Positions 1 to 63,426 of a stretch of DNA of 63,426 nucleotides are shown here, one piece after another. The stretch is taken from NCBI GenBank assembly GCA_012799135.1, contig JAAZLW010000235.1, forward strand, positions 1-63,426, written 5' to 3'. Source of the stretch: Bacillota bacterium (GTDB lineage Bacteria > Bacillota > Limnochordia > DTU087). Position numbers and translations under genes: made by a program. Below the pieces are notes generated by a model, which saw only the letters and a program-made list of their open reading frames with translations, had not been told where the DNA came from and did not search any database. How positions within the stretch are numbered: the stretch's first letter is position 1; every line of letters starts with the position of its first letter.

Positions 1-108
1 TTGAAGTTGACCGCCGATTTCTTTTGGAAGCTGTTTGAAGCTACCGGTTCGATCACGGCTTACTTACTCTATAAACAGTATCGCACGATAAAGGCCATAA
101 TGAACTAA
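1..108 (+). CDS. small YqzL-like protein, 3' end or possibly complete
   Basis: Frame 1 is open from the window edge to TAA at 106-108. The translation LKLTADFFWKLFEATGSITAYLLYKQYRTIKAIMN resembles the short YqzL family as I recall it. It is too short for the ORF track. Confidence 0.35.
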   Translation: MKLTADFFWKLFEATGSITAYLLYKQYRTIKAIMN

Positions 109-124
109 AGCTGGTTTGTGGCAG

Positions 125-408
125 ACGATCAGATGCAAAGGCGATGAAGAAGAGAAGTAGCTGGGTGATAACACCTGCAGGGACGGAGTGTCAGGGACTG
201 AAAGCACTCCGGGAGGTTGCCTCAGTGAAGTTCGCTTCGGAGCTGTTGGCTGAAAGCTTAGTAGGCCATACCGGATATCCGCCGTTAGATGGAGAGGGAG
301 GAGTATCTCTTCCCGAAAAGTGGACCTTTCATAGGTGTTTCTATGAAGGTAAGTAGGATGGTACCGCGCAGGTTGTCTTTCGTTCCTAACGGAAGACAAC
401 CTTTTTTG
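125..408 (+). promoter_or_regulatory. T-box leader (Phe specifier) controlling pheST
   Basis: The conserved T-box sequence GGATGGTACCGCG lies at 356-368. GTGAAG-TTC at 225-233 places a TTC (Phe) specifier codon at 231-233. A terminator hairpin follows immediately, and the element sits directly upstream of pheS. Confidence 0.8.
370..408 (+). terminator. T-box attenuator/terminator hairpin
   Basis: AGGTTGTCTT (370-379) pairs with AAGACAACCT (393-402) and is followed by TTTTTT. Confidence 0.8.
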
Positions 409-439
409 TATATCAGTCAGTTAGAGAGGGAGGTTAAGT

Positions 440-1456
440 ATGCGTGAAAAACTACGGCATCTAAAGGACGAGGCCTGGAGGCGTATTACTGAGGCCGATG
501 ATACGGGCGAACTAGATAAAATCAGAGTCTGTTACCTTGGTAAGAAAGGCGAGCTTACGGGACTATTGCGCAGTATGGGTTCATTGCCCCCAGACGAGCG
601 GCCTGAGGTAGGCAAGATGGTAAATGAGCTTCGGGGTCAGCTGGAGGGCTTCCTAAAGGAGCGTATCGTTGACCTGGAAGCTAGGGAGCTACAAAGACGA
701 CTTGAGCTGGAGGCTATCGATATTACCCTACCAGGGCGTCAACCAGCCTTTGGCAGGAAGCACCCACTCAACCAAGTCCTCGATGAGATCAAAGCCATAT
801 TCATCGGGATGGGGTTTGAGGTGGTTGAGGGGCCTGAAGTCGAACTAGATTACTATAACTTTGAGGCGCTGAATTTGCCACCTGATCATCCTACCCGGGA
901 CATGCAGGATACGTTTTTCATCACTGATGATATCTTGCTCAGATCACAGACTTCGCCGGTACAGATCCGAGTTATGGAGAAACAGCGACCGCCGGTGCGG
1001 ATTATTGCCCCCGGTAAGGTATATCGTGTCGATTTCGATGCTACGCATTCCCCCATGTTCCACCAGGTAGAGGGGCTACTGGTTGATGAGCGTACTACGT
1101 TCGGTGACCTAAAGGGCATACTGCGGGCATTTATTGAAGCCATATTCGGTGAAGGTCGGGGAATCAGATTCCGACCGAGTTTCTTTCCCTTTACCGAACC
1201 TAGTGCAGAGATAGACGTTGAATGTATCATGTGCAATGGTCGCGGCTGTCGGGTGTGTTCGCATACAGGTTGGCTGGAGATCTTGGGAGCCGGTATGGTG
1301 GATCCTCGAGTTTTGCAGATGGTCGGCTATGATGTGGATCAATGCCAGGGGTTTGCCTTTGGCATGGGTGTGGAACGAATCGCCATGCTGAAGTACGGCA
1401 TCGACGACATTCGCTTGCTATTTGAAAATGATATGCGTTTCCTAAATCAGTTCTAG
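440..1456 (+). CDS. pheS: phenylalanine--tRNA ligase alpha subunit
   Basis: 338-aa ORF with class II aaRS motifs (FRPSFFPFTEPS, GFAFGMGVERIAMLKYGIDDIR). GGAGG RBS upstream. Followed by pheT. Confidence 0.97.
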   Translation: MREKLRHLKDEAWRRITEADDTGELDKIRVCYLGKKGELTGLLRSMGSLPPDERPEVGKMVNELRGQLEGFLKERIVDLEARELQRRLELEAIDITLPGRQPAFGRKHPLNQVLDEIKAIFIGMGFEVVEGPEVELDYYNFEALNLPPDHPTRDMQDTFFITDDILLRSQTSPVQIRVMEKQRPPVRIIAPGKVYRVDFDATHSPMFHQVEGLLVDERTTFGDLKGILRAFIEAIFGEGRGIRFRPSFFPFTEPSAEIDVECIMCNGRGCRVCSHTGWLEILGAGMVDPRVLQMVGYDVDQCQGFAFGMGVERIAMLKYGIDDIRLLFENDMRFLNQF

Positions 1457-1494
1457 CCCGCAGAAAGGCAGTTATAGGGGAGGGAAGTGTAGCA

Positions 1495-3891
1495 GTGCGT
1501 GTTTCCTATAGTTGGTTGCAGGAGCATGTTGATATTGATATAGATGTGCCCGAGTTGGCAGAGCTATTGACTTTGTCTGGCTCAGAAGTGGATAGTATCG
1601 GGCCAATAGGCAAAAGACTCGATGAGAAGATCATCGTCTGTCAGATTAGAGAACTCAAACTCCATCCCGATGGGAAGCTGCTGATCGCCAATCTAGATAC
1701 AGGCGGGGAGCCGGTAACGGTAGTAACCGGCGCGCCTAATGTGGCGGTAGGCCAGAAGCTCCCCCTAGCCATGGTAGGTTCTGTGCTGCCCAATGGGCAA
1801 GTCATCGAGGCAGTCACCTTTGGGGGCGTAACTTCCTATGGCATGCTCTGCTCTGAGCAGGAATTGGAGCTCGGAGATGATGCCAGTGGCATACTGGTCT
1901 TGCCAACAGATACACCGGTAGGCGTACCTTTAGGTGAGGCCCTGGCTTTGGATGACATGATTATCGACCTCGAGATTTACCCCAATCGGCCTGATTGTCT
2001 AAGCGTGATTGGCATAGCTCGGGAAGTGGCGGCTATTACTGGGAAAAGGCTACGGCATCCCGCCATCAGTGTAGAGGAAGCCGGACCACCGACTGCAGAT
2101 TTGACCTCTGTGACGGTGGAGGATGCGGAGCTATGTCCGTTCTATTCAGCTAGACTGATCAGGAATATCAAGGTAGGGCCGTCGCCTTTGTGGTTACAAA
2201 AACGGGTCCTAGCCGGTGGGATGCGACCGATCAATAATGTAGTTGACATTACCAACTTTGTGTTACTGGAGATGGGTCAACCCCTTCACGCCTTTGACTA
2301 TGAACGATTGTCGGGGAATCGTATTGTTGTACGACGCGCCCGAGCAAATGAGGTCATTACCACCCTTGATCATGAAACCAGGATTTTGGATCCGGAAACG
2401 CTGGTTATAGCTGATGCTGAAAAGCCGGTCTGCATTGCGGGCGTGATGGGAGGGACCAACACTGAGGTTGTCTTGGAGACAAATAGTATCTTGCTGGAGG
2501 CGGCAATTTTCCAAGGGGTAAGTGTTCGCCGTACCAGTCGGCGCCTAGGTTTGCGATCTGAGGCTTCAGCCCGCTTTGAAAAGGGACTTGATCCAAAAGG
2601 AGTCACAAGGGCTCTGGATAGGGCAGCCCAGCTGCTTGTAGAAATCGCCGGTGGCGAGGTATGTAAGGGCACAATCACGGTAACGAACATGGAGCCTAGA
2701 CAACAGGTCGTGACCCTTTCTCCGACCCGGTGTAATAAGCTTTTGGGGGCAGAGATCCCTACAGGTGATATGATCAGGATCTTGGCAAGTCTCGAGTTTG
2801 AGGTCAAGGAGCGTAGTGGGCTTTTGGAGGCAAAGGTGCCTTCTCACCGTCTGGATGTTGAGCTGGAGGCGGACTTAATCGAAGAGGTGGCGCGGCTATA
2901 TGGGTATGATCGGATAGTTGCCACTCTACCCCAGGGTAGTGCCCGAGGGGGTGAGAATCACCGGTTGAAGATAGCCGATCGGATCCGAGATTTGCTGGCA
3001 GGTGCCGGCCTAACTGAGATTATGACATATAGTTTTGATTCCCCGGCTAGTTATGAGAAACTGCTATTGCCGGAGGATCACCAGCTTAGACAGGCTGTCA
3101 CCATTCAGAATCCTCTGACTGAAGACTGGAGCGTTCTAAGGACTAGTCTAGTTCCTCACTTGCTCGATGTGTTACGCCATAATGCTCAAAGACAACAATC
3201 GGATCTCCAGATTTTCGAGATGGGGTCAGTTTATATCCCGCGTCGATTACCCCTGGATGAGCAACCGGATGAGCGCCTGACTCTAGGGATTGCCCTGATG
3301 GGAGACTATCCCCGAGAGTGGGGCTTTGCTCCTCGGACAGCAGATTTCTTTGACTTAAAGGGGCTGGTGGAGCTAATCTTTAGCAGGTTGGGCCTTAGCT
3401 GTAACTGGGAGGCGGCAGAGTCTGCAGGTCTGCATCCCGGTCGATGTGCTGCGATCAAATTGGGGAATACTAACGTAGGAATTCTAGGAGAAATACATCC
3501 CGAGGTGGCTGACAGTTGGGAGCTTTCAGCCCGGGCATATGTGGCTGAGCTTTGCCTGGAGTCTATTATTCCCCGTGTTAGTTGGCAACGGCGAGTAGAT
3601 AAGCTACCTCGCTATCCGGCTGTAGCCAGAGATTTGGCGCTATTGGCACCAGATACCATACCGGCGCATAGGATTCTGGAAGTGATTCAAGCTGCCGGTG
3701 ATGATCTGATCCAGAAGATCACTTTGTTTGATGTATACCAGGGTCGCCAGATCCCGACCGGATACCGCAGTTTGGCCTACTCCATCCTATATCAGGCAGA
3801 GGACCGCACCCTGACTGACAGTGAGGTTGAAGCTGTAGAGGATCGGATCATGGCACGATTGGAGAAAGAGCTAAGAATAACCCGGCGATGA
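1495..3891 (+). CDS. pheT: phenylalanine--tRNA ligase beta subunit
   Basis: 798-aa ORF with a GTG start. Typical PheT N-terminus (MRVSYSWLQEHVD), B3/4 and B5 regions, and a C-terminal anticodon-binding-like domain. Confidence 0.97.
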   Translation: MRVSYSWLQEHVDIDIDVPELAELLTLSGSEVDSIGPIGKRLDEKIIVCQIRELKLHPDGKLLIANLDTGGEPVTVVTGAPNVAVGQKLPLAMVGSVLPNGQVIEAVTFGGVTSYGMLCSEQELELGDDASGILVLPTDTPVGVPLGEALALDDMIIDLEIYPNRPDCLSVIGIAREVAAITGKRLRHPAISVEEAGPPTADLTSVTVEDAELCPFYSARLIRNIKVGPSPLWLQKRVLAGGMRPINNVVDITNFVLLEMGQPLHAFDYERLSGNRIVVRRARANEVITTLDHETRILDPETLVIADAEKPVCIAGVMGGTNTEVVLETNSILLEAAIFQGVSVRRTSRRLGLRSEASARFEKGLDPKGVTRALDRAAQLLVEIAGGEVCKGTITVTNMEPRQQVVTLSPTRCNKLLGAEIPTGDMIRILASLEFEVKERSGLLEAKVPSHRLDVELEADLIEEVARLYGYDRIVATLPQGSARGGENHRLKIADRIRDLLAGAGLTEIMTYSFDSPASYEKLLLPEDHQLRQAVTIQNPLTEDWSVLRTSLVPHLLDVLRHNAQRQQSDLQIFEMGSVYIPRRLPLDEQPDERLTLGIALMGDYPREWGFAPRTADFFDLKGLVELIFSRLGLSCNWEAAESAGLHPGRCAAIKLGNTNVGILGEIHPEVADSWELSARAYVAELCLESIIPRVSWQRRVDKLPRYPAVARDLALLAPDTIPAHRILEVIQAAGDDLIQKITLFDVYQGRQIPTGYRSLAYSILYQAEDRTLTDSEVEAVEDRIMARLEKELRITRR

Positions 3892-4033
3892 ATGGCTTTC
3901 TTTCCGGGCGAGCTCTAGTTTGCCGTTATGATAAAGCTCTTGGATAGGGACCATAGGCTGCAGGAATTCACCGGCGGGATCTGGAAATACTGGATATAGG
4001 TAGGGCCCTATTGTGGCAGGAGGAGGAGTTCCT

Positions 4034-4309
4034 ATGTCCAAGCAGCCAGAGCCCAGTGAACAGACCCAAAGTGTACGGGTACGCATAGCTGGTGACGAGT
4101 ATAGTATCCGGGGTAAGGGTGGCCCCGAATATGTTAAGCGATTGGCCAAAGTAGTGGATAGCTATCTGAGCCCGGTTGTGCAGCGGCACCCTAACTTGCC
4201 TCGCAACCGGGCCAGTATCCTGGCACTAATGAATATGGCCCATGATCTAGAAAGCCAGAAGCAGGAAAATCAGGAGCTTATGGAACTGGTGGCCGAAGTC
4301 GAGAAATGA
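4034..4309 (+). CDS. zapA: cell division protein ZapA
   Basis: The translation has a ZapA-like core (VRVRIAGDEYSIRG...YVKRLAKVVD...ASILALMNMAHDL). The ATG at 4034 lies 5 nt after GGAGGAGGAG. The track ORF starts earlier, at a GTG at 4013. Confidence 0.85.
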   Translation: MSKQPEPSEQTQSVRVRIAGDEYSIRGKGGPEYVKRLAKVVDSYLSPVVQRHPNLPRNRASILALMNMAHDLESQKQENQELMELVAEVEK

Positions 4310-4319
4310 GGCTCATGCC

Positions 4320-4889
4320 ATGACCTGGATCGATATCTTAATCATATTGATCTTGATTGTGATGATGCTGAAAGGCTTTGTCAAGGGGCTTGTCCGGGAA
4401 GCCTGTGAGCTGGCCGGTATTATCTTTGCTATCTTCTATGCCTACAGAACTTACCATTATTGGGGCGATGAGCTAATCTACCGCTTCCGATGGCCGGATG
4501 TAGTGGCCTATCCCTTGGCTTTTGGCGGTATCGCTATTGTGATTAGCCTTCTAGCTGGCCTTTTGGGTTTGCTTATGGCCAAGGTCTTACGCTATACACC
4601 GATGAGGATGCTAGATCACTTGGCAGGTATCGGATTAGGCTTCGTTAAGGGGTTTATATGTGTCTGCCTACTCTTAGTGCTGTTTCGAGCTATGCCTTTT
4701 GAAGGAATCGGTATCATCATTAGCCAGTCTCCCTTGGCTCAGCAGTTCCTTAGCATAGTGCCCCGTCTTTATGATGGATTGGAGGCAGTCTTTCCCGAAG
4801 AGTTTCCGCGGTGGCCCCAAGAAGGCATACAGGATGAACCTGAGAAGCCTCGGCCGCTGCCAAGCAAGTCTCAGACTCCGGTAGTCTAG
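4320..4889 (+). CDS. CvpA family membrane protein
   Basis: 189 aa with four predicted TM segments and a typical CvpA N-terminus (WIDILIILILIVMMLKGFVKGLVRE). The zapA-cvpA-polX-mutS2 neighbourhood is conserved in Firmicutes. Confidence 0.75.
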   Translation: MTWIDILIILILIVMMLKGFVKGLVREACELAGIIFAIFYAYRTYHYWGDELIYRFRWPDVVAYPLAFGGIAIVISLLAGLLGLLMAKVLRYTPMRMLDHLAGIGLGFVKGFICVCLLLVLFRAMPFEGIGIIISQSPLAQQFLSIVPRLYDGLEAVFPEEFPRWPQEGIQDEPEKPRPLPSKSQTPVV

Positions 4890-4970
4890 TATGATGCACG
4901 TTTCGGACAAGCAGAGCCGGTTGTTGAGGATAGGTATTTGCCCGAAAATATAGGGAGGCAACAATTACAT

Positions 4971-6698
4971 ATGACCAACTTGGCCCTGGCAAGGGCTTTT
5001 TTTGAAATTGCTGACCTTATGGATCTGCGTGGTGATAACCCTTTTAAGGCGAATGCTTACCGAAAGGGGGCCCGGGCTATTGAATCTTTGCCGGAGGATA
5101 TCGGGGGAGTCTATCGGCAGGGCAAGGTGCGGGAGATTCCCGGGATTGGGGAGGTGTTGGCCGAAAAGATCGGGGAATGGCTGAACACGGGACGCATTCA
5201 GCACCTGGAGGATCTGCGGCAAGCAGTTCCGGCAGGACTGGTGGAGATGACGACAATTGCCGGAGTCGGTCCTAAGCTGGCCAGGAGATTCTATGCAGAG
5301 CTAGGTGTCTCTAACACCAAAGAGCTGGAGGTGGCCTGTCGCAATCGTAAAGTGCGGACCCTCAAGGGCCTAGGGGCAAGAACTGAATGGAATATATTGC
5401 GGGGGATCCAAACCTTGCGGGATAGAGGTGATCAGATTCCCTTGGGAGTTGCTCTACCGGTCGCTCGGGAGATACAAGGACATTTGGAGTTGCTCCCAGA
5501 GGTAGAGCGGGTTGAGTTGGCCGGTGATTTGCGACGTCGTCAGGAGTTGGTGGACAAGCTGGAATTGGTAGTCAGTAGCTTGGCTCCAGCTCGGACCTTG
5601 GAGTCTTTAGGTGGATTGCCAGAGGCAGCAGAGGTATTAAGTACCGAAGCAGCCGTCAAAGGAGTCACTCAGGGAAGCGTTAGATGGAAGAGCGGGCCCA
5701 TCATTGAAGTGTCGGCGGTGGCTCCAAAAGACTTTTGCTTGACCTTGTGGAAGGCCACTGGTTCACCGGAACATGTGGCTCGCTTACAGGCATTTGCCCG
5801 CAAGCAGGGGCTATTGCTAGACAATCACGGGATCTGGCCTGATCCCGGTGATATGCCGCCAGTCAGTGAAGCAGCCCTGTATGAGCTAGTGGGACTTCCC
5901 TTTATCCCCCCCGAGATCAGAGAAGGAAAAGGCGAGATTGAGGCGGCTGCCCAGGATGTACTTCCCCAGCTGGTAGAGCTCCCCGATATTCGGGGAGACC
6001 TTCACTGTCACTCAAGGTGGAGTGATGGGATCTTGACTTTGGAGGAGGTCGCACTAGCCGCAGAGGCCAAAGGCTATGAATATGTCGCCATCTGTGATCA
6101 CTCCCAATCCTTAAAGGTAGCCAATGGGCTCACAGCTGAGCGGCTACGGGCCCAAAGCGAGCAGATCCGGCTCATTGACCAAAAACTAGGGAAGCTGAGT
6201 CTTCTTTCCGGTATAGAAGTGGATATTCTAGGGGACGGCAGCCTGGATCTACCTGATTCTGTGCTAAAGGAAAGGGATGTGGTGGTTGCTTCTATCCATA
6301 GCGGTTTTCGCCAAGATAAGGAGCAACTGACGGCTAGGGTGGTGAGAGCCATGCAGAATCCCCATGTAGACATCATTGGTCACCCGACAGGGCGGCTTCT
6401 GGGGCGCCGGGAGCCGTATCCCATTGATATGGATAGAATTATCAAGATGGCGGCTAAGACCGGCACGGTTCTGGAGATTAACGCTTCTCCCGATCGGTTG
6501 GATGTTAATGATGTACATGCCTCTAAGGCCCGGGCTGCAGGTGTGAAGATTGTGATTAACACCGATGCCCACAGCCGAGCTGAACTAGACAATATGCATT
6601 TAGGACTTGGTGTGGCCCGCCGCGCCTGGTTGACTAAGGACCACGTGATTAATGCCTGGCCGTGGGCGGAGATCCAAGAGTATTTTTCCCATAGATAG
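4971..6698 (+). CDS. polX: DNA polymerase/3'-5' exonuclease PolX
   Basis: N-terminal Pol beta-like HhH region (MTNLALARAFFEIADLM...) and a C-terminal PHP domain (DLHCHSRWSDG, ICDHS, NTDAHS). The track ORF starts at 4938; ATG 4971 fits the family N-terminus. Confidence 0.9.
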   Translation: MTNLALARAFFEIADLMDLRGDNPFKANAYRKGARAIESLPEDIGGVYRQGKVREIPGIGEVLAEKIGEWLNTGRIQHLEDLRQAVPAGLVEMTTIAGVGPKLARRFYAELGVSNTKELEVACRNRKVRTLKGLGARTEWNILRGIQTLRDRGDQIPLGVALPVAREIQGHLELLPEVERVELAGDLRRRQELVDKLELVVSSLAPARTLESLGGLPEAAEVLSTEAAVKGVTQGSVRWKSGPIIEVSAVAPKDFCLTLWKATGSPEHVARLQAFARKQGLLLDNHGIWPDPGDMPPVSEAALYELVGLPFIPPEIREGKGEIEAAAQDVLPQLVELPDIRGDLHCHSRWSDGILTLEEVALAAEAKGYEYVAICDHSQSLKVANGLTAERLRAQSEQIRLIDQKLGKLSLLSGIEVDILGDGSLDLPDSVLKERDVVVASIHSGFRQDKEQLTARVVRAMQNPHVDIIGHPTGRLLGRREPYPIDMDRIIKMAAKTGTVLEINASPDRLDVNDVHASKARAAGVKIVINTDAHSRAELDNMHLGLGVARRAWLTKDHVINAWPWAEIQEYFSHR

Positions 6699-6774
6699 TA
6701 CCTACATCTCCTCAACTTACCTTGGGGGCTAGAAGCATCCAAGGACGGTGTCATTTGCCGGGAGGGTTTCCTGT

Positions 6775-6867
6775 CCTGTAGTCAAAGTGTTTAGAAGTAA
6801 GCTATGAAGTTACTATCCCCAGCTCCGGTAACGGTCGCAGCTTCTAAACACCAGCCATGACTACAGG
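6775..6867 (+). promoter_or_regulatory. long structured 5' leader (inverted repeat) overlapping the amidase RBS
   Basis: 6775-6784 pairs perfectly with 6858-6867 (10 bp) and 6787-6797 pairs perfectly with 6841-6851 (11 bp). The 3' arm ends 5 nt before ATG 6873 and runs into the purine-rich SD (ACAGGGGGAG). Confidence 0.45.
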
Positions 6868-6872
6868 GGGAG

Positions 6873-7637
6873 ATGTCTTTGGGAAAGTCGCGTCCGAGGG
6901 ACAAGATCATACTTCAGTCCAATGCCCTGGTGACGGTGCTATTGCTTTTGCTATCATTTATCTTTGGCATCAATTCTCCGGATAGCAGGGCACTACCGCC
7001 TGGGAATGGAGAATATAAGGCCTCTCCTGTCGATGGTGAGCTAGGTGGCGGGCTGCGTCGAGATCCTACTTCCTTGCGGGGTAAGGTCATTTTGGTAGAT
7101 CCCGGCCATGGGGGTGCTAATCCCGGTTCCCGGGGGGTGGGTCCCAGACCAGAAAAGGATAATGTCCTGGCTGTGGCTTGGGACCTAAAAGGTATGCTGG
7201 AATATGCGGGTGCGAAAGTGATTATGACAAGGGATGGCGATTATTCGCCTGGAGGGCCAAAAGCGGATCAGCTGGAAGCTCGGGTGCGGATTGCTAACCT
7301 CAGCCGTGGCGATGTCTTTGTTTCCATTCATAATGACTGGAACAAGAACAGCAGCCTGACCGGAACTACCACGTATTTTTACAGTCCTGATGGGTACCAC
7401 TTAGGGGAATCTTTACAGCGAGGTGTAAGCCAAGAACTGAGCTCCCGGAGCTTGGGGGTGAAGTGGGCGAGCTACTACGTATTGAGGAATACGGCTATGC
7501 CTGCAGCCCTGGTGGAACTGGGGTTTCTCAGCAACAAAAGGGAAGCCAATCTTCTGTCTACCCGCTCATATCAAACCAAGGCTGCCTTAGGTATCTATAA
7601 CGGGTTGGTTGAGTACTTTTCCAACAGATCACGATAG
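6873..7637 (+). CDS. N-acetylmuramoyl-L-alanine amidase (Amidase_3; CwlD-like)
   Basis: N-terminal signal/TM segment followed by KVILVDPGHGG...EKD...VIMTRDGD...SIHNDW...ALVELGFLSN, which is typical of Amidase_3. Confidence 0.85.
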   Translation: MSLGKSRPRDKIILQSNALVTVLLLLLSFIFGINSPDSRALPPGNGEYKASPVDGELGGGLRRDPTSLRGKVILVDPGHGGANPGSRGVGPRPEKDNVLAVAWDLKGMLEYAGAKVIMTRDGDYSPGGPKADQLEARVRIANLSRGDVFVSIHNDWNKNSSLTGTTTYFYSPDGYHLGESLQRGVSQELSSRSLGVKWASYYVLRNTAMPAALVELGFLSNKREANLLSTRSYQTKAALGIYNGLVEYFSNRSR

Positions 7638-7660
7638 GTAGCGTCCCCCCAGTCCTAGGT

Positions 7661-7686
7661 GGAGCACTTTGTGGTGCTCCTTTTTG
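7661..7686 (+). terminator. rho-independent terminator after the amidase gene
   Basis: GGAGCAC (7661-7667) pairs with GTGCTCC (7674-7680) and is followed by TTTTT. Confidence 0.8.
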
Positions 7687-7835
7687 GCCTGTCAAGTTTT
7701 CCTTAGGTCATCTTTCTGTTATAATGAACACGTAAAACCCCGTTGGCAATTGCTGTACATTTCCAGTGAGTTGTGGGAGAGGGAGGAGAAAGGGCTCACC
7801 TAGCACCGGCAAGGGCTGGTGATGCCCGCAGCCGA

Positions 7836-10184
7836 ATGGATCAGAAAACCTTACGTATTTTGGAATTCCATAAGATTCGCCAGCAACTGGCCGCCCATAC
7901 CGCCTTTGCTTTGGGGAGTGAACGGGCGCTTTGGCTTGAACCTTCGGCTGATATCGACACAATCGAAAAGCGGCAGGGAGAGACAGCCGAGGCTCTTATC
8001 CTGATTGATCGGGAGGGGGGATTGCCTTTAGGAGGGGTGCGGGATATCCGTCAGCCGCTCAGAAAGGCAGAGATGGGCTCAACCCTTTCGCCGGAGGACT
8101 TACTGGAGATAGCATCGACCTTATATGGTACCGGTAAGGCTCGTCGGTTTTTGATGGAAAAGACTGGCGATAGCTCCCAACTTAGGGAGCTGGCCCAAAG
8201 ATTGGAACCGGCAGTATCATTGCGGGAGCGAATTGAAGGGAGCATCGGTGATGATGGCGAGGTGCTGGACTCTGCCAGTGAGACTCTGCGCTCCATTAGG
8301 AACCGCATGCGTAGTCTGCAGGGGAGGATTCGCGAGCGATTAGAGTCTATCATCCACAGCAGTCGCTATCAAAAAGTTCTGCAAGATCCGATAATCACTT
8401 TGCGGAATGGAAGATACGTGGTCCCTGTCAAAACAGAGTTCAAAGGTGCGCTACCTGGTATTGTCCATGATCAGTCCGGTTCGGGTGCTACGCTTTTTGT
8501 TGAACCGGCGGCAGTGGTGGAGATTAATAATCAGCTACGGCAGCTAGAGGCCGAAGAAGCCGAGGAAATCGAGAGGATCCTACGTCAGCTGACCTTGGCG
8601 GTGAGTGGTAAGGTCAAGGAGCTGTTGGTATCTGTAGAAACACTGGGTCGCCTGGACTTCATATTTGCCAAAGCGTACCTCGCTGCCAGTCAAGAGGCCA
8701 CAAGGCCACGCCTGCGAACCGATGGCTACTTGGATATGCGGGAAGGTCGGCATCCTTTACTGAAGGGCGAGGTAGTGCCACTGGACATTTGGCTAGGCAA
8801 GGAGTTTACTGTCTTGGTGATCACCGGACCAAACACTGGAGGAAAGACGGTAGCACTGAAGACCTTGGGACTATTGACCTTAATGGCCCAAGCCGGTTTA
8901 CACATTCCTGCCCAGAAGGGGACGGAGATCAACGTGTTTTCCCGAGTCTACGCCGATATCGGGGATGAACAGAGTATTGAGCAGAATCTCAGTACATTCT
9001 CCTCCCATATGGCCAACATTGTGCGGATCATGGATGAAGCTGATAGTAACTCCCTGGTGCTGCTGGATGAGCTGGGAGCCGGTACAGATCCGACGGAGGG
9101 CGCTACCCTGGCTATGGCACTGCTTCAGTGGTTCCATAAGCAAGGTTGTCGAACCGTAGCCACCACTCATTATTCGGAGCTCAAGGCCTTTGCCTATATG
9201 ACCGAGGGCCTGGAGAATGCTTCGGTACAGTTCGATGTTGAGACATTGCGTCCTACGTATAAATTGGAGATCGGCTTGCCCGGAAGGAGTAATGCCTTCG
9301 CTATTGCGGGTCGCCTCGGGCTCAGGGATGAGGTAATTGATCTGGCTCGTGCCCATTTGACCCAGGAAGATATCCGTATAGATGATATGATTCAGGACAT
9401 GGAAGAGAATCGACGTAGGGCTATCCATGAACGTATCGTAGCCGAACGTTTGCGGGCCCATGTGGAGTCTACCAGAGAAGAATATGAGAGGCGTCTGGCA
9501 GGCATGGAAGAGGCGAAAGATGCCATCTTGGCGGCAGCTCGTCAGGAAGCAAGAGAGTTGCTCAGTAGGGCCAAGAGTGATGCTGACGAGCTCCTAGGTC
9601 AACTGCGCAATGCCGATCGAGTTCAGCGGGAGTCCGTTGCCACAGAAGTCCGGTCTTTGCTTGAGAGCAAACGAGAAGCACTGGTAGAGGCCAGACCCGA
9701 AAAACCACCTGAGCCACTCCCAATACAGCTGGAGAAGATGGTGCCCGGTACACCGGTTTACCTGAGCAAATTGAAACAGAAAGGGCGGATCTTGGATCTG
9801 ACAGCCAGTGGTGATGCCCTGGTTCAGGTAGGCGCTTTGCGAGTGACTCTGCCGGCACAGGAGCTGACTGTTACAGAAGAACAACCTATAGCTACCGGAT
9901 CACGGGAGAATATAGGTCTGCGAACCAGCAAGGCCTCGGTGATTTCCAGTGAATTGGATTTGAGGGGGATGACTGTAGAAGAAGCACTGGGTAAGGTAGA
10001 CAAGTACCTGGATGATGCGCTCTTGGCGGGATTAGCCCGGTGCAGGATTATTCACGGCAAAGGCACAGGGGCTCTCCGTTCGGCCATTCGGTCCCAGTTG
10101 GAAACCCATCCTCAGGTGAAAGCCTATCGATGGGGCGAACCCGGCGAGGGGGGAGATGGTGTGACTGTGGCTGAGCTTGGATAA
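7836..10184 (+). CDS. mutS2: endonuclease MutS2
   Basis: Family N-terminus MDQKTLRILEFHKI, Walker A GPNTGGKT, DELGAGTDP, and a C-terminal Smr domain (LDLRGMTVEEAL...HGKGTGALR). The track ORF begins 21 codons earlier. Confidence 0.95.
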   Translation: MDQKTLRILEFHKIRQQLAAHTAFALGSERALWLEPSADIDTIEKRQGETAEALILIDREGGLPLGGVRDIRQPLRKAEMGSTLSPEDLLEIASTLYGTGKARRFLMEKTGDSSQLRELAQRLEPAVSLRERIEGSIGDDGEVLDSASETLRSIRNRMRSLQGRIRERLESIIHSSRYQKVLQDPIITLRNGRYVVPVKTEFKGALPGIVHDQSGSGATLFVEPAAVVEINNQLRQLEAEEAEEIERILRQLTLAVSGKVKELLVSVETLGRLDFIFAKAYLAASQEATRPRLRTDGYLDMREGRHPLLKGEVVPLDIWLGKEFTVLVITGPNTGGKTVALKTLGLLTLMAQAGLHIPAQKGTEINVFSRVYADIGDEQSIEQNLSTFSSHMANIVRIMDEADSNSLVLLDELGAGTDPTEGATLAMALLQWFHKQGCRTVATTHYSELKAFAYMTEGLENASVQFDVETLRPTYKLEIGLPGRSNAFAIAGRLGLRDEVIDLARAHLTQEDIRIDDMIQDMEENRRRAIHERIVAERLRAHVESTREEYERRLAGMEEAKDAILAAARQEARELLSRAKSDADELLGQLRNADRVQRESVATEVRSLLESKREALVEARPEKPPEPLPIQLEKMVPGTPVYLSKLKQKGRILDLTASGDALVQVGALRVTLPAQELTVTEEQPIATGSRENIGLRTSKASVISSELDLRGMTVEEALGKVDKYLDDALLAGLARCRIIHGKGTGALRSAIRSQLETHPQVKAYRWGEPGEGGDGVTVAELG

Positions 10185-10276
10185 GGAATGTCTTGATAAG
10201 GGCCATCGAGCATGGAGCTTGATTCGGATGGAGCTGGAGTCAACCTCTAATATAGTAAGGAAGGGGGAACCGCAAA

Positions 10277-12562
10277 GTGACTAACGTATTTAGATGGCGG
10301 AAGTACCGATTACTGATTGTCACCGTCTTTATCATATCTATACTAACCGGTGCTGCCCTGGGTATATTTGCCGGCTTCCTAAAAAGCGCTCCCTCGCTGG
10401 CGGAAGTGGAGTTTTCTCCGAGATTAACTAGTTACGTATATGACGCAAATGGTGATGTGCTCACTAGGCTTTATAAGGAGAATCGGATTAAGGTCAGTAT
10501 TGACCAGATCCCGAAGCATATGCAAAACGCTGTTGTGGCCGCAGAAGATGATAGTTTCTATGAACATCATGGCATTGATTTTCCTTCTATAGCTAGGGCC
10601 ATATGGGTAGATATCCGGGCTAGGGCTAAGGTACAAGGTGCCAGTACCATTACTCAACAGCTAGCCAAGAATGCTTTTCTCACACAGAAGAAGTTGTGGT
10701 CTCGAAAACTCCAAGAGGTGTTGTGGGCGATTCAGATAGAGAGAAAATACTCGAAAGATGAGATTTTGGAGACATACCTCAATCTCATCAACTTTGGGCA
10801 TGGCGCCTATGGGGTGCAAGCCGCCTCAGAGATGTATTTTGGCAAGAGAGTAGAGGATCTGACCCTCAGTGAGGCAGCACTTCTGGCGGCAGTTCCCAAA
10901 AGCCCCACTTACCTAAGTCCCATCTCTTACCCCGATGCGGCCCTCCGCCGCCGCAACTGGGTCTTGGGGCGTATGGCTGAATTGGGCTATGTAACTGAGG
11001 CAGAAGCAGAGGCCGCCAAGGAGACTCCTATTCAGGTGGTCAAGCGCCAACCCCGGGAACGAATTGCTCCTTATTTCATTGATTATGTCCTGCAGCAGCT
11101 TTTGGAGCGCTATGGTGAGGAAATGGTCTTTGGGGGAGGCCTAGAGGTCTATACAACGCTGGACTTAGAGATGCAGCGCGTTGCCGAAGAGGAGTTGATA
11201 GAAGGGCTGCCAATGGGGCCGGTGGACGAAAATGGGTTGCAGCAGCCCCAAGGCGCACTTGTAGCCATCGATCCCCGAACTGGATATGTTAAGGCTATGG
11301 TTGGTGGCAGGGGTGAAGATAAGTTCAACCGGGCGGTCATGGCTAAGCGCCAGCCGGGCTCAGCCATGAAGCCCTTTATCTATACTGTGGCCATGGAACA
11401 GGGATACTCTCCGGCGACTGTAATGGTGGACGAGCCTGTGGAGTATGTATTGGCTACTGGAGAGAAATGGGCTCCCCAAAACTACCATAGGGACTATAAA
11501 GGTGCAGTTACCCTCAGGGATGCCTTGGAAAACTCGATTAACATTGTGGCTGTCAAGCTGCTGGATCAGGTGGGAATCAAGAATGTGATTAGCATCGCTA
11601 AGAATATGGGTATTTCTACCATAGTAGAAGAAGGCCGCTACAATGATCTGGGGCTTGCACCTTTGGCCCTAGGTGGACTTACCCACGGGGTCACTGTACT
11701 GGAGATGGCATCAGCCTACGGTGTATTTGCCAATCAAGGAGTATGGGTTGCTCCGGTCACGATTACCAAAGTGGTTGATTCTGAGGGTAATGTCTTGGAG
11801 GAACACAAACCTCGGCATAGAGAGGTGCTAAGCAAGCAGACCGCCTACATCATGAGTGATATGTTGCGGGGTGTTGTCGAGCGGGGCACCGGACGAAGGG
11901 CAAATATTGGAAGGCCTGCAGGCGGAAAGACCGGGACGGCACAAAGCTATACCAATGGCTGGTTTATTGGGTATACACCGAGTCTGGTTACAGCTGTCTG
12001 GATGGGTGATGATGAGCAGAGCCAAGAAATGGTGTACAAGGGTGTTCGCTATGGCAGCTGGAATGCAGCGGATATCTGGGGTCAATTCATGCGGCGGGCG
12101 CTGAAGGATCAGCCGGTGGAGGATTTTGTCAAGCCAGAGGGCATAGTCGAAGGTGTGCTGATTGACACGAAAACCGGACTTTTGGCACGCAAGAATGGTA
12201 CCATCCCAGAGTCAGATATGCGATATGAGGTCTTCATAGCGGGAACCGAACCTAAGGAGTATTCACCTCGGGTGAAAACTCTGCTAGATCATATCAAGGA
12301 GATCTTCTTAGGCCAGCCGGAGAAAGGCCCTGCTGTGACACCATCGCCCAAACCTGGCCCAGAATCTGATTCCGTGTCCGATAGAGATGCTCCCATCGGT
12401 GGGCATGAAGAGCACCCAGGAGCAGTTGCTCCCTTGGAGTCGTCTCCTTCGGTCCAGAAACCGGAAGGTGAAGTATCTGAGCCCGAGGGCGATGCTCCGG
12501 TGCCATCTCCAGAAGACGAAGAGGAATTGCTCAGAGAGCTGAAGGAAGCTTTTGGCCTATAG
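10277..12562 (+). CDS. class A penicillin-binding protein (transglycosylase/transpeptidase, PBP1A-like)
   Basis: N-terminal TM segment, GT51 motifs (AAEDDSFYEHHGID, RKLQE), transpeptidase SAMK and KTGT motifs, and a low-complexity Pro/Glu-rich tail. Confidence 0.92.
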   Translation: MTNVFRWRKYRLLIVTVFIISILTGAALGIFAGFLKSAPSLAEVEFSPRLTSYVYDANGDVLTRLYKENRIKVSIDQIPKHMQNAVVAAEDDSFYEHHGIDFPSIARAIWVDIRARAKVQGASTITQQLAKNAFLTQKKLWSRKLQEVLWAIQIERKYSKDEILETYLNLINFGHGAYGVQAASEMYFGKRVEDLTLSEAALLAAVPKSPTYLSPISYPDAALRRRNWVLGRMAELGYVTEAEAEAAKETPIQVVKRQPRERIAPYFIDYVLQQLLERYGEEMVFGGGLEVYTTLDLEMQRVAEEELIEGLPMGPVDENGLQQPQGALVAIDPRTGYVKAMVGGRGEDKFNRAVMAKRQPGSAMKPFIYTVAMEQGYSPATVMVDEPVEYVLATGEKWAPQNYHRDYKGAVTLRDALENSINIVAVKLLDQVGIKNVISIAKNMGISTIVEEGRYNDLGLAPLALGGLTHGVTVLEMASAYGVFANQGVWVAPVTITKVVDSEGNVLEEHKPRHREVLSKQTAYIMSDMLRGVVERGTGRRANIGRPAGGKTGTAQSYTNGWFIGYTPSLVTAVWMGDDEQSQEMVYKGVRYGSWNAADIWGQFMRRALKDQPVEDFVKPEGIVEGVLIDTKTGLLARKNGTIPESDMRYEVFIAGTEPKEYSPRVKTLLDHIKEIFLGQPEKGPAVTPSPKPGPESDSVSDRDAPIGGHEEHPGAVAPLESSPSVQKPEGEVSEPEGDAPVPSPEDEEELLRELKEAFGL

Positions 12563-12602
12563 TGTCCATGGGCCTTTCTGCTTGACACTCAAGAATCGGC
12601 TA

Positions 12603-12631
12603 TTGCGATTGGGGAGGCAGTATGCTATAAT
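12603..12631 (+). promoter_or_regulatory. putative sigma-A promoter for the tyrS leader
   Basis: -35 TTGCGA (12603-12608), 17-nt spacer, TGc-TATAAT extended -10 (12626-12631). Confidence 0.55.
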
Positions 12632-12639
12632 CAGACGCA

Positions 12640-12977
12640 AAGTGATGGGTCGGCATGAATCTGTCGACCGTTTATCAGCGATGAAGGAGAGAGTAGCATT
12701 TGCTTCGGGCTGAAAGAGAGCCGGTGGAGGGTGCAAACCGGCGTCCGAGCTCATGTGAAGTACACTCCTGAGCTTTCCCGTTGAACCGTGCACCCCAGGG
12801 TGCGAGTAGTAGATGGGAACGGCAGCCACCGTTATTGGCTGAAGCGAAGCCGTGAACTAGCGCCAGTGTAGCCTAATCTTCTAACAACGGGATCAGACAC
12901 CGAAAGTGGCTAGTGCACTGCTTAACTAGGGTGGTACCGCGGGAGCCTCTCGTCCCTACAGGATGAGAGGCTTTTTG
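12640..12977 (+). promoter_or_regulatory. T-box leader (Tyr specifier) controlling tyrS
   Basis: GTGAAG-TAC places a TAC (Tyr) specifier codon at 12761-12763. The T-box sequence AGGGTGGTACCGCG lies at 12927-12940. The terminator AGCCTCTC/GAGAGGCT plus TTTTT lies at 12944-12977. Confidence 0.85.
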
Positions 12978-13011
12978 GATCTCATTTTCGGTTGTTGAAA
13001 GGGGAAGGCAA

Positions 13012-14247
13012 ATGTCTATACAGGTCTTATCATTGGAAGAAGAGCTGGCTCTGATCAAGCGGGGGACTGAGGAGATTTTCCCGGAAGAAGAACTAGTAGA
13101 GAAACTCAAGAAGTCTCGTCAGACCAGGAAGCCGCTCAAGGTAAAACTAGGGGTAGATCCTACCGGTGCAGATCTGCATCTAGGACACGTAATCCCTGTA
13201 CTGAAGCTGAAGCAGTTTCAGGATCTGGGTCATGAAGCAATTCTAATTATCGGGGACTATACAGCTATGGTAGGAGACCCTTCGGGCCGCAACAAGACTC
13301 GACCACAGCTCACCCATGAACAAGTCTTGGAAAACTGCCGTACGTATCAGGAGCAGGTTTTCCGAATCCTGGATCCCCAGAAGACAAGGGTAATGTACAA
13401 TGGCGCCTGGTTTAGCAAGATGACCTTCCAGGATGTGATCAAGCTCATGTCTCAGATGACCTTGGCCAGGATGCTGGAACGGGAGGATTTTGCGAGCCGC
13501 TTTCAGAATCAGATGCCTTTGAGCCTACACGAGCTGATCTATCCTCTCATGCAGGGATATGATTCGGCAGCCATTGAGGCCGACATCGAACTAGGTGGAA
13601 TTGACCAGAAGTTCAATATCTTGGTGGGAAGAGACTTACAGAAAACCATGGGGTTGGAGCCCCAAGTGGGTGTATGTAATCCGATCTTAATCGGGCTGGA
13701 TGGTAAGGAAAAAATGAGCAAGAGCTTAGGCAACTACATCGGGATCAAGGATCCCGCCAGTGAAATGTACGGGAAAACCATGTCGTTACCTGATGAGCAG
13801 ATGATGATGTACTTTGAACTAGTCACTGATGTATCTATGGCCAAGCTGCAGAAAATGGAAAAGCAACTAAAGACCGGTGAGTTGCATCCTAGGGATATGA
13901 AGCGTTTCTTGGCCAGAGAAATAGTGAGCCGGTTTCATGACCGGGATGCGGCAATAGAGGCCGAAGCTGAATTTGACCGTGTATTCAAGGAAAACCAAGT
14001 CCCTGAGGATATCCCCGAGGTAATCCTAACCACAGATGACTTGGAGGATGGGAAGATCTGGGTAGTACGGCTGCTGGTCAAGGCGGACCTGGCTACATCC
14101 AACGCAGAGGGCAGACGTTTGATTCAGCAAGGAGGAGTGAGGATCGACGGGGAAATCATTGACAACGTAGATCTGGACTGGGTGCCGAGGGCCAATGCAG
14201 TGGTGCAGGTAGGGAAACGGCGTTTTGCACGGGTAGTTGTGGCCTAG
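13012..14247 (+). CDS. tyrS: tyrosine--tRNA ligase
   Basis: HIGH-type motif (DLHLGHV), KMSKS motif, and a C-terminal S4-like domain ([15 protein letters not shown]). Confidence 0.96.
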
Positions 14248-14264
14248 TCTAGTCCAGTCTACTG

Positions 14265-14307
14265 AGGCGGGTCTTTAGGTCTATTCCTTGGGCCCGCCTT
14301 TGTGTTT
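14265..14307 (+). terminator. probable terminator after tyrS
   Basis: AGGCGGG (14265-14271) pairs with CCCGCCT (14293-14299) and is followed by a T-rich stretch (TTGTGTTT). The loop is long. Confidence 0.5.
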
Positions 14308-14395
14308 GGGTTTCTCACCACCTGGAGGAAAGGGTATGAACAGCCCCAATGCCAGAATATATATGAGTACGGGCAGGGTGAGGTGGTGAGAGACA

Positions 14396-15118
14396 GTGCA
14401 AAAACGGTGGCGGCCAAAAACCCGATCTTCTGGGCAAAGGGGATATTGGCATGAACTGCAAGTGATAATCAGTTTGCTTCTGTTCTTCCTTGTAGTATCA
14501 TCGGTGATTGCGTCCTGGTATGTGGATCTTCGAATCCGGCCGGTGGTGCGGCGTTGGGCAGAGCAGCGGGGAGTCAATATTGCCACCAGGGCCATTAATA
14601 ATGCTATCCAAACGATCATGGTGACGGGGATTGATTCCTCGGAATTAGTCCATTTCCAGAATGATCAAACAGGTCGTATTGTGGGCGTTAGTTTTGAGTG
14701 GGGTAGGATCAATGGCATCGTGTCGAATCTGACTAACCGCATCCAAAGTGCGATCAATACAACAGCTAATGAGGAAATTCCGGTACCCCTAGGTCAGCTT
14801 ACGGGGATTGAGGTGTTAGCCGGACTTGGACCGAGGATTCCTGTGAAGATTATTCCCGTGGGGGCCGTAGATACTATTCCCCGCATCGAGTTTTTGGAGA
14901 AGGGGATCAACCAGACTTTTTACCGCATCTATCTGGATGTGAGGACAACGGTACGTATTGTTGTGCCGTTGGTTGAAAAGGATATACAGATTAACAGTGC
15001 CGTGCCGATAGTAGAGCAATGGATAGTAGGTGATGTACCCCAGGTTTATCTAAACTGGAAGCCGGATCTACGGGAGCTGGAGAAAAGCCAGGAAACCCTA
15101 ACCAACGAGCCGCACTGA
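14396..15118 (+). CDS. yunB: sporulation protein YunB
   Basis: GTG start after GAGGTGGTGAG. One N-terminal TM segment, then the YunB-like region (IRPVVRRWAEQRGVNIATRAINNAI...IPVPLGQLTG...IPVKIIPVG). Confidence 0.8.
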   Translation: MQKRWRPKTRSSGQRGYWHELQVIISLLLFFLVVSSVIASWYVDLRIRPVVRRWAEQRGVNIATRAINNAIQTIMVTGIDSSELVHFQNDQTGRIVGVSFEWGRINGIVSNLTNRIQSAINTTANEEIPVPLGQLTGIEVLAGLGPRIPVKIIPVGAVDTIPRIEFLEKGINQTFYRIYLDVRTTVRIVVPLVEKDIQINSAVPIVEQWIVGDVPQVYLNWKPDLRELEKSQETLTNEPH

Positions 15119-15122
15119 CTAA

Positions 15123-15157
15123 CAAGAACCCAGTGAGGAGAACCTGCTGGGTTCTTG
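15123..15157. terminator. bidirectional hairpin between convergent yunB and the minus-strand island
   Basis: CAAGAACCCAG (15123-15133) pairs perfectly with CTGGGTTCTTG (15147-15157). 11-bp stem, 13-nt loop, no strong U-tract. Confidence 0.55.
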
Positions 15158-15223
15158 GACTAGTCTCCCATTCATCGTCATGATCAGCGAGGAATCCGGA
15201 TTCTGTCTCACTATACATTATCC

Positions 15224-15544
15224 CTATTTGTCGTGTACACTGAGCTGCTGTCTCACCAGTTCAATCAACTTGCGAGAAGTGTATCGGCCGGATAGAACCA
15301 CTTTGCCATCAAGACAGACAGCTGGGAGTTGATCAGGATGCTCCTTAGCCCAGCTGATGGCTTGTGCTGGACATTCCTGGTCGGCTTGATCGATATCAAC
15401 ATAGGTGAGGACAAGTTGATTCGGGAAGTGAAGGTTCAGCTGCCGCAGATAGAAAGCAGCGACCTCAGCCTGAGGCCGTATCCTACCTTTTCAACCATAG
15501 CATGTACTATGGGTCTTGGAACCGAGGATAATTACATGTAGCAT
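15224..15544 (-). CDS. thioredoxin/glutaredoxin-fold protein with in-frame UGA in a C-x-x-U motif (candidate selenoprotein; YuzD/DUF1462- or Grx-like)
   Basis: ATG at 15544-15542 is preceded by AAAGAGGA. The translation is MLHVIILGSKTHSTCYG-[TGA 15493-15491]-KGRIRPQAEVAAFYLRQLNLHFPNQLVLTYVDIDQ...QLPAVCLDGKVVLSGRYTSRKLIELVRQQLSVHDK, ending at TAG 15226-15224. 88 sense codons follow the TGA, and the first ATG/GTG/TTG among them is codon 64. A hairpin at 15460-15478 lies just 3' of the TGA. The ORF is absent from the track because it is split by the TGA. Confidence 0.55.
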
Positions 15545-16020
15545 GTTGGCGAGTCCTCTTTCTGGTCAGATACTGATAGATCCTCTTCGTGGTCACATAC
15601 TGACAAGTCCTCTTTCTGGTCAGCATCCTGTTTACAGCTCACATCAGCCAAGTGCGTGAAGGCCATCAGAGCACGCTGCTTAATCTCTTCAGGGTCTCGG
15701 ATCCAGTCCACCCATTGCCTGTCTGTAATCATTCTCTTCAGAAATCCAAGCCATGCATTTTTCTCATCGGAACCATCCAGGTTGGTGAGTTCCCATGGAG
15801 GTGGCTGATCTTTGGTAAGGCTACCTTGCTGACATGCCTGATAATGAGCCCAAAGTAAAGCTAGTGCAAAAGGATTAGGTTGATCGCTTTCACTCGCTGA
15901 CCCATGGCTTGTTTGGGCTATTTCAACTTGAATATCCTCCGGGCGCAGAGGTTCAGGAGATGTTTTCGTTACCTTGTAGTACCGCTGTAACCTAACAGTA
16001 GTTGATTTGCCGCCAGGCAT
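15532..16020 (-). CDS. hypothetical protein with acidic C-terminal tandem repeats
   Basis: 162-aa ORF. The ATG is preceded by AGGGGGG. No family recognised. The C-terminus contains EDLSVCDHE/EDLSVSDQK repeats. Its last 13 nt overlap the start of the downstream thioredoxin-fold ORF. Confidence 0.55.
   Translation of the reverse strand: MPGGKSTTVRLQRYYKVTKTSPEPLRPEDIQVEIAQTSHGSASESDQPNPFALALLWAHYQACQQGSLTKDQPPPWELTNLDGSDEKNAWLGFLKRMITDRQWVDWIRDPEEIKQRALMAFTHLADVSCKQDADQKEDLSVCDHEEDLSVSDQKEDSPTCYM
15552..15623. repeat. 27-bp tandem repeat, about 2.7 copies, inside the 162-aa ORF
   Basis: Units are 15552-15578, 15579-15605 (21/27 identical to unit 1) and 15606-15623 (18/18 identical to the start of unit 1). 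Confidence 0.85.
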
Positions 16021-16051
16021 AATCTACCCCCCTAGCATAGCATAGTATTGA

Positions 16052-16083
16052 GGGAGTGCACACTCCTTGTGCTTTGCACTCCC
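16052..16083. repeat. 9-bp perfect inverted repeat (intergenic hairpin) between the 49-aa and 162-aa genes
   Basis: GGGAGTGCA (16052-16060) pairs with TGCACTCCC (16075-16083) across a 14-nt loop. No U-tract on either strand. Confidence 0.5.
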
Positions 16084-16189
16084 CCAGAATCTGTGTTAGC
16101 AGCATCTGCAGGGGCGTTGGATGCAGCCCAACAGCCCCACAGCAAGGAGAGCTATACTAGCACAAGCCAGTAGATGTCGTTTGCAGCTC

Positions 16190-16339
16190 TTACCCTACTG
16201 GCGGACAGGGTCCGAGGCATTCTACTCCGGTCACATCGACACTCGCCGTCACGGTAAAGGTAACCTCGAAAGTAACACAGATGAGCTCATTGAACTCATC
16301 AATACACTGATTGACCTGCTGTTGCTGGAGCCTTGCCAT
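16190..16339 (-). CDS. 49-aa Cys-rich protein, paralogous to the N-terminal domain of the 187-aa neighbour
   Basis: ATG at 16339 lies 6 nt after GAGGAGGTG. The translation is MARLQQQQVNQCIDEFNELICVTFEVTFTVTASVDVTGVECLGPCPPVG, ending at TAA 16192-16190. It is about 50% identical over about 43 aa to residues 6-48 of the 16476-17039 product, with all four Cys aligned. It is below the track's length cut-off. Confidence 0.7.
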   Translation of the reverse strand: MARLQQQQVNQCIDEFNELICVTFEVTFTVTASVDVTGVECLGPCPPVG

Positions 16340-16475
16340 GCATTTCACCTCCTCTGATCCCCTTGGTATCTATCGAGTTGAGAGAACCGACTGCAGTCTA
16401 GAGTACGTTTGCTATTCATATCGCGTCATAAGAGGCAACTCCGATTATTGGCTAACCGGCCCTTGGGTGCAGGGA

Positions 16476-17039
16476 TTACGGACAGGGGCAAGCAGGTCCT
16501 AACTGACAATCGGGATTCACTGTAGCCGGTGCCGGACCACCCTTTGCGGCCACATCCCTGAGCACCTGATCAAACTGTCCCATCACGTCAAAGCAATACA
16601 AGACGACTCCATCGGCCTGGGTTGTGCCGGCATCGAATTTAAGGCCAGATTGTCCTCCCAGATCGGCTTGGGGACCAACGTTGAACGGGATAGGAATCCC
16701 ATTACGTGTAACTTGTGTGACCATAGGAGGGGGATTGCAGAGTTCAAGCACCCAATGGCTGAGTGCCGGATCACCCTGGACACTCACCCGATAGCACCAG
16801 CGCTGGATGGGCCCTAGCTGCTGCACACTCGCAAAGACAATGTGATAGATTGCCGTCTGTCCGGTCTGTGGGTTGGTTACCTCCAGAACGCAGAGCACTT
16901 CCGGGGCACAGGGGCCTAAGCAGTCTACATCAATAACTTCATCGGTGGCCTCGGCGGTGAAAGTAATGGTGAAGGTGGTACAGATCTGTTCATCGAACTC
17001 ATCGGTGCAGGCAGGGATTTGCTGCAGCTCTTGATTCAT
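16476..17039 (-). CDS. 187-aa Cys-rich protein of unknown function
   Basis: ATG is preceded by AAGGAGGTG. The N-terminal domain QQIPACTDEFDEQICTTFTITFTAEATDEVIDVDCLGPCAPEV is shared with the 49-aa ORF. The C-terminus is CQLGPACPCP. No family recognised. Confidence 0.75.
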   Translation of the reverse strand: MNQELQQIPACTDEFDEQICTTFTITFTAEATDEVIDVDCLGPCAPEVLCVLEVTNPQTGQTAIYHIVFASVQQLGPIQRWCYRVSVQGDPALSHWVLELCNPPPMVTQVTRNGIPIPFNVGPQADLGGQSGLKFDAGTTQADGVVLYCFDVMGQFDQVLRDVAAKGGPAPATVNPDCQLGPACPCP

Positions 17040-17072
17040 GGTCGAGTCACCTCCTTTCCATTTCCACTTCAG

Positions 17073-17087
17073 AGTACTCCGAGTACT
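17073..17087. promoter_or_regulatory. 15-bp perfect palindrome upstream of the 187-aa gene (possible operator)
   Basis: AGTACTC-C-GAGTACT at 17073-17087. It lies about 15 nt upstream of the SD of the 187-aa ORF (SD complement at 17049-17056), 34 nt from its ATG at 17039. Confidence 0.35.
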
Positions 17088-17173
17088 TAGTGACGGACAC
17101 GGGATTGTACTACTGATTCAGCTGACCATTGGTTGATGGGATTAGGGTCCGTGTAATCAATCTTCCGAAGTGG

Positions 17174-17202
17174 TTTCCAGGATAGGGGAAGTGGTGTATA
17201 AT
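17174..17202 (+). promoter_or_regulatory. putative sigma-A promoter for pgsA
   Basis: -35 TTTCCA (17174-17179), 17-nt spacer, -10 TATAAT (17197-17202). Confidence 0.4.
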
Positions 17203-17228
17203 GGCGGTAGTTGTTGGGAGGTGCGGAG

Positions 17229-17732
17229 TTGACTCTTGCTAATCTACTTACGATGCTGCGTCTGGCAGCCGTCCCGCTATTTCTCTACCTGTTTTCCTTA
17301 GAAGGAATGGATCCCCGCTGGATTGCCCTGGTATTTGTGCTTACCGGTATCACAGATATCCTTGATGGGCATTTGGCCCGGTCTCGCAACGAGGTAACTC
17401 GTTTCGGTACTCTAGCTGATCCGCTTGCGGATAAGCTCATCATGCTAGCAGCTGTAATCTCCTTAGCATCGCGGGGGAATGTGCCGGTATGGGTGGCAGT
17501 ATTGCTGGCAGCTAAAGAGATCGCCCTGATGGTCGGTGCCGGCGTATTCTTGATTTCGCGAAGCAAGGTTACGCCCGCCAGTAATCTCGGCAAATCCGCC
17601 ACTGCACTACTGTACATTGGGGTTACAGGGACTATTCTAGGCATTTCGGCTTCCATCTATTTGGTTATCTTGGGAGTGGGGGTGTCTCTCTTGGCCGGCC
17701 TGGATTACCTGCGACAGGCCTTGGGCAAATAG
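17229..17732 (+). CDS. pgsA: CDP-diacylglycerol--glycerol-3-phosphate 3-phosphatidyltransferase
   Basis: CDP-alcohol phosphatidyltransferase motif DILDGHLARSRNEVTRFGTLADPLADK. The TTG at 17229 lies 5 nt after GGGAGGTG and gives the family-like N-terminus MTLANLLTMLRL. The track ORF starts at 17211. Confidence 0.9.
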   Translation: MTLANLLTMLRLAAVPLFLYLFSLEGMDPRWIALVFVLTGITDILDGHLARSRNEVTRFGTLADPLADKLIMLAAVISLASRGNVPVWVAVLLAAKEIALMVGAGVFLISRSKVTPASNLGKSATALLYIGVTGTILGISASIYLVILGVGVSLLAGLDYLRQALGK

Positions 17733-17817
17733 AGTGGTGACCAAGCAGTCGCATGAACTGGAACCATACAGGGAATGGTATTTCCCGTATGGTTTTGTGG
17801 TGTAAAGGAGAATTCAC

Positions 17818-18504
17818 TTGCGGCTGATCGTCTTGGTTGTTGTATCGCTGGTACCGGCCTTGGCTTGGGCATGGTTTTTTAGAGAACAGGATCTCTATGA
17901 GAAAGAGTCCCCTGGGGCCTTACTGCTGACGTTTCTGGCTGGAATGATCGCGGTCATACCCGCCATTCTATTAGAAGAACCTTTTCGCAACATGATCGAG
18001 ACCGGCAGTATACTCTCCCGGGTATTGATTGCTTTCTTGGTGGTAGGGCTTGGGGAGGAAGCATTGAAACTATTGGCTGTCTATTGCTCGGCCTACCAGA
18101 GAGCGGAGTTTACGGAAGTCATTGATGGGATGATCTATTCTATTACCGCAGCTCTGGGTTTTGCGGCTGTAGAGAACCTGCTCTATACCTTGGCCTTTGG
18201 GATTCAGGTTGCTCCCGCCCGGGCACTGGTCAGTTCCCTTGCCCATGCAGCTTTCTCGGGCCTAGGTGGCTTTCATGTGGGCTTGGCGCGGTTTGCTTCG
18301 CAGGGATCGACTGGGCAGGCCATTAGCGGTCTAGTCCTGGCCGCGTTTTTGCACGGTATCTATAATACTCTGATCATGATCAAACTCGTGTCTCCTTTGG
18401 GCATCATCTTGCTCATGGGGATATTGTATTGGGGTCTCTTTCGCCGACTCAGGCAAGCAGCTGCTCTTTCCCCTTTCTGCCGCAGGCTTGATCAAAGAAA
18501 GTAG
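17818..18504 (+). CDS. prsW: PrsW family intramembrane metalloprotease
   Basis: Polytopic membrane protein with the PrsW motifs GLGEEALK, GFAAVENLLY and HAAFSG. Confidence 0.8.
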   Translation: MRLIVLVVVSLVPALAWAWFFREQDLYEKESPGALLLTFLAGMIAVIPAILLEEPFRNMIETGSILSRVLIAFLVVGLGEEALKLLAVYCSAYQRAEFTEVIDGMIYSITAALGFAAVENLLYTLAFGIQVAPARALVSSLAHAAFSGLGGFHVGLARFASQGSTGQAISGLVLAAFLHGIYNTLIMIKLVSPLGIILLMGILYWGLFRRLRQAAALSPFCRRLDQRK

Positions 18505-18637
18505 CTGTGTTTCCCTGTCCAGGAAGCAGTTTCCGCCACATCGCTGGCAGGGGCATACCTTGGCAGTACTACTGCCTGTGTGGTAAAATAAGACGGGACA
18601 CGGGTGTCGGCCGGGGACTGGAAGGGAAGTGTTTTAG

Positions 18638-19390
18638 GTGGCAGGACATTCCAAGTGGGCTAACATCAAACACCGAAAGGGCAAAGAGGATGCTCGCCGA
18701 GGTCAGCTTTTTACAAAATTGGCCAGACAGATTACTCTCGCCGCCCGTGAAGGTGGTGGGGATCCGGAGACTAATTTCCGCTTGCGATTAGCGATAGACA
18801 AGGCCCGTGGCAGTAACATGCCAAATGACAATATCGAACGGGCAATCAAGCGGGGAACCGGGGAACTCGAAGGCGTGAATCTGGAAGAAGTTATTTACGA
18901 AGGCTATGGGCCTGGTGGTATGGCCATTCTTTTGGAGGCACTCACTGACAATCGTAATCGTACTGCTAGTGATGTAAGACATGTTTTTGCCAAGCATGGG
19001 GGGAACTTAGGGGAAAATGGTTGTGTGGCATGGATGTTTGAGAAAAAGGGTCGATTAGTTATAGATAAGCAGGTCACCCCCATAGATGAAGAGACCCTGA
19101 TGCTGGAAGCCATTGAAACAGGCGCAGAAGATATTGAGGTAGATGAGGAGTATATCGAGCTGATCACTGCACCTGGAGATTTCTTGGCAGTAAAAGAAGC
19201 ACTGGAGCTATCGGGCTATAAGTTTGAAGATGCTGAGGTAACTATGATTCCCACCAACACTGTGGAAATACCTAAAGATAAGGTGGAGCAAGCTCTGCGG
19301 TTACTGGAAGCCTTAGATGAGCTAGATGACATTCAGGAGGTCTATGCTAACGGGGATATTGACGAGGAAGTACTATCGGAAGGCGCTTAG
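18638..19390 (+). CDS. yebC: YebC/PmpR family DNA-binding transcriptional regulator
   Basis: GTG start gives the canonical MAGHSKWANIKHRKG N-terminus. The family is conserved throughout the ORF. Confidence 0.95.
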   Translation: MAGHSKWANIKHRKGKEDARRGQLFTKLARQITLAAREGGGDPETNFRLRLAIDKARGSNMPNDNIERAIKRGTGELEGVNLEEVIYEGYGPGGMAILLEALTDNRNRTASDVRHVFAKHGGNLGENGCVAWMFEKKGRLVIDKQVTPIDEETLMLEAIETGAEDIEVDEEYIELITAPGDFLAVKEALELSGYKFEDAEVTMIPTNTVEIPKDKVEQALRLLEALDELDDIQEVYANGDIDEEVLSEGA

Positions 19391-19420
19391 AGTCCCAGGG
19401 GTTTCAATAGCTTATGAAGG

Positions 19421-19452
19421 CCCGCTTGTTTGAGAAGCGGGTTTTCTTATTT
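19421..19452 (+). terminator. rho-independent terminator after yebC
   Basis: CCCGCTT (19421-19427) pairs with AAGCGGG (19435-19441) and is followed by TTTTCTTATTTT. Confidence 0.8.
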
Positions 19453-19503
19453 TCTCCCGTGGTATAATTTTTCCTCGATAGGAAACCATAACCATGAATA
19501 TCC

Positions 19504-20142
19504 TTGCGGGAGATGGTATCAATGGTGGCACGGCACAAATGGTTGCTACTGGGTGTCGCCGTCCTATCGTTCTGCCTTGGCTTTGGCTTGACTGTCTGGG
19601 TATGGAAGGGTACACCAACTGTCCCCGAACCGGTGAAGGTTCAGGAGCAGTTGGGAATAGAGCAAGGTACCGACACCAGCCATAAAGACCTGTCTTTGGA
19701 CGAAAGCCCCGATGAACCCCAGTTGCGTTTGCTGTCAGAGGCCGATTTGGTGCAAACGGTGATCTCGGAATCCGGACAAGTTCTGACGACCTCTACCTCA
19801 ACACTACCGGAAGAACTGGTAGGAAGAACCTTAGGTGAGGTCAGGAGTATTCACCCAGAATGGCGAGTGGTAGGGTTTTCACCCGAGCGGCTGACGGTAA
19901 GAATTCCGGAGACCCACATGGAGGCCCTCTATGGCCACCTTTCCTTTCTAGGAATTTACGAAGGGAAAGTATCTGTGTTTAAAGGGAAGCCTGAAGTGTA
20001 CCAGCGATTGGTGCGGGTTACAGGCATTCCAATTTCCGGGTTGCCGGATTTTGAGGTCCGCAACCTTGAACGGGGAATTCCCTATGACGGAGATGAGGAG
20101 CTATCATTGCTGCTGGAAAGCTTGAAAGAACGGGAGGAATAG
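19504..20142 (+). CDS. BofC-like sporulation protein (BofC C-terminal domain)
   Basis: N-terminal TM/signal segment. The C-terminal part (HPEWRVVGFSPERLTV...LGIYEGKVSVFKGKPE...LVRVTGIPISGLP...VRNLERGIP) resembles the BofC C-terminal domain. Assigned from memory of the family only. Confidence 0.5.
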   Translation: MREMVSMVARHKWLLLGVAVLSFCLGFGLTVWVWKGTPTVPEPVKVQEQLGIEQGTDTSHKDLSLDESPDEPQLRLLSEADLVQTVISESGQVLTTSTSTLPEELVGRTLGEVRSIHPEWRVVGFSPERLTVRIPETHMEALYGHLSFLGIYEGKVSVFKGKPEVYQRLVRVTGIPISGLPDFEVRNLERGIPYDGDEELSLLLESLKEREE

Positions 20143-20329
20143 GGTTAACGTCCAACAACAATGGTCGGATCCGTTGGTGGATAGTCTTCTGGTGGCCAGT
20201 GAGCCATGTCAGGATAGCAGGAATTTACTGCTCTGATATGGAATAACTGTTCGAGTAAGGAGCTAGGCTTCTCTCGGATGTGGCTGCAGCAGAAGGCTTT
20301 GGCGCGCTTAGAAAAGGTAGTGGTTATTC

Positions 20330-20833
20330 TTGCTGATATTGGGAATTGATCCGGGGACAGCGATTACAGGATATGGTCTGATCAAGGTTGAGGGAAGCAA
20401 ATTGACCCCGCTTAACTATGGTGCCCTTCGGACTGGAGCAAGGCAAGAGACAGCTGTTCGATTATCTGTCATCCATAGTAATCTGTGCAACCTGATTCGA
20501 GCCGCTACCCCCGATGTAGTAGCAGTCGAGCAGCTTTTTTTCAATACCAATGTCACTACGGCTCTAGCGGTGGGTCAAGCCCGGGGGGTCATCTTGCTGG
20601 CAGTGGCTCAAGCGGAGATACCACTGGTTGAGTATACGCCTTTACAGGTTAAACAGACTGTGACCGGGAATGGGCGAGCGACTAAGCAACAGGTTGGTTA
20701 TATGGTCAAAACTCTACTCAAACTGGAGACTGTCCCTAGTCCTGATGATGTTTCGGATGCCTTGGCTATAGCTATCTGTCATGCTCATTTGGGCTCAACT
20801 TTGGATCGTTTCGCTAGATACGCGCAACAGTAG
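20330..20833 (+). CDS. ruvC: crossover junction endodeoxyribonuclease RuvC
   Basis: TTG start. LILGIDPGTAITGYG plus later catalytic acidic residues (VAVEQLFF, PDDVSDALAIAICH). Confidence 0.93.
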   Translation: MLILGIDPGTAITGYGLIKVEGSKLTPLNYGALRTGARQETAVRLSVIHSNLCNLIRAATPDVVAVEQLFFNTNVTTALAVGQARGVILLAVAQAEIPLVEYTPLQVKQTVTGNGRATKQQVGYMVKTLLKLETVPSPDDVSDALAIAICHAHLGSTLDRFARYAQQ

Positions 20834-20946
20834 TTGGCAAAAAAGATGCACACGCAGAATGCAACGGTCTGAAGCCGGCTAGGTGAGAGTGACCGGATCG
20901 GGCACGTCTTGCGTCCAACCTGGGGTTGAAGGGTAGGTGGCGAGTA

Positions 20947-21555
20947 GTGATCGGGAGGCTACGGGGTATAATCCAGTTCATATCAAGGGAGCAATTATTG
21001 ATCGATGTGCATGGGGTAGGCTACCTGGTCAGTGTTCCAGCCTCAACTGCAGCACACCTTGTGGAGGGCAATGAAACAACACTGTTGATCTATACTCAAG
21101 TCCGAGAAGATGCCATTATCCTTTACGGTTTTGCTACCCAGAGGGAAAAAGAGGTGTTCGAATTGCTGAACACTGTATCGGGGGTGGGGCCGAAGCTGGC
21201 ATTGTCGGTTTTGTCCACGCTTTCTCCTGATAGTTTTTGTCAGGCGATTCTCCAAGCAAATCTCAGGCGATTGACAGAGGTTCCTGGTATCGGCAAGCGA
21301 ACAGGGGAGCGTTTGATCGTTGAGCTCAAGGATAAGATTGCTAAGAGTTTTGTGCCCACCGGGTTATCGCAAGCTGTTGGCGGCGGTAGTGACAATCAGG
21401 TAGCGACAGAAGCCCTAGAAGCTCTGTTGGCCTTAGGCTACTCCACCTTGGAGGCGGAAGAAGCTTTGTCTCATGTGCAGTCTGATGGCACCGAGAGTAT
21501 TGAGACAGTGATTCGAAGAGCACTCGGTTTTCTTGTCAAGACAGGAAACGTCTGA
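20947..21555 (+). CDS. ruvA: Holliday junction branch migration complex subunit RuvA
   Basis: The GTG at 20947 gives the canonical VIGRLRGI N-terminus. HhH motifs are present (VSGVGPKLALSVLS, LTEVPGIGKRTGERLIVELK). The track ORF starts 7 codons earlier. Confidence 0.93.
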   Translation: MIGRLRGIIQFISREQLLIDVHGVGYLVSVPASTAAHLVEGNETTLLIYTQVREDAIILYGFATQREKEVFELLNTVSGVGPKLALSVLSTLSPDSFCQAILQANLRRLTEVPGIGKRTGERLIVELKDKIAKSFVPTGLSQAVGGGSDNQVATEALEALLALGYSTLEAEEALSHVQSDGTESIETVIRRALGFLVKTGNV

Positions 21556-21566
21556 GGTGATGAGGA

Positions 21567-22595
21567 TTGGCTGGTGAACGCATGATATCCGGGGCCAGAC
21601 AGGATATTGATGTTGATATAGAATTGAGCCTGCGCCCCAAGACCCTTGATGAGTATGTGGGTCAGGATCAAGTGAAAGAGAACCTAAGGATTTTCACGGA
21701 AGCAGCCCTTAACCGGGGCGAGGCTCTCGATCATGTGCTGCTTTATGGGCCTCCTGGTTTAGGGAAAACCACTCTAGCCAACATCATTGCCAATGAGATG
21801 AGGGTTGGTATAAGGACGACTTCGGGACCGGCCATCGAGCGTCAAGGCGATTTGGTGGCCATTCTCACGAATCTGGAACCCGGTGATGTGCTATTTATTG
21901 ACGAGATTCATCGGCTACGGCGACCTGTAGAGGAAGTCCTGTACCCCGCCATGGAAGACGCAGTAGTAGATATCATGATCGGTAAGGGACCTGGGGCTCG
22001 TTCTGTTCGTTTAGATCTGCCTCCCTTTACCCTAATTGGTGCCACTACCAGGGCCGGTATGCTCACTTCACCGCTACGGGACAGGTTTGGAGTGATCAGC
22101 AGGTTGGAGTTTTACTCACAAGAAGACCTTAGATGCATTGTCCAGCGCGCGGCCGGCATACTGCGCATAGCCATTGATGAAGCGGGGGCTTGGGAGGTAG
22201 CCAGGCGGGCCCGGGGCACTCCTAGAGTAGCTAACCGCTTATTGAAGCGGGTGAGGGACTATGCGGAAGTTCGGGCTGATGGAGTGATCACTGGCGAGGT
22301 AGCAAGAGCGGCTTTACAGCTCTTTGAAGTAGATGAACTAGGGCTGGACCGGGCGGACCGCAATCTGCTGCTTACCATTGTGGAGAAATTCGACGGCGGC
22401 CCAGTCGGTGTCGATACCCTAGGTGCAGCCATCAACGAGGAAGTAGAGACTATTGAGGATGTTTATGAACCATACCTAATGCAGGTAGGTTATCTGCAGC
22501 GGACTCCCCGGGGCAGAGTGGTGACCACTAGGGCTTATCGCCATCTTGGGATGGTTGCGCCGCCGAGAACCAGCCAAGAACAGCTCTTTGAATAA
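21567..22595 (+). CDS. ruvB: Holliday junction branch migration DNA helicase RuvB
   Basis: [12 protein letters not shown], Walker [10 protein letters not shown], Walker [10 protein letters not shown], and sensor [15 protein letters not shown]. Confidence 0.97.
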
Positions 22596-22612
22596 AGTGA
22601 AGCTGGGGGGCT

Positions 22613-22834
22613 TTGAGAGGAATGCCTTCTATGGGAAGAACAATGATTATCCTGGGCATTGCCCTGATAGTAATAGGTATCGTACTGAATGTGGTGCCGA
22701 GAGTCCCCTGGCTCGGGCGGCTTCCGGGGGATATTGTGATCAAAAGAGAAGGATTTGTGTTGTATTTCCCCTTGGCAACATGCCTTCTGGTCAGTCTAGT
22801 CATTTCCATATTAATACGTATTTTTCGCCACTGA
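22613..22834 (+). CDS. DUF2905 family small membrane protein
   Basis: 73 aa with two TM helices and the characteristic LGRLPGDIVIKREGFVLYFPLATCLLVS core. Commonly follows ruvB. Confidence 0.75.
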   Translation: MRGMPSMGRTMIILGIALIVIGIVLNVVPRVPWLGRLPGDIVIKREGFVLYFPLATCLLVSLVISILIRIFRH

Positions 22835-23055
22835 GGAGCCAGTGAGCTTGCATGTAACCTAAGGACACTAGCTACTTTTTGGCAAGTGTTTTCCATGGCT
22901 GACCATAGAGGGGCATATTTACTGTACCGGACTCATATTGGTAACAATATGGCTGGGATAGCTCAAATGGATGAAGGGTAGAAGGCGACTTTCGGTCCCT
23001 TGCTACTCGTAGCTTCCGGCTGATAGTTCCCGGCTTCTGTTCGGTAAGCAAGGAG

Positions 23056-23823
23056 ATGGGTCATATGGCTTTATATAGAACAGAAGCTATAGTCTTGCGT
23101 ACACGTAACCTGGGTGAGGCTGACAAGATCCTCACCCTTTTCACCAAAGAACGGGGAAAAGTCAGCGCCGTAGCCCGGGGGAGTCGCCGCCCACGTAATC
23201 ACCTGATGGGAGTCGCTCAGCCGTTTACCCATAGTACTTTTCTGATTTTTCGGGGTAAGAACCTGGATTCGATTAGTCAAGGTACCATAATCAATGCCTG
23301 GCTGTATCTACGGGAAGATCTGTTGAAGATGGCCTATGCCAGCTATATTGTGGAATTGGTGGATCGGCTCACGGAGGAATACGATCCGAGTGAAAGGATC
23401 TATTCACTTTTGGTGGCTGTGTTTGAGAGATTGTGTAATGATGGTTTGGAGACTAGGCTGGTCAGGTTCTTTGAGCTTCGTTTTCTGCGCCTGATCGGAC
23501 TCGATCCTCAATTAGAACACTGCGTTGGGTGTGATACAGTTGTGACCGATACCGGCCATCAGCTGCGGTTTAGCCCGAGAGAAGGGGGGGTCTTGTGCCC
23601 TGATTGCCAGAGAAGGCGGACCGATGCTTTATCTCTTTCACTTGGAGCATATCAGGTCATGAGATGGCTCTCCAATGCCGATATCGACAGACTGTCTGTT
23701 CTGCAAATGCCCGAAGCAGTGGCAGATGAAGTGGAGGAGACGCTGCGGAATTTCATTAATTTCCATCTGCAAAGGCCGTTAAAATCGCTGGAATTTCTGT
23801 ACACTATTCGGGGAACCTCCTAG
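23056..23823 (+). CDS. recO: DNA repair protein RecO
   Basis: N-terminal OB fold (YRTEAIVLRTRNLGEADKILTLFT) and a zinc-binding CVGCD...CPDC pair. Confidence 0.92.
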   Translation: MGHMALYRTEAIVLRTRNLGEADKILTLFTKERGKVSAVARGSRRPRNHLMGVAQPFTHSTFLIFRGKNLDSISQGTIINAWLYLREDLLKMAYASYIVELVDRLTEEYDPSERIYSLLVAVFERLCNDGLETRLVRFFELRFLRLIGLDPQLEHCVGCDTVVTDTGHQLRFSPREGGVLCPDCQRRRTDALSLSLGAYQVMRWLSNADIDRLSVLQMPEAVADEVEETLRNFINFHLQRPLKSLEFLYTIRGTS

Positions 23824-23853
23824 ATAGATCACACTATAATAGGAAGTGGTGCA

Positions 23854-24249
23854 ATGGGTATTGATGAACTAAGTAAGATCGATCTGCTGCGCGAGAGAAT
23901 GGATCTCAGCTACCAGGAGGCTGTGGAACTGCTACACTTAACCGAGGGCTCGGTAGTCGATGCTTTGGTCTTGGCAGAAGCCAAGAACAAGCAAGCCCAG
24001 TGCAGCTGGGAGGTACGGGGTCGCGAGGTAGTAGCCAAGATCCAAGAGCTTTTGCGGGAAGGCAATATCACCAAGATTAGAATCATGCATGAAGGGAAAC
24101 CGGTGTTCGTCTTTCCCGTAACAGCTGGGTTAGTTGGTGTCTTGGTTATGCCCAAACTGGCTCTTTTGGCGACATCAGTCTGTCTGTTGGGCCGCTGCCG
24201 GATAGAAGTAGAACGGGACTATCCTGGGGATCCCATATCGGAAGCATAG
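23854..24249 (+). CDS. DUF4342 domain protein with N-terminal UBA-like segment
   Basis: 131 aa. N-terminal LLRERMDLSYQEAVELLHLTEGSVVDALV is UBA/TS-N-like. The C-terminal GNITKIRIMHEGKPVFVFPVTAGLVG resembles DUF4342. Confidence 0.6.
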   Translation: MGIDELSKIDLLRERMDLSYQEAVELLHLTEGSVVDALVLAEAKNKQAQCSWEVRGREVVAKIQELLREGNITKIRIMHEGKPVFVFPVTAGLVGVLVMPKLALLATSVCLLGRCRIEVERDYPGDPISEA

Positions 24250-24580
24250 CATTTCCTCATTTTACAAGGATTTAACTGAGGTGGAGAAGGAGAATGATGC
24301 CCTGTCACGAATACTACTAAACGGTCCCTTGGCAAGTGGAATGGGACTAGGTTTTTTTGAAATACTAGGATGCTCGGGTAGCTATCATGGTACTTAGCTT
24401 CGCTGTTTTTGACATCTCAGTCTGGGTAAGGTGGGACGGTTTACTGTGCGAGTGGGTCAACTCTGGTCCAGCCCGTCCACCAAGGGCATTAGAAGCCACC
24501 CGCTGTCCCCATACTAGACTGTGCATGCATAGAAAGAAACACCTCCCGGATTCCGGGATAAAAAGAGGAGGATGCAGTAG

Positions 24581-27232
24581 ATGACCCAAAAGTACGTCTA
24601 TTTTTTTGGCGGAAAAAAGGCCGAGGGTAAAGCGGAAATGAGAAACCTCTTGGGTGGGAAAGGTGCCAACCTTGCCGAAATGGTGAATATCGGCATTCCG
24701 GTACCGGCAGGCTTCACCATTACCACCGAGGTTTGTATCGGTTACTACGATAACAATAAGCAGTGGCCGGCAGGCCTGGAAGGCCAGATCAAGGAAGCGA
24801 TTGGCAAAGTGGAAGCAGTTATGGGGTCCAAGTTTGGTGACCCGAAGAATCCGCTTCTTCTGTCAGTCCGCTCCGGTGCTCGTGTGTCGATGCCGGGCAT
24901 GATGGATACAGTCTTGAACCTAGGACTCAATGATACAACCATCAAAGGCCTGACGGAGATTTCGGGTGATGAGCGGTTTGCATATGATAGCTACCGCCGT
25001 TTCATCCAAATGTATGGCGACGTAGTACGCGGTGTCGATCACGACTTTTTCGAAGAGATCATCGAAGCTAAGAAAAAGGAAAAGGGCGTAGAGCTCGATA
25101 CTGAGCTAGACGCGAATGATTGGAAGGATGTCGTAGTCAAGTTTAAGGCTCTATACAAAGAAAAGACCGGTGATGACTTCCCTGAGGATCCCTTTGAGCA
25201 GTTGAAGGGCTCCATTAACGCGGTCTTTGAGTCTTGGTATAATCCAAGAGCGATCCGTTATCGCGAGCTTAACGACATACCCCACAATTGGGGCACAGCC
25301 GTAAACGTTCAGACTATGGTCTTCGGTAACATGGGTGTTCACCCTGCTACCGGCAAGGGTTCGGGTACCGGTGTTGCCTTTACCCGAGACCCGGCTACTG
25401 GAGAGAATGTCTTCTATGGCGAGTATCTGATGAACGCCCAGGGAGAAGACGTTGTTGCCGGCATTCGTACTCCTCTTCCGATCAGCAGTCTCGAAGAAGA
25501 GATGCCTGAAATCTACGAAGAACTAGAGGCCATCAGACACAAGCTGGAGGAGCATTACCGTGAGATGCAGGATGTGGAGTTTACCATTCAGCGGGGTAAG
25601 CTTTACATGCTTCAGACCCGTTCTGGTAAGCGGACTGCAGGTGCGGCTGTACGTATCGCGGTAGAGATGGTTAAGGAAGGCCTCATCGATAAGGAAACAG
25701 CTATAACTCGAGTCGATCCTGCACAGCTGGACCAGTTGCTGCATCCGACTATTGACCCCAATACTAAGGCCAAAGTACTTGGGACCGGACTGCCCGCTTC
25801 TCCCGGAGCAGCGGTAGGCAGAGTGGTCTATAGTGCCCAAGATGCCGAAGCGTGGAGAGCCCGGGGTGAGCATGTAGTGCTAGTGCGGACTGAGACCTCC
25901 CCAGATGATATCGGTGGGATGGACGCAGCTCAGGGCATCTTGACTACTCGTGGTGGTATGACCTCCCACGCAGCCGTAGTGGCTCGTGGCATGGGTAAGC
26001 CTTGTGTGGCCGGTCTTGAATCGGCACAGATCCGCTATCAGGACAAGACGATCACTTTCGAAGATGGCACTGTGGCCAAAGAAGGCGACTGGCTGACGCT
26101 AAACGGTACCACCGGCGAAGTCCTGCTTGATAAAGCCGATTTGATCGAGCCTGAGCTCACCGGTGATTTCGCGATCATCGAAGAGTGGGCTGACAGTATC
26201 CGTACACTCAAGATCCGAACCAATGCTGATACTCCTCATGATGCAGAGGTTGCTCGCAACTTCGGTGCTGAAGGTATTGGCCTATGTCGGACTGAGCATA
26301 TGTTCTTTGCGCCAGATCGGATTGGCGTTGTACAGCAGATGATCTTGGCTGACAATGTCGAGACTCGCAAGAAGGCCTTAGCCAAGCTGCTACCTATGCA
26401 GAAGGGCGATTTTGTGGGAATTCTCAAGGCTATGCAGGGATTGCCTGTGACTATCCGTCTACTCGATCCGCCTCTGCATGAGTTCCTGCCTCATACTGAC
26501 AAAGACATTGAGGCATTAGCCCAGGCCATGGGTCTTAGCAAGAAAGCAGTCGAGGAGAAAGTCGATAGTCTGCGTGAGATGAACCCGATGTTAGGTCATC
26601 GTGGCTGTCGCTTGGGCATCACCTATCCGGAGATCTATGACATGCAAGTCCAGGCCGTCTTTGAGGCTGCCTGTGAACTGGTTAAGCAAGGCTTGAATGT
26701 CATACCTGAGGTCATGATCCCGTTGATTGGCACCGTGAAGGAGCTGGAGATTCTTCGGAAGAATGCTGTCAAGGTAGCCGAAGATGTGATCAGCAAAGCC
26801 GGTGTCAAGCTTGAATACCATGTCGGAACCATGATCGAAATACCAAGGGCATGCCTGTTAGCCGACAAGATTGCCAAGGTCGCTGACTTCTTCTCCTTTG
26901 GCACCAATGACCTTACTCAGATGGGTTTTGGCTATAGCCGTGACGATGCTGGCAAGTTCCTCGCAGCATATCTAAAAGAAGGCATCCTGGAGAAGGATCC
27001 GTTCCAGACTCTGGATCAAGAGGGCATCGGCCAGTTGGTTGAGCTCGGTGTCGATAGGGGTCGCAAAGCCAAGCCTGAGCTAGGATTGGGCGTCTGTGGT
27101 GAGCATGGTGGAGATCCGGCATCAGTGGTCTTCTTCCACAGGGTTGGACTTGACTATGTAAGCTGTTCACCTTATCGTGTGCCTATTGCCAGACTTGCTG
27201 CTGCTCAGGCACAGGTGAAGTTCCCTAGATAA
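24581..27232 (+). CDS. ppdK: pyruvate, phosphate dikinase
   Basis: 883 aa. ATP-grasp N-terminus (LLGGKGANLAEM), phosphohistidine motif GGMTSHAAVVARGMG, and a C-terminal PEP-utilising TIM barrel (FFSFGTNDLTQM). Confidence 0.97.
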   Translation: MTQKYVYFFGGKKAEGKAEMRNLLGGKGANLAEMVNIGIPVPAGFTITTEVCIGYYDNNKQWPAGLEGQIKEAIGKVEAVMGSKFGDPKNPLLLSVRSGARVSMPGMMDTVLNLGLNDTTIKGLTEISGDERFAYDSYRRFIQMYGDVVRGVDHDFFEEIIEAKKKEKGVELDTELDANDWKDVVVKFKALYKEKTGDDFPEDPFEQLKGSINAVFESWYNPRAIRYRELNDIPHNWGTAVNVQTMVFGNMGVHPATGKGSGTGVAFTRDPATGENVFYGEYLMNAQGEDVVAGIRTPLPISSLEEEMPEIYEELEAIRHKLEEHYREMQDVEFTIQRGKLYMLQTRSGKRTAGAAVRIAVEMVKEGLIDKETAITRVDPAQLDQLLHPTIDPNTKAKVLGTGLPASPGAAVGRVVYSAQDAEAWRARGEHVVLVRTETSPDDIGGMDAAQGILTTRGGMTSHAAVVARGMGKPCVAGLESAQIRYQDKTITFEDGTVAKEGDWLTLNGTTGEVLLDKADLIEPELTGDFAIIEEWADSIRTLKIRTNADTPHDAEVARNFGAEGIGLCRTEHMFFAPDRIGVVQQMILADNVETRKKALAKLLPMQKGDFVGILKAMQGLPVTIRLLDPPLHEFLPHTDKDIEALAQAMGLSKKAVEEKVDSLREMNPMLGHRGCRLGITYPEIYDMQVQAVFEAACELVKQGLNVIPEVMIPLIGTVKELEILRKNAVKVAEDVISKAGVKLEYHVGTMIEIPRACLLADKIAKVADFFSFGTNDLTQMGFGYSRDDAGKFLAAYLKEGILEKDPFQTLDQEGIGQLVELGVDRGRKAKPELGLGVCGEHGGDPASVVFFHRVGLDYVSCSPYRVPIARLAAAQAQVKFPR

Positions 27233-27266
27233 GTTCCGGGAAGCAACAGCCAGTGAGTGAACTAGG

Positions 27267-27303
27267 GAGAGGCCCATGCTCACACATGGGCTTCTCTTTA
27301 TTA
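27267..27303 (+). terminator. rho-independent terminator after ppdK
   Basis: GAGAGGCCCATG (27267-27278) pairs with CATGGGCTTCTC (27285-27296, one G:U pair) and is followed by TTTATT. Confidence 0.75.
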
Positions 27304-27368
27304 GGCGTAAAAGGTATTACGGATGATATGTCGAAAGCACTCCTAACCTGTCTAGTAGGAGGCTGGAC

Positions 27369-28376
27369 ATGAACATCCGGATCCGAGAGGAAGCTTGGGA
27401 ACGGCAGTATCTCTCCCCATATGCAGCTTTGAGCGCAGCGAGCCGAGGCCGTGCCCATTTGGAGCCTGAATGCGAAGTACGGACAGTGTTTCAACGGGAT
27501 CGGGATCGATTGCTGCATGCGAAGGCGTTCCGCCGTCTTATGGGGAAGACGCAGGTGTTCATATCTCCGACTGGAGATCACTACCGAACTCGGCTTACCC
27601 ATACACTGGAAGTTGCACAGATTTCCCGAACAGTGGCTAGGGCTCTACGCCTGAATGAAGCTTTGACAGAGGCTATTGCCCTGGGGCATGATCTTGGCCA
27701 TACCCCGTTCGGTCATGCGGGCGAGGCGGCTTTGGACCGATTACTTGAATCAGGGTTTCGCCACAATGACCAGAGCCTGCGGGTGGTCGATGTCGTGGAA
27801 GGAGTTCGAGATTACAGTCAGGGACTAAACCTTACCTATGAGGTGAGAGATGGTATTCTATGTCATACGGGTGATCGCCGCCCTGCTACGCTGGAGGGTG
27901 AGGTGGTCAGGATTTGCGATCGAGTTGCCTATATTAACCATGACATAGATGATGCCATTCGCGCAGGGCTGCTGCGAGAGGAGGAGCTTCCTACAGAGTG
28001 TCAGGAGGTATTGGGTACTGGACGACGCCAACGCATAGATAACATGGTAAAGGACTTGATCACCAACAGCTGGGAGAAAGCCGAAATTACCATGTCACCA
28101 CCGCTGGCCCATGCAACAAGTGCATTACGGGAGTTTCTCTTCAAGAACATATACATGACACATAGTGCGGCTAAGGAGAAGGACAAGATCTATGGTCTTA
28201 TCTCCAGTCTTTTCGATTTTTACTTGGCGAATCCCCTACGCTTGCCTATAGAGTGGCGGGAAGGCCGAGAAGATGAGCCTCCTCGTTTGGTGGCAGACTA
28301 TATCGCGGGTATGACTGATCGATATGCCATAGCGGAGTATGAGAGACTTTTCCTACCTAGGGCCTGGTCGCTATGA
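27369..28376 (+). CDS. dGTPase-like HD-domain triphosphohydrolase
   Basis: FQRDRDRLLHAKAFRRL, TRLTHTLEVAQISR, GHDLGHTPFGHAGE, and a C-terminal DYIAGMTDRYA. It occupies the usual position upstream of dnaG-sigA. Confidence 0.9.
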   Translation: MNIRIREEAWERQYLSPYAALSAASRGRAHLEPECEVRTVFQRDRDRLLHAKAFRRLMGKTQVFISPTGDHYRTRLTHTLEVAQISRTVARALRLNEALTEAIALGHDLGHTPFGHAGEAALDRLLESGFRHNDQSLRVVDVVEGVRDYSQGLNLTYEVRDGILCHTGDRRPATLEGEVVRICDRVAYINHDIDDAIRAGLLREEELPTECQEVLGTGRRQRIDNMVKDLITNSWEKAEITMSPPLAHATSALREFLFKNIYMTHSAAKEKDKIYGLISSLFDFYLANPLRLPIEWREGREDEPPRLVADYIAGMTDRYAIAEYERLFLPRAWSL

Positions 28377-28418
28377 GGCAGGATTATACATACGTACAGC
28401 GAACACGTATCAGGCGGG

Positions 28419-30311
28419 GTGAATGGTATGTCTGCTCCTATTCCAGAACAGGTCATTGCTGAGATTAGAGAGCGCAATGATATTGTTTCCGTCATATCAG
28501 AGTATGTCCAGTTGCGAAGGACCGGTAAGAATTGGAAGGGTCTTTGCCCATTCCATACCGAGAAGACTCCGTCGTTTAATGTCAACCAAGAAGAGCAGTT
28601 TTACTATTGTTTTGGCTGTGGCGTAGGTGGTAACGTAATCAATTTCATCATGGCTATAGAGAATCTTCCCTTTCTTGAGGCTCTGGAGCGGCTGGCCGAA
28701 CGGGCGGGCATACCACTTGTCTCGAAGACTGTTAGCCCCCAGGAGAAGCGGGAGCGCTCAAAGCGGGAGAAGCTTGTGCAGTTGCACCAAGCGGCTCAGA
28801 AGTTCTTTAGCCGTAACTTGTTCAGTAATGCTGGTATTAGCGCCAGGGAGTATTTGGCCGCCAGAGGCATCCAAGAGGAAACGGCTCGTCGATTTGGCCT
28901 CGGTTTTGCTCTGTCCGAGTGGAGAGGTCTTCTGACATATCTGGAGCACCAAGGGTTTGACCGAGCAGATTGTCTGGCGGCAGGGTTGATTTCAGAAGGG
29001 CAAAGTGGTAGAGATTATGATCGTTTCCGGGGTCGTGTGATGTTCCCTATCTGCAATGGTCGGGGACAGACCATTGCCTTTGGTGGGAGAGTACTCGATG
29101 AGTCACAGCCAAAGTACCTCAACTCACCGGAGACACTGATATTTAGTAAGGGGAATAATCTGTATAGGCTAGATTTGGCCAGGGCTGCTTTTCGGCAACA
29201 AGGGTTTGCTGTTGTGGTTGAAGGATACATGGATGTGATTGGACTCTATGAGGCGGGACTAAACAATGCTGTCGCCTCTTTGGGGACGGCCTTGACCGAA
29301 ACGCAGGCTCGAGTATTGCATCGGTTTACCGATGAGGTAGTCATCGCCTTCGATGGGGATGCAGCCGGTGAAGCTGCTGCTTGGCGAGGACTGGAGATAC
29401 TACGAAATCAGGGTCTGCGGGTGCGGGTGCTGGAACTGCCCGGTGGGGAGGACCCGGATACCTTTGTGCGGACTCATGGACGGCAAGCCTTTGATGACTT
29501 GATCAGTAAAGCAGCAGGATTGACAGAATTCAAGCTGAGTACGATTATTCGCCGAGGTGATGCATCCACCGTCGATGGAAAAGTTGCTACCACAGGAAGG
29601 ATTATCGAGGTATTGGCGGAAATAGATAGTCCTGTGGAGAAGAGCGAATACCTGCGTTGGGCGGCCGCGATGCTGAAGGTCAATCAGAATGTGCTGGAAG
29701 CGGAATTGGCAGCCTATGAGGCAAAAGCAGGTATTGAAAGCAGCTCTGGGCATAGAATCTCTGCAAGGAGCAATAATAGGAAAGATGGTAAGGGTACGAG
29801 CAGAGCTGATTCTAAAAGGGTTGGTCGCCCCGGAGGACGATTGGGTTTAGGCAGTTTTGTCGGACTATCGGCGATTGAGGCTAATTTGCTGCGGCTATTG
29901 CTCCATGACAGGTATTTGATCTCCCAGGTGCGAAATGTGTTATCTCCCAGTGATTTTCGGCACCCGGTAGCACAAAAGACCATGGAGTGTTTACTGGCCT
30001 GTGATGAGGCCGGTCAGTTGGACAGTGGAGCTGCAGTCCTTGACTATGCTAAGGATGCCAGTGTCCATAGACTGCTCACTGGATTACTGGCTTCCAGGAC
30101 AAGTTTGCCACCATCACAGACATGTATGCACTACGTTCGTCGATTGCAGATCATGCAACTGAAAGATGATCTTAAGCGATTGGAGGAACAAATCGGGCGG
30201 GTGGAGCATAATTTTCCAGATAGTGATCTAGTGAACCAGCTTGATAGCCTATTGATTAGATATCGACAAGTAAGGGAAGAGATTAGTGAGGGGTTCTCAC
30301 CAGGGCACTAG
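28419..30311 (+). CDS. dnaG: DNA primase
   Basis: Zinc ribbon CPFHTEKTPSF...CFGCG, TOPRIM region (VVVEGYMDVI...FDGDAAG). Confidence 0.96.
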   Translation: MNGMSAPIPEQVIAEIRERNDIVSVISEYVQLRRTGKNWKGLCPFHTEKTPSFNVNQEEQFYYCFGCGVGGNVINFIMAIENLPFLEALERLAERAGIPLVSKTVSPQEKRERSKREKLVQLHQAAQKFFSRNLFSNAGISAREYLAARGIQEETARRFGLGFALSEWRGLLTYLEHQGFDRADCLAAGLISEGQSGRDYDRFRGRVMFPICNGRGQTIAFGGRVLDESQPKYLNSPETLIFSKGNNLYRLDLARAAFRQQGFAVVVEGYMDVIGLYEAGLNNAVASLGTALTETQARVLHRFTDEVVIAFDGDAAGEAAAWRGLEILRNQGLRVRVLELPGGEDPDTFVRTHGRQAFDDLISKAAGLTEFKLSTIIRRGDASTVDGKVATTGRIIEVLAEIDSPVEKSEYLRWAAAMLKVNQNVLEAELAAYEAKAGIESSSGHRISARSNNRKDGKGTSRADSKRVGRPGGRLGLGSFVGLSAIEANLLRLLLHDRYLISQVRNVLSPSDFRHPVAQKTMECLLACDEAGQLDSGAAVLDYAKDASVHRLLTGLLASRTSLPPSQTCMHYVRRLQIMQLKDDLKRLEEQIGRVEHNFPDSDLVNQLDSLLIRYRQVREEISEGFSPGH

Positions 30312-30385
30312 ATCGAGGGAATCTATATATAAAAGGGGTTAAGACGTGATTGGTTTTATTTGGGTAATGGGAAGGGGGGAGCACG

Positions 30386-31483
30386 GTGAGCAACGACAAC
30401 GGAATGGCTAATCTCGAAAGCTTGAGAACTTTGCTCGATAGAGGAAAGAAGAAAGGCGTCCTGACGTATAAAGAGATAATGGATGCCCTACAAGAGATCG
30501 AGCTGTCTCCCGATCAGATTGATGATATTTATGAGCAGTTTTCTACCTTGGGGATCGATGTAATCGGTGATGCTGAGGATGAGAGTACCGATGAAGATGA
30601 TACCGATAAGGCGGAAGAGCACGAGGATACGGATTATGCGGTACTGGAAGGTATAGGGCTTGATGATCCGGTTCGAATGTATCTCAAGGAGATTGGGCGT
30701 GTGCCCCTACTGACTGCGGAGGAGGAGGTGGCACTTGCTAAGCGGATAGAAGCCGGCGATGAAATGGCGAGAAGGCAGTTAGCTGAGGCTAACCTGCGCT
30801 TAGTGGTAAGTATAGCCAAGCGATATGTCGGGCGAGGAATGCTTTTTTTGGACCTTATTCAGGAAGGCAACCTAGGGTTGATTAAGGCGGTGGAGAAATT
30901 CGACTACCGCAAGGGATACAAATTCAGCACCTATGCGACTTGGTGGATTAGGCAGGCTATCACTAGGGCTATAGCTGATCAGGCTAGGACTATCCGTATC
31001 CCAGTCCATATGGTAGAGACCATCAACAAGTTAATCAGGGTCAGCAGACAGTTGGTTCAAGAGCTAGGGCGAGATCCGACACCGGAAGAGATAGCCCTGG
31101 AAATGGACCTGTCTGAAGAGCGAGTAAGAGAAATTCTGAAGATCGCTCAGGAACCAGTATCCTTAGAGACACCGATTGGGGAAGAAGAGGATAGCCATTT
31201 GGGCGATTTCATAGAGGACCAGGAGGCACCGGCTCCAGCAGAGGCTGCATCCTTTGTGATGCTACGCGAACAGCTTGAGGATGTCTTGGATACTCTAACA
31301 GATCGGGAAGAGCAGGTACTGCGTCTGCGCTTTGGTCTAGATGACGGTCGTTCTCGTACCTTGGAGGAAGTAGGCCAGGTTTTTGGTGTCACTCGAGAGC
31401 GAATTCGACAGATTGAGGCGAAGGCCTTGCGCAAGCTTAGGCATCCTAGTCGCAGTAAGAAGCTAAAAGATTTTCTTGAGTAG
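30386..31483 (+). CDS. sigA: RNA polymerase primary sigma factor
   Basis: GTG start, acidic region 1, and the RpoD box [40 protein letters not shown]. Region 4 has [26 protein letters not shown]. Confidence 0.97.
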
Positions 31484-31492
31484 AACCTGGGC

Positions 31493-31521
31493 TAGCCCAA
31501 GGAAGACCGATCCTTGGGCTA
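31493..31521 (+). terminator. hairpin after sigA (possible terminator, no U-tract)
   Basis: TAGCCCAAGGA (31493-31503) pairs perfectly with TCCTTGGGCTA (31511-31521) across a 7-nt loop. Confidence 0.4.
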
Positions 31522-31612
31522 ACCCAGAGGGGCGTTGAGCCCTGCTCGTTTGCTTGTCTTCTGAATGTTGTACCTAGGAAGCTGTGGGTGATTATTAGTG
31601 GCCGCACACAGG

Positions 31613-31641
31613 TTGACTGGCTGATAGATATGGATTATAAT
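31613..31641 (+). promoter_or_regulatory. near-consensus sigma-A promoter for the tRNA pair
   Basis: -35 TTGACT (31613-31618), 17-nt spacer, -10 TATAAT (31636-31641). The first tRNA begins 17 nt downstream. Confidence 0.7.
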
Positions 31642-31657
31642 AAGAGCGTCATCTTGT

Positions 31658-31732
31658 TCCTCGGTAGCTCAATGGTAGAGCACCCGGCTGTTAACCGGGT
31701 GGTTGTTGGTTCGAGTCCAACCCGGGGAGCCA
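31658..31732 (+). tRNA. tRNA-Asn (GTT)
   Basis: Cloverleaf read by eye: acceptor TCCTCGG/CCGGGGA, anticodon loop CT-GTT-AA, T-arm GGTTCGAGTCC, encoded CCA. Confidence 0.9.
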
Positions 31733-31738
31733 ACTCTT

Positions 31739-31813
31739 GGGCCCTTAGCTCAGCGGTAGAGCAGGGGACTCATAATCCCTTGGCCGCAGGTTCGAATCCT
31801 GCAGGGCCCACCA
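31739..31813 (+). tRNA. tRNA with CAT anticodon (elongator Met, or Ile2 if lysidine-modified)
   Basis: Acceptor GGGCCCT/AGGGCCC with a paired 1:72. Anticodon stem-loop GGGGA-CTCATAA-TCCCT. T-arm GGTTCGAATCC and encoded CCA. The paired 1:72 and the A:T pair next to the loop argue against an initiator tRNA. Confidence 0.85.
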
Positions 31814-31834
31814 ATGAAAATCCAGGAAGGAAGC

Positions 31835-31869
31835 AAAAACCACTGAGATCATGTTCACCGGTGGTTTTT
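31835..31869 (+). terminator. rho-independent terminator after the tRNAs
   Basis: AAAAACCAC (31835-31843) pairs with GTGGTTTTT (31861-31869), with a T-run. Confidence 0.75.
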
Positions 31870-32013
31870 TCTTGCTTGCCATTAGCCTAGGCCAAAGGAT
31901 ACATGAGTTTTCCATTTATCCAGATGACCACTTGTGATATTCTGATAGTGAAAGCTTTGATAGATCTCATTTAGTGGGAAGGATAGGTTGGTATTTTAGG
32001 AAGGACGGGGAGT

Positions 32014-32721
32014 ATGAGAGAATATGGCAAGGTAGCAGCAGTATTGGGTATATCTATCGTTGTGGCGTCATTGGTCTTTGGCATCTTTTTCTTTGAATCC
32101 CGGAAGCCGCAGCAGACCATTAGCGTAGTCGGGATCGCTTCGAAGCAGTATGAAGCGGATACGGTTAAGTGGTCACTTACCCTTACGGAAAGAACGGGGT
32201 TGGAGGATCTACCTGGTGGAAGACGTAGACTGCATGAGTCTTTGCAGGAACTGATTGCTTTCTTGAATGAGAAAGGTGTCAAAGCCGATCAGATCAGTAT
32301 CATACCACCCAACGTATATGAGCTTTATGGGAGCAATGGGGTTGAAGGCTATCGTCTGGAGCAGGAACTCTATATCATTTCCAAGGATGTTGACAATATT
32401 GACGATTTGGCTTTGAATGTGATCCCAGTGCTCGATCGAGATATCGACATCTATCGGACACGGCTAGAATACTTCTTTTCCGACATCGATGAGCTGAAGA
32501 AGAACATGGTGGCCGATGCTACTCAGAACGCTAGGGAGCGGGCTTTGGAGATGCTCAAAGGTAGCGAGATGTCCCTCGGAAAGCTCAGAAGTCTGAGGCA
32601 GGGGGTATTCCAGATCACTCAGCCACACTCCACCGAAGTTTCTAGCATGGGAATACACGATACCTCCACGAAGAAAAAACAGATCAGTGTCACCGCTCAT
32701 GCCACTTTCCAGATAAAATAG
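32014..32721 (+). CDS. SIMPL (DUF541) domain protein
   Basis: N-terminal TM segment, then ISVVGIASKQYEADTVKWSLTL... and a C-terminal ISVTAHATFQI, as typical of SIMPL/YggE-like proteins. Confidence 0.7.
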   Translation: MREYGKVAAVLGISIVVASLVFGIFFFESRKPQQTISVVGIASKQYEADTVKWSLTLTERTGLEDLPGGRRRLHESLQELIAFLNEKGVKADQISIIPPNVYELYGSNGVEGYRLEQELYIISKDVDNIDDLALNVIPVLDRDIDIYRTRLEYFFSDIDELKKNMVADATQNARERALEMLKGSEMSLGKLRSLRQGVFQITQPHSTEVSSMGIHDTSTKKKQISVTAHATFQIK

Positions 32722-32758
32722 CAGAAACGGTAGGGAAAGCCAGATATTGTCTACCAGA

Positions 32759-32790
32759 GGCAAGGGTATATACCCTTGCCCATTTTATTA
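32759..32790 (+). terminator. rho-independent terminator after the SIMPL gene
   Basis: Perfect palindrome GGCAAGGGTATATACCCTTGCC (32759-32780) followed by CATTTTATTA. Confidence 0.8.
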
Positions 32791-33015
32791 TGCCCGCGAG
32801 TCATTTCTCTTTGTGCTCACCAATCACTTCCCGCATACCCTTTTTGGGTACAGCCGCACAATATGCAAAGAAGTCTTCCCTAAGCTGACTTGGAAGGAAT
32901 AACCGTCTTTAGTCAAGAAAATCATTATACATCCGGGTGGAAAGGCTCCCCGTAAGAGTAGCATACAGAAAGCTGACATAGGTCTGCCTAGCTACAGAAA
33001 ACCAGGAAAGGATGA

Positions 33016-36105
<3,090 letters not shown>

Positions 36106-36123
36106 AACATCAATCTAAGCCGA

Positions 36124-36161
36124 AAGGGGCTACCTGGGTCATTTAACCCAGGCAGCCCCTT
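36124..36161. terminator. bidirectional terminator hairpin between convergent lacZ and the P-II gene
   Basis: AAGGGGCT-CCTGGG (from 36124) pairs with CCCAGG-AGCCCCTT (to 36161). Confidence 0.65.
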
Positions 36162-36239
36162 GCTCCTCTTCCTTTTATGAAGCCTTCTTACTAATCCCAA
36201 TCAAGTCTCGTTCAGGCTAAAGGAGACTAGAGAGCGAGG

Positions 36240-36572
36240 CTAGATTCCGTTATCAATGCCCCTCTGACGGGAGACTAGGCCTACTGTTTGGCTCACATCC
36301 AAGACAAAGGCGATACCTGATCCGGGTTTTTCCAAGTGACCGGTGTCGATCATGACTTGAAGAATCCTCTCAGTATCGTTTCTATCAGTTAGGACAAAGA
36401 GAATCTCCTTGGCTTCTTCGACGGTCAAGCCAAAAAAGGTCTTGGCTTCGTGGGCACCGGTTCCCCTGGCCAGAAAGACTGTACCGCCTTGTGCTCCGGC
36501 TTTCTTGGCAGCATTCATGACTGAATCTGCGCTTCCCCGAGGCAACACGACAAAGATCGCTTGATAGCTCAT
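36240..36572 (-). CDS. P-II family signal-transduction protein
   Basis: 110 aa with a GlnB-like fold signature (IFVVLPRG...AGAQGGTVFLARGTG...LFVLTD...GIAFVLDV). Sits immediately downstream of a DUF1538 membrane protein. Confidence 0.75.
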   Translation of the reverse strand: MSYQAIFVVLPRGSADSVMNAAKKAGAQGGTVFLARGTGAHEAKTFFGLTVEEAKEILFVLTDRNDTERILQVMIDTGHLEKPGSGIAFVLDVSQTVGLVSRQRGIDNGI

Positions 36573-36582
36573 ATGCTCACCT

Positions 36583-37278
36583 CTAGAGTCGATATATTAT
36601 GCCCAAAATTAACATTAGAGCTGTGGGACAGACAAGACAGAGGGCAATCAGACCAAATCCGTCTACTAAGGGATCACGGCCACCCAAGGCTGTAGCAATA
36701 CCGACCCCTAGAGCGACGGTCAGTGGTACCGTAACCGGGCCGGTGGTTACTCCGGATGCATCGAATGCTACTCCAGTAATGGCAGCAGGTGCTCGCCAAG
36801 CCAACAACGCCAGGAGAGCCATAGCCGGGATCATGATCTTGGCTGTGGGTATTTTCAGGATGATTTTTAACACACCTAGTGTGACACCCATGCCAATACC
36901 CAGGGCAACAGTTACCATCACCACCGATTTTCGCAGAGTCCCGGCGGTCAGTTGCTCAACCTGGCCGGCAAGGGATTGCATAGATGGTTCTGCCATTGTA
37001 ACACCAAAACCAAGAATAAAACTAAAAACCAGCACGAGCCAAAGAGGGGATTCCTTGGGGAGATTAAGCCCCACAGTCTCCCCTAAAGGGAGCAATCCCA
37101 TTCTTAAGCCATTAGAGAAAAGTACGAGTCCGATGACCGCGATCACAATCCCCATGAGATTTTCCTTGGGGTTTTCCAAGGGTGTACGAAGGATAAAGCG
37201 GTTGAATGCTAGAAGGAATAGGACAATGGGGAGGATGCCAGCAAGTGCCTCAATTGTTGTTTTATACACTTCCTTCAA
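36583..37278 (-). CDS. DUF1538 family membrane protein
   Basis: 231 aa, polytopic, Gly-rich TM helices (GLRMGLLPLGE..., FDASGVTTGPVTVPL). The family is characteristically paired with P-II-like genes. Confidence 0.7.
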   Translation of the reverse strand: MKEVYKTTIEALAGILPIVLFLLAFNRFILRTPLENPKENLMGIVIAVIGLVLFSNGLRMGLLPLGETVGLNLPKESPLWLVLVFSFILGFGVTMAEPSMQSLAGQVEQLTAGTLRKSVVMVTVALGIGMGVTLGVLKIILKIPTAKIMIPAMALLALLAWRAPAAITGVAFDASGVTTGPVTVPLTVALGVGIATALGGRDPLVDGFGLIALCLVCPTALMLILGIIYRL

Positions 37279-37523
37279 TGATCTTGAGCCTCCTTTAGTT
37301 TATGGTTAGGTCAAACTAGGTCGGTTATCTTATCTGTACCCACCATAGCCATATGTTTACTGTAACCTGTAACAAATACAAAGTCAAACATCGTTGACCA
37401 GTATCTAATCCATTCGTAACGGGGCGAAAGCTTCAGGCACGGGCAAGAAAAATTATGGTACTGCTGGCAAGCATAGGATATAATGTGGGTAAGAACGGCT
37501 ATTAATATTCGGAGGTGTTAGAC

Positions 37524-38327
37524 ATGAGACGATGGGGAAGCCTCATGCTTGTGGTGTTACTGCTAGGCGTATTCGCCAGCGGTGTGAGTGCAGACTCTCA
37601 AACAAAGTCCTTGATCATCAATCCTAGCCCAAAGAGTGATTTGCAGGTGCGGCTTTGGGCCGATAAGGGCACTAGTGACCCAGCCTATCGTGTGGGTGAG
37701 AGAGTACAACTGTATTTTGAAGTAAATCAGAATGCTTATATCACTATATACGACATCAATGCCGATGGAGATATTACTAAGCTCTTTCCCAACTATCAAC
37801 AGCCCAATGACTATGCCAGGAGAAATCGAGTCTATCGAGTACCAGATGGGTATGAGATCTATGCCGCACCACCTACAGGAGAGGAAACACTGCTGATTGT
37901 AGCTACCAGGAACAATCCGGTGGACTATCCTGAGTTGCTGCGAGAGAAGGGCCTGGATCGGCTCTTATCGAGGCTCCGGCGACGCTTAGCACTTGCGGGC
38001 GAGGATTGGGCCATGGACATCTGTGCCCTTCGAATTCTACCTGACAGACCACGGAGTGTGCGCCTAGATGTTGATAGCAATCTTTGGGGAGTGACACTGT
38101 ACGTGGATGGTGAGTACGCAGGAGAGCTTCCCCAAAGGGTAGAACTAGCCCCTGGTGAGCACCAGCTGGTGGCTCTTAAGAGTGGGTACAAAGCGGGCAT
38201 TCGGGACATTTACGTGGATCAGTATAGCGAAAATAGTAGGTGGGCGGTCCGGCTTGATGCTCTGCAGAAACCTCGTTCATCCTCTACGGAGGGCGATCTA
38301 AAGTTTGAATTCGAGATCAAGTTATAG
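37524..38327 (+). CDS. secreted DUF4384 plus PEGA domain protein
   Basis: Signal peptide, DUF4384-like core (VQLYFEVNQNAYITIYDINADGDITKLFPN...ETLLIVAT), and a PEGA-like C-terminus (VTLYVDGEYAGELPQRVELAPGEHQLVALKSGYK). ATG 37524 lies 8 nt after GGAGG. Confidence 0.65.
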   Translation: MRRWGSLMLVVLLLGVFASGVSADSQTKSLIINPSPKSDLQVRLWADKGTSDPAYRVGERVQLYFEVNQNAYITIYDINADGDITKLFPNYQQPNDYARRNRVYRVPDGYEIYAAPPTGEETLLIVATRNNPVDYPELLREKGLDRLLSRLRRRLALAGEDWAMDICALRILPDRPRSVRLDVDSNLWGVTLYVDGEYAGELPQRVELAPGEHQLVALKSGYKAGIRDIYVDQYSENSRWAVRLDALQKPRSSSTEGDLKFEFEIKL

Positions 38328-38376
38328 CTATAGTTTGATCAGAGCTCACCAAGCTCCTGGATCCTTCCTGTCTAAT

Positions 38377-38404
38377 ATACCGGTCCATCGCGGACCGGTA
38401 TTTG
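38377..38404 (+). terminator. rho-independent terminator
   Basis: ATACCGGTCC (38377-38386) pairs with GGACCGGTAT (38392-38401) and is followed by TTTG. Confidence 0.65.
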
Positions 38405-38496
38405 CCTTATAGGGGAGGAACTTCGTGTCGTATAGAGAATGTGTCCTCTGATGACGCCAAGTGATCTTGCTACTGCTTTAGGGAGAGGATGCGCTA

Positions 38497-39306
38497 ATGC
38501 TATCAGTGGCCGACATTATGGCATGTTTGGAGCAGAGCTTTCCTCAGTCACTGGCTGAGGAATGGGACAATGTGGGGTTGCAGGTGGGCTCCGCCTGTCT
38601 TCCTTGTCGAACGATAATGACATGTTTAACCGTTACCCAAGACGTAGTTGACTATGCCACTGAGATGGGAGTGGACTTGATTATTGCCCATCATCCCCTG
38701 ATCTTTACGCCACTAAAGGCTATCATCCTTCAGCAACCAGTGGGGCGAATCATTAGCAAGCTATTGGCCCATCAGATTTCGCTCTTTGTTGCCCATACAA
38801 ACATAGATAAGGCCTGTGGCGGACTCAATGACTGGCTGGCAGAGACTTTGCAGCTACAAGAGCCGGTAATCTTGGAAACCCGGGAAGGAGAAGCCGGTGG
38901 GTATGGCCGCATTGGCTGTCTGGCAGACGAGGTAACACTGACGTCCTTGGTCAGATGGGTTGGTAAAGCATTAGGTATTGAGACAGTGCGGTTTATAGGA
39001 GATCAGGATAAACCAATCCGAAAAGTAGCTGTGTGTAGTGGTAGCGGCTCACATCTTTGGCCTTTGGCTTTAGAACAGGGGGCCGACGCACTTATTACCG
39101 GAGACTTGAAGTACCATATCGCTATAGAAGTAGAAAATACCCCCTTGGCCCTAATTGATGCTGGGCACTTTGGCACTGAAGCTATTTTTGCATCACGTTT
39201 GGCAGTATGGGTGGGAAAGGAGGCGCAAAAGCAGCAATGGCCTTTACGGGTGATTGCCTATAAGGGGGAGACTGACCCGCTGGCGGCTGTGTGGAAAGGA
39301 GTCTAG
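38497..39306 (+). CDS. Nif3-like dinuclear metal centre protein (YqfO family)
   Basis: WDNVGLQVG, LIIAHHPLIF, VAHTNIDK and a C-terminal DAGHFGTE are typical of NIF3/YqfO. Confidence 0.9.
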   Translation: MLSVADIMACLEQSFPQSLAEEWDNVGLQVGSACLPCRTIMTCLTVTQDVVDYATEMGVDLIIAHHPLIFTPLKAIILQQPVGRIISKLLAHQISLFVAHTNIDKACGGLNDWLAETLQLQEPVILETREGEAGGYGRIGCLADEVTLTSLVRWVGKALGIETVRFIGDQDKPIRKVAVCSGSGSHLWPLALEQGADALITGDLKYHIAIEVENTPLALIDAGHFGTEAIFASRLAVWVGKEAQKQQWPLRVIAYKGETDPLAAVWKGV

Positions 39307-39310
39307 TAGC

Positions 39311-39493
39311 ATGGAGAGGCATTGTGAGCTATGTGGAAAACCTATTCCACTGGAACGATTGGACGCTTTGCCCCAGACCCGGCGTTGTGTGGATTGTGCT
39401 AGGGAAAATGGTTCCGATATCAGTGCAAAGCGAGTAGATATTGGGATGGATCTCGATACCTATAGGGATTTGCTCCGGGCGGTACGCAGCTAA
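39311..39493 (+). CDS. TraR/DksA-type C4 zinc-finger protein (60 aa)
   Basis: MERHCELCGKPIPLERLDALPQTRRCVDCA carries a CxxC-x17-CxxC zinc ribbon. The track ORF starts 19 codons earlier and overlaps nif3. Confidence 0.7.
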   Translation: MERHCELCGKPIPLERLDALPQTRRCVDCARENGSDISAKRVDIGMDLDTYRDLLRAVRS

Positions 39494-39659
39494 GCGATTG
39501 TTTTCCGACTGCGTGTGGGGATTTTCGGCCGGGTTGTAATAGGCATCTAGAATCATGGATTCCCCTAAACTTATTCTCCTGCACCTCTTTAGATGGTGCT
39601 GACTGCATAGCGATGATCTAGCCAATCACCGCTTTTTCTTTTTTGGGATTCTACTGAGA

Positions 39660-39697
39660 GGCCCTCGAAAAATCTAATTCGAGGGCCGATATTTTTT
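39660..39697 (+). terminator. rho-independent terminator upstream of the dcw cluster
   Basis: GGCCCTCGAA (39660-39669) pairs with TTCGAGGGCC (39678-39687) and is followed by GATATTTTTT. Confidence 0.75.
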
Positions 39698-39754
39698 CAT
39701 ATATGGAGAAGGACTTCAGCGGGGTTAGGCCGAATAGTGAAAACAGAGTGGTGG

Positions 39755-39794
39755 AAAGTGGGGGGAAGTGGGGGAGTCTGTGGCGAAAGTGGGG
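39755..39794 (+). promoter_or_regulatory. direct (A/G)AAGTGGGG repeats, putative MraZ operator
   Basis: AAAGTGGGG at 39755-39763, GAAGTGGGG at 39765-39773, AAAGTGGGG at 39786-39794. Start-to-start spacing is 10 and 21 bp. The repeats lie immediately upstream of mraZ. Confidence 0.55.
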
Positions 39795-39802
39795 CAGCGG
39801 CC

Positions 39803-40234
39803 ATGTTCATGGGAGAATGGCAACATACGCTTGATGCGAAGGGCCGTCTAATCATCCCAGCTAGATTCCGAGAACAGCTAGGGGACCGGTTCGTAGTGAC
39901 CAGAGGGCTGGACCACTGTCTTTTTGTATATCCCCCTGACGAATGGAGCATATTGGAGGAGAAACTGAAGTCACTGCCCTTGACCCAAGGTGATGCGCGC
40001 AGGTTTGTCCGATTTCTCTTTTCCGGAGCGATTGAATGTGAAGTGGACAAACAAGGTAGGATCACCCTTCCGGGGAATTTGAGAGACTATGCCAAACTAG
40101 ACAAAAACGTGGCGGTGATCGGAGTCTCCAATCGAGTAGAGATCTGGGCTAAGGAATACTGGGAGACATATATGGAGGAGGCCAGTGCCTCCTATGAGGA
40201 GATCGCGGAGAAGATCGTCGATCTTGGCATTTAG
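39803..40234 (+). CDS. mraZ: division/cell wall cluster transcriptional repressor MraZ
   Basis: Canonical N-terminus [23 protein letters not shown] and a second SpoVT/AbrB repeat ([16 protein letters not shown]). The track ORF extends 22 codons upstream across the repeat boxes. Confidence 0.93.
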
Positions 40235-40287
40235 TAGGTGCAGCTTACTGATAGAAGAGCGCAACCTGGAGAAAGCTTGGTGGAGTT

Positions 40288-41247
40288 TTGAATTATCAGC
40301 ATGTACCGGTATTGGCCCAAGAGGTAATCGAGTTGCTTTGCTGGCGGCAAGGCGGAATCTATGTCGATGCCACAGTCGGTGGAGGAGGCCATGCCCGGCT
40401 GGTACTGGATGCGGTCGGGACTGAAGCAAGGCTAGTTGCTTTTGATCAGGATCCCGTTGCCCTAGATGCTGCCCGGGAGATGCTGCAAGACAAGGCAGAT
40501 CAGATTATCTTTATTGGCTCAAATTTCGTGCATCTATACAGCATCTTGACCGAGCGACAACTGTTGCCCATCGACGGAATTTTGTTCGATCTGGGAGTCT
40601 CGTCACCCCAGTTGGATGTGGCTCAGCGGGGCTTTAGCTATCGTTATGATGCACCACTGGATATGCGGATGGATCCACAATCAGCGGTAACTGCAGCACA
40701 CCTGTTAGCAACTCTTTCCGAGGAAGAGCTGGCCAAAATAATCGCTGAGTATGGCGAGGAACGCTGGGCAAAACGCATTGCCAAGTTTATTGTGCTAGAA
40801 CGGAAGCAATCCCCCATCACAAATACAGGGCACCTGGTGGATGTAATCAAGGCTGCGATACCGGCTGGGGCTCGTCGCCGGGGACCGCATCCGGCTCGCA
40901 GGACCTTTCAGGCATTGAGAATTGCAGTGAATCGGGAATTGGAGTTCCTCAAACAAGCTTTAGTCGATGCGGTAAAGGTACTTAGGCCCAATGGTCGCAT
41001 TGCAGTGATTAGTTTCCATTCCTTGGAGGACCGAATCGTCAAAGAGACTTTCAGTAGGTTAGCTGCTGGATGTCAGTGCCCACCGGATTTGCCTGTCTGT
41101 GTCTGCAACCGGCAGGCAGAGTTGGAGATTATTACCCGCAAGCCGATAATACCATCGGCTGCAGAAACCACCCAAAACCCTCGAGCCCGCAGTGCCAAAC
41201 TCAGAGTGGCACAGAAGGTTCTACCGGATGAAGGGGATGAATATTGA
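40288..41247 (+). CDS. rsmH: 16S rRNA (cytosine1402-N4)-methyltransferase
   Basis: TTG start. HVPVLAQEV, DATVGGGGHA, DLGVSSPQLD, FHSLEDRIVK. Confidence 0.95.
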   Translation: MNYQHVPVLAQEVIELLCWRQGGIYVDATVGGGGHARLVLDAVGTEARLVAFDQDPVALDAAREMLQDKADQIIFIGSNFVHLYSILTERQLLPIDGILFDLGVSSPQLDVAQRGFSYRYDAPLDMRMDPQSAVTAAHLLATLSEEELAKIIAEYGEERWAKRIAKFIVLERKQSPITNTGHLVDVIKAAIPAGARRRGPHPARRTFQALRIAVNRELEFLKQALVDAVKVLRPNGRIAVISFHSLEDRIVKETFSRLAAGCQCPPDLPVCVCNRQAELEIITRKPIIPSAAETTQNPRARSAKLRVAQKVLPDEGDEY

Positions 41248-41768
41248 TGGTACTGGCAGCGAAGCGTCAAGAGGCATATGAGGAAGTATGGGAGGCGCTC
41301 CCCCGTCATGAACAGCCGGTGCGCAAGCGTCGGCGGCGGTTACGCCTGCACCCCATGATTCTTCTGTCTTTGCTAGCGGTACTCATGGTGGTACTGACGG
41401 CTTTGGGAATCAGCCAGAAGATCAAGGCCATTGAACTGGAGTATCAGTTGCAGTCTTTGGAAGCCGAACTCAGCCAAGTGTAGCGTGAAGGGCAACAGCT
41501 TCAGCTCAAGGTAGAGCAACTGCAATCCCTAACTCATATTGAGAGTCTGGCCCGCAGCCGTTTGGGTATGGTGGAACCACAAGGAGCCAAGGTTCTGGTG
41601 TTAGTAGATTGGGATGCCTGGCCTGGTACCGAGCGAGCGAAGACCCCGGCGGATACGCGTACAGTCCTGGCAACACAAACCCGGCGCTTGTGGACTGCCA
41701 TCTATCAATGGGTAGGGGCACGGCTTCCCACGCTGGGTACAGCGGAAGCTGGGCTTTTACAGCGGTAG
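41247..41768 (+). CDS. ftsL: cell division protein FtsL, interrupted by an in-frame TAG at 41481-41483
   Basis: ATG 41247 overlaps the rsmH stop (TGATG). The N-terminal part has a TM helix plus coiled coil (IKAIELEYQLQSLEAELSQV). After the TAG, the same frame continues open with the conserved FtsL region REGQQLQLKVEQLQSLTHIESLARSRLGMVEP and ends at TAG 41766-41768. The track splits it into 41244-41483 and 41562-41768, which share one frame. Confidence 0.6.
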
Positions 41769-41837
41769 ATAATCTGATATTATAGACTGGGGCCACCCCT
41801 CCGGCCGGAGGCCGTAGGTCTGGTGGCTTAGTTTTTT

Positions 41838-43982
41838 ATGGTGTCGGGAGGTAAACCGGTGGTCAGGTTAACGGCAATGGAAGTCCGGAAACGGATCGCT
41901 GTGGTATTCCTGGGTGTCATGGCCTGTATTGGGGTGCTTTTTCTGCGTTTGGCCTATCTACAGGTTGCACAGAATCATTGGTATCAAGAGAAAGCTCTTC
42001 ATCAGAGAATGCGCCCTGTTCCGGTAGATGCTAAGCGGGGCGTTATTTATGATCAGAGTCTACAGAAGCTGGCGATTAGTGTAAGTGCCGACGCAGTCTA
42101 TGCGATCCCTGCTGAAGTGGATAAGCCAAAGGAAACCGCTCAGGCCTTAGCACCCTTGTTGAACACAGATGCTGCCTCCTTGGAGGAGAAGCTCACCAAG
42201 AAGCAGGCAACTGTCTGGCTGGCCCGCAAGCTGGATACCGAAACTGCCCGGGCGATTAGGGCACTGGATCTCGCCGGTATTGGTTTGGTGGAACGACCGC
42301 AGAGATACTATCCCCATGGTGAGTTAGCTGCCCAAGTTTTAGGGATCGCCGGTATTGATAATCAGGGACTGGAAGGCCTGGAGTTCTTTTATGATGAATA
42401 TCTGCGAGGAGTACCAGGTAGGGTCGTGATGGAGCGGGATGCCACGGGCCGCGAGATTCCGGATGGAATTAAGCGTTTTGTGCCGCCTGAGGACGGTGCC
42501 AACCTGGTCTTGACTCTGGACCATGTGATCCAATATGCAGCTGAGCGAGAACTGGCCCGGGCGGTTCAGGAAACCGGCTCTGACCAAGGTGTGTTTATTG
42601 CCATGGATCCCAAAACCGGCGGGATTCTGGCCCTTGCCATCTATCCATCCTATGATCCTAACAACTATACAGCACATCCTGTGCAGAATCGGCGCAATAT
42701 CGCCATCACTGATCAATATGAACCGGGTTCAACTTTCAAGATAGTGACCGCCAGTGCCGCCCTCGACGAAGGGGTTGTGACCCCTGGTACACGCTTCTAC
42801 GATCCAGGCTATATCAAGATCGGAGGGGTAACCGTCCGTTGCTGGCGGGCAGGGGGTCATGGTTCCCAGACTTTCGTCGAAGCTGTCGAGAATTCATGCA
42901 ATCCGGTTTTTGCTGAACTCGGGGCCGAGCGGTTGGGAGGCGAACGTTTCTACAAGTATATCCAACGATATGGCTTTGGTGCCCAGACCGGTATAGACTT
43001 TCCCGGCGAAGCAAAAGGTACGGTGCCGGTACCGGGCAAGGTGCAATGGGGGGAGGTTGCCCGCTGGGCCAATGTCGGTTTTGGCCAGGGGATCGGTGTT
43101 ACTCCTTTGCAGCTGCTTAGTGCAATGGCCACCATTGCCAATGGGGGTATAAAGGTCACTCCACACTTCATGAAGGAAATTCGGGACCGCAATGGCCGGG
43201 TGATTGAGCAATATCCTATTACTGGCTCCCGTGTACTCAAGGAAGAGACAGTGGCCGAATTTACCCAGATCCTGCGCTCAGTAATAGTAAACGGATCGGG
43301 AAGTAGAGCAGAGATTTCCGGTTACCGGGTGGCAGGAAAAACCGGGACCGCCCAAGTGGCAGAAGGTGGGAGATACACGGACCGGCGGATTTCGTCCTTC
43401 GTCTGGTTTGCACCGGCCGATGATCCCCGGATAGCGGCGCTAGTAGTACTATACTATCCAAAGGGTCAGACATATGGTGGCGTGATCGCTGCACCGGTAT
43501 TTCAGGCAGTAGTGGAAGACGCCCTAGAGAGGATGGGTGTGCCGCGGCGACAGGAACCGGCGCCTAGGTCTCAAGGGAACATTTTCCAGCAGAAAGACGT
43601 AAGTGTTCCCAATGTGATTAATTTCCCCCAGCAGGAGGCAGAGACTATTCTGCGACAGGCTGGTCTGAAATACCAATTCAACGGTGAAGGTAAGATAGTC
43701 TTCGATCAAGTACCGGCACCGGGGACTGAAGTCCCTTGGGGGACGATCGTCCAATTGCTGGCCTATAATGAGGTCGTATATGATGCAGGTGATAAACGGG
43801 TCACCGTTCCTGAAGTTGTCGGTCTGAGCATGCGAGAGGTGGCAGCGAAATTGGCTCACTCCGGTTTGAGGTTGCAGGTATATGGTTCAGGAGTGGCTGT
43901 TAAGCAGGATCCGGTCCCCGGAACCAAGGTTCCTTTGGACTTCATTGTTAAAGTCTTTTTTGAATCACCGACTTCGAATTGA
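41838..43982 (+). CDS. class B penicillin-binding protein with two PASTA domains (PBP2B/SpoVD/FtsI type)
   Basis: N-terminal TM segment, dimerisation domain, STFK, SCN and KTGT motifs, and two C-terminal PASTA repeats (VPNVINFPQQEAETIL..., VPEVVGLSMREVAAKL...). Confidence 0.93.
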   Translation: MVSGGKPVVRLTAMEVRKRIAVVFLGVMACIGVLFLRLAYLQVAQNHWYQEKALHQRMRPVPVDAKRGVIYDQSLQKLAISVSADAVYAIPAEVDKPKETAQALAPLLNTDAASLEEKLTKKQATVWLARKLDTETARAIRALDLAGIGLVERPQRYYPHGELAAQVLGIAGIDNQGLEGLEFFYDEYLRGVPGRVVMERDATGREIPDGIKRFVPPEDGANLVLTLDHVIQYAAERELARAVQETGSDQGVFIAMDPKTGGILALAIYPSYDPNNYTAHPVQNRRNIAITDQYEPGSTFKIVTASAALDEGVVTPGTRFYDPGYIKIGGVTVRCWRAGGHGSQTFVEAVENSCNPVFAELGAERLGGERFYKYIQRYGFGAQTGIDFPGEAKGTVPVPGKVQWGEVARWANVGFGQGIGVTPLQLLSAMATIANGGIKVTPHFMKEIRDRNGRVIEQYPITGSRVLKEETVAEFTQILRSVIVNGSGSRAEISGYRVAGKTGTAQVAEGGRYTDRRISSFVWFAPADDPRIAALVVLYYPKGQTYGGVIAAPVFQAVVEDALERMGVPRRQEPAPRSQGNIFQQKDVSVPNVINFPQQEAETILRQAGLKYQFNGEGKIVFDQVPAPGTEVPWGTIVQLLAYNEVVYDAGDKRVTVPEVVGLSMREVAAKLAHSGLRLQVYGSGVAVKQDPVPGTKVPLDFIVKVFFESPTSN

Positions 43983-44069
43983 GATGGTGGCACAGCACCC
44001 CATAAAATAGGTTTAGATGGGAGAAACTACATATTACGTTACAAATCTGGCAGATAGATCAGGGGTTGG

Positions 44070-45608
44070 TTGGCAGTGACAATAGACGAGCTGGCTCGTT
44101 GCCTATCACAAGTGGATCTCCGAGGTGATCCCGATACAAAGATTCAGGGGATCGCCTACGATTCTCGGCAGGTACGGCCGGGGGATCTGTTTGTCTGTAT
44201 TAAAGGCTTCCGTTTCGATGGCCATGCCTTTATCAGTGATGCTTTAGAGCGGGGAGCCGTAGGTTTGGTGGTAGACGACAGTAGTATGATCCCCAGAAGG
44301 GATCAATACTGTGGAGAGGAAGGCTTTGCTCCCGTTCCAGCTTCAGTGCCAGTACTCTACACTAAGGATACGCGCAAGGCTCTGGGCCTGTTAGGTGCCT
44401 GCTTCTATCGTTATCCTTCACGCAAACTGGGGCTAATCGGGGTTACCGGTACCAAAGGTAAGACCACCACCACTTACCTGATTAAATCTATCCTGGAAGC
44501 TGCAGGCCACAGGGTGGGTCTGATTGGCACTATTCAGAACGTGATCGGCAATAAATCACTGCCGACAGAACGCACCACTCCGGAATCGGTCGATCTGCAG
44601 TCTTTGTTTAGTCAGATGGTAGATGATGCCTGCGACTATGCTGTCATGGAGGTTTCCTCGCATGCCCTTAAACTGCAGCGCACGATCGGCAGTGAGTTTG
44701 ATATCGGCGTATTTACCAATCTCAGCCAGGACCATTTGGACTTTCATCCTAGTTTCCAAGACTATCTGGACACAAAGACCGGGTTTTTTGCGAATCTAGG
44801 AATAGAAGGTACCACAAAGCACAAGACAGCGATTCTAAACTATGATGAGAGGTACTGCGATTATATAAGGGAAAGGACCTCGGTCTCGGTGATCACCTAT
44901 GGTACCCGATCAGGCGCCACGTACAGGGCCAGGGATATTGCCATTGGGACCTCCGGGCTTACCTACAGGCTGGAACACCCTGGCGGCGAAGAGCTGATTG
45001 ACCTACCCATGACAGGGTACTTTAATGTCTATAATTCACTAGCCGCTTTATCTACCTGTCTGGCAGTGGGGATTGATTTACCGGTGGCAGTACGGGGTCT
45101 GGAAACGGCACGGCCAGTACCCGGCCGGTTAGAGCCGATAGAGCGGGGCCAGGATTTCACCGTATTAGTGGACTATGCCCATAATCCAGCTAGCTTGGAG
45201 AATGCTTTGGAGACGGTCAAAGGTCTTACGCGGGGACGCAGCATCGTCGTCTTTGGTTGTGGTGGAGATCGAGATAGAACTAAGCGTCCCCTGATGGGCG
45301 AAATCGCAGGTCGATTGGCAGATGCTGTGATAGTAACATCCGATAATCCTCGCAGCGAAACACCGGAGTTGATCTGTGAGGAAATAGGTGTTGGTGTGAG
45401 CAAGACCATCGGGGATAAGCCATGGGCAATAATTGTTGACCGGCATCGGGCGATCAAGCGGGCCGTACAGATGGCCGAGTCCGGAGATACTGTCTTGATC
45501 GCCGGTAAGGGTCATGAGCCTTATCAGATTCTAAAAGACCGGACGATTCATTTCGATGATAGGGAGGAGGCAGCCAGGGCCCTGGATGAGCACCTGGAGT
45601 CAAGATGA
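44070..45608 (+). CDS. murE: UDP-N-acetylmuramoyl-L-alanyl-D-glutamate--2,6-diaminopimelate ligase
   Basis: GVTGTKGKTTT P-loop and a DNPR motif (TSDNPRSE) indicating meso-DAP specificity. TTG start. Confidence 0.95.
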   Translation: MAVTIDELARCLSQVDLRGDPDTKIQGIAYDSRQVRPGDLFVCIKGFRFDGHAFISDALERGAVGLVVDDSSMIPRRDQYCGEEGFAPVPASVPVLYTKDTRKALGLLGACFYRYPSRKLGLIGVTGTKGKTTTTYLIKSILEAAGHRVGLIGTIQNVIGNKSLPTERTTPESVDLQSLFSQMVDDACDYAVMEVSSHALKLQRTIGSEFDIGVFTNLSQDHLDFHPSFQDYLDTKTGFFANLGIEGTTKHKTAILNYDERYCDYIRERTSVSVITYGTRSGATYRARDIAIGTSGLTYRLEHPGGEELIDLPMTGYFNVYNSLAALSTCLAVGIDLPVAVRGLETARPVPGRLEPIERGQDFTVLVDYAHNPASLENALETVKGLTRGRSIVVFGCGGDRDRTKRPLMGEIAGRLADAVIVTSDNPRSETPELICEEIGVGVSKTIGDKPWAIIVDRHRAIKRAVQMAESGDTVLIAGKGHEPYQILKDRTIHFDDREEAARALDEHLESR

Positions 45609-47053
45609 AACCCATATCTGTAGCGCAGATCACACAGTGGACCGGTGGCAAACAGCTAGAAGGCCATATTCCACAAAGTATAACTGGAATTTCCACAGAT
45701 AGTCGCACCCTGAAGCCGGGAGATTTGTTCATTCCCTTGCGGGGTGAGAGATTCGATGGCCATGACTTCGTGGCTGACGCTGTTCGCCGGGAAGCGGCTG
45801 CCCTGCTCATTGAGGAGCGTCGAGTGAGTGAATGTGTTGAAAAACGGCAGGAGATGGATCGTGGAAGGCAGCCGCTTATACTCGCAGTGCCTGACACTCT
45901 GTTGGCTCTACAGGCAATTGCTGCCGGCTATAGAAAGCAGTTTGACCACCCGGTGGTGGCCATTACGGGCAGCACCGGCAAAACGACGACTAAAGATATG
46001 ACGGCAAGCATAGTTGGTCAGCTGGGTCCGGTGCTTAAGTCACAGGAGAATTTCAATAATGAAATAGGGTTACCCTTAACCCTTCTGCAGATAGAGAGCT
46101 GGCATAGAACCGTGGTGGTAGAAATGGGCATGCGAGGTCCAGGGCAGATCCGGACATTGACAGAGCTGGCCCGACCGAGTGTTGGTGTGATTACCAATGT
46201 AGGGACTGTTCACCTGGAGCTCTTAGGATCGCAAGAAGCGATCCAGAAGGCGAAACAAGAGCTGGTGGAAACCATGGAACCCGGCGGGATAGTGGCATTG
46301 AATGCTGATGATCCCTTGGTTAGGGAAATGGCCTCAATGGCGTCAGATAAGCAGATCATCTACTATGGGTATGAGGGGGTCCAATGTGATCACGCTGGAT
46401 CCTCCAACACTGGGTACGTCACAGCCACCAATATCACCGCGCGTGGTGCCCAGGGAGTCTCTTTCCAGCTATGTTATGACGGTCACCGTGCCTGGATAGA
46501 CCTTCCCGTTCCCGGTGAATACCAAGTCAGCAACGCCTTAGGCGCTGCCGCTGCGGCTATGGCGGTAGGAGCCAGCCTTGCGGATGTTAAGGCAGGCTTA
46601 TCACAGGTGTCGCTTTCCGGGATGAGAATGGAGCTGATCCCCTGGTTGGACGAAGGCCTGGTGATCAATGATGCCTACAATGCTAACCCTACATCTATGG
46701 CCGGTGCACTCAAAACCGCCTATGAGATTGCTGCCGGTCGCCCTTTGGTCTTGGTGCTCGGTGATATGCTGGAGCTCGGTCACTTATCCACCAAGGCCCA
46801 TCGCGATATCGGCCGCCAGGCAGCAGATCTAGGTCCAGCTTATCTCCTTACTGTAGGTGTTGCGGCCAAAGGGATTGCCGAAGGCGCCCGAGATGCGGGC
46901 ATGCCTTTGGAGCGAGTAGTTCAGTGTACAGATCACAGCGAAGCCGGGCAAGTGGTCATTCAAATTGCCAGACCAGGTGATGTGGTCTTGGTGAAAGGGT
47001 CCCGGGGCATGGCCCTTGAACATGTAGTGCAGGCCCTTTGTGCTAAACTGTAA
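45605..47053 (+). CDS. murF: UDP-N-acetylmuramoyl-tripeptide--D-alanyl-D-alanine ligase
   Basis: 4-nt overlap with murE. ITGSTGKTTTKDM P-loop and a Mur ligase C-terminal domain. Confidence 0.94.
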   Translation: MKPISVAQITQWTGGKQLEGHIPQSITGISTDSRTLKPGDLFIPLRGERFDGHDFVADAVRREAAALLIEERRVSECVEKRQEMDRGRQPLILAVPDTLLALQAIAAGYRKQFDHPVVAITGSTGKTTTKDMTASIVGQLGPVLKSQENFNNEIGLPLTLLQIESWHRTVVVEMGMRGPGQIRTLTELARPSVGVITNVGTVHLELLGSQEAIQKAKQELVETMEPGGIVALNADDPLVREMASMASDKQIIYYGYEGVQCDHAGSSNTGYVTATNITARGAQGVSFQLCYDGHRAWIDLPVPGEYQVSNALGAAAAAMAVGASLADVKAGLSQVSLSGMRMELIPWLDEGLVINDAYNANPTSMAGALKTAYEIAAGRPLVLVLGDMLELGHLSTKAHRDIGRQAADLGPAYLLTVGVAAKGIAEGARDAGMPLERVVQCTDHSEAGQVVIQIARPGDVVLVKGSRGMALEHVVQALCAKL

Positions 47054-47077
47054 GAGATAAGGGAAGGAGAGGAAGGC

Positions 47078-48055
47078 ATGATTACTACAATACTCTACAC
47101 AGCGCTTTTGGCCTTTCTCATAGCTTTGGTAGTTGGGCCTCCACTGATCAGGTTCTTGCGTCGATTGAAATTCGGCCAGAGTATTAGGGTGGATGGCCCC
47201 CAATCCCATCTGAAAAAAGCCGGCATACCGACCATGGGAGGCATTCTGATCGTGGCTGCCGCTACGATCAGTACATTGCTTTTGACCAAGGGGCATGTTG
47301 CGGTACTCTACGCTCTCTTGGCGACCTTGGGGTTTTCCTTGATCGGTCTTGTGGATGATTTTATTATCGTCGTAGCCAAGCGGTCGCTTGGTCTGAGAGC
47401 TCGTTACAAGCTTCTAGGCGAGATTATCCTGGGTTTGACTGTGAGTCTCTATGCGTTGGCATCACCGGAGCTTGGCCCAGTCCTGCTTATCCCTTTTAGT
47501 GATCAAATCCTGGTCTTGCCCCCATGGATGTTTGTGCTGGTCGCTACCGGTGCATTAGTGGGAAGTGCCAATGCGGTTAACTTTACAGATGGCCTTGATG
47601 GCTTAGCTGCAGGTACCACAGCTGTTGCTGCTGTGGCCTATGCACTGCTTTGTATCGGCTTGGGTGAATGGGAGCTGGCTGCCTTTGCTGCTGCTATCGC
47701 CGGAGCTTGTCTGGGTTTTACCTGGTTCAATGCCCATCCTGCCCAGGTGATCATGGGCGATACCGGCTCTTTGGGTTTGGGAGCAGCCCTGGGGGCGTTG
47801 GCAATTCTGACTAGAACAGAGCTTTTCCTGGTGATTATCGGAGGGGTCTTTGTCATTGAAACCCTCTCTGTCATTCTCCAAGTGATATATTTCCGCCTAA
47901 CAGGTGGAGGTCGGATCTTCCGCATGGCTCCCTTACATCACCATTTTGAGCTGAAGGGATGGCCTGAGACCAAGGTGGTGTTTCGCTTTTGGATCATCGG
48001 CTTTGTTTTCGCCGTTTTGGGGTTAGCTGGATTTCCTGCAGTGCTGGGGTTCTAA
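47078..48055 (+). CDS. mraY: phospho-N-acetylmuramoyl-pentapeptide transferase
   Basis: KAGIPTMGG, NAVNFTDGLDGLA, MGDTGSLGLG, PLHHHFE. Confidence 0.97.
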   Translation: MITTILYTALLAFLIALVVGPPLIRFLRRLKFGQSIRVDGPQSHLKKAGIPTMGGILIVAAATISTLLLTKGHVAVLYALLATLGFSLIGLVDDFIIVVAKRSLGLRARYKLLGEIILGLTVSLYALASPELGPVLLIPFSDQILVLPPWMFVLVATGALVGSANAVNFTDGLDGLAAGTTAVAAVAYALLCIGLGEWELAAFAAAIAGACLGFTWFNAHPAQVIMGDTGSLGLGAALGALAILTRTELFLVIIGGVFVIETLSVILQVIYFRLTGGGRIFRMAPLHHHFELKGWPETKVVFRFWIIGFVFAVLGLAGFPAVLGF

Positions 48056-48077
48056 AGGTGGGGGAGGGTGAAGAGCT

Positions 48078-49172
48078 ATGTCCCGGGAGACTTACCGCAT
48101 GCCTGATTTGCTTTTGTTCGCCGCGGCTTTGCTGTTGGTGAGTCTGGGGCTGGTGATGGTGTTTAGCGCCAGTTCGGTTATGGCCATGGCAGAGACGGGA
48201 GATCCATTTCACTATCTTAAGAGGCAGCTGGTCGGTGTGGTTGTCGGTATGATAGGCATGCTGGTGATTATGCAGATAGACTACCGAATATACCAGCGGT
48301 TTGCCATTTTGGGTGTGGCCATAGCTTATATTCTCTTGATAACAGTCTTGGCAGTGGGGACAGATATCTCCGGTTCTCGGCGCTGGATTAATCTTGGCAT
48401 CATTAACTTGCAGCCCTCCGAGTTGGCCAAACTCGCCTTAGTGAATTTCGTGGCAGCCTATGCTGCCTCGCATCCTCAAGAAATGAAGAGTTTCTGGAGG
48501 GGTGTAGTCCCTCCTCTGCTGGTAACAGCAGGTTTTTTTGGACTTATCATATTGGAGCCGGACTTCGGTACAGCAGTATCCATGGCTGGAACAGCAATAG
48601 TCATGCTATTTGCCTGTGGAGCTAGGTTCGTACATCTTTTTCTATTGGCGCTTATGGCTATACCACTTTTTGGAGCGATAATCTGGCTGGAGCCATACCG
48701 GATGGAACGGATTCTCTCCTTTCTCGACCCCTGGGCCGACCCAATGAACACCGGCTGGAACATTATCCAGTCTCTTTTGGCCATTGGTTCCGGAGGACTT
48801 TTCGGCCTCGGTTTAGGTAGTAGCCGCCAGAAGTTTTTTTATTTACCTGAACAGCATACTGACTTTATATTCGCTATTCTCGGTGAGGAGCTGGGGTTTT
48901 TGGGCAGCATCATCACACTGCTCTTATTTTTTCTATTGGCTTGGCGGGGGTTTCGCATTGCTTTGCGGGCCCCTGATCTGTTTGGTTGCTTTATGGCGGT
49001 GGGAGTTACTTCCATGATCATCTTGCAGGCTGTACTCAATATTGGTGTGGTCAGTGGTATATTGCCGGTCACCGGTGTGACCCTACCTTTTATCAGCTAT
49101 GGCAGCTCCTCAATGGTAGTAACTCTAGCTAGTGTGGGTGTCTTGTTGAATATATCAAAACACTGCCGTTAG
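48078..49172 (+). CDS. ftsW: SEDS family peptidoglycan polymerase FtsW/SpoVE
   Basis: 10-TM SEDS protein (RWINLGIINLQPSELAKL, PDFGTA, LPEQHTDFIFAILGEELGF, LPFISYGGS-like LPFISYGSS). Confidence 0.92.
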   Translation: MSRETYRMPDLLLFAAALLLVSLGLVMVFSASSVMAMAETGDPFHYLKRQLVGVVVGMIGMLVIMQIDYRIYQRFAILGVAIAYILLITVLAVGTDISGSRRWINLGIINLQPSELAKLALVNFVAAYAASHPQEMKSFWRGVVPPLLVTAGFFGLIILEPDFGTAVSMAGTAIVMLFACGARFVHLFLLALMAIPLFGAIIWLEPYRMERILSFLDPWADPMNTGWNIIQSLLAIGSGGLFGLGLGSSRQKFFYLPEQHTDFIFAILGEELGFLGSIITLLLFFLLAWRGFRIALRAPDLFGCFMAVGVTSMIILQAVLNIGVVSGILPVTGVTLPFISYGSSSMVVTLASVGVLLNISKHCR

Positions 49173-49194
49173 CGTGATAGAGGGGTGAAAGCGT

Positions 49195-50325
49195 GTGCGT
49201 GTACTGATTGCCGCCGGTGGTACCGGTGGACATATATATCCAGGCCTAACCATAGCCAATGAGATCAAGGCTCGTTATCCTAGCTGCGAGATCACTTTTG
49301 TCGGGACCCAATACGGACTGGAGAAGGATATCATATCCCGAGCAGGCTATTCCCTGGAAATCATCTCGGTACAGTATTTCCGCAGAGCCTTGTCCTTGGA
49401 TCTGCTTAAGACCGGTATCATTGCTGTAAAGGGTTTGCGGCAATCCTTCAGGCTCCTAAGCGATCTACGACCAGATGTGGTGGTAGGTACAGGGGGTTAT
49501 GTGGCGGGGCCGGTGCTTCTGGCCGCTGCCTTGCTAAGAGTTCCGACTCTGATTCAGGAGCAGAATGCCCTACCTGGGATCACAAACAGAATTCTAGGCC
49601 GGTTCATGCGGGCTATTGCCCTCGGCTATGCTGAGGCAGCACGGTATTTTCCCAAGGATGGGCGGGTAGCAGTTACCGGTAACCCCATTCGGTCGGAAAT
49701 CACGGCCATGACTAAAGCCGAATCGATCAGACGCTTGCACCTACAACCTGACTGCCGTACCATCGTGGTATTTGGGGGTAGCCAAGGGGGCAGGAGTATC
49801 AATAAGGCCATGCGAGAGTTGGCTCCACGCCTGAATCGGGAGGCTCGGCTGCAAGTGATTCACCAAACAGGGAAAAAGAGCTATCAAGATATTGCTGAGG
49901 AAGTGCTAGGCAAAGACTCGGACGAGAACCTACCCCCTATGGTTCAGGATGGATGTATCAAGATCGTACCATACATCTACGATATGCCCGCGGCGTTGGC
50001 TGCCGCAGATTTAGTTGTAGGAAGGGCAGGTGCTCTGTCGATAGCGGAAATCACAGCTAGGGGCGTACCGGCCATTCTCATTCCTTTCCCCTATGCAGCA
50101 GAGAACCATCAAGAGAAGAACGCTCGGGTGTTGGAGAAAGCGGGGGCAGCCAGGGTCTTGCTGGATGAGTCGGTTAATGGTGAAAGCCTGGGCGATCTGG
50201 TTTTTCAGCTATTGGGTGATGCTCACCTATTAAGCGAGATGGCCGGGGCCAGCAGGAGCTTAGGGAAGGTGGATGCGACCCGAGTGATTGTCGATCGAAT
50301 CGTGGAGTTAGCTAACTGGTCATGA
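49195..50325 (+). CDS. murG: UDP-N-acetylglucosamine--LPS-independent lipid I N-acetylglucosamine transferase MurG
   Basis: GTG start. AAGGTGGHIYPG, EQNALPG, and a C-terminal GALSIAEITARGVPAILIPFPYAAENHQEKNA. Confidence 0.96.
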   Translation: MRVLIAAGGTGGHIYPGLTIANEIKARYPSCEITFVGTQYGLEKDIISRAGYSLEIISVQYFRRALSLDLLKTGIIAVKGLRQSFRLLSDLRPDVVVGTGGYVAGPVLLAAALLRVPTLIQEQNALPGITNRILGRFMRAIALGYAEAARYFPKDGRVAVTGNPIRSEITAMTKAESIRRLHLQPDCRTIVVFGGSQGGRSINKAMRELAPRLNREARLQVIHQTGKKSYQDIAEEVLGKDSDENLPPMVQDGCIKIVPYIYDMPAALAAADLVVGRAGALSIAEITARGVPAILIPFPYAAENHQEKNARVLEKAGAARVLLDESVNGESLGDLVFQLLGDAHLLSEMAGASRSLGKVDATRVIVDRIVELANWS

Positions 50326-50490
50326 TGATGTCTATCTCCCCTTATGAATGAGTATGGCGCGGGATATGCCGCGGTAAGACAGGGATATAGCCTGGGGGCG
50401 CACAATCTGAGACCCTTGCATACTATGTAGTATCCTTGCCCTGTTAGTCTGGAAAGAGAGAGGGAGGGCAAAGAGCGGATGGGGGTACAC

Positions 50491-51948
50491 ATGGAGCAGG
50501 GGCCTTTTCGTGTCCATTTTATCGGCATCGGCGGTATTGGGATGAGTGGAATCGCCAGGATTCTGTTAGAGATGGGGTGGCCGGTATCTGGCTCTGATCT
50601 TGTTGCCTCTGAAAAGACAGAGTCCTTGGCAGCAGTTGGAGTTGTCGTATCCATAGGTCATCGAGCGGAAAATGTGGTAGGTGCAAAGCTGGTCGTCGTT
50701 TCCTCGGCTGTTCCTTCAGATAACTGCGAAATCCAATTTGCCCGCCTGAGTAGAATTCCTGTGGTGACTCGGGCCCAGATGCTGGGATGCCTTATGCGGG
50801 ATCGATACGGCATTGCTGTTGCCGGCACCCATGGCAAGACAACTACAACTTCTATGTTATCTCTGGTCTTGGAGAAATTAGGATGTGACCCTAGCGTGGT
50901 TGTGGGGGGAGAAGTCTTCGACATTGGAGGCAATGGAAAACTCGGTCGGGGACCCCACCTAGTGGTGGAAGCGGACGAAAGCGATGGCTCTCTTCTAGCC
51001 CTACCGGCCCGGATTGCAGTAATTACCAATATCGAGGCTGATCACCTGGATCACTATCCTGACCTAGACGCTATCCGGGCTGTGTTCCTAAATTTTATGC
51101 GTCAAGTTCCCTCATATGGAACAGTGGTTACCTGTGCTGATGATCAGGGTTTGGCCAAGCTCACTACCCAACTCACTTGTCGTCATGTCGACTATGGGCT
51201 GCAAAACGGCGGCCTTTGGCAAGGAAAGGAGCTGGAGTTTTCCCCCTTTGGTTCTCAAAGCACGATTTGGCGGGGCAAAGAGAAACTGGGTTACCTGCGA
51301 TTGCAGGTTCCAGGTAGCCATAACGTTGCCAATGCCTTAGCCGTGTTGGCAGTAGCCGCTGAGCTAAGTCTATCGGTTAGTGATGCGATATCTATACTGG
51401 GGGAGTTTAGGGGTGTTGCCCGGCGGTTTGAACGAATTGGTGAAAGCAAAGACGTCTTGGTCATCGACGATTATGCCCACCATCCAACTGAGGTCAAGGC
51501 AACCTTAGCAGCAGCTCGGCATCTGCAAAGAAGAATAGTAGCCGTTTTTCAACCTCATCGTTATTCTCGGGTGGCTCGGCTACTAGAGGATTTTGCCTCC
51601 TGCTTCTTTGATGCCGATCAGCTGATCCTCACTGATATTTATCCTGCCGGTGAAAAACCCATCACAGGTATCTCTGGAGCAGTCTTGGCTGAGGCCGTTG
51701 CGGAAGCAGGGTACACCAACGTTACGTACATACCCGATAAGCGAGACATACCTGGCTTTCTTTCCCGGTCGGTGCTCCAGGGAGATGTGGTGTTGACCTT
51801 GGGGGCTGGCAACATCCGGGATGTCGGCGTGAGTTTTCTTAGGCAACAAGAAGAGTGGGTGGTGTCAAGATGCCAAGAATACGAATCGATGGCCATAGGC
51901 AGCTGCGAGGCTTTATTCCCATTAGCGGAGCAAAAAACGCAGTCTTGA
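50491..51948 (+). CDS. murC: UDP-N-acetylmuramate--L-alanine ligase
   Basis: HFIGIGGIGMSG, AVAGTHGKTTTTSM, EADESDGS, DDYAHHPTE. The 3' end overlaps murA by 79 nt. Confidence 0.95.
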   Translation: MEQGPFRVHFIGIGGIGMSGIARILLEMGWPVSGSDLVASEKTESLAAVGVVVSIGHRAENVVGAKLVVVSSAVPSDNCEIQFARLSRIPVVTRAQMLGCLMRDRYGIAVAGTHGKTTTTSMLSLVLEKLGCDPSVVVGGEVFDIGGNGKLGRGPHLVVEADESDGSLLALPARIAVITNIEADHLDHYPDLDAIRAVFLNFMRQVPSYGTVVTCADDQGLAKLTTQLTCRHVDYGLQNGGLWQGKELEFSPFGSQSTIWRGKEKLGYLRLQVPGSHNVANALAVLAVAAELSLSVSDAISILGEFRGVARRFERIGESKDVLVIDDYAHHPTEVKATLAAARHLQRRIVAVFQPHRYSRVARLLEDFASCFFDADQLILTDIYPAGEKPITGISGAVLAEAVAEAGYTNVTYIPDKRDIPGFLSRSVLQGDVVLTLGAGNIRDVGVSFLRQQEEWVVSRCQEYESMAIGSCEALFPLAEQKTQS

Positions 51949-53123
51949 AGTTGATGGCAGCGGCTCTGATGGCCTCCGGGGAGTCTGTTATCCACAATGT
52001 ACCTCACATACAGGATGTCGTCACGATGATTGAGCTCTTAGGGACTCTCGGTGTTGGTGTTGAGTTCAATGCTAATACCCTGCGGCTATCGGTGGGCGAA
52101 GAAATTGGGGAAGAGGCGCCTCATGAATTGGTGCGCAAGATGAGGGCCTCTATCCAGGTGATGGGCCCACTTCTGGGTCGGTTGGGACGTGTACGGGTTT
52201 CATTGCCCGGGGGCTGTGCTATTGGAGAACGGCCCATTGACTTTCATCTGAAGGGGCTCAGGCAGTTGGGGGCCAAAATTTGGGAAGAGCACGGATATAT
52301 ATATGCAGAGACGGATCGCCTGAAGGGTGTTGACATACAACTCGATTACCCCAGTGTCGGTGCTACCGAGAACTTGATGATGGCCGCTACTTTAGCCCAG
52401 GGGACTACCCAGATTCGCAATGCGGCCAGGGAACCCGAGATTATCGAGACTCAAAACTTCCTTAACCAGATGGGGGCTCGGATCCGGGGAGCCGGTACCG
52501 ACGTAATTCGAATCGATGGGGTTGAAGGCTTGCATCCAGCAGAGCATACCACTATACCTGATCGGATCGAGGTGGGAACCTATTTGGTAGCTGCAGCCAT
52601 GGCCGGTGGCAAGGTAACGCTACACTCGGTGATCCCGCAACATGTGGCCAGCTTGATTGCCAAATTAAGAGAAACAGGGGTTGACATAGCGGTTGACGAA
52701 GATAGAGTCACCGTTCACTCTAATGGCAGATACCGGGCGGTGAATTTTCAGTCACTACCATACCCGGGGTTTCCCACGGACCTATTGCCCCAGGTGATGG
52801 CGATGATGGCCTTAGCGGAGGGCACAAGTGTGATTCGAGAGACGGTATATACCAATCGATATAAGCATGTTGGCGAATTAGTCCGTATGGGTGCCAACAT
52901 CATAGTAGCTGATCGGACTGCTGTTGTTCAGGGAGTAGTTCACTTGACCGGTGCGGAAGTTTTGGTACCGGATCTGCGTGCAGGGGCAGCTTTGGTGCTA
53001 GCAGCTCTGGTAGCAGATGGTACAACCATAATAGATGATGATGATGGCCATCTGGGCCGGGGCTATGATGATCTCGTCGGCAAACTGCAGGCAGTCGGGG
53101 CCGATATGTTCTATGTTGATTAG
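51870..53123 (+). CDS. murA: UDP-N-acetylglucosamine 1-carboxyvinyltransferase
   Basis: ATG 51870 after [24 protein letters not shown], active-site Cys in [13 protein letters not shown], and a C-terminal [13 protein letters not shown]. Confidence 0.95.
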
Positions 53124-53217
53124 CCAGGGGTGGCTTCTGAGAAGTGATAATTTTTCCCATTCATTCTGCAAAGCTATGCTATAATTAGGGCATGAGGCAG
53201 TAAAAGGGGGAGGCCGA

Positions 53218-53934
53218 ATGACTAAGCGGCGGGGCAACTACTCGTTAAGTATTTCAATAGTCGTCTTACTCTTGGTTCTGGGCCTCTATGGGTTTCTCCA
53301 GTCTCCTTTCTTCACGGTGGAGAGTATTCAGGCTAATGGCTCTAGCTATACAGTGGAGACACTGGCTGAACTTGCCGGGATTGAAAAGGGGACAAGCCTT
53401 TTTAGACTGGATATAGACATGGTTATGCGACGCCTGGAGCAAGAACCGATCATTTCGAGGGCAATCGTTCGGCGCCACTTGCCAGATACGGTATACATAG
53501 AGGTGGAAGAGCGTACGCCGATCGCTATGGTACCATACGGGTCTGGGTTCTGGGGAGTGGCTGTTGATGGAACTGTTCTAGGTAGGGTGGATGTGAGTGG
53601 CATCAGTCTGCCGATCATCAGCGGTGTAGACAGCCAGAACTTGGTTGTGGGTAGCACTAATGTGAGTGAATTGGTGATGGCCAGCACCATAGTCGATGGC
53701 CTGCCGAAGGTGGTAAGGAATAGCATCTCGGAAGTAAATGTGAAGAACCGAGATGGACTGAAACTAATCAGTCGCAACCTGGTGGAGTTTCAACTGGGGG
53801 GGCCAGGGAGCTTAGCTGAAAAACTTGAGGTGGTCTCTGCGTTCTTGCCCCGTTTGGACTCAGTACCGTCCCCGGCGTATACGGTGGTGGATGTATCTAA
53901 TCCCAAACGGCCTGTAGTTCGAAAACTGCGATAG
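53218..53934 (+). CDS. ftsQ: cell division protein FtsQ/DivIB
   Basis: N-terminal TM segment, POTRA domain (FTVESIQANGSSYTVETLAELAGI...), and position upstream of ftsA-ftsZ. Confidence 0.85.
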   Translation: MTKRRGNYSLSISIVVLLLVLGLYGFLQSPFFTVESIQANGSSYTVETLAELAGIEKGTSLFRLDIDMVMRRLEQEPIISRAIVRRHLPDTVYIEVEERTPIAMVPYGSGFWGVAVDGTVLGRVDVSGISLPIISGVDSQNLVVGSTNVSELVMASTIVDGLPKVVRNSISEVNVKNRDGLKLISRNLVEFQLGGPGSLAEKLEVVSAFLPRLDSVPSPAYTVVDVSNPKRPVVRKLR

Positions 53935-54050
53935 CCGAGGGAAATCTTTCGGGTCAAAGAGGGAATCTAGCTAGCTTGTGGAATTAGGAAGCAAAGGTAA
54001 AACTGCTCCTGTACAAATGAAGGGGCCTAAAAAAGCTAAGGTGAGAATGA

Positions 54051-55286
54051 TTGGGAGTGACGGACTTAGCAGAGGAACATTTGGTGGCGAGCCTAGACAT
54101 AGGTACGTCCAAAGTGGCCATAGTCATAGCTGAAATGAACTCTTTTGGCGTACAAAGGATTATTGGGATAGGCACCGGTTTTCACAACGGTTTACACCGA
54201 GGAATAGTCAGTGATGTCGATGGGGTTCGGAAGGCTGTGATGGAGGCTGTCATAAAGGCGGAGAGGATGGCGCAGGTGGTCTTGCCTCCCGTAGTGGTAG
54301 GGATACCAGGCAGTTTCTGTTCATCCTTCGCTGCCAGTGGTGCTATAACGATTACCAGATCTAATCATCAAGTTCAATCGGAAGATGTCGAGAGAGTCTT
54401 AGGTGCAGCTGAAGCTGTAGCGATTCCACCGGGACGGCGGGTAATCCATAGGTTTGTGCGTGCTTTTCGGTTGGATGGTCAGCATCTGGAAGGACAACCA
54501 CTGGGTTTGGTAGGACGGCGTTTAGAGGTGGATGTTCAATTTGTCACCGCAGCTTTGGCACCTCTGGAGGGACTCATTGACTGTATTGAGCAAGCGGGTG
54601 TGAAGATCGGGGAAGTAATAGTACAGTGCCTGGCCATATCCGACATGGTGCTGGCTCCCAGCCATAGGAAGTTGGGAGTCGTTTTGGTTGACCTAGGAGC
54701 AGGGCTCACCGATGTGGTGGTGTTTCGCAAGGGTCATTTGCAGCACATGGCTTGTCTGCCCATTGGTACCGACAGCCTGGTCCGGGACCTTATTATTGGC
54801 CTGAAGGTTTCCCCGGTGGAAGCCGAGGGCTTAGTGCGGGAACTAGGGTGTAATCCGGATCCCGAGCGCTTTGCTGGTTTCTGGGAAGGTTGCCAAGGCG
54901 ATAGCGATATACAGATTCAATTACTAGATCAATATAACGAAATTCTTATGGCCAGGGCAGAGGAGATCTGGCAGCTAGTGAGAAGTCAGGTGGCGAAGGT
55001 AGGTGGTGTCAACCTGCAGGCAGGAGTGAAGATGGTGGGCGGGGGAGTGCTGGTCCCCGGATTGGCTGACCTGGGATCGAGGATTCTCCATCTACCGGTG
55101 GATGCAATAGTGCCGGTGGAAATGGAAGATCTGCCCGAAGCTGGCCGAAACCCTGCCTATGCAGCAGCAGTGGGATTAGTTCGACACAGAACTGTACCGC
55201 TGTTAGCACTACCGGAGGCTCATAAAAGCATACCCGCGTCTTGGGCTGTTCTGTGGCAAAAGGTACGTGATTGGCTCAAATTCTAG
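54051..55286 (+). CDS. ftsA: cell division protein FtsA
   Basis: Actin-like ATPase motifs (SLDIGTSKVAIVIAE, VLVDLGAGLTDVVVF, VGGGVLVPGLADL). TTG start. Directly upstream of ftsZ. Confidence 0.9.
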   Translation: MGVTDLAEEHLVASLDIGTSKVAIVIAEMNSFGVQRIIGIGTGFHNGLHRGIVSDVDGVRKAVMEAVIKAERMAQVVLPPVVVGIPGSFCSSFAASGAITITRSNHQVQSEDVERVLGAAEAVAIPPGRRVIHRFVRAFRLDGQHLEGQPLGLVGRRLEVDVQFVTAALAPLEGLIDCIEQAGVKIGEVIVQCLAISDMVLAPSHRKLGVVLVDLGAGLTDVVVFRKGHLQHMACLPIGTDSLVRDLIIGLKVSPVEAEGLVRELGCNPDPERFAGFWEGCQGDSDIQIQLLDQYNEILMARAEEIWQLVRSQVAKVGGVNLQAGVKMVGGGVLVPGLADLGSRILHLPVDAIVPVEMEDLPEAGRNPAYAAAVGLVRHRTVPLLALPEAHKSIPASWAVLWQKVRDWLKF

Positions 55287-55331
55287 CAAGAGATATGCCG
55301 GTGGGTTCCGGTTCTTGGGAGGTAAAGGGAC

Positions 55332-56396
55332 ATGTTCGAATTCGATACGCAAGCTGGACAGTTTGCCAACATAAAGGTGGTTGGAGTTGGTGGGGGTGGT
55401 AGCAATGCGGTGAATCGGATGATCGATGCGGAACTGCAGGGTGTGCAGTTTATTGCTTTGAATACTGATGCCCAGGCTCTACTGCTATCGAACGCCAGCC
55501 ACAAAATCCAGATGGGCGAGAAACTGACCAGGGGTCTGGGAGCAGGATCCAACCCCGACATTGGCCAAAAGGCAGCAGAAGAGAGCCGGGATGAGATCAA
55601 GGCCCTTCTGGAAGGCGCGGATATGATCTTCATTACCGCCGGGATGGGTGGTGGAACGGGCACCGGCGGAGCGCCGATAGTGGCGGAAATAGCGCGAGAG
55701 GTTGCGGCTTTAACGGTGGGAGTGGTAACCAAGCCTTTTAGTTTTGAGGGTAGACGCCGAATGAAACAAGCGGAAGCAGGGACCGCGGCACTCAAAGATA
55801 AAGTCGATACGTTAATCACCATCCCCAATGATCGATTACTACAAGTGGCAGAGAAGAAGACTTCTATTGTCGAGGCCTTTCGCATGGCCGACGATGTACT
55901 CCTCCATGGAGTACAAGGAATATCCAATCTGATCACGGTTCCTGGCCTGATCAATCTCGATTTTGCCGATGTCAGGACAATCATGACTGATGCCGGCTCT
56001 GCCTTAATGGGTCTAGGTTATGCTACCGGTGAAAATCGAGCGGCTAAGGCGGCCACCATGGCCATCTCCAGCCCTTTGCTGGAGGCTTCCATTGAGGGCG
56101 CTAAGGGGATTTTGCTGAGTATAACCGGTAACTCTTCCTTAGGGCTATTTGAAGTCAATGAAGCTGCAGAGCTGATCGCTGCAGCAGCAGATCCTGATGC
56201 CAATATTATCTTTGGAGCGGTCATCGACGAAGCACTGAAAGAGGAACTGCGGGTAACTGTTATTGCCACTGGTTTCGGGGACCGTACTCAAACCAGACCG
56301 GAGCAGGTCAATCGCCAGAGTATTAAAGATGAGTTTGATATCAAACCTTTTGCCACCGATGATTTGGACATACCGGCTTTCTTACGTCGAAAATAG
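55332..56396 (+). CDS. ftsZ: cell division protein FtsZ
   Basis: [17 protein letters not shown], tubulin signature [19 protein letters not shown], and a C-terminal DIPAFLRRK peptide. Confidence 0.98.
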
Positions 56397-56418
56397 GGTT
56401 GGGGGCGGGGGACTGATC

Positions 56419-57147
56419 TCACTCTAGCCTTTTGATCTCCCGCCTCAGTTTTTTCAAGATACGCTTTTCCAGGCGTGAAATATAAGACTGGGATATGCCT
56501 AAGCAGTCCGCAACTTCTTTTTGGGTTTTCTCCTCACCATCCTCCAGCCCAAACCTGAGTTTCATGATCCTTGTTTCCCGGGGGCTTAGCCGTTTTAGGG
56601 CACCCACCAATAGTGCCCGGTCAACTTCCTCCTCAATCCCTTTACTGACATTGCTTTCGACACCCAGTATATCGATCCAGCCAATCTCATTTCCATCATA
56701 ATCGGTATGGAGGGGTTCCTCCAAAGAAACTTCCACCCGTGTTTTACTGTTCCGCCGCAAAAACATGCGGATTTCGTTATCTATACACTTAGAAGCATAG
56801 GTAGCTAATTTGACATTCCGGCCCGGATCAAAGGTATTCACAGCCTTAATTAAGCCGATGGTTCCAATTGAGACCAGGTCCTCGATGCCAACTCCGGAGC
56901 TTTCGAACTTACGAGCAATATATACAACCAGTCGGAGGTTACGTTCGATCAAGGTATTTCTAACTGCACTATCTCCAGAGCCGAGCCGTTGTAGTAATCG
57001 GCTTTCTTCTTCTGCTTCTAAGGGTGGAGGCAATACTTCATTACTGCCTATATAGTGTACAGCCGGTGGCTTCAACCCGACTCTCTGGCAGAGGCGAAAA
57101 GCCATCATCCGCAAACTCAGTGAGATACGGAGCCATTTTCGTTTCAC
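56419..57147 (-). CDS. sigE: sporulation sigma factor SigE (pro-sigma-E)
   Basis: Pro-sequence followed by VHYIGSNEVLPPPL, LIERNLRLVVYIARKFE, SIGTIGLIKAVNTF, KLATYASKCIDNEI and GISQSYISRLEKRILKKLR. Co-linear with B. subtilis SigE as I recall it. 4-nt overlap with spoIIGA. Confidence 0.93.
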   Translation of the reverse strand: MKRKWLRISLSLRMMAFRLCQRVGLKPPAVHYIGSNEVLPPPLEAEEESRLLQRLGSGDSAVRNTLIERNLRLVVYIARKFESSGVGIEDLVSIGTIGLIKAVNTFDPGRNVKLATYASKCIDNEIRMFLRRNSKTRVEVSLEEPLHTDYDGNEIGWIDILGVESNVSKGIEEEVDRALLVGALKRLSPRETRIMKLRFGLEDGEEKTQKEVADCLGISQSYISRLEKRILKKLRREIKRLE

Positions 57148-58115
57148 TGCCGCTCTCCTCCCAAGGTCGCCGGGGTGACAACCGGTGATGCGGAAATAGT
57201 CGCTAAGGTGCCTTGCAAGATAACAGGCGGTATAAGTGCTTGGTATTCGCCGGCTGCATCGAGCTGGTGATCACAGATCGCAACAATGGCGTCACTAGCC
57301 GGAACGGTTTGCCCCGAGATCTCCAGTGTTACTCTATCTGGTCGAAATCCAACAAGTATGCCGTTCTTCTTTCCCAAAGAAGTATATGGGATGATCCGAA
57401 AACGGCTAGACCATTGCGATGTTGCCAGAAGCTGCGTAAGAGCCTGCTCATTTCCGGCCTCCAGTTGATGGATACTCCCGGCCAAGTCCGCTGGAAGTAG
57501 CTTGGTCAATAGGTCCTGCTCCAAGACAATGACAGGCACACCCGTCAGAGGGTCAGTCAAATGGTTACCTGTATCGATCAGTCCAATCACCCTGATCGCG
57601 GCGGAACCAAAATGGATGTTCACCGGGAATTGATAGATCTGTCTTAGCATTCTGTGTTGCACAACTCCCCAGCCTAGTTCAGCAATGATTAGAATCCCGG
57701 CTATGGCCACCAATAGCCCTAGAATGGCATTCGGTTGTGTAGGTGTACCCAGAAGGTAAGCAGCTGCCAGGCCGGCCCCGCCGGCTCCAAAACCAATACC
57801 GAGAAAATGCAAGAGCAGCCTACCTAGTTGGCGGGATGACACTGGATAAAAGGCAATCACCAGCATAATGATGGTGACCAGTAATATAGTAGGTATGAAA
57901 CGCAACAGCCCATAGTAGGGAACAATCCGCATGCTGGCTAGATACAGTAAGAGAAAGTGACTAGTTCCGATAAACGCCCCCAAGCAAAGGCGTTGCCAAG
58001 TGGTTTTGGCCAGAGTAACAGCAGCGGTAGCCCATAACAAGAGGTAGTCACAGGCGAAATTGGCCGCCAGATAAAGCAAGAGGACGTCCACGTACACTAC
58101 GTAATCAAACCCCAT
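57144..58115 (-). CDS. spoIIGA: sigma-E processing peptidase SpoIIGA
   Basis: Five N-terminal TM helices and a C-terminal aspartic protease motif LIDTGNHLTDPLTG. ATG 58115 lies 6 nt after AGGTGAGGTG. The track ORF starts at GTG 58124. Confidence 0.9.
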   Translation of the reverse strand: MGFDYVVYVDVLLLYLAANFACDYLLLWATAAVTLAKTTWQRLCLGAFIGTSHFLLLYLASMRIVPYYGLLRFIPTILLVTIIMLVIAFYPVSSRQLGRLLLHFLGIGFGAGGAGLAAAYLLGTPTQPNAILGLLVAIAGILIIAELGWGVVQHRMLRQIYQFPVNIHFGSAAIRVIGLIDTGNHLTDPLTGVPVIVLEQDLLTKLLPADLAGSIHQLEAGNEQALTQLLATSQWSSRFRIIPYTSLGKKNGILVGFRPDRVTLEISGQTVPASDAIVAICDHQLDAAGEYQALIPPVILQGTLATISASPVVTPATLGGERQ

Positions 58116-58212
58116 TTGCTTCACCTCACCTGTTGGCCTTCTGCTCTATATTACATAGCAGAATTGCCAGTTCCTTCTGTATTGAGATAAATCGCAATAC
58201 GCACTTCCTGCG

Positions 58213-58242
58213 GAATAAAGCAATACACCGAAGGCAATACTG
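58213..58242 (+). promoter_or_regulatory. putative forespore (sigma-F/sigma-G type) promoter of sigG
   Basis: GAATA (58213-58217), 15-nt spacer, GGCAATACTG (58233-58242). This resembles the G(C/T)ATA - N15 - GGnnAnAnT consensus used by sigma-F. It lies about 40 nt upstream of the sigG start. Confidence 0.4.
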
Positions 58243-58280
58243 AATTATACAGACGGCTGACAGTATGGGGGGAGAACGAT

Positions 58281-59078
58281 TTGAACAAAGTCGAGATCTG
58301 TGGTGTGAACACATCAAAACTGCCAGTCCTTTCCAACGAAAAAATGAGGGAATTGCTAAGGGCCATGCAGGATGGCGATGAGTCTGCTCGTAAGCAGCTT
58401 ATTCAGGGCAATCTCAGATTAGTCCTAAGCGTCATTCAAAGGTTTAACAACCGGGGCGAACCTGTCGATGATTTGTTTCAAGTAGGATGTATTGGCTTGA
58501 TGAAAGCCATAGATAACTTTGATCTCAGTCAAAACGTTAAATTCTCTACCTATGCAGTTCCCATGATTATAGGAGAGATTCGGCGCTACCTGAGGGATAA
58601 TAACCCCATCCGAGTTTCCCGTTCGCTAAGGGATACGGCTTACCGCGCACTGCAGGTTAGGGATTCTCTGGTAGCCAAGCATTCCCGGGAACCCACCATC
58701 GGTCAGATCGCTGCAGCATTGAAGATGCCTCGGGAAGACATCGTGTATGCACTCGACGCTATTCAGGAACCGGTTTCACTCTTCGAACCCATCTACCATG
58801 ATGGGGGCGACCCCATTTTTGTCATGGATCAGATTAGTGACGAGAAGAACGAAGACACTAACTGGCTGGAAGGTATTTCTATTCGAGAGGCCATGAGCAA
58901 ACTTGGGGAACGAGAGAGGCTGATTCTGAATATGAGGTTCTTTGATGGGCGAACTCAGATGGAGGTAGCGGATGAAATCGGTATCTCACAAGCCCAGGTA
59001 TCCCGCCTGGAGAAGGCTGCCTTGAAGCATCTGCGCCGACACATGACGGTCCATGAAGCGGAATCCATTAACCAATGA
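58281..59078 (+). CDS. sigG: sporulation sigma factor SigG
   Basis: TTG start. NKVEICGVNTSKLPVLSNEKMRELL, GNLRLVLSVIQRFNNRGE, FQVGCIGLMKAIDNFD, FSTYAVPMIIGEIRRYLRDN, GISQAQVSRLEKAALKHLR. Confidence 0.92.
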   Translation: MNKVEICGVNTSKLPVLSNEKMRELLRAMQDGDESARKQLIQGNLRLVLSVIQRFNNRGEPVDDLFQVGCIGLMKAIDNFDLSQNVKFSTYAVPMIIGEIRRYLRDNNPIRVSRSLRDTAYRALQVRDSLVAKHSREPTIGQIAAALKMPREDIVYALDAIQEPVSLFEPIYHDGGDPIFVMDQISDEKNEDTNWLEGISIREAMSKLGERERLILNMRFFDGRTQMEVADEIGISQAQVSRLEKAALKHLRRHMTVHEAESINQ

Positions 59079-59127
59079 TCGTCCAGGCAGGCGTGCAGCA
59101 AGCTAGTTACTGCAGGAGGTGGCATAG

Positions 59128-59853
59128 ATGATAACAAGAACACTGCATGGTCGTTTACTTGTTTCTGGTATCATACTGGCGGTAGTAATGCTCTTTGGTT
59201 TGGGTGCACAAATGGCCGGTAATGTACTGCCAGTGGAAGAAGCGTATAACACCGAGAGTCTCATACGGTTACATATTCTGGCCAATAGTGACTTGCCTGA
59301 CGATCAGGACCTGAAGCTGCAGGTGCGGGATGCTGTCATTGCGGAAACGAACGCGCTCTTTGCTGGGATTACCACCAGAGCTCAGGCCTGGCAGCAACTC
59401 AGCATCCATAAAGATGCGGTACGCATAGTTGCGCAGGATGTTGTTGATCGATCGGGGAAAGGGTATCCGGTAGAAGTCAAGTTGGGTAACTATGATTTCC
59501 CTGAGAAAACCTATGGATCTCTCACCGTACCGGCTGGAGAATACCAGGCTATGCAAGTCATCATCGGGCAGGGCAAAGGCAAGAATTGGTGGTGTGTGCT
59601 CTTCCCTCCTCTTTGCTTCATGGAAGGATTAGGGACAGACTCAGCCATCGTCAGGCGAGATTCAATTGAGCAAAATGACAGCGGTGATCAGGACCAGACA
59701 CAGCAGCAGGTCGTGGTAGAGTGGCGCTTCAAATACCTGGATAGCCTGTACCGGGAGTATAGTCAGAAACTAGCAGTTCTAGTCAGCTCTCCTTGGGGAA
59801 GGCGTCTGCTTTCTACTGCACAACTACCATCCCAGGTGTTGTTGCGGCATTGA
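59128..59853 (+). CDS. spoIIR: stage II sporulation protein R
   Basis: Signal/TM segment, LIRLHILANSD...DQDLKLQVRDAV, NWWCVLFPPLCF. Confidence 0.9.
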   Translation: MITRTLHGRLLVSGIILAVVMLFGLGAQMAGNVLPVEEAYNTESLIRLHILANSDLPDDQDLKLQVRDAVIAETNALFAGITTRAQAWQQLSIHKDAVRIVAQDVVDRSGKGYPVEVKLGNYDFPEKTYGSLTVPAGEYQAMQVIIGQGKGKNWWCVLFPPLCFMEGLGTDSAIVRRDSIEQNDSGDQDQTQQQVVVEWRFKYLDSLYREYSQKLAVLVSSPWGRRLLSTAQLPSQVLLRH

Positions 59854-59984
59854 CAATTATTCCCTGGATTTCGGGCCAAACCTAAGGTGAGCAAACCCTT
59901 GGGGTTGGCACAGTGACGGGTGAACAGTACATTTGCCCCTACCGGCACATATAATAGTGGTAGGTTACGCCGGGGGGTGAGGGT

Positions 59985-60248
59985 ATGCTGGTCAAGACAT
60001 CGGAGCTTTGGATCCTCGATGTAGTCAACACTGTAGATGGTCAAAGACTGGGGAACATTACCGATCTTGATATTGACCTGACTACCGGCAGAATCAATGC
60101 ACTTATTCTTACTGAGTCCAGTGGTTTGTTGGGTCTGTTTAGGCGAGGTCATGATATAGTCATTCCCTGGGAAAAGGTAGTTCTTATTGGTATCGATGTA
60201 ATACTGGTAGAGATGGTTTCCTTGCGGGAGCCCAAGCGAGGGCGTTGA
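59985..60248 (+). CDS. YlmC/YmxH family sporulation protein (PRC barrel)
   Basis: 87 aa: SELWILDVVNTVDGQRLGNITDLDIDLTTGRINALIL...HDIVIPWEKVVLIGIDVILV. Confidence 0.85.
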   Translation: MLVKTSELWILDVVNTVDGQRLGNITDLDIDLTTGRINALILTESSGLLGLFRRGHDIVIPWEKVVLIGIDVILVEMVSLREPKRGR

Positions 60249-60292
60249 TCGAAAGAGTCCCCGGCACTAATGGTCGGGGACTTGCTGATTTG

Positions 60293-60436
60293 CTAGTCTT
60301 CTAGGGGTTCGAAGTCCTCTTTCCCCACTCCACATAAAGGGCAGATCCAATCATCTGGGAGATCTTCGAAGGCGATGCCTCCTTCTTCGTAGGGGTCGTA
60401 GACATACCCACAGACAGTGCACTCCCATTTTTCCAT
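60293..60436 (-). CDS. rub: rubredoxin (47 aa)
   Basis: ATG 60436 lies 9 nt after AAGGAGG. The translation [47 protein letters not shown] has canonical CxxCG...CPxCG motifs and ends at TAG 60295-60293. It is below the track cut-off; the track instead lists an overlapping wrong-frame ORF at 60301-60501. Confidence 0.9.
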
Positions 60437-60641
60437 CTATCGGGACCTCCTTTAGCCTTTCCCCAATGATCTGTCATCACTACGACATGTTGTGTTTTCA
60501 CCGCGGGCTTGCCGTTTCCTGCTGATGCAAGATAATATCTGTGAGTTTAAAGGTATCTCACGGGAGTAAGTCAAGCTATTACTAAAGTCTTGTTATGTGG
60601 GGTATGTATTATGTGTAAGTAATCTGCGAAGGAGGATGACA

Positions 60642-61862
60642 ATGGCAGTTGTACAGGTCAAAGATGGTGTTCATTGGGTAGGTGCAGTGGATTGGAATAA
60701 CCGTTATTTTCATGGTGTTACATACAGCACCCATCGGGGAACGACCTATAATGCTTATCTGGTGGCGGGGGAGAAGTATAGAGCCTTGGTCGATACCGTA
60801 TACACTCCCTTCAGCGAAGTCTTGGTATCTCACCTAACAGAGCTGGTTAGTATGAAGGATATCGATTATGTGGTAGTAAACCATGTGGAGATCGATCACT
60901 CGGGTGCTTTGCCCCGGATCATGGAGCTTTGTCCCCAGGCCAAGATATGTTGCAGCCGAAAAGCATTGGAGCCCTTACGGAAGCACTTCGGTGATCAAGG
61001 CTGGGAGATGCATCCCGTTAAAACCGGTGATGTCCTAGATCTAGGGGGCAAGACGATTCGCTTTATTGAAGCACCTATGCTTCATTGGCCGGACAGCATG
61101 TTCTCGTATATTCCTGAAGATAAGCTCCTACTGCCCAATGATGCTTTCGGTCAGCATTTGGCCTCTTCCCATCGGTTTGATGATCAGGTGGATAACGCCA
61201 TTCTCATGGATGAGGCTGCCAAGTACTATGCCAACATACTCCTGCCCTTTAGCGCATTGGTTGAAAGAAAACTAAGAGAGATCGACGAGCTAGGGATCGA
61301 GATTGATACCATTGCTCCTAGTCATGGCGTGATCTGGCGTCAGGATCCAGGCCAGATCATTAATGCCTATCAAAGATGGGCGACTGGGTTGGAGACTCCG
61401 GGGCGCGTATCTCCCGAAATCGTAGTCGTTTTTGATACCATGTGGGGCAGTACGGAGAAAATGGCTGAGGCCATTGCTGAACAGCTATCGGCCCAGGGCT
61501 ATAGGATCAGTCTGTACAACATCGGTAAGAGTGATTACAGTGACATAATCAGGGAGATACTGGAAGCCAAGGCTGTCATCATTGGTTCATCTACTATCAA
61601 TAATGGCATGTTGCCCTCTCTCAGCCCGCTGATGGAGGAGCTGGTGGGGCTTAAGCCCAAAGGGAGAATTGGTGCGGCCTTTGGCTCCCATGGTTGGAGG
61701 GGCGGAGCCGTGAAACAGATCTCCACAACGCTCACCGATGCAGGTATCAATCTGGTAGGGGACGGGCTAGCTATTCAGTGGGTGCCAGACAGAGAAGACC
61801 TGGAGGCTTGCCGCAATCTCGCCCGCAAGGTGGGTTCGGTTTTGGCCAGCCGGGCGAAGTAG
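60642..61862 (+). CDS. fprA: FprA family A-type flavoprotein (flavodiiron O2/NO reductase)
   Basis: Metallo-beta-lactamase-like diiron domain (NHVEIDHSG, PNDAFGQH) plus a C-terminal flavodoxin domain (VVVFDTMWGSTEKMA). ATG 60642 lies 6 nt after GGAGG. Confidence 0.9.
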   Translation: MAVVQVKDGVHWVGAVDWNNRYFHGVTYSTHRGTTYNAYLVAGEKYRALVDTVYTPFSEVLVSHLTELVSMKDIDYVVVNHVEIDHSGALPRIMELCPQAKICCSRKALEPLRKHFGDQGWEMHPVKTGDVLDLGGKTIRFIEAPMLHWPDSMFSYIPEDKLLLPNDAFGQHLASSHRFDDQVDNAILMDEAAKYYANILLPFSALVERKLREIDELGIEIDTIAPSHGVIWRQDPGQIINAYQRWATGLETPGRVSPEIVVVFDTMWGSTEKMAEAIAEQLSAQGYRISLYNIGKSDYSDIIREILEAKAVIIGSSTINNGMLPSLSPLMEELVGLKPKGRIGAAFGSHGWRGGAVKQISTTLTDAGINLVGDGLAIQWVPDREDLEACRNLARKVGSVLASRAK

Positions 61863-62012
61863 AGATGCTACCCAGCAAGAGAGCTAAGTTAGCTTCTCTG
61901 GAAGCGGTCAAAGGTGGCCAAAGCCAGCCAAGCCAACAAGGTAGATCCCCTAGGGACCCTGTAGTATAATAGAAGCAGCGAGGTTTCTTGAAGAAGTTAG
62001 GTGGGAACATCA

Positions 62013-62471
62013 GTGAAGTGCCCCTTTTGTGGTTTTATGGAAAGTAAAGTTGTGGATTCCCGGGCCACAGAGGAAGGTAGCTCCATACGTCGGCGACGGG
62101 AGTGTATGGGATGTAGTCGACGTTTCACGACCTACGAGCGGCTAGACGAGATCCCCCTGATGGTAGTGAAGAAAGATGGGCGGAGGGAAGTGTTCTCCCG
62201 GGATAAGATCATCACTGGAGTGTTGAAGGCTTCACAGAAGCGGCCGATCAGCTACGAAGTGATTGAGAATTTGGCTCGGGACATAGAACGTGACCTCCGC
62301 AACAGAATGGATCGAGAGATTTCCTCCCAGATTATCGGAGAGATGGTGATGGAGCGACTTCGGCAGATCGATGAAGTGACCTATGTGCGTTTTGCCTCGG
62401 TCTATCGGCAGTTCAAGGATATTGGGAGGTTCATGGAAGAACTGGAAAAACTCAGAAAAGAAAGCGAATAG
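62013..62471 (+). CDS. nrdR: transcriptional repressor NrdR
   Basis: The GTG at 62013 gives VKCPFCGF...[16 protein letters not shown] (zinc ribbon) followed by an ATP-cone. Confidence 0.95.
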
Positions 62472-62485
62472 ATGGGGGTCAATTA

Positions 62486-63325
62486 GTGAGCGAGTATAAG
62501 TCTGAGGCTGCCGAAGTCTTGGACTTTCAGCTAAGCAATGGTGTTGGCTACTGGGAGCCAAGGGGAATACCAACGCCAGCCCGGCTCGTATGTGCTTTTT
62601 CTAGCCGAAAAGGAGGGGTCAGTGAGGGCCCTTTTACCTCTTTGAATCTGGGGTTACATGTCGGTGATCAACCGGATCACGTGTTGGCAAACCGCCAAAG
62701 GTTCTCTAAGGCCCTGGGTATTGATGCGAGGCACTGGGTAGCGGCCGAGCAGGTCCATGGCTGTAAATTGGCTGTGGTGGGCGTTGAAGATCGGGGACGA
62801 GGTGCACTTGCCCAAGGGTCAGCCATACCAGGAGTTGATGGACTGGTAACTAGTGAGGCTGGGGTGTGGCTGGCCTGTTACTATGCTGATTGTGTACCTC
62901 TGGCCTTTTGGGATATCAAACAGCGGGGTGTCGGGATTGCCCATGCCGGATGGCGGGGGACTCTGGCTAATATAGGCTCTGAAGTGCTGGAAGCAATGAT
63001 TAGGTATTTGGGCTCTGAACCGGGAGACGTGCATGTCCTGATCGGACCGGCCATTGGTCCCTGTTGCTACCATGTAGGTGAGGATGTGGCTAGAGCCTTT
63101 GGCGAACGGTTTGGTCAGGAGCCTCTGAGCCAGCGTGAGGGCCGGATCTACCTAGATCTCAGGGCAGCAAATCAGCAGTTGCTCAAGGAGAGCGGTGTTT
63201 CACCGGCTCAAATACATCAAAGCAGGCTCTGCACAGCTTGTCAATCTGGGGTTTTCTTCTCACATAGGCGAGATGAAAGTCCCACGGGCAGAATGGCCGC
63301 CATTATTGGACTGCGGGAGCGATAG
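62486..63325 (+). CDS. pgeF: peptidoglycan editing factor PgeF / YfiH (DUF152, YlmD-like)
   Basis: GTG start. FSSRKGGVS..PFTSLNLG, VHG, YADCVPL, IAHAGWRGT, CCYHVG, FSHRRD. Confidence 0.9.
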   Translation: MSEYKSEAAEVLDFQLSNGVGYWEPRGIPTPARLVCAFSSRKGGVSEGPFTSLNLGLHVGDQPDHVLANRQRFSKALGIDARHWVAAEQVHGCKLAVVGVEDRGRGALAQGSAIPGVDGLVTSEAGVWLACYYADCVPLAFWDIKQRGVGIAHAGWRGTLANIGSEVLEAMIRYLGSEPGDVHVLIGPAIGPCCYHVGEDVARAFGERFGQEPLSQREGRIYLDLRAANQQLLKESGVSPAQIHQSRLCTACQSGVFFSHRRDESPTGRMAAIIGLRER

Positions 63326-63426
63326 TTGCTCCCGCAGTTGGCTTTGGGGGAACAAGGAGTTTCACCTGTGGATGGGGAATTTGAGAAGGACAGGAGTGAG
63401 TTTCTTGGCGAAAATGGTGGAGCAAA

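What the first reader, a model, noticed from the sequence alone, without database searches (positions are those of the whole stretch)
15224..15544. Unannotated thioredoxin-fold ORF with UGA in a C-x-x-U redox motif and a SECIS-like hairpin: candidate selenoprotein
On the minus strand, an ATG at 15544 (AAAGAGGA lies 9 nt upstream) opens MLHVIILGSKTHSTCYG. An in-frame TGA follows at 15493-15491, and then 88 further sense codons run to TAG 15226-15224.

- **No alternative start.** The first ATG/GTG/TTG after the TGA is 64 codons downstream, so the long open stretch cannot be an independent gene.
- **Position of the TGA.** It falls where the second Cys of a CxxC motif would sit (beta-strand VIILG, then T-C-Y-G-U). 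The rest looks like a glutaredoxin/NrdH/YuzD-type fold: FPNQLVLTYVDID, then LPAVCLDGKVVLSG, which resembles the Grx TVP...DG..iGG segment. As I recall B. subtilis YuzD (DUF1462), it aligns well around YPNQ...YIDI, but I cannot verify this here.
- **Hairpin.** Twelve nt 3' of the TGA is an 8-bp hairpin, CGGCCTCA-GGC-TGAGGTCG (15478-15460), with GG in the apical loop. This is where bacterial SECIS elements lie.

CxxU thiol-disulfide oxidoreductases are a recurring class of bacterial selenoproteins.
Basis: partly seen in the sequence, partly recalled or inferred. Interest (0 to 1): 0.85.

Follow-up and report, generated by a model that had tools for sequence, protein, structure and literature searches.

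The report
Unannotated YuzD-like selenoprotein gene
A small gene that annotation pipelines miss because it contains a UGA "stop" very probably encodes a thioredoxin-fold redox protein with selenocysteine in its active site, and it appears to be a selenoprotein family not yet in the published catalogues.

Summary
The minus-strand ORF 15544..15224 has one in-frame TGA (15493-15491) in a T-C-Y-G-U motif, followed 12 nt later by an 8-bp hairpin with a GGC loop.

Three other Bacillota MAG species carry intact orthologues (62-77% amino-acid identity). All keep the TGA at codon 18, show strong purifying selection on both sides of it, and keep the hairpin. Five independent assemblies of the window's own species also have the TGA.

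UGA is a normal stop in this organism. The hairpin meets all four published bacterial SECIS criteria, and its core codons are nucleotide-invariant (p about 9e-4).

Profile-profile comparison aligns the family end to end with YuzD/DUF1462, a thioredoxin fold (PDB 1XG8). Sec falls on the second Cys of YuzD's CxxC, and the cis-Pro is conserved.

No predicted protein in two multi-billion-sequence collections matches it. Public gene calls place a spurious antisense ORF there instead. The family is absent from a 2026 catalogue of 119 selenoprotein families and matches no NCBIfam model.

The main gap is that selA/selB/selC/selD could not be looked for in the source genome.

Verdict: a real, previously unrecognised Sec-containing YuzD-like oxidoreductase, and a new member of a known kind.

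The parts
15224..15544 (-). Complete selenoprotein coding sequence: 106 residues including Sec18, then the TAG stop.
   Evidence: Intact orthologues in L001-L003 (62-77% amino-acid identity). pN 0.11-0.30 against pS 0.5-0.9 on both sides of the TGA. Variable sites by codon position are 46/32/90 of 105.
15554..15561 (-). Shine-Dalgarno-like AAAGAGGA, 9 nt before the ATG. It lies inside the 3' end of the upstream gene.
   Evidence: Orthologues have AGAGAGGA, AGGAGGA or AAAGAGG at the same place.
15491..15502 (-). Redox motif codons TGC TAT GGT TGA = C15-Y-G-U18. The Sec codon TGA is 15491-15493.
   Evidence: TGA is invariant in 4 orthologues and in 5 same-species assemblies. It aligns with CASC of YuzD.
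15460..15478 (-). SECIS upper stem-loop: 8-bp stem, apical loop GGC, 20 nt between the UGA and the loop.
   Evidence: All four bSECIS criteria quoted are met. Codons 24-27 are nucleotide-invariant: 4/6 identical codons against 2/44 elsewhere, p=9e-4.
15447..15488 (-). Possible extended SECIS, adding a lower 8-bp stem around the upper hairpin.
   Evidence: RNAalifold consensus. The lower stem is only partly conserved, with broken pairs in 1 of 4 sequences at four positions, so it is tentative.
15323..15325 (-). Codon for invariant Pro74, aligned with the conserved Pro of the YuzD 'FYPL' segment (the thioredoxin-fold cis-Pro position).
15532..16020 (-). Upstream gene B (162 aa, no known family). 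It overlaps the selenoprotein start by 13 nt, so the two are probably co-translated in one operon.
   Evidence: The gene is conserved and abuts or overlaps the selenoprotein gene in all four species (13-nt overlap, or a 7-11 nt gap). No Pfam, NCBIfam or PDB match.
16190..16339 (-). Conserved small gene A' (49 aa, 4 Cys), a short paralogue of the N-terminus of protein A.
   Evidence: It has its own RBS, GAGGAGGTGA, and 3-periodic conservation across four species.
16476..17039 (-). Gene A: a Cys-rich protein (11 Cys in 187 aa, no signal peptide by eye, no known family). It is the first gene of the conserved minus-strand cluster.
   Evidence: No family match.

Best explanation
The ORF 15544..15224 (minus strand) is a functional selenoprotein gene. 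The ribosome reaches UGA at codon 18. The stem-loop that starts 12 nt downstream acts as a bacterial SECIS element and recruits SelB-GTP-Sec-tRNA(Sec). Selenocysteine is inserted and translation continues for 88 more codons, giving a 106-residue cytoplasmic protein.

The protein is a remote, Sec-containing relative of the YuzD/DUF1462 branch of the thioredoxin fold. Its active site is C15-x-x-U18 at the start of helix 1, opposite a conserved cis-Pro (P74). It most likely works as a thiol/selenol-disulfide oxidoreductase that cycles between a selenenylsulfide (Cys15-S-Se-Sec18) and the reduced thiol/selenol.

The gene is the last one in a four-gene cluster conserved in all four species: Cys-rich protein A, its small paralogue A', unknown protein B, then the selenoprotein. 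It is translationally linked to B. Its substrate or partner is therefore probably encoded in that cluster.

Shown: the conserved UGA, the conserved frame under purifying selection, the conserved SECIS-type hairpin, the standard genetic code, and profile-level homology to YuzD with Sec on the second Cys of CxxC.

Inferred: actual Sec insertion, the redox chemistry, and the link to the cluster partners.
For: - Sequence as described.
- Orthologues in three other Bacillota MAG species keep TGA at codon 18 and have no other stop or frameshift. A JGI metagenome contig repeats one of them.
- Five independent assemblies of the window's species keep the TGA. Their only polymorphisms are two synonymous changes and one L->F, all outside the TGA and hairpin.
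- Purifying selection acts on both sides of the TGA (pN 0.11-0.30, pS 0.5-0.9). Variation follows third codon positions in the sense frame.
- UGA is a genuine stop here: 13 of 43 long ORFs end in TGA, and the L002 orthologue itself ends in TGA.
- The hairpin is intact in all four species, with only one-sided G-C/G-U/A-U changes.
- Loop GGC, 8-bp stem, 20-nt spacing and -8.9 to -11.0 kcal/mol satisfy the four bSECIS criteria quoted from PMC13188914.
- The hairpin core shows extra synonymous constraint (Fisher p=9e-4).
- hhalign against 18 YuzD proteins gives E 2.9e-5 and probability 74% over 100 columns, with CxxU on CxxC and Pro on Pro. Controls reach a score of at most 19.1 against 31.7.
- The best PDB hit is 1XG8, which is DUF1462. 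Sub-threshold Pfam and NCBIfam hits are all to thioredoxin-clan families.
- DUF1462/1XG8 is documented as a thioredoxin fold (PMC3091736).
- CxxU is a recurrent motif in catalogued selenoproteins.
Against: - No selA, selB, selD or tRNA-Sec was found in the 63-kb window or the fetched loci, and the rest of the genome could not be searched. The organism's ability to insert Sec is therefore unproven.
- No compensatory (two-sided) base-pair changes support the hairpin.
- No Rfam SECIS model matches.
- Comparable hairpins follow 1.2% of all TGA trinucleotides.
- Homology to YuzD is only profile-level. Pfam DUF1462 scores 14.6 bits against a cutoff of 25. No usable 3D model could be made, because the tool refuses the U-containing sequence and the fragment model had pLDDT 50.
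- Only four species are known, all uncultured.
Confidence: 0.82

Rival explanations
1. UGA at codon 18 is read through without selenocysteine. A near-cognate or suppressor tRNA inserts Trp or Cys, possibly stimulated by the downstream hairpin, so the full-length protein is made but carries no selenium.
For: The evidence for a full-length product does not say which amino acid is inserted. Sec machinery was not found in the sequence available.
Against: The UGA sits exactly on the redox Cys of the homologous CxxC motif. That is the signature of Sec/Cys pairs, and a Cys codon would be a simpler way to obtain Cys there. The hairpin meets the specific SECIS criteria, including G in the loop and the right spacing. 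UGA has been kept in four lineages even though synonymous sites are saturated. No precedent was checked here for conserved hairpin-driven UGA read-through at a catalytic Cys position.
Confidence: 0.07
2. It is a pseudogene: a thioredoxin-like gene inactivated by a nonsense mutation.
For: There is an in-frame stop at codon 18, and no annotated product in any database.
Against: Four orthologues diverged to 60-76% nucleotide identity all keep the same single TGA. They have no other stop or frameshift over 88 downstream codons, and pN is far below pS downstream. Variation is concentrated at third codon positions.
Confidence: 0.02
3. The first 17 codons are a leader peptide ending at UGA. The hairpin is an intrinsic terminator or attenuator, and the downstream sequence is not translated in this frame.
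For: The simple terminator scan flags the hairpin with the tail CTGCTTTCTA.
Against: The 'T-run' is just the codons for A-A-F-Y. It is interrupted by C and differs between species. The downstream 88 codons are conserved as protein. The N-terminal 17 residues align with strand 1 and the first Cys of YuzD, as one domain with the rest.
Confidence: 0.02
4. The real gene is the 67-70-aa ORF on the plus strand (15329..15541) that public annotation calls, and the minus-strand ORF is a shadow of it.
For: Gene callers chose this ORF on five contigs. It is open for 81 codons in the window.
Against: That frame is broken in all three orthologues, with longest open stretches of 28-35 codons. Substitution periodicity follows the minus-strand frame.
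Confidence: 0.01

Closest known systems
YuzD / DUF1462 family (Pfam PF07315; S. aureus SA0798, PDB 1XG8; B. subtilis YuzD, 'putative disulfide oxidoreductase')
   Same: Both are single-domain proteins of about 105 residues. hhalign aligns them end to end. The CxxC-type motif follows strand 1. The 'YPN/FPN...(T)Y(I/V)DI' segment is shared, as are the conserved Pro before strand 3 and the C-terminal helix. This family is the top PDB hit and a recurrent sub-threshold Pfam hit. The thioredoxin fold is documented.
   Different: The second Cys is replaced by Sec encoded by UGA plus SECIS. Identity is only about 18%, and scores fall below Pfam's gathering threshold. The YuzD proteins sampled here are Staphylococcaceae/Bacillales proteins, whereas this family is in uncultured anaerobic-digester Bacillota. 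The genomic context differs. YuzD's own function has not been established experimentally as far as the searched literature shows.
Catalogued CxxU selenoproteins of thioredoxin-like or related folds (SelW-like PF10262, AhpD-like, GrdA, DUF1858, Trx7/PDZ; PMC13188914 Table 1)
   Same: They share the same recoding mechanism, the same CxxU arrangement with Sec at the C-terminal position, and a presumed selenenylsulfide redox cycle.
   Different: None of their Pfam or NCBIfam models matches these proteins, even at E<=1. This is a different sequence family.
Thioredoxin-like selenoproteins Sec.1 / Sec.2 (PF13192 Thioredoxin_3) and the MTH895/ArsE redox_disulf_2 family (TIGR00412)
   Same: These are small single-domain thioredoxin-like proteins. 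There are weak hits (E 0.007-0.06) over the C-terminal strand3-strand4-helix region in all four orthologues.
   Different: The catalogued motifs are CxU and UxC, not CxxU. The hits cover only about 22 residues and lie far below the cutoffs.
Bacterial Sec-containing thioredoxin and glutaredoxin (PF00085, PF00462)
   Same: They are thioredoxin-fold redox selenoproteins decoded through a SECIS inside the ORF.
   Different: In those families Sec is at the N-terminal position (UxxC). There is no detectable sequence match.
ArsD metallochaperone (PF06953 / NF033727)
   Same: It belongs to the thioredoxin-like clan. There is a weak hit to the C-terminal part (E about 0.007-0.025).
   Different: The hit covers only residues 66-94 and is far below the cutoff (16 bits against 90). 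From my own recollection of the family, ArsD has a characteristic Cys12-Cys13-Cys18 arrangement, and the motif here is a single C-x-x-U. There are no ars genes nearby.

Membership tests
Bacterial selenoprotein (SECIS-directed UGA recoding) | In-frame UGA conserved at the same codon in orthologues, with a conserved coding sequence on both sides | tested here: met
   4 of 4 species and 5 further assemblies keep the TGA. pN is far below pS both upstream and downstream.
Bacterial selenoprotein (SECIS-directed UGA recoding) | bSECIS model: 3-9 nt apical loop on a 4-16 bp stem; G in the first two loop positions; 16-37 nt from UGA to the loop; MFE <= -7.5 kcal/mol | tested here: met
   Loop GGC, 8-bp stem, 20 nt spacing and -8.9 to -11.0 kcal/mol in all four orthologues. 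Criteria taken from PMC13188914.
Bacterial selenoprotein (SECIS-directed UGA recoding) | Sec aligns with Cys in homologues (a Sec/Cys pair) | tested here: met
   U18 aligns with the second Cys of CASC in 18 YuzD proteins. This holds only at profile level; no close Cys-form was found.
Bacterial selenoprotein (SECIS-directed UGA recoding) | Genome encodes selA, selB, selD and tRNA-Sec | not testable with these tools
   None is present in the window or loci. The genome and metagenome scans were exhausted, and the rest of the source genome is not held.
Bacterial selenoprotein (SECIS-directed UGA recoding) | UGA is otherwise a stop codon in the organism (not a reassigned code) | tested here: met
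   13 of 43 long ORFs end in TGA. The L002 orthologue ends in TGA.
Bacterial selenoprotein (SECIS-directed UGA recoding) | Selenium physically incorporated at the UGA position | not testable with these tools
   This requires 75Se labelling or mass spectrometry.
YuzD / DUF1462 (PF07315) | Score at or above Pfam's gathering threshold (25 bits) | tested here: not met
   14.6 bits, E 0.043 for the window protein. The best E among the four is 0.0022, with 3 of 4 members hit.
YuzD / DUF1462 (PF07315) | Full-length profile-profile homology with a matching CxxC position and conserved Pro | tested here: met
   hhalign E 2.9e-5, probability 74%, residues 4-106 against 6-109. Controls score 19.1 or less against 31.7. 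1XG8 is the top PDB hit at E 0.27.
YuzD / DUF1462 (PF07315) | Thioredoxin-fold 3D structure superposable on 1XG8 | tested here: inconclusive
The C-terminal fragment model has pLDDT 50, with a helix-strand-strand-helix order consistent with the fold but not reliable.
Thioredoxin_3 (PF13192) / redox_disulf_2 (TIGR00412), including catalogued Sec.1/Sec.2 selenoproteins | Score above the curated cutoff, and a CxU or UxC motif | tested here: not met
   13.8-15 bits against cutoffs of 24.8 and 62. Only about 22 residues are covered, and the motif here is CxxU.
Any curated NCBIfam selenoprotein family (NF04xxxx models of the Haft and Zhang catalogues) | HMM hit to a named selenoprotein model | tested here: not met
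   The only hit is TsoC at E 0.13 in 1 of 4 members, which is noise. PF07315 is absent from the 119-family table.

The most novel reading that the evidence does not exclude
This is an obligate-Sec family with no Cys-form within ordinary sequence-search reach. It serves as the dedicated redox partner of a conserved module found only in a small clade of spore-forming anaerobic Bacillota: Cys-rich protein A, its 49-aa paralogue A', and unknown protein B. In other words, it would be a selenium-dependent disulfide-handling step for Cys-rich, signal-peptide-less structural proteins, possibly of the spore coat. It would also show that homology-filtered selenoprotein pipelines systematically miss such families.
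Probability: 0.15. Interest if true: 0.7.

Novelty: new member of a known kind. Interest (0 to 1): 0.55.

Why it matters
- It adds a selenoprotein family, Sec-containing YuzD-like, that is absent from a 2026 catalogue of 119 prokaryotic families and from NCBI's curated models. It is also invisible in predicted proteomes covering about 15 billion proteins.
- It is a concrete example of the blind spot that current pipelines admit to. deep-Sep keeps a candidate only if it has a known Sec-containing homologue or Cys homologues among its top hits (PMC12013277). This family has only profile-level Cys relatives.
- It corrects a systematic mis-annotation, in which a spurious antisense ORF is called instead.
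- It gives the uncharacterised YuzD/DUF1462 family independent support for a redox role. Selection for Sec at the second CxxC position argues that this position is catalytically important.
- It points to an uncharacterised four-gene cluster in digester Bacillota as the place to look for a substrate.

Tried and rejected
**Searches and predictions that led nowhere**
- Protein searches with the U->C protein, the 88-aa C-terminal part and the 4-sequence profile found no true homologue. The five phmmer hits are internal repeats of long repetitive proteins.
- Structure prediction failed. The C-terminal fragment alone gave pLDDT 50, and partner B gave pLDDT 44. No fold search was therefore run.
- Rfam at a permissive threshold gave no SECIS family match.
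- Sec machinery was not found. tRNA scans of the window and loci, and Pfam scans of 20 window ORFs, found no selA, selB, selD or tRNA-Sec.
- A scan for other TGA-interrupted coding regions found none convincing.
- Partners A, A' and B have no Pfam, NCBIfam or PDB match even at E<=1.
- Upstream DNA alignment gave no recognisable sporulation-sigma promoter.

**Literature**
- No paper links DUF1462 or YuzD to selenoproteins.
- Bare 'YuzD' searches returned noise.
- The one YuzD mention in a bacteriocin paper is incidental gene neighbourhood.
- The BSepDB supplement and the Haft 2023 paper are not held.

**Explanations rejected**
- Pseudogene, altered code, sequencing error, leader-peptide attenuator and antisense gene; see the rival explanations.
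- An internal non-canonical start after the UGA. The AAGGTAGG-ATA in the window is not conserved in the orthologues.

Full report
**1. The observation.** Reading the minus strand confirms every detail.
- The ATG is at 15544-15542, with AAAGAGGA 9 nt upstream (15561-15554).
- The first 17 codons read MLHVIILGSKTHSTCYG, followed by TGA at 15493-15491.
- Another 88 sense codons run to TAG 15226-15224.
- The first possible restart codon after the TGA is GTG at codon 82.
- The hairpin CGGCCTCA-GGC-TGAGGTCG lies at 15478-15460, 12 nt after the TGA.

A hairpin of this quality follows 26 of 2203 TGA trinucleotides in the window (1.2%), and many of those are terminators after real stops. On its own the hairpin is only suggestive.

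**2. Comparative evidence.** A DNA-level scan of one genome per GTDB species found three related loci, all in uncultured Bacillota MAGs from anaerobic digesters (L001-L003). A metagenome scan found one more contig, identical to L002.

All three orthologues are intact ORFs of 105-110 codons. Each has a single in-frame TGA at codon 18, in the context T-C-[Y/H]-G-TGA. Amino-acid identity to the window protein is 62-77% and nucleotide identity is 60-76%.

- Synonymous sites are near saturation (pS 0.5-0.9), while pN is 0.11-0.30, both upstream and downstream of the TGA.
- Variable sites fall 46/32/90 on codon positions 1/2/3.
- Five further assemblies of the window's own species, from different samples, all carry the TGA. 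Their only differences are two synonymous changes and one L->F elsewhere in the gene.

These results exclude a base-calling error and a pseudogene. TGA ends 13 of the window's 43 long ORFs, and the L002 orthologue itself ends in TGA. UGA is therefore not reassigned.

**3. The RNA element.** The 8-bp stem is intact in all four species. The only changes are one-sided (G-C to G-U, G.U to A-U), and there are no compensatory double changes.

The published bacterial SECIS model (PMC13188914, Fig. 2) sets four criteria:
- a 3-9 nt loop on a 4-16 bp stem;
- a G in the first two loop positions;
- 16-37 nt from the UGA to the loop;
- MFE <= -7.5 kcal/mol.

All four orthologues have loop GGC, 8 bp, 20 nt spacing and -8.9 to -11.0 kcal/mol, so all criteria are met.

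Codons 24-27 (CCT CAG GCT GAG), the core of the stem-loop, are nucleotide-identical in all four species. Equally conserved amino acids elsewhere use two to four different codons. Identical codons occur at 4 of 6 hairpin positions against 2 of 44 elsewhere (Fisher p = 9e-4). That points to selection on the RNA as well as on the protein. A lower stem is predicted but is only partly conserved. Rfam's SECIS models do not match.

**4. The protein.** Pfam and NCBIfam give only sub-threshold hits, all within the thioredoxin-like clan:
- DUF1462, in 3 of 4 members (best E 0.0022), covering most of the model;
- Thioredoxin_3 and redox_disulf_2, in 4 of 4 members, over the C-terminal ~22 residues only;
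- ArsD, over the C-terminal part only.

A profile of the four proteins finds 1XG8 (S. aureus SA0798, DUF1462) as its top PDB hit, at E 0.27.

I collected real YuzD/DUF1462 proteins, aligned 18 of them and ran hhalign. The result was E 2.9e-5 and probability 74%, with 100 columns covering residues 4-106 against 6-109. T-C-Y-G-U lies on I-C-A-S-C, HFPNQ...TYVDID lies on KYPN...TYIDI, and L-P74-A-V lies on Y-P-L-V, the cis-Pro position.

Controls score far lower. The best of 30 column shuffles reached 19.1 over at most 31 columns, and the reversed profile reached 11.4, against 31.7 for the real alignment. DUF1462/1XG8 is documented as a thioredoxin fold, SCOP c.47.1.17 (PMC3091736).

The protein is therefore a remote Sec-containing relative of YuzD. 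It does not meet the Pfam family's threshold. A 3D test was not possible.

**5. Why it is invisible.** None of the following found a true homologue:
- a word-indexed search of 5.8 billion clusters with the U->C protein;
- the same search with the four-sequence profile;
- an exhaustive phmmer search of 1.84 billion representatives with the 88-residue post-UGA part.

Gene callers instead place a 67-aa ORF on the opposite strand. That frame is broken in all three orthologues.

**6. Context.** The gene is the last in a minus-strand island within an otherwise plus-strand housekeeping region. The region contains T-box/TyrRS, PBP1A, YunB, a PgsA-like gene, PrsW, YebC, the dcw cluster, DnaG and RpoD, and its base composition is normal.

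All four species share the same cluster, lying divergent from PgsA-like/PrsW/YebC:
- A, a Cys-rich protein of about 190 aa (11 Cys);
- A', a conserved 49-aa paralogue of A's N-terminus;
- B, a protein of about 150 aa;
- the selenoprotein.

B overlaps the selenoprotein start by 13 nt in the window and in L003, and ends 7-11 nt before it in L001 and L002. The two are very probably co-translated. A, A' and B match no known family or structure. No Sec machinery lies in the window or the loci.

**7. Mechanism.** The best-supported reading is SECIS-directed insertion of selenocysteine at codon 18. This gives a 106-residue thioredoxin-fold protein whose C15-x-x-U18 centre cycles between a selenenylsulfide and a thiol/selenol. 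It probably acts on a partner encoded in the cluster.

The recoding signals and the homology are shown. Sec insertion itself, the chemistry and the partner are inferred.

Four rivals were considered:
- Sec-independent read-through remains possible but is disfavoured by the position of the UGA and the SECIS geometry.
- A pseudogene is refuted.
- A leader peptide plus attenuator is disfavoured, because the T-run consists of A-A-F-Y codons and the downstream sequence is conserved as protein.
- The antisense gene is refuted.

**8. Novelty.** The 2026 catalogue of 119 prokaryotic selenoprotein families and subfamilies has no DUF1462/YuzD entry. Its PF13192 thioredoxin-like entries use CxU or UxC motifs. 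No NCBIfam selenoprotein model matches, and no paper in the library links DUF1462 with selenoproteins.

deep-Sep's authors note that their method may filter out selenoproteins that lack Cys-containing homologues. This family has only profile-level Cys relatives.

It is therefore a new family of a well-known kind. It would be of solid interest to selenoprotein and annotation specialists, but it is not a new mechanism.

**9. Main gap.** The presence of selA, selB, selC and selD in these genomes was not testable here. That check is simple and decisive.

Noticed in passing
window 16190-16339 (-) and 16476-17039 (-): A conserved 49-aa gene (MARLQQQQVNQCIDEFNELICVTFEVTFTVTA...VECLGPCPPVG) is a short paralogue of the N-terminus of the adjacent 187-aa Cys-rich protein (11 Cys). 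Both are conserved in all four species, lack any family match, and sit in the same cluster as the selenoprotein.
   Followed up: partly
window 16052-16083 (-), about 30 nt upstream of gene B's start at 16020: A conserved inverted repeat, GGGAGTGCA...TGCACTCCC, forms a 10-12 bp hairpin in all four species. It has no compensatory changes and no T-run. It could be a terminator for the small gene, an operator, or a leader structure for gene B.
   Followed up: partly
window 15329-15541 (+): Public gene calls on five contigs of this species place a 67-aa ORF antisense to the selenoprotein gene. The frame is broken in the orthologues, so it is a spurious shadow ORF.
   Followed up: yes
window 15123-15157: A 13-bp hairpin (CAAGAACCCAG...CTGGGTTCTTG) lies between the convergent yunB-like gene (ends 15118) and the selenoprotein gene (ends 15224). 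It may be a shared bidirectional terminator, although it has no clear U-run on either strand.
   Followed up: no
window 135-390 (+) and 12672-12960 (+): Two T-box leaders score above Rfam's gathering threshold. The second lies directly upstream of a 411-aa ORF (13012-14247) that I took by eye to be the tyrosyl-tRNA synthetase gene. The first precedes a 338-aa ORF (440-1456) and a 798-aa ORF (1495-3891) whose identities were not checked.
   Followed up: no
L001 10414-10612 (-): In one orthologous locus the selenoprotein gene is followed within 150 nt by tRNA-Ala(TGC) and tRNA-Ile(GAT) on the opposite strand, close to the contig end. This pair is typical of an rRNA operon spacer, yet there is no room for a 23S gene. 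It could be an unlinked rRNA arrangement or an assembly break.
   Followed up: no
window 27369-30311 (+): The HD-domain phosphohydrolase gene ends in a TGA that is in frame with the following dnaG gene. My TGA-join scan flagged it, but it looks like two ordinary adjacent genes rather than a recoding site.
   Followed up: partly

What the first reader, a model, noticed from the sequence alone, without database searches (positions are those of the whole stretch)
15224..17087. Four-gene minus-strand island between yunB and pgsA: Cys-rich proteins, a repeat protein and a putative Sec oxidoreductase
Everything flanking this island is on the + strand and is housekeeping. This 1.9-kb insert runs the other way and contains only unassignable genes.

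In order these are the 187-aa Cys-rich protein, its 49-aa paralogue, a 162-aa protein with acidic tandem repeats, and the CxxU thioredoxin-fold ORF. The last starts 13 nt inside the end of the 162-aa ORF, which suggests translational coupling. The island is bounded by an 11-bp-stem bidirectional hairpin (15123-15157) and preceded by a 15-bp palindrome (17073-17087).

Cys-rich substrates linked to a dedicated thiol-disulfide (seleno)oxidoreductase would make a coherent functional module. I know of no described system with this composition.
Basis: inference. Interest (0 to 1): 0.75.

Follow-up and report, generated by a model that had tools for sequence, protein, structure and literature searches.

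The report
Conserved cysteine-rich cluster with new selenoprotein
A small gene cluster found only in a few uncultured spore-forming biogas bacteria encodes two cysteine-rich proteins, an unknown protein and a previously undescribed thioredoxin-like protein that almost certainly contains selenocysteine; it is real and new, but its role is only inferred.

Summary

Gene order A-B-C-D is kept in six species-level lineages of uncultured Bacillota from anaerobic digesters.

D is a strong selenoprotein candidate:
- All six orthologues keep the TGA inside TC[YH]G-U.
- Both sides of the TGA are under strong purifying selection.
- A stem-loop just downstream is conserved even at synonymous sites.
- No in-frame restart codon is conserved.
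- TGA is an ordinary stop elsewhere in the window.

D models as a thioredoxin fold. Its closest structure is S. aureus SA0798 (DUF1462/YuzD-like), and CxxU aligns to that protein's CxxC. It passes no curated family threshold, and no close Cys homologue was found.

The A C-terminal β-sandwich recurs at the N-terminus of giant secreted adhesin-like proteins in other phyla. A itself has no signal peptide.

The "substrates plus dedicated oxidoreductase" reading is only partly supported. Two more divergent lineages keep A-B-C without D, C is not Cys-rich, and the cluster is not a foreign insert. A spore-surface, disulfide-linked assembly role is inference. The Sec machinery of this genome could not be checked.

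The parts
16476..17039 (-). Gene A, 187 aa, 11 Cys, no signal peptide. It has an N-terminal 4-Cys domain (residues ~1-47), a beta-sandwich domain (~48-156) and a C-terminal DCxLGPxCPCP tail.
   Evidence: ORF. The family has only 10 proteins in 5.8 billion. Ten Cys are invariant among 7 orthologues. The AF2 model has a moderately confident beta-sandwich at 48-156 and unmodelled termini. Residues ~60-185 are 31-40% identical to the N-terminal domain of giant Big_9/cadherin-like secreted proteins in other phyla.
16190..16339 (-). Gene B, 49 aa. It is a stand-alone paralogue of the N-terminal 4-Cys domain of A.
   Evidence: Alignment A2 shows the shared C-x8-C-x19-C-x3-C pattern and CLGPC motif. 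B is 77-83% identical in orthologous loci and always lies between A and C. A conserved GGAGGTG ribosome-binding site and an upstream AACGTAnTCTAGA motif precede it.
15532..16020 (-). Gene C, 162 aa, with a basic N-terminus. The core of ~120 residues is conserved and Trp-rich. The acidic tail is variable.
   Evidence: ORF. Only 7 homologues were found, all in the same cluster. Alignment A7 shows the invariant residues, and that Cys63 is not invariant. No family hits.
15554..15634 (-). Three tandem 27-nt (9-aa, acidic) repeats in the tail of C. They are specific to this genome.
   Evidence: the repeat finder family D1. The tail is absent from orthologues. Several public contigs of this organism end inside C.
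15224..15544 (-). Gene D, 106 codons. It is a thioredoxin-fold protein with C15-x-x-U18, where U is the in-frame TGA at 15491-15493. It overlaps the end of C by 13 nt.
   Evidence: Translation. The TGA and flanking motif are kept in 6 orthologues. pN is far below pS on both sides of the TGA. The AF2 model has pLDDT 83.5 and a beta-alpha-beta-alpha-beta-beta-alpha topology. The top Foldseek hit is 1xg8 with TM 0.72, followed by thioredoxins and ArsD. hhalign places TCYGC on ICASC of 1xg8.
15447..15488 (-). SECIS-like two-tier stem-loop starting 3 nt after the UGA. The upper hairpin CGGCCUCA-GGC-UGAGGUCG lies at 15460-15478.
   Evidence: Fold predictions. The 8-bp hairpin is also flagged. 92.7% of cells pair across 6 orthologues, against 31-45% when partners are slid. 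Codons P24, Q25 and E27 inside the hairpin are the only nucleotide-invariant multi-codon positions in the gene.
16049..16086 (-). Conserved hairpin GGGAGUGCA...UGCACUCCC in the B-C spacer, ~30 nt upstream of the C start.
   Evidence: Inverted repeat I2. It is present in all 5 aligned orthologues with G-U-compatible changes only. Its function is unknown.
17041..17079 (-). Conserved leader of A: GAGTAYTCT..GAAGTG..GAAAGGAGGTGAC, including the ribosome-binding site.
   Evidence: Alignment of six upstream regions. The sigma factor could not be assigned.
15123..15157 (.). Perfect 11-bp inverted repeat between the convergent ends of yunB and D.
   Evidence: the repeat finder I1. There is no T-run and the terminator scan did not call it. 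A terminator role is inferred only.

Best explanation
This is a vertically inherited, lineage-specific gene cluster of uncultured spore-forming Bacillota. It is transcribed divergently from pgsA.

**Shown**
- D is translated through a conserved UGA with the help of a SECIS-like stem-loop.
- The product is a ~105-residue cytoplasmic thioredoxin-fold protein with a Cys-x-x-Sec redox motif.
- The motif sits at the position of the CxxC of DUF1462/YuzD-type proteins.
- D is therefore a new selenoprotein family candidate.

**Inferred**
- A and B are leaderless, Cys-rich structural proteins.
- A carries a beta-sandwich that is extracellular in other phyla, flanked by N- and C-terminal CLGPC-type cysteine motifs. 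B is the N-terminal cysteine module alone.
- In an endospore former, the most economical way to put such a protein outside the cell without a signal peptide is to deposit it from the mother cell onto the spore surface. There the terminal cysteines would cross-link subunits by disulfides.
- D, which is translationally coupled to C, would keep those cysteines reduced or reshuffle them until assembly.
- A-B-C is the core. D is an accessory added in one sub-clade.

**Confidence by part:** D is a selenoprotein, about 0.8. D acts on A/B, about 0.35. A/B are spore-surface building blocks, about 0.3. The overall figure of 0.45 is for the statement as a whole.
For: **D is a selenoprotein**
- The UGA at codon 18 is kept in 6 orthologues inside TC[YH]G-U-[KR][GA][RK][IV]RPQ.
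- dN/dS is ~0.05-0.3 for the 17 codons before and the 83 codons after the UGA, while synonymous sites are saturated.
- No in-frame restart codon is conserved.
- The hairpin is kept, with 92.7% of cells paired and only G-U-compatible changes. It holds the only nucleotide-invariant synonymous sites in the gene.
- 13 of 49 long ORFs end in TGA, so the genome is not recoded.

**Fold**
- AF2 pLDDT 83.5. The top Foldseek hit is 1xg8 (TM 0.72), followed by thioredoxins and ArsD.
- CxxU aligns to the CxxC of 1xg8.

**Linkage**
- The order A-B-C-D is kept in all six lineages where the contig reaches that far.
- C and D overlap or abut, and D has its own conserved ribosome-binding site.

**A as an extracellular-type structural domain**
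- A is homologous to the N-terminal domain of Big_9/cadherin-repeat surface proteins.
- It has ten invariant Cys and no signal peptide (the sequence shows this directly).

**Spore former**
- YunB and BofC flank the cluster.

**Not mobile**
- GC equals that of the window.
- There are no phage, plasmid or defence hits.
Against: - No selA, selB, selD or tRNA-Sec could be looked for.
- The hairpin shows no double compensatory change. It overlaps a conserved peptide, RPQAEV.
- D is absent from two A-B-C lineages, so A-B-C does not need it.
- No sporulation promoter could be recognised upstream of A or B.
- The model of A is poor (pLDDT 54.6) and finds no significant structural match.
- The N-terminal 4-Cys domain could equally bind a metal.
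- There are no expression or localisation data.
Confidence: 0.45

Rival explanations
1. D is a selenoprotein but has nothing specific to do with A-B-C. It would be a general small redox carrier or a metal(loid)-handling chaperone of the ArsD / MTH895 / YuzD type that happens to lie downstream.
For: Weak sequence matches to ArsD (0.016-0.025), Thioredoxin_3 (5 of 5 orthologues, best 0.022) and redox_disulf_2. ArsD structures appear among the Foldseek hits. A-B-C exists without D in two lineages.
Against: D was found only in this context. The metagenome pattern scan returned only the known locus, and exhaustive phmmer found no real relative. D overlaps or abuts C in every case. There are no arsenic or metal-resistance genes nearby. 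The ArsD Cys12-Cys13-Cys18 triad is absent; D has only C15 and U18.
Confidence: 0.25
2. A and B are cytoplasmic metal- or cluster-binding proteins, not spore-surface building blocks, and C-D service that cofactor. The 4-Cys N-domain would be a metal site.
For: The strictly conserved C-x8-C-x19-C-x3-C pattern is shared by A and B. Neither has a signal peptide. AF2 could not model the domain alone, as is common for metal-dependent folds.
Against: The beta-sandwich of A is otherwise seen only at the N-terminus of secreted giant adhesin-like proteins. The extra Cys pairs at the extreme C-terminus mimic the N-terminal CLGPC motif, which suits intermolecular linking better than one metal site.
Confidence: 0.2
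3. The TGA in D is a real stop. D would be a pseudogene or a 17-residue peptide gene, and the downstream similarity would be residual.
For: Automatic gene callers did not call D in any public contig. Rfam has no match for the hairpin.
Against: Six orthologues with saturated synonymous divergence keep the frame, the TGA and 64-77% amino-acid identity, with pN far below pS on both sides. No conserved restart codon exists.
Confidence: 0.03
4. The cluster is a horizontally acquired island or mobile cassette inserted between yunB and pgsA.
For: It has the opposite strand to 55 kb of surrounding genes. One distant relative, L007, has A-B-C next to a transposase, with an internal duplication.
Against: GC is identical to the window. 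There is no integrase, tRNA or direct-repeat boundary. The same pgsA-side neighbourhood occurs in at least seven related lineages. There are no phage or plasmid matches.
Confidence: 0.05

Closest known systems
DUF1462 / YuzD-like thioredoxin-fold proteins (Pfam PF07315; structure 1xg8, S. aureus SA0798)
   Same: They have the same size (~105 aa) and the same beta-alpha-beta-alpha-beta-beta-alpha fold. 1xg8 is the best structural match (TM 0.72). The redox motif sits in the loop several residues before helix 1. D's TCYG-U aligns column for column with ICASC. Both share the downstream [FY]PN...TY[IV]DI pattern.
   Different: Sequence similarity is below Pfam's threshold (14.6 bits against 25; best E 0.0022 among the orthologues). 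D has selenocysteine in place of the second Cys. D was seen only in a narrow uncultured clade and only next to A-B-C. YuzD itself has no established function.
Thioredoxin-fold CxxU/UxxC bacterial selenoproteins, e.g. SaoT of the SAO system (bioRxiv 10.1101/2022.07.06.499078) and Sec-containing Trx, Grx and SelW-like proteins (own knowledge)
   Same: D is a small thioredoxin-like protein. Sec replaces one Cys of the redox motif. Databases truncate it at the UGA, and a stem-loop follows the UGA.
   Different: D does not match the SaoT model or any other NCBIfam model. No close Cys-containing homologue was found, whereas almost all known families have many (PMC12013277). The gene neighbourhood is different.
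ArsD arsenic metallochaperone (PF06953 / NF033727)
   Same: It shares the thioredoxin fold without a helix-capping CxxC. Sequence and structural matches are weak.
   Different: Scores are far below the cut-offs (16.5 bits against 90). The Cys12-Cys13-Cys18 triad is absent, and there is no ars operon nearby.
Bacillus endospore appendage (Ena) subunits, DUF3992 (bioRxiv 10.1101/2020.08.21.260141)
   Same: This is an analogy in design only. Both are small leaderless proteins of a spore former, encoded by adjacent paralogous genes. Both have a beta-sandwich core plus an N-terminal Cys-bearing extension; in Enas that extension makes intersubunit disulfides.
   Different: There is no DUF3992 or other Pfam match. 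A's N-terminal domain is ~45 residues with 4 Cys, rather than a 15-residue connector with a Cys-Cys pair. No fibre or spore association is shown. Ena loci have no oxidoreductase partner.
N-terminal domain of giant Big_9/cadherin-repeat surface proteins of Bipolaricaulota, Thermotogae, Dehalococcoidales and Bacteroidales MAGs (unnamed domain)
   Same: There is true sequence homology to A residues ~60-185, at 31-40% identity. The shared motif is TW.Y.V.SG..PALSHWVLE ... G[IL]KF[DE] ... [IA]KAG.
   Different: Those proteins have signal or anchor sequences and hundreds to thousands of residues of repeats. They lack the Cys pattern and the N-terminal 4-Cys domain. The domain itself is in neither Pfam nor NCBIfam.

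Membership tests
Bacterial selenoprotein gene (Sec-UGA with bacterial SECIS) | In-frame UGA conserved among orthologues, with protein conservation on both sides | tested here: met
   6 of 6 orthologues keep the TGA at codon 18. pN is far below pS both upstream and downstream.
Bacterial selenoprotein gene (Sec-UGA with bacterial SECIS) | Stem-loop immediately downstream of the UGA with G in the apical loop. The stem-loop requirement is from PMC12013277; the bSECISearch-type geometry is from my own knowledge. | tested here: met
   The two-tier stem-loop starts 3 nt after the UGA. The GG[C/A] loop lies ~21 nt from the UGA. 92.7% of cells pair against 31-45% in slid controls. There are no double compensatory changes, so support comes from conservation, not covariation.
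Bacterial selenoprotein gene (Sec-UGA with bacterial SECIS) | Homologues with Cys at the Sec position | tested here: inconclusive
   No close Cys homologue was found. Only a remote alignment puts U18 on the second Cys of the CxxC of 1xg8 (hhalign E 1.7e-4, probability 50%).
Bacterial selenoprotein gene (Sec-UGA with bacterial SECIS) | selA, selB, selD and tRNA-Sec present in the same genome | not testable with these tools
   Only a 63-kb window is held and it has no such genes. Its tRNAs are Asn and Met only.
DUF1462 / YuzD (PF07315) | Score at or above Pfam's gathering threshold (25 bits) | tested here: not met
   14.6 bits, E 0.043 for the window protein. 3 of 5 orthologues match, best E 0.0022.
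DUF1462 / YuzD (PF07315) | Same fold and same position of the CxxC motif | tested here: met
   1xg8 is the top Foldseek hit, TM 0.72/0.70. TCYG[U] aligns to ICASC.
ArsD metallochaperone (PF06953, NF033727) | Curated score cut-off, and the three-Cys metalloid site (Cys12, Cys13, Cys18; own knowledge) | tested here: not met
   15.3 bits against 27, and 16.5 bits against 90. The sequence has only C15 and U18 in that region.
SaoT thioredoxin-like selenoprotein (NF040730) | Match to the NCBIfam model | tested here: not met
   The NCBIfam scan at E <= 0.1 returned no such hit.
Ena endospore-appendage subunits (DUF3992) | DUF3992 domain | tested here: not met
   A and B have no Pfam hit at E <= 1. 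The resemblance is architectural only.
Genomic island / mobile element | Deviant composition, mobility genes, or variable presence at a fixed site | tested here: not met
   GC is 0.513, equal to the window. No mobility genes or tRNA flank the cluster. The pgsA-side synteny is conserved in relatives.

The most novel reading that the evidence does not exclude
A dedicated selenocysteine oxidoreductase controls the disulfide-driven self-assembly of a new class of leaderless Cys-rich building blocks (A, with B as a short cap or nucleator) on the endospore surface. That would be the first link between selenium use and the building of a spore or other extracellular structure. It would also be a selenoprotein family with no close cysteine counterpart, which Sec/Cys-pair discovery pipelines cannot see.
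Probability: 0.15. Interest if true: 0.8.

Novelty: new variant of a known kind. Interest (0 to 1): 0.5.

Why it matters
- **Blind spot in discovery methods.** D adds a thioredoxin-fold selenoprotein family that gene callers truncate. It has no detectable close Cys homologue among 1.8 billion representative proteins. Standard discovery methods depend on Sec/Cys pairs (PMC12013277), so families like this one are missed.
- **A clue for YuzD.** D gives the uncharacterised DUF1462/YuzD family a functional hint: the aligned CxxC is probably a true redox site.
- **A testable partner hypothesis.** If the linkage to A and B is functional, it would show a selenoenzyme dedicated to a small set of structural Cys-rich proteins in spore formers.
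- **Limits.** The clade is narrow and uncultured, and thioredoxin-like CxxU proteins are the most common type of new selenoprotein. The finding is solid but not a surprise in kind.

Tried and rejected
- **Rfam:** neither the gathering nor the permissive search found an RNA family for the SECIS-like hairpin or the B-C hairpin.
- **Word-indexed protein search with D (U->C):** nothing.
- **Exhaustive phmmer with the 88 residues after the UGA:** only 5 multi-stretch hits in long proteins, which I judge spurious.
- **Metagenome pattern scan for D:** returned only a locus already known.
- **phmmer of D's N-terminal half against PDB:** nothing.
- **AF2 model of A:** too weak for fold assignment. The Foldseek hits (LTA4 hydrolase N-domain and others, E > 0.01) were disregarded.
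- **PHROGs, PADLOC, plasmid and phage searches:** all negative. This rejects phage, defence or plasmid origin.
- **Sigma factor assignment:** I tried to assign one from conserved upstream motifs (GAGTAYTCT before A, ACGTAnTCT before B). They fit only a loose TAnnnT -10 element and match no Bacillus sporulation sigma consensus that I could defend.
- **Literature searches for MAG names, YuzD, and DUF1462 with selenoprotein:** nothing usable.
- **SCIFF/ranthipeptide or other RiPP precursor role for B:** considered and set aside. No maturase is nearby, and B is simply the N-domain of A.
Full report
**1. The observation**

- A: 17039..16476, 187 aa
- B: 16339..16190, 49 aa
- C: 16020..15532, 162 aa
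- D: 15544..15224

D reads MLHVIILGSKTHSTCYG-TGA-KGRIRPQAEV... to a TAG, and its ATG lies 13 nt inside C.

Among ORFs of at least 130 aa from 440 to 55286, A and C are the only minus-strand ones not nested inside a longer plus-strand ORF. The flanks are YunB on one side, and a CDP-alcohol phosphatidyltransferase and PrsW on the other.

The 11-bp inverted repeat at 15123-15157, the AGTACTcggAGTACT element at 17073-17087 and three 27-nt repeats in the tail of C are all present. A, B and C match nothing in Pfam, NCBIfam, PHROGs or PADLOC.

**2. The cluster is conserved but narrow, and it is not an insert**

A has only ten relatives among 5.8 billion clustered proteins, and C has only seven. All come from biogas or anaerobic-digester assemblies labelled Bacillota or Firmicutes bacterium.

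Fetching the contigs and running tblastn shows the order A-B-C-D in six species-level lineages: the window, L010/L031, L011, L013, L034 and L004-6/L014. A is 69-86% identical, B 77-83%, C 52-63% and D 64-77%.

On the A side the neighbours are always pgsA-prsW-yebC-bofC-ruvCAB. The far side differs. It is yunB/tyrS here, PGM/NAGPA in L004-6, and a 5S rRNA gene in L030.

The cluster has the same GC as the window, 0.513. It has no mobility genes, tRNA or phage or plasmid relatives. It is therefore a lineage-specific, vertically inherited cluster at a synteny breakpoint, not a foreign island.

**3. D is a strong selenoprotein candidate**

- All six orthologues keep the TGA at codon 18 within TC[YH]G-U-[KR][GA][RK][IV]RPQ[AD]EVAAFYLRQL.
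- Between species, synonymous sites are saturated (pS 0.5-0.9). Non-synonymous differences stay at 0.1-0.26 in the 17 codons before the TGA and 0.1-0.24 in the 83 codons after it.
- No in-frame start codon is conserved after the TGA. In the window the first one is codon 82. The conserved downstream 64+ residues can therefore only be made by reading through.
- TGA ends 13 of 49 long ORFs in the window, so the code is standard.
- A two-tier stem-loop begins 3 nt after the TGA. Its upper hairpin is CG[G/A]CCUCA-GG[C/A]-UGAGGU[C/U]G.
- The stem-loop pairs in 92.7% of cells across the six sequences, against 31-45% when partners are slid.
- The base changes are G-U-compatible single changes. There are no double compensatory changes.
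- Among codons whose amino acid is invariant, the only multi-codon ones that are also invariant at the nucleotide level are P24, Q25 and E27, all inside this hairpin. That points to selection on the RNA.
- This geometry is what a bacterial SECIS looks like: a stem-loop immediately downstream of the Sec codon (PMC12013277). That the loop G lies about 21 nt from the UGA, within the bSECISearch range, is from my own knowledge.

What could not be tested is whether the organism has selA, selB, selD and tRNA-Sec.

**4. What D is**

A single-sequence AF2 model is confident (pLDDT 83.5, pTM 0.74) and has the thioredoxin topology.

The best PDB match is 1xg8, S. aureus SA0798, a DUF1462/YuzD-like protein (TM 0.72). 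Thioredoxins and ArsD follow.

Sequence matches to Thioredoxin_3, DUF1462 and ArsD are all below the curated cut-offs. The SaoT selenoprotein model does not match.

A profile-sequence alignment to 1xg8 places TCYG-U exactly on ICASC (E 1.7e-4, probability 50%).

No close Cys-containing relative was found, either with the word-indexed search or with exhaustive phmmer over 1.84 billion representatives. One caveat applies: gene callers would not have called Sec-containing copies.

I therefore treat D as a new, Sec-containing offshoot of the YuzD/ArsD/MTH895 part of the thioredoxin-fold clan. It is not a member of any curated family.

**5. A, B and C**

A and B share a ~45-residue domain with four invariant Cys (C-x8-C-x19-C-x3-C, ending CLGPC). 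A ends in a similar DCxLGPxCPCP motif, and ten of its Cys are invariant.

A residues ~60-185 form a beta-sandwich of moderate model confidence. They are 31-40% identical to an unnamed domain at the N-terminus of very large Big_9/cadherin-repeat proteins with signal or anchor sequences. Those proteins occur in Bipolaricaulota, Thermotogae, Dehalococcoidales and Bacteroidales MAGs. A itself starts with an acidic, non-hydrophobic sequence behind a conserved ribosome-binding site.

C has a conserved, Trp-rich ~120-residue core and a variable acidic tail. Its one core Cys is not invariant, and the tandem repeat is unique to this genome.

**6. Mechanism**

Shown:
- a conserved cluster;
- a read-through thioredoxin-fold protein with CxxU;
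- C and D coupled or abutting.

Inferred:
- A carries an extracellular-type domain but no export signal, and its host is an endospore former (YunB and BofC flank the cluster).
- The simplest route to the outside is deposition from the mother cell onto the spore.
- Cysteine motifs at both ends of A, and B being one such end alone, suggest disulfide-linked assembly with B as a cap or nucleator.
- Bacillus Ena fibres, made of a jellyroll plus a Cys-bearing N-terminal connector, are a design precedent (bioRxiv 10.1101/2020.08.21.260141). There is no homology.
- D would hold or reshuffle these thiols.

Against a strict dependence, two more divergent lineages have A-B-C without D: L007, and L028-30 where a terminator-like hairpin and 5S rRNA follow C.

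I could not recognise a sporulation promoter.

**7. Rivals**

The rivals are listed separately with their evidence:
- D as an unrelated general redox or metal(loid) carrier.
- A and B as cytoplasmic metal-binding proteins.
- D as a pseudogene.
- The cluster as a mobile island.

The conservation data essentially exclude the last two.

**8. Verdict**

D is a credible new thioredoxin-fold selenoprotein family, tightly linked in one sub-clade to a conserved, uncharacterised Cys-rich gene set.

The kind of protein (CxxU thioredoxin fold) is well known. The family, its lack of close Cys homologues and its gene partners are new. Function remains inference.

Scores:
- Interest: 0.5.
- Most novel reading not excluded: selenium-dependent control of spore-surface assembly. 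Probability about 0.15, interest 0.8 if true.

Noticed in passing
window 16049-16086 (minus strand); also L010, L011, L013, L014 B-C spacers: A 9-12-bp hairpin, GGGAGUGCA...UGCACUCCC, is conserved in all five aligned orthologues. It lies ~30 nt upstream of the C start. A second conserved hairpin, GGGCU.UUGG...CCAA.GCC, sits in the same ~170-nt spacer. Together they could be an attenuator, terminator or processing site separating A/B from C/D expression. There is no Rfam match.
   Followed up: partly
L015-L026 (e.g. L018 7851-9401, L019 7764-..., L025 7698-15740): An unnamed ~120-residue domain sits at the N-terminus of giant Big_9/cadherin-repeat surface proteins in four other phyla. Its motif is TW.Y.V.SG..PALSHWVLE ... 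G[IL]KF[DE] ... [IA]KAG. It is in neither Pfam nor NCBIfam. The Dehalococcoidales copies (L018, L021) start with a GTSG[FH]FSDTE-type signal region that resembles SipW/TasA-type signals (own knowledge).
   Followed up: partly
L007 4477-7482: In a distant relative (JGI 3300065744) the cluster reads A-B'-C, then a C-terminal fragment of A, then B'-C again. This is a tandem duplication. It lies next to DUF2164, an ABC transporter and a DDE transposase. There is no D, and B' may carry an N-terminal extension.
   Followed up: partly
L030 881-1152; L028, L029: In the GCA_012519025.1 lineage, C is followed by a terminator-like hairpin and a 5S rRNA gene on the opposite strand. This probably explains why many contigs of related genomes end just past the cluster.
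   Followed up: yes
window 15554-15634; L035-L038: The 27-nt tandem repeat in the tail of C is specific to this organism. Several independent public assemblies of the same organism break inside C, which is consistent with repeat-induced assembly gaps.
   Followed up: partly
window 135-390 and 12672-12960: Two T-box leaders score above Rfam's gathering threshold. The second lies directly upstream of the 411-aa ORF (13012-14247), which carries HLGH and KMSKS motifs and is a TyrS-like class I aminoacyl-tRNA synthetase.
   Followed up: no
window 14340-14375 and 17071-17079: The string ATGAGTAC upstream of yunB resembles the conserved GAGTAYTCT upstream of A (ATGAGTATCCT in L014). It may be a shared promoter element or a coincidence. 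It is too short to test here.
   Followed up: no
window 55283-58124: This is the only other stretch of minus-strand ORFs of at least 130 aa that are not nested in a longer plus-strand ORF in the window: three ORFs of 233, 242 and 326 aa. They were not examined.
   Followed up: no

Follow-up and report, generated by a model that had tools for sequence, protein, structure and literature searches.

A conserved three-gene cassette of small Cys-rich proteins as a candidate spore-envelope assembly of Bacillota

To our knowledge, very little has been described of the outer spore layers outside Bacillus and Clostridioides, and we know of no model coat, exosporium, or appendage proteins annotated for the uncultured Bacillota that dominate anaerobic digesters. 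Among the described systems, a BclA-type N-terminal domain, which is common to otherwise different proteins, targets them to the anchor ExsFA/BxpB (see also PMC4750369). Ena1A/B, Ena2A, and Ena3A of the Bacillus cereus group are small, leaderless, and beta-rich spore proteins made by the mother cell, and the N-terminal Cys connector of ENA cross-links the subunits by disulfides (bioRxiv 10.1101/2020.08.21.260141; PMC11362473). On the spore surface of Bacillota, Clostridia among them, the F-ENA system, whose subunits have an N-terminal hook, docks one protein to another through a short peptide at the N-terminus; the peptide of F-Anchor binds ExsF (bioRxiv 10.1101/2025.02.11.637640).

The DNA analyzed here, referred to as the window, is the whole stretch of 63,426 nucleotides of a contig from a Bacillota bacterium. 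Genes for YunB, BofC, SpoIIR, and a YlmC/YmxH-family protein are present in the window, and the organism is therefore an endospore former. Three small genes on the minus strand are designated as A, B, and C (Table 1). A and B share an N-terminal module with four Cys residues, and C encodes a helical protein. The explanation preferred here is that this cassette may encode a leaderless, Cys-crosslinked spore-envelope assembly made by the mother cell, in which the module would act as a docking tag; it is put forward tentatively, at a little less than an even chance.

Several features of the cassette resemble the systems above, and others separate it from them. Like the S-/L-ENA subunits, A and B are small and leaderless, carry N-terminal Cys residues, and are clustered paralogues. 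Unlike the CC/C connector peptide of ENA, their Cys residues are arranged as C-x8-C-x19-C-x3-C around a hairpin, and the cassette includes a paralogue consisting of the tag alone and an obligate helical partner, neither of which has a counterpart in ENA. The binding of F-Anchor to ExsF provides a functional analogy for the docking of the module onto C, whereas no collagen-like repeats are present in the cassette proteins and C is helical, in contrast to the beta-protein ExsF. The likeness to BclA is one of analogy only: the LIGPTLPPIPP-type motif is absent, and A, B, and C are unrelated to it in sequence.

Table 1. Positions of the features of the cassette in the window.
Feature	Position	Strand	Remarks
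Motif GAGTACTCTG	17070-17079	minus	Conserved, ~30 nt before A; four lineages of the clade share the consensus GAGTAYNCTG
Shine-Dalgarno sequence (SD) of A, AAGGAGGTG	17048-17056	minus	8 nt before the ATG; read from the sequence
Gene A, 187 aa	16476-17039	minus	ATG start; ORF list
N-terminal 4-Cys module of A	16899-17039 (residues 1-47)	minus	
Beta-rich domain of A	residues 48 to ~175		Followed by the Cys-rich tail CQLGPACPCP
Promoter-like element ACGCGATATGAATAGCAAACGTACTCTA, AC-N17-CGTAnnnTA	16399-16426	minus	One base off the sigma-K-type consensus; ends 59 nt before the start of B
SD of B, GAGGAGGTG	16346-16354	minus	6 nt before the ATG; strong SDs also in homologous loci
Gene B, 49 aa, module alone (MARLQQQQVNQCIDEFNELICVTFEVTFTVTASVDVTGVECLGPCPPVG)	16190-16339	minus	ATG at 16339, MARLQQ...
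Gene C, 162 aa	15532-16020	minus	ORF list
27-nt tandem repeat, 2.6 copies	15554-15623	minus	Encodes the repeated ...DQKEDLSV... tail of C
Terminator-like GC-rich hairpin and T-rich tract	15460-15478	minus	After C

No match to A, B, or C was found in Pfam, NCBIfam, PHROGs, or PADLOC, where the defence, phage, and Pfam searches were extended to E ≤ 1, and profile searches of PDB sequences with A, its beta-domain, and C returned nothing significant (best E = 0.11). The original prediction, in which the family was not recognized, agrees with these results. Its suggestion of an appendage-like subunit is not supported by them, as no similarity to DUF3992, DUF4183, or ExsF was seen with Pfam or hhalign (≤0.4%). 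For S-/L-ENA (DUF3992 jellyroll domain), there was no Pfam match at E ≤ 1, and hhalign comparison of Ena2A with the profiles of A, the module, and C gave a probability of ≤0.4%. For F-ENA (DUF4183), there was no Pfam match, and hhalign gave ≤0.3% against F-ENA and F-ENA-3; the probability against ExsF, the ExsFA/BxpB-type anchor, was ≤0.1%. Homology to Ena2A, F-ENA, F-ENA-3, and ExsF was rejected on these values, and no detectable similarity to known coat, exosporium, or appendage proteins was found through Pfam or through hhalign with Ena2A, F-ENA, and ExsF. Searches of the literature on CryBP1, a domain that appears below, and on the peptide string NAEGEK yielded nothing useful. Judged by their sequences, A, B, and C are unrelated to any characterized family, while the kind of protein that they would represent, Cys-rich spore-surface proteins with docking tags, is already known.

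Reading of the sequence confirmed the two minus-strand ORFs originally described, A and B, each of which follows a strong SD, as well as the terminal Cys cluster of A. The C-terminal end of A is ...NPDCQLGPACPCP, and its SD is also kept in the alignment with L001 and L005. A contains 11 Cys residues (5.9%) and B four (8.2%), compared with a background of 0.88% in the long ORFs of the window, so that the Cys content is 6-9 times the background level. Both A and B are strongly acidic and have no hydrophobic segment, and neither a signal peptide nor a membrane segment was found in A, B, or C of the window. Close homologues of A are few, with identities of 49-81%, and all of them are derived from metagenomes or metagenome-assembled genomes (MAGs), mostly from anaerobic digesters. 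Three proteins from the first homology search (P0007, P0009, and P0010) were excluded from the profiles because they look like chimeric or frameshifted calls.

The similarity between A and B is far beyond chance. In the BLASTP alignment, 23 of 41 residues are identical (56%) with no gap and an E-value of 8e-15, and C11, C20, C40, and C44 of A are aligned with all four Cys residues of B. A and B are true paralogues through the N-terminal module, and the short protein is the module alone, as had been claimed. The module consists of about 40 residues, in which a short acidic helix precedes a beta-hairpin (TF.VTFTV...V.DV), and the four Cys residues frame it.

B is a genuine gene under purifying selection. 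The mechanical ORF corresponding to B covers 16190-16348 and starts from a GTG inside the SD, and homologues keep the start at ATG-16339 (MARLQQ or MARIQP). The 49-aa product is present in the protein collection as P0076. When six-frame translations of the contigs of relatives were searched with the module HMM, a module-only ORF with a strong SD was found just downstream of A wherever the contig continues (L003-8, L009/10, L024, L032/33, and L045/46). In the lineages whose A is 69-74% identical to that of the window, B is 71-80% identical. In pairwise codon comparisons of B, pN was 0.08-0.13 and pS was saturated at about 0.75, and dN/dS of more distant pairs is 0.15-0.24. The original prediction had named a lack of conservation in relatives and a decaying partial duplication as possible outcomes for B, and neither is what was observed. 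The alternative, that B is what is left of a partly duplicated A and has no function, or that the ORF arose by chance, would fit its small size and its omission by gene callers in L005-L008, where the public gene calls skip it and put an antisense 159-aa ORF across the region. This reading is given almost no probability: all lineages examined retain B behind a strong SD, its replacements are concentrated at synonymous sites as the above values indicate, and stand-alone module genes occur even in lineages without A (L011 and L022). The conservation and the purifying selection therefore rule out B as a decaying duplicate.

The third member, C, to which the original prediction made no reference, shows that the unit is not the pair of paralogues originally proposed but a cassette of three genes; a module protein and the helical C make up its constant core. 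In C, an extended basic arm at the N-terminus is followed by a helical core rich in Trp (LLWAHYQAC...PWE...W..FL..ITD..W..WI) and by a repetitive acidic tail. Its homologues, 42-62% identical, are found at the same position in other loci, and the family includes 26 proteins (clusters), which are unnamed and contain no Pfam domain. The AlphaFold2 (AF2) model of C, built with 27 sequences (pLDDT 63.6), has helices at residues 50-64, 84-97, and 110-131, and the N-terminal arm, with a pI of 9.4, is unstructured in the model. Foldseek revealed no structural match below E = 2, and the profile search of PDB sequences revealed no significant match.

Lineages carrying the cassette were gathered by look-ups from module-only and C-family proteins and by scans of GTDB genomes and metagenomes, which yielded about ten. 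Across them, A-B-C is one conserved cassette, and C is the obligate neighbour of the module protein. In lineages whose A is 49-74% identical to that of the window, B is just downstream of A and is followed by C where the contig continues. In five of six of those lineages, the cassette occupies the same chromosomal site, beside pgsA-prsW-yebC-bofC-ruvCAB; in L009/L010, where A is 52% identical, the context is different. The L009 cassette is located beside a transposase and is partly duplicated. Since the cassette of the window's clade stays at one site while A diverges to 49% identity, vertical inheritance is indicated.

Outside this clade, a module ORF directly precedes C in L009, L011, L014/18, L017/25, L022, and L043, whose contexts are otherwise unrelated, and it was also recognized by eye in Candidatus Frackibacter (L020). 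The architecture A-B-C is seen in the window's clade and L009. The architecture A'-B-C, in which A' is the module with a C-terminal membrane helix, is seen in L014-19, L017, L025/26, and L035-38, and L011-13 have B-C. In L022/23, B is divergent and C has a membrane helix at its N-terminus. Between gyrB and gyrA, Candidatus Frackibacter sp. WG13 encodes a 50-aa ORF with a module-like sequence (...CPVKQDLCVEFDLVVTAKCDNIKIKCKPC) and then two C paralogues, one of which has a hairpin-like extension, SIELELNIQAETENLSVTC, at its end. The L043 locus encodes a protein whose beta-domain comes before a C-terminal module, then B and C, and a divergent gene for the module, a PKD domain, and a membrane helix is also present. 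The only C genes with no recognizable intact module upstream are those of a GC-rich lineage (L027 and L034), whose copies look frameshifted. Every carrier to which a name could be given is a Bacillota MAG or belongs to the Halanaerobiales.

Such a self-contained unit of two to four genes, with no conserved neighbours across distant lineages, might also be expected of a small mobile toxin-antitoxin or defence unit, in which the Cys-rich proteins would be effectors and C their neutralizer. The transposase and the partial duplication in L009 would fit it, as would the HEPN/nucleotidyltransferase pairs nearby in L020/L021 and the HEPN- and nucleotidyltransferase-like ORFs, recognized by eye, that adjoin the degraded copy in L027. 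It is nevertheless unlikely, with only a slight probability, because A, B, and C match nothing in PADLOC or PHROGs, the vertical inheritance at one chromosomal site points the other way, and the small proteins are not toxin-like, being strongly acidic and fused to adhesin-type or PKD domains.

The module is portable, in that it is joined to several kinds of partner. It is N-terminal to the beta-domain in A of the window, C-terminal to the beta-domain in L043 (1890-2435), and alone in B. The 85-aa A' of L014/L025 combines it with a C-terminal membrane helix, and in P0058 it is fused to a PKD domain and a membrane helix. The module proteins also differ in their N-terminal extensions. This variation is reminiscent of leader peptides, and B is a short Cys-rich peptide encoded beside a small protein, so that B and the module of A could be seen as precursors of a Cys-modified ribosomal peptide (RiPP) or a leaderless bacteriocin, with C as the recognition or immunity protein. 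Yet in none of about ten contexts does a conserved gene for a modifying enzyme, a protease, or an exporter lie beside the cassette, B has a net charge of -5.5 while bacteriocins are usually cationic, and the whole hairpin is conserved and stably fused to large folded domains and membrane anchors; this reading is unlikely and is assigned a very small probability.

A cytoplasmic or membrane complex unrelated to the spore envelope is the main rival to the preferred reading and is given a lower, though appreciable, probability. In such a complex, the module Cys residues would bind Zn or an Fe-S cluster or act as a redox switch, C would be a partner or regulator, and the fused domains (membrane helix, PKD, and beta-domain) would set the location or the output. 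Membrane-anchored variants, which the original prediction did not foresee, exist for the module (A' in L014/L025 and P0058) and for C (P0104-P0110, with an N-terminal membrane helix), and a membrane complex unrelated to spores fits them equally well. The four Cys residues are invariant among 12 aligned module sequences, their C-x3-C-P ending resembles the tail of ferredoxin-type motifs, and the carriers are obligate anaerobes, in which cytoplasmic disulfides are unlikely. On the other hand, the third Cys is replaced in the A' subfamily, so the Cys framework is not absolutely fixed, and extra Cys residues come and go, which is unusual for a fixed metal site. By inspection, CxxC knuckles and CxxCxxCxxxCP motifs of the zinc-ribbon, rubredoxin, or ferredoxin types are absent, and no metal-binding family of Pfam or NCBIfam was matched. 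Within a given lineage, A (or A') and B agree in the extra Cys of the hairpin loop, either both having it or both lacking it. This matched presence and absence suggests that the loops of A and B may be adjacent in a complex.

The remainder of A, residues 48-187, is a member of an uncurated beta-domain family, designated here as 'ALSHW' after one of its motifs. An exhaustive search with the profile A2, built from the alignment of full-length A, detected 68 representatives at E ≤ 1e-3, and beyond the close family and module-only proteins, most of them match just residues ~50-186 of A. Alignment of 48 domains revealed the motifs W.Y.V, PALSHWVL.LC, TG..GIKFD.G, V.VKAG, and GP.C, and Y36, V38, G85, and P135 are invariant in the alignment of the family (A8). 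Neither a Pfam or NCBIfam model nor a solved structure matching by sequence was found for this family. The domain usually lies directly after the signal peptide in large surface proteins that contain SdrD_B, SpaA, DUF11, or CarboxypepD_reg repeats and LPXTG, PEP-CTERM, PEF-CTERM, or T9SS sorting signals. Its occurrence on extracellular surface proteins argues against a metal-binding or redox complex. Whereas most relatives have signal peptides and sorting signals, A is leaderless and has additional Cys residues. By its sequence features, A is placed in a leaderless, Cys-rich subgroup of the family, whose named members are all Bacillota, such as Clostridium tunisiense WP_017414825.1. In two distant leaderless relatives, P0019 and P0020 (Halanaerobiales/Bacillota MAG proteins), the beta-domain follows a CryBP1 domain (PF07029), which is associated with parasporal crystals; A, B, and C have no CryBP1 domain.

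The AF2 model of A, built with seven sequences, is of poor quality (pLDDT 54.6) and leaves the module unmodelled. Its core, residues 49-153, is all-beta with pLDDT of 60-86, and Foldseek comparison of the model with PDB gave weak beta-sandwich matches alone (best E = 0.012). C.GP.C terminates both the module and the final hairpin of the beta-domain. The idea that the module is a copy of this final hairpin, which would point to strand exchange, was rejected, with an hhalign probability of 0.5%.

The original prediction placed yunB next door. The gene is nearby (14396-15118; PF09560, E = 2.7e-30), but it is not adjacent, as C intervenes. A link to sporulation is supported beyond yunB by SpoIIR, BofC, and the YlmC/YmxH-family gene in the window, the restriction of the named carriers to Bacillota, the Bacillota origin of the named leaderless stand-alone relatives of the beta-domain, two of which are fused to CryBP1, and sigma-K-type promoter elements in four of six clades. 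The pattern recognized by sigma-K, the late mother-cell factor, consists of AC, 16-17 nt, and CATAnnnTA, and is established for Bacillus and Clostridioides. In four of six independent clades, AC-N16-17-C[AG]TAnnnTA was found no more than 120 nt ahead of the first gene of the cassette, with the consensus taken from Bacillus and Clostridioides and not from these lineages. This form allows A or G at position 2 of the -10 element and was loosened after the data had been seen. Dinucleotide shuffles gave a chance of 0.0015-0.016 per region and a combined P of about 8e-8, which includes this post hoc relaxation. The strict CATA form is present in three of the six clades, upstream of the cassette in L009, L022, and L020, and a one-base variant occurs in L014/L025 and also precedes B in the window. 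The -10 part of the latter, CGTAATCTA, is kept upstream of B in L003 and L005, and CATACCATA is seen in L043. The enrichment of these elements and the Bacillota membership of all nameable carriers argue against a metal-binding or redox complex.

In the window's own clade, no sigma-K-type pattern was found upstream of A. A conserved motif is located there instead (Table 1). The short motif SGTAHTCTR was rejected as a stand-alone promoter signal, since it is not enriched in the window (four found, 4.1 expected). A scan for sigma-70-type promoters found none on the cassette strand, and the Rfam scan of 15300-17300 found nothing. The only strict sigma-K-type match in the window, at 59929-59956, ends 28 nt before the YlmC/YmxH-family sporulation gene and is a useful positive control for the pattern.

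On the preferred reading, A-B-C would be one self-contained operon expressed late in sporulation in the mother cell, and its products would form an acidic, Cys-rich assembly deposited on the developing spore at the level of the coat, crust, or exosporium. The module would be a portable tag for docking and cross-linking. B would be the tag alone, and A the tag joined to an adhesin-type beta-domain, which may be exposed as a 'head'. C would be the adaptor, with its Trp-rich helical core as the scaffold and its basic unstructured arm paired with the acidic hairpins. The charges are complementary: the net charge is -11.5 for the module of A and -5.5 for B, against the basic pI of the arm of C. The Cys residues would lock the assembly, through disulfides formed after lysis of the mother cell or through a shared metal site. 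We infer from these features that the module and C may be in physical contact, that Cys residues may cross-link the cassette proteins, that A, B, and C may be located on the spore, and that the beta-domain of A may have a surface-exposed role. A wider reading, that the cassette represents a previously unrecognized, Bacillota-specific spore-surface assembly system whose hairpin tag, fused to either end of adhesin-type heads, PKD domains, or membrane anchors, would plug varied cargo into the adaptor C, is possible but doubtful; it would amount to a new building principle for the spore envelopes of uncultured anaerobes.

If the preferred reading is right, the cassette would be the first candidate spore-surface module for the Bacillota of digesters, and it would add three new protein families and a widespread surface-protein beta-domain covered by no database. 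A self-docking tag of about 40 residues with a defined partner could be of use in spore-surface display. If a metal-binding or redox complex is the true explanation, the module would still represent a new family of small Cys proteins with an obligate partner. Either way, B merits annotation, as gene calls often overlook the short gene or put an antisense ORF in its place.

The hairpin downstream of C is probably the end of the operon. The terminator scan of the cassette strand returned two candidates, one of which is inside gene B and probably spurious. The repeated tail of C varies in length; a near-identical allele, P0085, encodes 144 aa and is shorter in this tail.

The C-terminal part of protein A, the first product of the three-gene cassette, defines a widespread beta-domain with the motifs PALSHWVL.LC, GIKFD.G, VKAG, and GP.C. 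It forms the N-terminal domain of surface proteins from both bacteria and archaea, in which the sorting signals are many and varied. It is covered by no Pfam or NCBIfam model, and no sequence match to a solved structure was found.

Variant cassettes were found at several related loci on other contigs. At L009, a full A-B-C cassette is followed by a truncated A, an 84-aa protein corresponding to the C-terminal part alone, and then by identical copies of B and C. The cassette of Candidatus Frackibacter sp. WG13 consists of a 50-aa ORF resembling the module, the four-Cys unit shared by B and the N-terminus of A, and two C paralogues. The first of these paralogues carries a C-terminal hairpin-like extension similar to a Cys-poor module, and it may represent a natural fusion of C and the module. 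At L043 the order of domains is swapped in one protein, which begins with the beta-domain and ends in the module. A divergently transcribed gene there encodes the module together with a PKD domain of the K319L-like type and a membrane helix.

Coordinates of the cassette features, variant loci, and upstream elements
Feature	Location	Strand	Remarks
Beta-domain of A	residues 48-187; window 16479-16898		also in proteins P0012-P0074
Partly duplicated cassette	L009 4477-7482		beside DDE transposase
Divergent cassette	L020/L021/L028 5859-6971		Candidatus Frackibacter sp. WG13; between gyrB and gyrA
Swapped domain order and divergently transcribed module gene	L043 1200-2435		
159-aa antisense ORF in public gene calls	L005-L008, 6401-6880	-	spans A/B intergenic region and gene B
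GAGTAYNCTG motif	window 17070-17079	-	equivalent sites in L001, L005, and L045
Perfect sigma-K-type element ACATTTGCCCCTACCGGCACATATAATA	window 59929-59956	+	precedes YlmC/YmxH-family gene at 59985-60248
27-nt tandem repeat, 2.6 copies	window 15554-15623		3' end of gene C

Gene B is absent from the public gene calls in L005-L008, and the antisense ORF called over it is probably a mis-annotation. Among the database proteins, two have parts of A fused to something else, in P0007 a fragment from the N-terminus of RuvB and in P0010 a polysaccharide deacetylase, and P0009 is frameshifted. These three are most likely artefacts of assembly or gene calling on short contigs.

The GAGTAYNCTG motif lies approximately 25-30 nt 5' of gene A and is kept in four lineages, with the rest of the upstream regions diverged. 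No sigma factor or regulator could be matched to it. The only strict match to the sigma-K-type consensus in the 63-kb window is ACATTTGCCCCTACCGGCACATATAATA, which lies just downstream of spoIIR (59128-59853) and ends 28 nt before the start of a YlmC/YmxH-family sporulation gene.

The tandem repeat in gene C produces the acidic repeated ...DQKEDLSV... units of its tail. The repeat part of the tail is shorter in P0085 (144 aa), a near-identical C allele from elsewhere, and thus the tail length of C differs among close strains.

What the first reader, a model, noticed from the sequence alone, without database searches (positions are those of the whole stretch)
41247..41768. In-frame amber codon splits ftsL, with the conserved C-terminal region intact in the same frame
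The ftsL reading frame stops at TAG 41481-41483 after ...LQSLEAELSQV. The same frame then continues without another stop for 94 sense codons. These begin with the segment that is most conserved in Firmicute FtsL (QLQLKVEQLQSLTHIESLARSRLGMVEP).

I checked the frame codon by codon: 41562 minus 41244 is 318, a multiple of 3. ftsL is normally essential.

Possible explanations are a base-call error, a very recent nonsense mutation, a strain-specific suppressor or programmed read-through, or a split protein re-initiating at TTG 41562 or ATG 41568. Pyrrolysine recoding seems unlikely because TAG ends many ordinary genes in this window.
Basis: seen in the sequence. Interest (0 to 1): 0.65.

Follow-up and report, generated by a model that had tools for sequence, protein, structure and literature searches.

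The report
Lone private stop codon in ftsL
The stop codon that cuts the cell-division gene ftsL in two is really in this draft genome, but it is a one-letter change (TAC to TAG) that seven other assemblies of the same species do not have, so it is an ordinary base error or defective allele and not an unusual way of reading the genetic code.

Summary
TAG at 41481-41483 lies in frame inside a 173-codon ftsL/DivIC-family gene (ATG 41247 to TAG 41766-41768), followed by 94 open codons that carry the family's most conserved block.

The recoding explanations fail.
- Seven contigs from seven other biogas-reactor metagenomes are 99.4-99.9% identical to this region. All read TAC (Tyr) at the site, and the protein is otherwise identical at 172/172 residues.
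- All 11 same-family relatives and 15 database homologues have uninterrupted genes, with Q, H or R at the site.
- TAG is the commonest terminator here (611 of 1434 long ORFs) and also ends ftsL itself.
- RF1 is intact, no PylS was found, and no tRNA with a CUA anticodon was found.
- There is no Shine-Dalgarno motif before TTG 41562 or ATG 41568.

This draft MAG also carries a private TAA in its single-copy fabF and a private Gly-to-Trp change in an invariant motif of the neighbouring PBP. So this is a private point substitution: a consensus error or a defective allele.

Interest is low.

The parts
41247..41768 (+). ftsL (FtsL/DivIC-family division gene), 173 codons plus stop. It lies between rsmH (40288-41247, whose TGA overlaps the ATG by one base) and the class B PBP gene (41838-43982).
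   Evidence: Intact 171-177 aa orthologues occupy the same place in all relatives.
41247..41480 (+). N-terminal piece (78 codons from ATG): basic cytoplasmic tail, one membrane helix (about residues 36-56), and the first ~23 residues of the coiled coil.
   Evidence: A database holds it as a 79-aa protein called from TTG 41244, seen on this contig only.
41481..41483 (+). In-frame TAG. The G at 41483 is the only difference from conspecific TAC (Tyr79).
   Evidence: L031-L037 from seven samples all have C at 41483. L038 (ERZ778607) has G.
41484..41765 (+). 94 open codons encoding the conserved coiled-coil end and C-terminal domain of FtsL. There are no differences from conspecific contigs here.
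   Evidence: dN/dS against relatives is 0.09-0.39.
41766..41768 (+). The true terminator of ftsL, itself a TAG.
   Evidence: Relatives end at the same ...AEAGLLQR.
41562..41570 (+). No Shine-Dalgarno-like motif lies upstream.
   Evidence: the upstream 20 nt are AGAGTCTGGCCCGCAGCCGT and TGGCCCGCAGCCGTTTGGGT.
43404..43404 (+). Second window-private damaging change, 1.9 kb downstream: GGG to TGG. This gives Gly523Trp in the SF(V/A)GFAP motif of the PBP, which is invariant in all relatives compared.

Best explanation
ftsL of this species is an ordinary, uninterrupted 173-codon gene. In this one draft metagenome-assembled genome the Tyr79 codon TAC reads TAG, because of a single C-to-G difference at 41483. 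UAG is a normal stop codon in this organism, so the deposited sequence encodes a truncated FtsL. That product lacks the conserved distal coiled coil and C-terminal domain, and it is a lesion, not a decoding feature.

Shown:
- The change is private.
- The species' normal codon is TAC.
- TAG is the main terminator.
- RF1 is present.
- The downstream half is under purifying selection in relatives.

Inferred: the G is either a consensus or read-level error in a low-coverage draft (my lean, about 55%), or a real but defective allele in that sample's DNA (about 35-40%). The lean towards error rests on the company it keeps. The same MAG has a private TAA in its single-copy fabF and a private Gly-to-Trp change in an invariant PBP motif. 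All three are transversions at G:C pairs, while its other private differences are mostly synonymous.
For: - Seven contigs from seven other samples, 99.4-99.9% identical over 40205-45768, all carry TAC. For L036 and L037 the G/C at 41483 is the only mismatch in 1.0-1.4 kb.
- Protein P0019 equals the read-through product at 172/172 other residues, with Y at the site.
- All 11 same-family genomes and 15 database homologues have intact genes, and only this genome shows a stop. Codons at the site in relatives are CAC, CAA and CGG.
- TAG ends 611 of 1434 long ORFs and 31 of 56 in the window. prfA is intact at 558 bits.
- PylS best hit is 25 bits against a cut-off of 178. No tRNA with anticodon CUA was found.
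- fabF (C67:10094-10096) reads TAA where conspecific L056 has TCA, and fabF is single copy.
- PBP G523W is private and falls in an invariant motif.
- The 285 nt after the stop show no decay.
Against: - The same G occurs in a second, separately built contig (L038, ENA ERZ778607). Another contig from that sample differs from the window at two other positions. The G is therefore in reads, or in a real allele, and is not an assembler slip.
- L038 carries limited weight. It is a low-coverage (3.2) inter-species chimera, and the site lies 36 nt from its end.
- The tRNA set of the MAG is incomplete (no Tyr, His, Ile or Thr genes), so a suppressor tRNA cannot be excluded.
Confidence: 0.88

Rival explanations
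1. The TAG is the true majority allele of a viable strain. FtsL is completed because UAG (and perhaps UAA) is partly read through, either by a suppressor tRNA such as a tRNA-Tyr derivative with a CUA or UUA anticodon (which would restore the wild-type Tyr) or by leaky termination.
For: - The G allele appears in two assemblies.
- The ancestral codon is Tyr, one base from TAG.
- The site tolerates Q, H, R and Y in relatives.
- The MAG lacks many tRNA genes, so a suppressor could be unbinned.
- fabF carries a private TAA, which an ochre-type suppressor could also read.
Against: - No tRNA with anticodon CUA, or UUA read as a suppressor, was found.
- TAG and TAA together end about 70% of genes, so efficient suppression would be costly.
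- RF1 is intact.
- Suppression does not explain the private Gly523Trp.
- The other in-frame stops in real genes sit in a decayed prophage and a decaying rhamnose locus. They include a TGA and look like ordinary pseudogenes.
Confidence: 0.06
2. UAG is decoded as pyrrolysine or is reassigned genome-wide to an amino acid.
For: Only that the frame stays open and conserved after the TAG.
Against: - No PylS was found and no tRNA-CUA.
- TAG is the commonest terminator and ends ftsL itself.
- RF1 is intact.
- Conspecifics have TAC.
Confidence: 0.01
3. FtsL is made as two polypeptides. The 78-aa membrane piece is translated first, and a C-terminal piece is re-initiated at TTG 41562 or ATG 41568. Together they do the job.
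For: In-frame start codons exist 27 and 29 codons after the stop. An ENA gene caller called the 66-aa piece.
Against: - No SD motif lies upstream.
- The restart would drop 28 residues, including the invariant block E91-G108.
- The piece has no signal or membrane segment, so it would stay in the cytoplasm. The FtsL regions that act on the synthases lie outside the membrane, near the distal end of the coiled coil (PMC10076392).
- The split is not seen in any relative.
Confidence: 0.02
4. ftsL is truly being lost in this lineage because it has become dispensable.
For: The neighbouring PBP also carries a damaging private change.
Against: - No further changes have accumulated after the stop.
- Conspecific strains 99.9% identical keep the gene intact.
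- The C-terminal half has dN/dS of 0.09-0.39 in relatives.
- The DivIC-type paralogue on C53 is intact, with an open 166-aa frame.
Confidence: 0.02

Closest known systems
Internal-stop 'pseudogenes' in metagenome-assembled genomes (lone private nonsense codons in essential genes)
   Same: It is a single-base change, private to one draft assembly, in a single-copy essential gene. There is no downstream decay, and relatives and conspecifics are intact. A second case, fabF, occurs in the same MAG.
   Different: Here a second, separately built contig shares the base. A plain assembler slip is therefore excluded, and the cause lies in the reads or in a real allele.
FtsL of the FtsQ-FtsL-FtsB (DivIB-FtsL-DivIC) divisome complex (Pfam DivIC PF04977 / FtsL PF04999; TIGR02209)
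   Same: It is a bitopic small protein with a basic tail, one membrane helix and a coiled coil. The gene sits between rsmH and the division PBP gene in the dcw cluster. The conserved distal coiled coil corresponds in position to the E. coli CCD and AWI regions (residues about 82-94; PMC10076392).
   Different: In this assembly the gene is cut after the first ~23 extracytoplasmic residues. It also has a longer C-terminal extension (about 60 residues, ending ...AEAGLLQR) than the Pfam domain covers.
Amber suppression and UAG recoding systems (supF-type tRNA-Tyr suppressors; pyrrolysine pylTSBCD; lineages that never end genes in TAG)
   Same: An in-frame UAG sits in a conserved essential gene, and the ancestral codon is Tyr, the classic supF case.
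   Different: None of the defining parts were found. TAG is the main terminator, RF1 is present, and the stop is not shared by conspecific strains.

Membership tests
FtsL/DivIC family (PF04977, PF04999, TIGR02209) | Profile match above the curated cut-off | tested here: met
   The read-through product scores 40.9 bits on PF04977 against a cut-off of 28.9, spanning the stop. TIGR02209 scores 35.3 against 42.45 and PF04999 scores 19.5 against 22.9, both below cut-off. This shows membership of the DivIC/FtsL superfamily; the FtsL assignment itself rests on gene position.
FtsL/DivIC family (PF04977, PF04999, TIGR02209) | Gene position between rsmH and the division PBP gene in the dcw cluster | tested here: met
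   The order is mraZ, rsmH 40288-41247, ftsL, PBP 41838-43982, murE 44070-45608.
FtsL/DivIC family (PF04977, PF04999, TIGR02209) | Uninterrupted bitopic protein of about 100-180 aa | tested here: not met
   In this assembly the frame is cut at codon 79. It is met in all conspecific contigs and relatives.
Pyrrolysine decoding | PylS (catalytic domain, TIGR02367) present | tested here: not met
   Best hit is 25.1 bits against a cut-off of 178, consistent with ordinary class II synthetases.
Pyrrolysine decoding | tRNA-Pyl with CUA anticodon | tested here: not met
   ARAGORN found 36 tRNAs in the whole genome, none with CUA. The MAG's tRNA set is incomplete.
Genome-wide UAG reassignment | TAG absent or rare as a terminator | tested here: not met
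   TAG ends 611 of 1434 long ORFs (43%) and 31 of 56 in the window. It is the commonest stop.
Genome-wide UAG reassignment | Loss of release factor 1 | tested here: not met
   prfA scores 557.7 bits, over the cut-off, with an open frame.
Programmed stop-codon read-through | The stop is conserved at the site in conspecifics or relatives | tested here: not met
   Seven conspecific contigs have TAC. Relatives have CAC, CAA or CGG.
Amber-suppressor strain | A suppressor tRNA gene in the genome | tested here: inconclusive
   None was found. However, the genes for tRNA-Tyr, His, Ile, Thr and others are missing from the bins, so absence is not proven.
Private nonsense lesion or consensus error in a MAG | The change is restricted to this assembly lineage, with no downstream decay | tested here: met
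   One further contig (L038) shares it.
Private nonsense lesion or consensus error in a MAG | Read support at the site (allele fraction, strand balance, duplicates) | not testable with these tools

The most novel reading that the evidence does not exclude
The TAG in ftsL and the TAA in fabF are true majority alleles of a living anaerobic-digester Bacillota strain. That strain survives because it carries an unbinned suppressor tRNA (a tRNA-Tyr derivative would restore wild-type FtsL exactly). This would be a natural suppressor strain in a genome that ends about 70% of its genes in TAG or TAA.
Probability: 0.05. Interest if true: 0.55.

Novelty: not a real feature. Interest (0 to 1): 0.08.

Why it matters
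It matters little for biology. It shows that this species has a normal FtsL and a normal genetic code.

It does matter for annotation. The 79-aa 'protein' on record for this contig is a fragment, and the draft genome carries at least two private nonsense codons in essential single-copy genes (ftsL and fabF). It also carries a radical change in the division PBP. Lone in-frame stops in this MAG should therefore not be read as recoding.

If the small-probability suppressor reading were true, it would be a rare natural example of nonsense suppression in an uncultured anaerobe.

Tried and rejected
- **JGI metagenome scans.** A protein-pattern scan and an exact DNA pattern with N at the variable base both found nothing, so I gained no further allele counts.
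- **Window-strain alleles elsewhere.** Exact look-ups of the window's PBP (Trp allele) and flavodiiron protein returned no record. The FtsQ-like K182 allele turned out to be shared with ERZ27280802. I therefore could not show whether ERZ778607 is the MAG's source sample.
- **Apparent rpoD frameshift.** The private one-base length difference at 30374 is a G-run in the SD region upstream of GTG 30386, not a frameshift in rpoD.
- **Excess of in-frame TAG.** After filtering, the codon-usage scan gave 15 TAG, 6 TGA and 5 TAA candidates. Most were non-coding or antisense frames with no Pfam match. The real cases use all three stop codons.
- **TAG-recoded prophage.** The in-frame TAGs in TerL and portal on C300 lie in a truncated element that ends in recombinase genes and encodes no suppressor tRNA. 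I read it as a decayed prophage.
- **Chimeric origin of TAG.** A splice of TAC (this species) with CAG (a relative) is rejected, because the two positions are 2 nt apart and would need reads that carry both.

Full report
**The observation**

The window reads ...CAA GTG TAG CGT GAA GGG... with TAG at 41481-41483, in the frame that opens at TTG 41244 / ATG 41247. The frame then stays open for 94 codons up to a second TAG at 41766-41768. Read through, the 174-residue product has these parts:
- a basic tail (RKRRRRLRLHP);
- one hydrophobic helix;
- a heptad-rich stretch;
- a C-terminal extension.

It matches Pfam DivIC (PF04977) over residues 44-112, right across the stop, at E 1.8e-10 and 40.9 bits (cut-off 28.9). 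Neither half reaches the cut-off alone. The FtsL-specific models score below their cut-offs: TIGR02209 35.3 against 42.45, PF04999 19.5 against 22.9. The FtsL name therefore rests on the family match plus gene position, between rsmH (40288-41247) and the class B PBP gene (41838-43982), followed by murE.

**The genome**

The window is contig C128 of a 3.10-Mb draft in 362 contigs. It is 50% G+C, with estimated 96% completeness and 6.7% contamination. Its relatives in public collections are all 'MAG: Bacillota bacterium' from anaerobic digesters.

**Relatives**

I searched 41 related genomes in six frames with stops read through. Every one has a match, and the window's own genome is the only one with a stop inside it. 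All 11 same-family genomes have open frames of 173-179 aa. Fifteen database homologues at 56-85% identity are 171-177 aa long and align end to end.

The block just after the stop holds most of the invariant columns: R81, E82, Q84, L86, E91, S95, L96, I99, A103, R104, R106-M109 and P112. At the stop column the relatives have Q, H or R, encoded by CAA, CAC and CGG in the loci I could read. dN/dS of the C-terminal 94 codons against relatives is 0.09-0.39. The downstream frame is therefore a working coding region in the family, and relatives do not end the protein here.

**The same species elsewhere**

An exact-sequence cluster look-up of the 79-aa fragment returned a 173-aa member, P0019. It equals the window's read-through product at all 172 other residues and has Tyr at the stop column. 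Seven contigs from seven different samples encode it: five ENA assemblies (two labelled biogas fermenter metagenome), one Logan run and one JGI metagenome. They are 99.4-99.9% identical to window 40205-45768, and all read TAC where the window reads TAG. For L036 and L037 this is the only mismatch in 1.0-1.4 kb.

The window therefore differs by one C-to-G change at 41483, and the species' normal gene is intact. No other change has accumulated in the 285 nt after the stop.

**A second contig with the G**

The 66-aa C-terminal piece is on record once more, on ENA contig L038 (ERZ778607, coverage 3.2). L038 reads TAG.
- It is identical to the window for 612 nt (41446-42057).
- After that it is 98.8% identical to a sister species (L040) and only 85% identical to the window, so it is an inter-species chimera.
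- The TAG lies 36 nt from its end.
- Another contig of the same sample (L050) differs from the window at 34648 and 37667, so the two assemblies are not the same consensus.

The shared G therefore comes from shared reads or from a real allele, not from an assembler slip. Two scans of the JGI contig collection also found nothing.

**Tests of recoding**

- TAG is the commonest terminator: 611 of 1434 stop-to-stop ORFs of 300 codons or more, and 31 of 56 ORFs of 150 codons or more in the window. It also ends ftsL itself.
- prfA (RF1) is present and open, at 557.7 bits.
- The PylS catalytic-domain model finds only ordinary class II synthetases, 25 bits against a cut-off of 178.
- ARAGORN finds 36 tRNA genes, none with a CUA anticodon. 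It does find a tRNA-Sec on C22.
- The set lacks Tyr, His, Ile, Thr and other tRNA genes, so a suppressor cannot be formally excluded.
- The restart codons TTG 41562 and ATG 41568 have no Shine-Dalgarno-like sequence upstream.
- A product from those restarts would lack both the membrane helix and 28 residues of the invariant block.

In E. coli, the FtsL residues that control and activate the septal synthases (CCD about 88-94; AWI R61, R82-E87, A90) lie near the distal end of the coiled coil, outside the membrane (PMC10076392). By position, that region here falls just after the stop. This last step is inference.

**Is the assembly otherwise clean?**

I compared about 25 kb of the window with conspecific contigs from eight samples.

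There are 18 window-private substitutions and one length difference in a G-run. The G-run lies in the SD region of rpoD and is harmless. The substitutions break down as follows:
- Most are synonymous, or R/K exchanges.
- Nine cluster in 61349-61735, in the flavodiiron gene, and look like an imported tract.
- Two are damaging: the ftsL stop, and G-to-T at 43404. The second turns Gly523 of the PBP into Trp inside SF(V/A)GFAP, which is invariant in all eight relatives compared.

I also ran a genome-wide scan for stops flanked on both sides by coding-like sequence and followed it with Pfam. Five more real genes have in-frame stops.
- **fabF, C67:10094-10096, TAA.** It falls inside the Ketoacyl-synt_C domain, in NAHGT-X-TQYND. 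A conspecific contig (L056) has TCA (Ser) there, the intact 412-aa protein is on record, and fabF is single copy. This is a second private nonsense codon in an essential gene, this time TAA.
- **TerL (C300:7503-7505) and portal (C300:9149-9151), both TAG.** They lie in a truncated prophage that ends in recombinase genes. This stretch is 100% identical to a contig from another sample, so these stops are real and shared.
- **Rhamnose-type ABC ATPase (C280:20830-20832, TAG, inside LSAAEQ-X-LVEIVKAL) and a probable GH78 rhamnosidase (C280:19804-19806, TGA, where I would expect Trp).** I identified both by eye and did not scan either against Pfam, and the rhamnosidase was not compared with any relative. 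They lie 1 kb apart. The ATPase's C-terminal fragment is on record on three contigs, and no intact conspecific copy was found, so this locus looks like shared, real decay.

In-frame stops here use all three stop codons and fall into two classes: shared pseudogenes in accessory DNA, and private hits in essential genes.

**Reading**

The private hits are C-to-G, C-to-A and G-to-T: all transversions at G:C pairs, all severely damaging, all in single-copy essential genes. The strain's other private differences look like ordinary neutral variation. A living strain with nonsense codons in both ftsL and fabF and a Trp in the PBP motif is hard to credit.

A rate of about one consensus error per 10-20 kb in a fragmented, low-coverage draft would account for all three, and for the number of nonsense codons my scan found. 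I lean to error (about 55%) over a real defective allele (about 35-40%). The second contig keeps the latter open.

Either way the mechanism is a private point substitution in a normal gene. It is not read-through, pyrrolysine, reassignment or a working split protein. The suppressor-strain reading stays at about 5%.

**Earlier notes of this scan**

Earlier notes describe the same pattern in other MAGs: lone private stops in mrdA, infB and prfB. By contrast, they also describe lineages that read TAG as an amino acid and never end genes in TAG. The present genome fails that criterion outright.

Noticed in passing
window 43404 (PBP gene 41838-43982, codon 523): Window-private GGG to TGG gives Gly523Trp in the SF(V/A)GFAP motif. 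All conspecific contigs and five more distant relatives have Gly there. This is probably a second error or lesion 1.9 kb from the ftsL stop.
   Followed up: yes
genome contig C67:10094-10096 (outside the window): The single-copy fabF has an in-frame TAA in NAHGT-X-TQYND. Conspecific contig L056 (ERZ773357) has TCA (Ser), and the intact 412-aa protein is on record.
   Followed up: yes
genome contig C300:6738-9439 (L057 is identical): A prophage remnant has in-frame TAG in the large terminase (7503-7505, ...ENLFR-X-LRLNQW...) and in the portal (9149-9151, inside the Phage_portal domain). It is 100% identical in another sample's assembly and is followed directly by serine-recombinase genes. I read it as a decayed prophage rather than a TAG-recoded phage, but did not test this further.
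   Followed up: partly
genome contig C280:19804-19806 and 20830-20832: Two in-frame stops lie 1 kb apart in one sugar-use locus. One is a TGA in a probable GH78 rhamnosidase, where I would expect Trp (...EYAS-X-LYPVVQG...; identified by eye, not compared with relatives). The other is a TAG in the signature motif of a rhamnose-type ABC ATPase. The ATPase fragment is on record on three contigs, so this looks like real, shared gene decay.
   Followed up: partly
L038 (ENA ERZ778607 NODE_61461), window 41446-43881: This is an inter-species chimeric contig. Its first 612 nt are identical to this species and the rest is 98.8% identical to the sister species of L040. L034 has a TAA 18 nt from its end, and L035 has 10 mismatches in its first 100 nt. 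These public assemblies are unreliable at contig ends.
   Followed up: yes
window 61349-61735 (flavodiiron protein gene 60597-61862): Nine window-private substitutions fall within 390 nt, both synonymous and not, against three conspecific contigs. This looks like a recombined or hypervariable tract.
   Followed up: no
window 30369-30375: The G-run upstream of the rpoD-like gene is one base longer here than in two conspecific contigs. It lies in the SD region before GTG 30386. Gene callers on the other contigs call a 378-aa product from an upstream start, against 365 aa here.
   Followed up: partly
whole genome: Only 36 tRNA genes were found. There are none for Tyr, His, Ile or Thr, and several other isoacceptors are also missing. 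A tRNA-Sec lies on C22:11061-11157, which fits the selenoprotein candidate noted earlier in this window.
   Followed up: no
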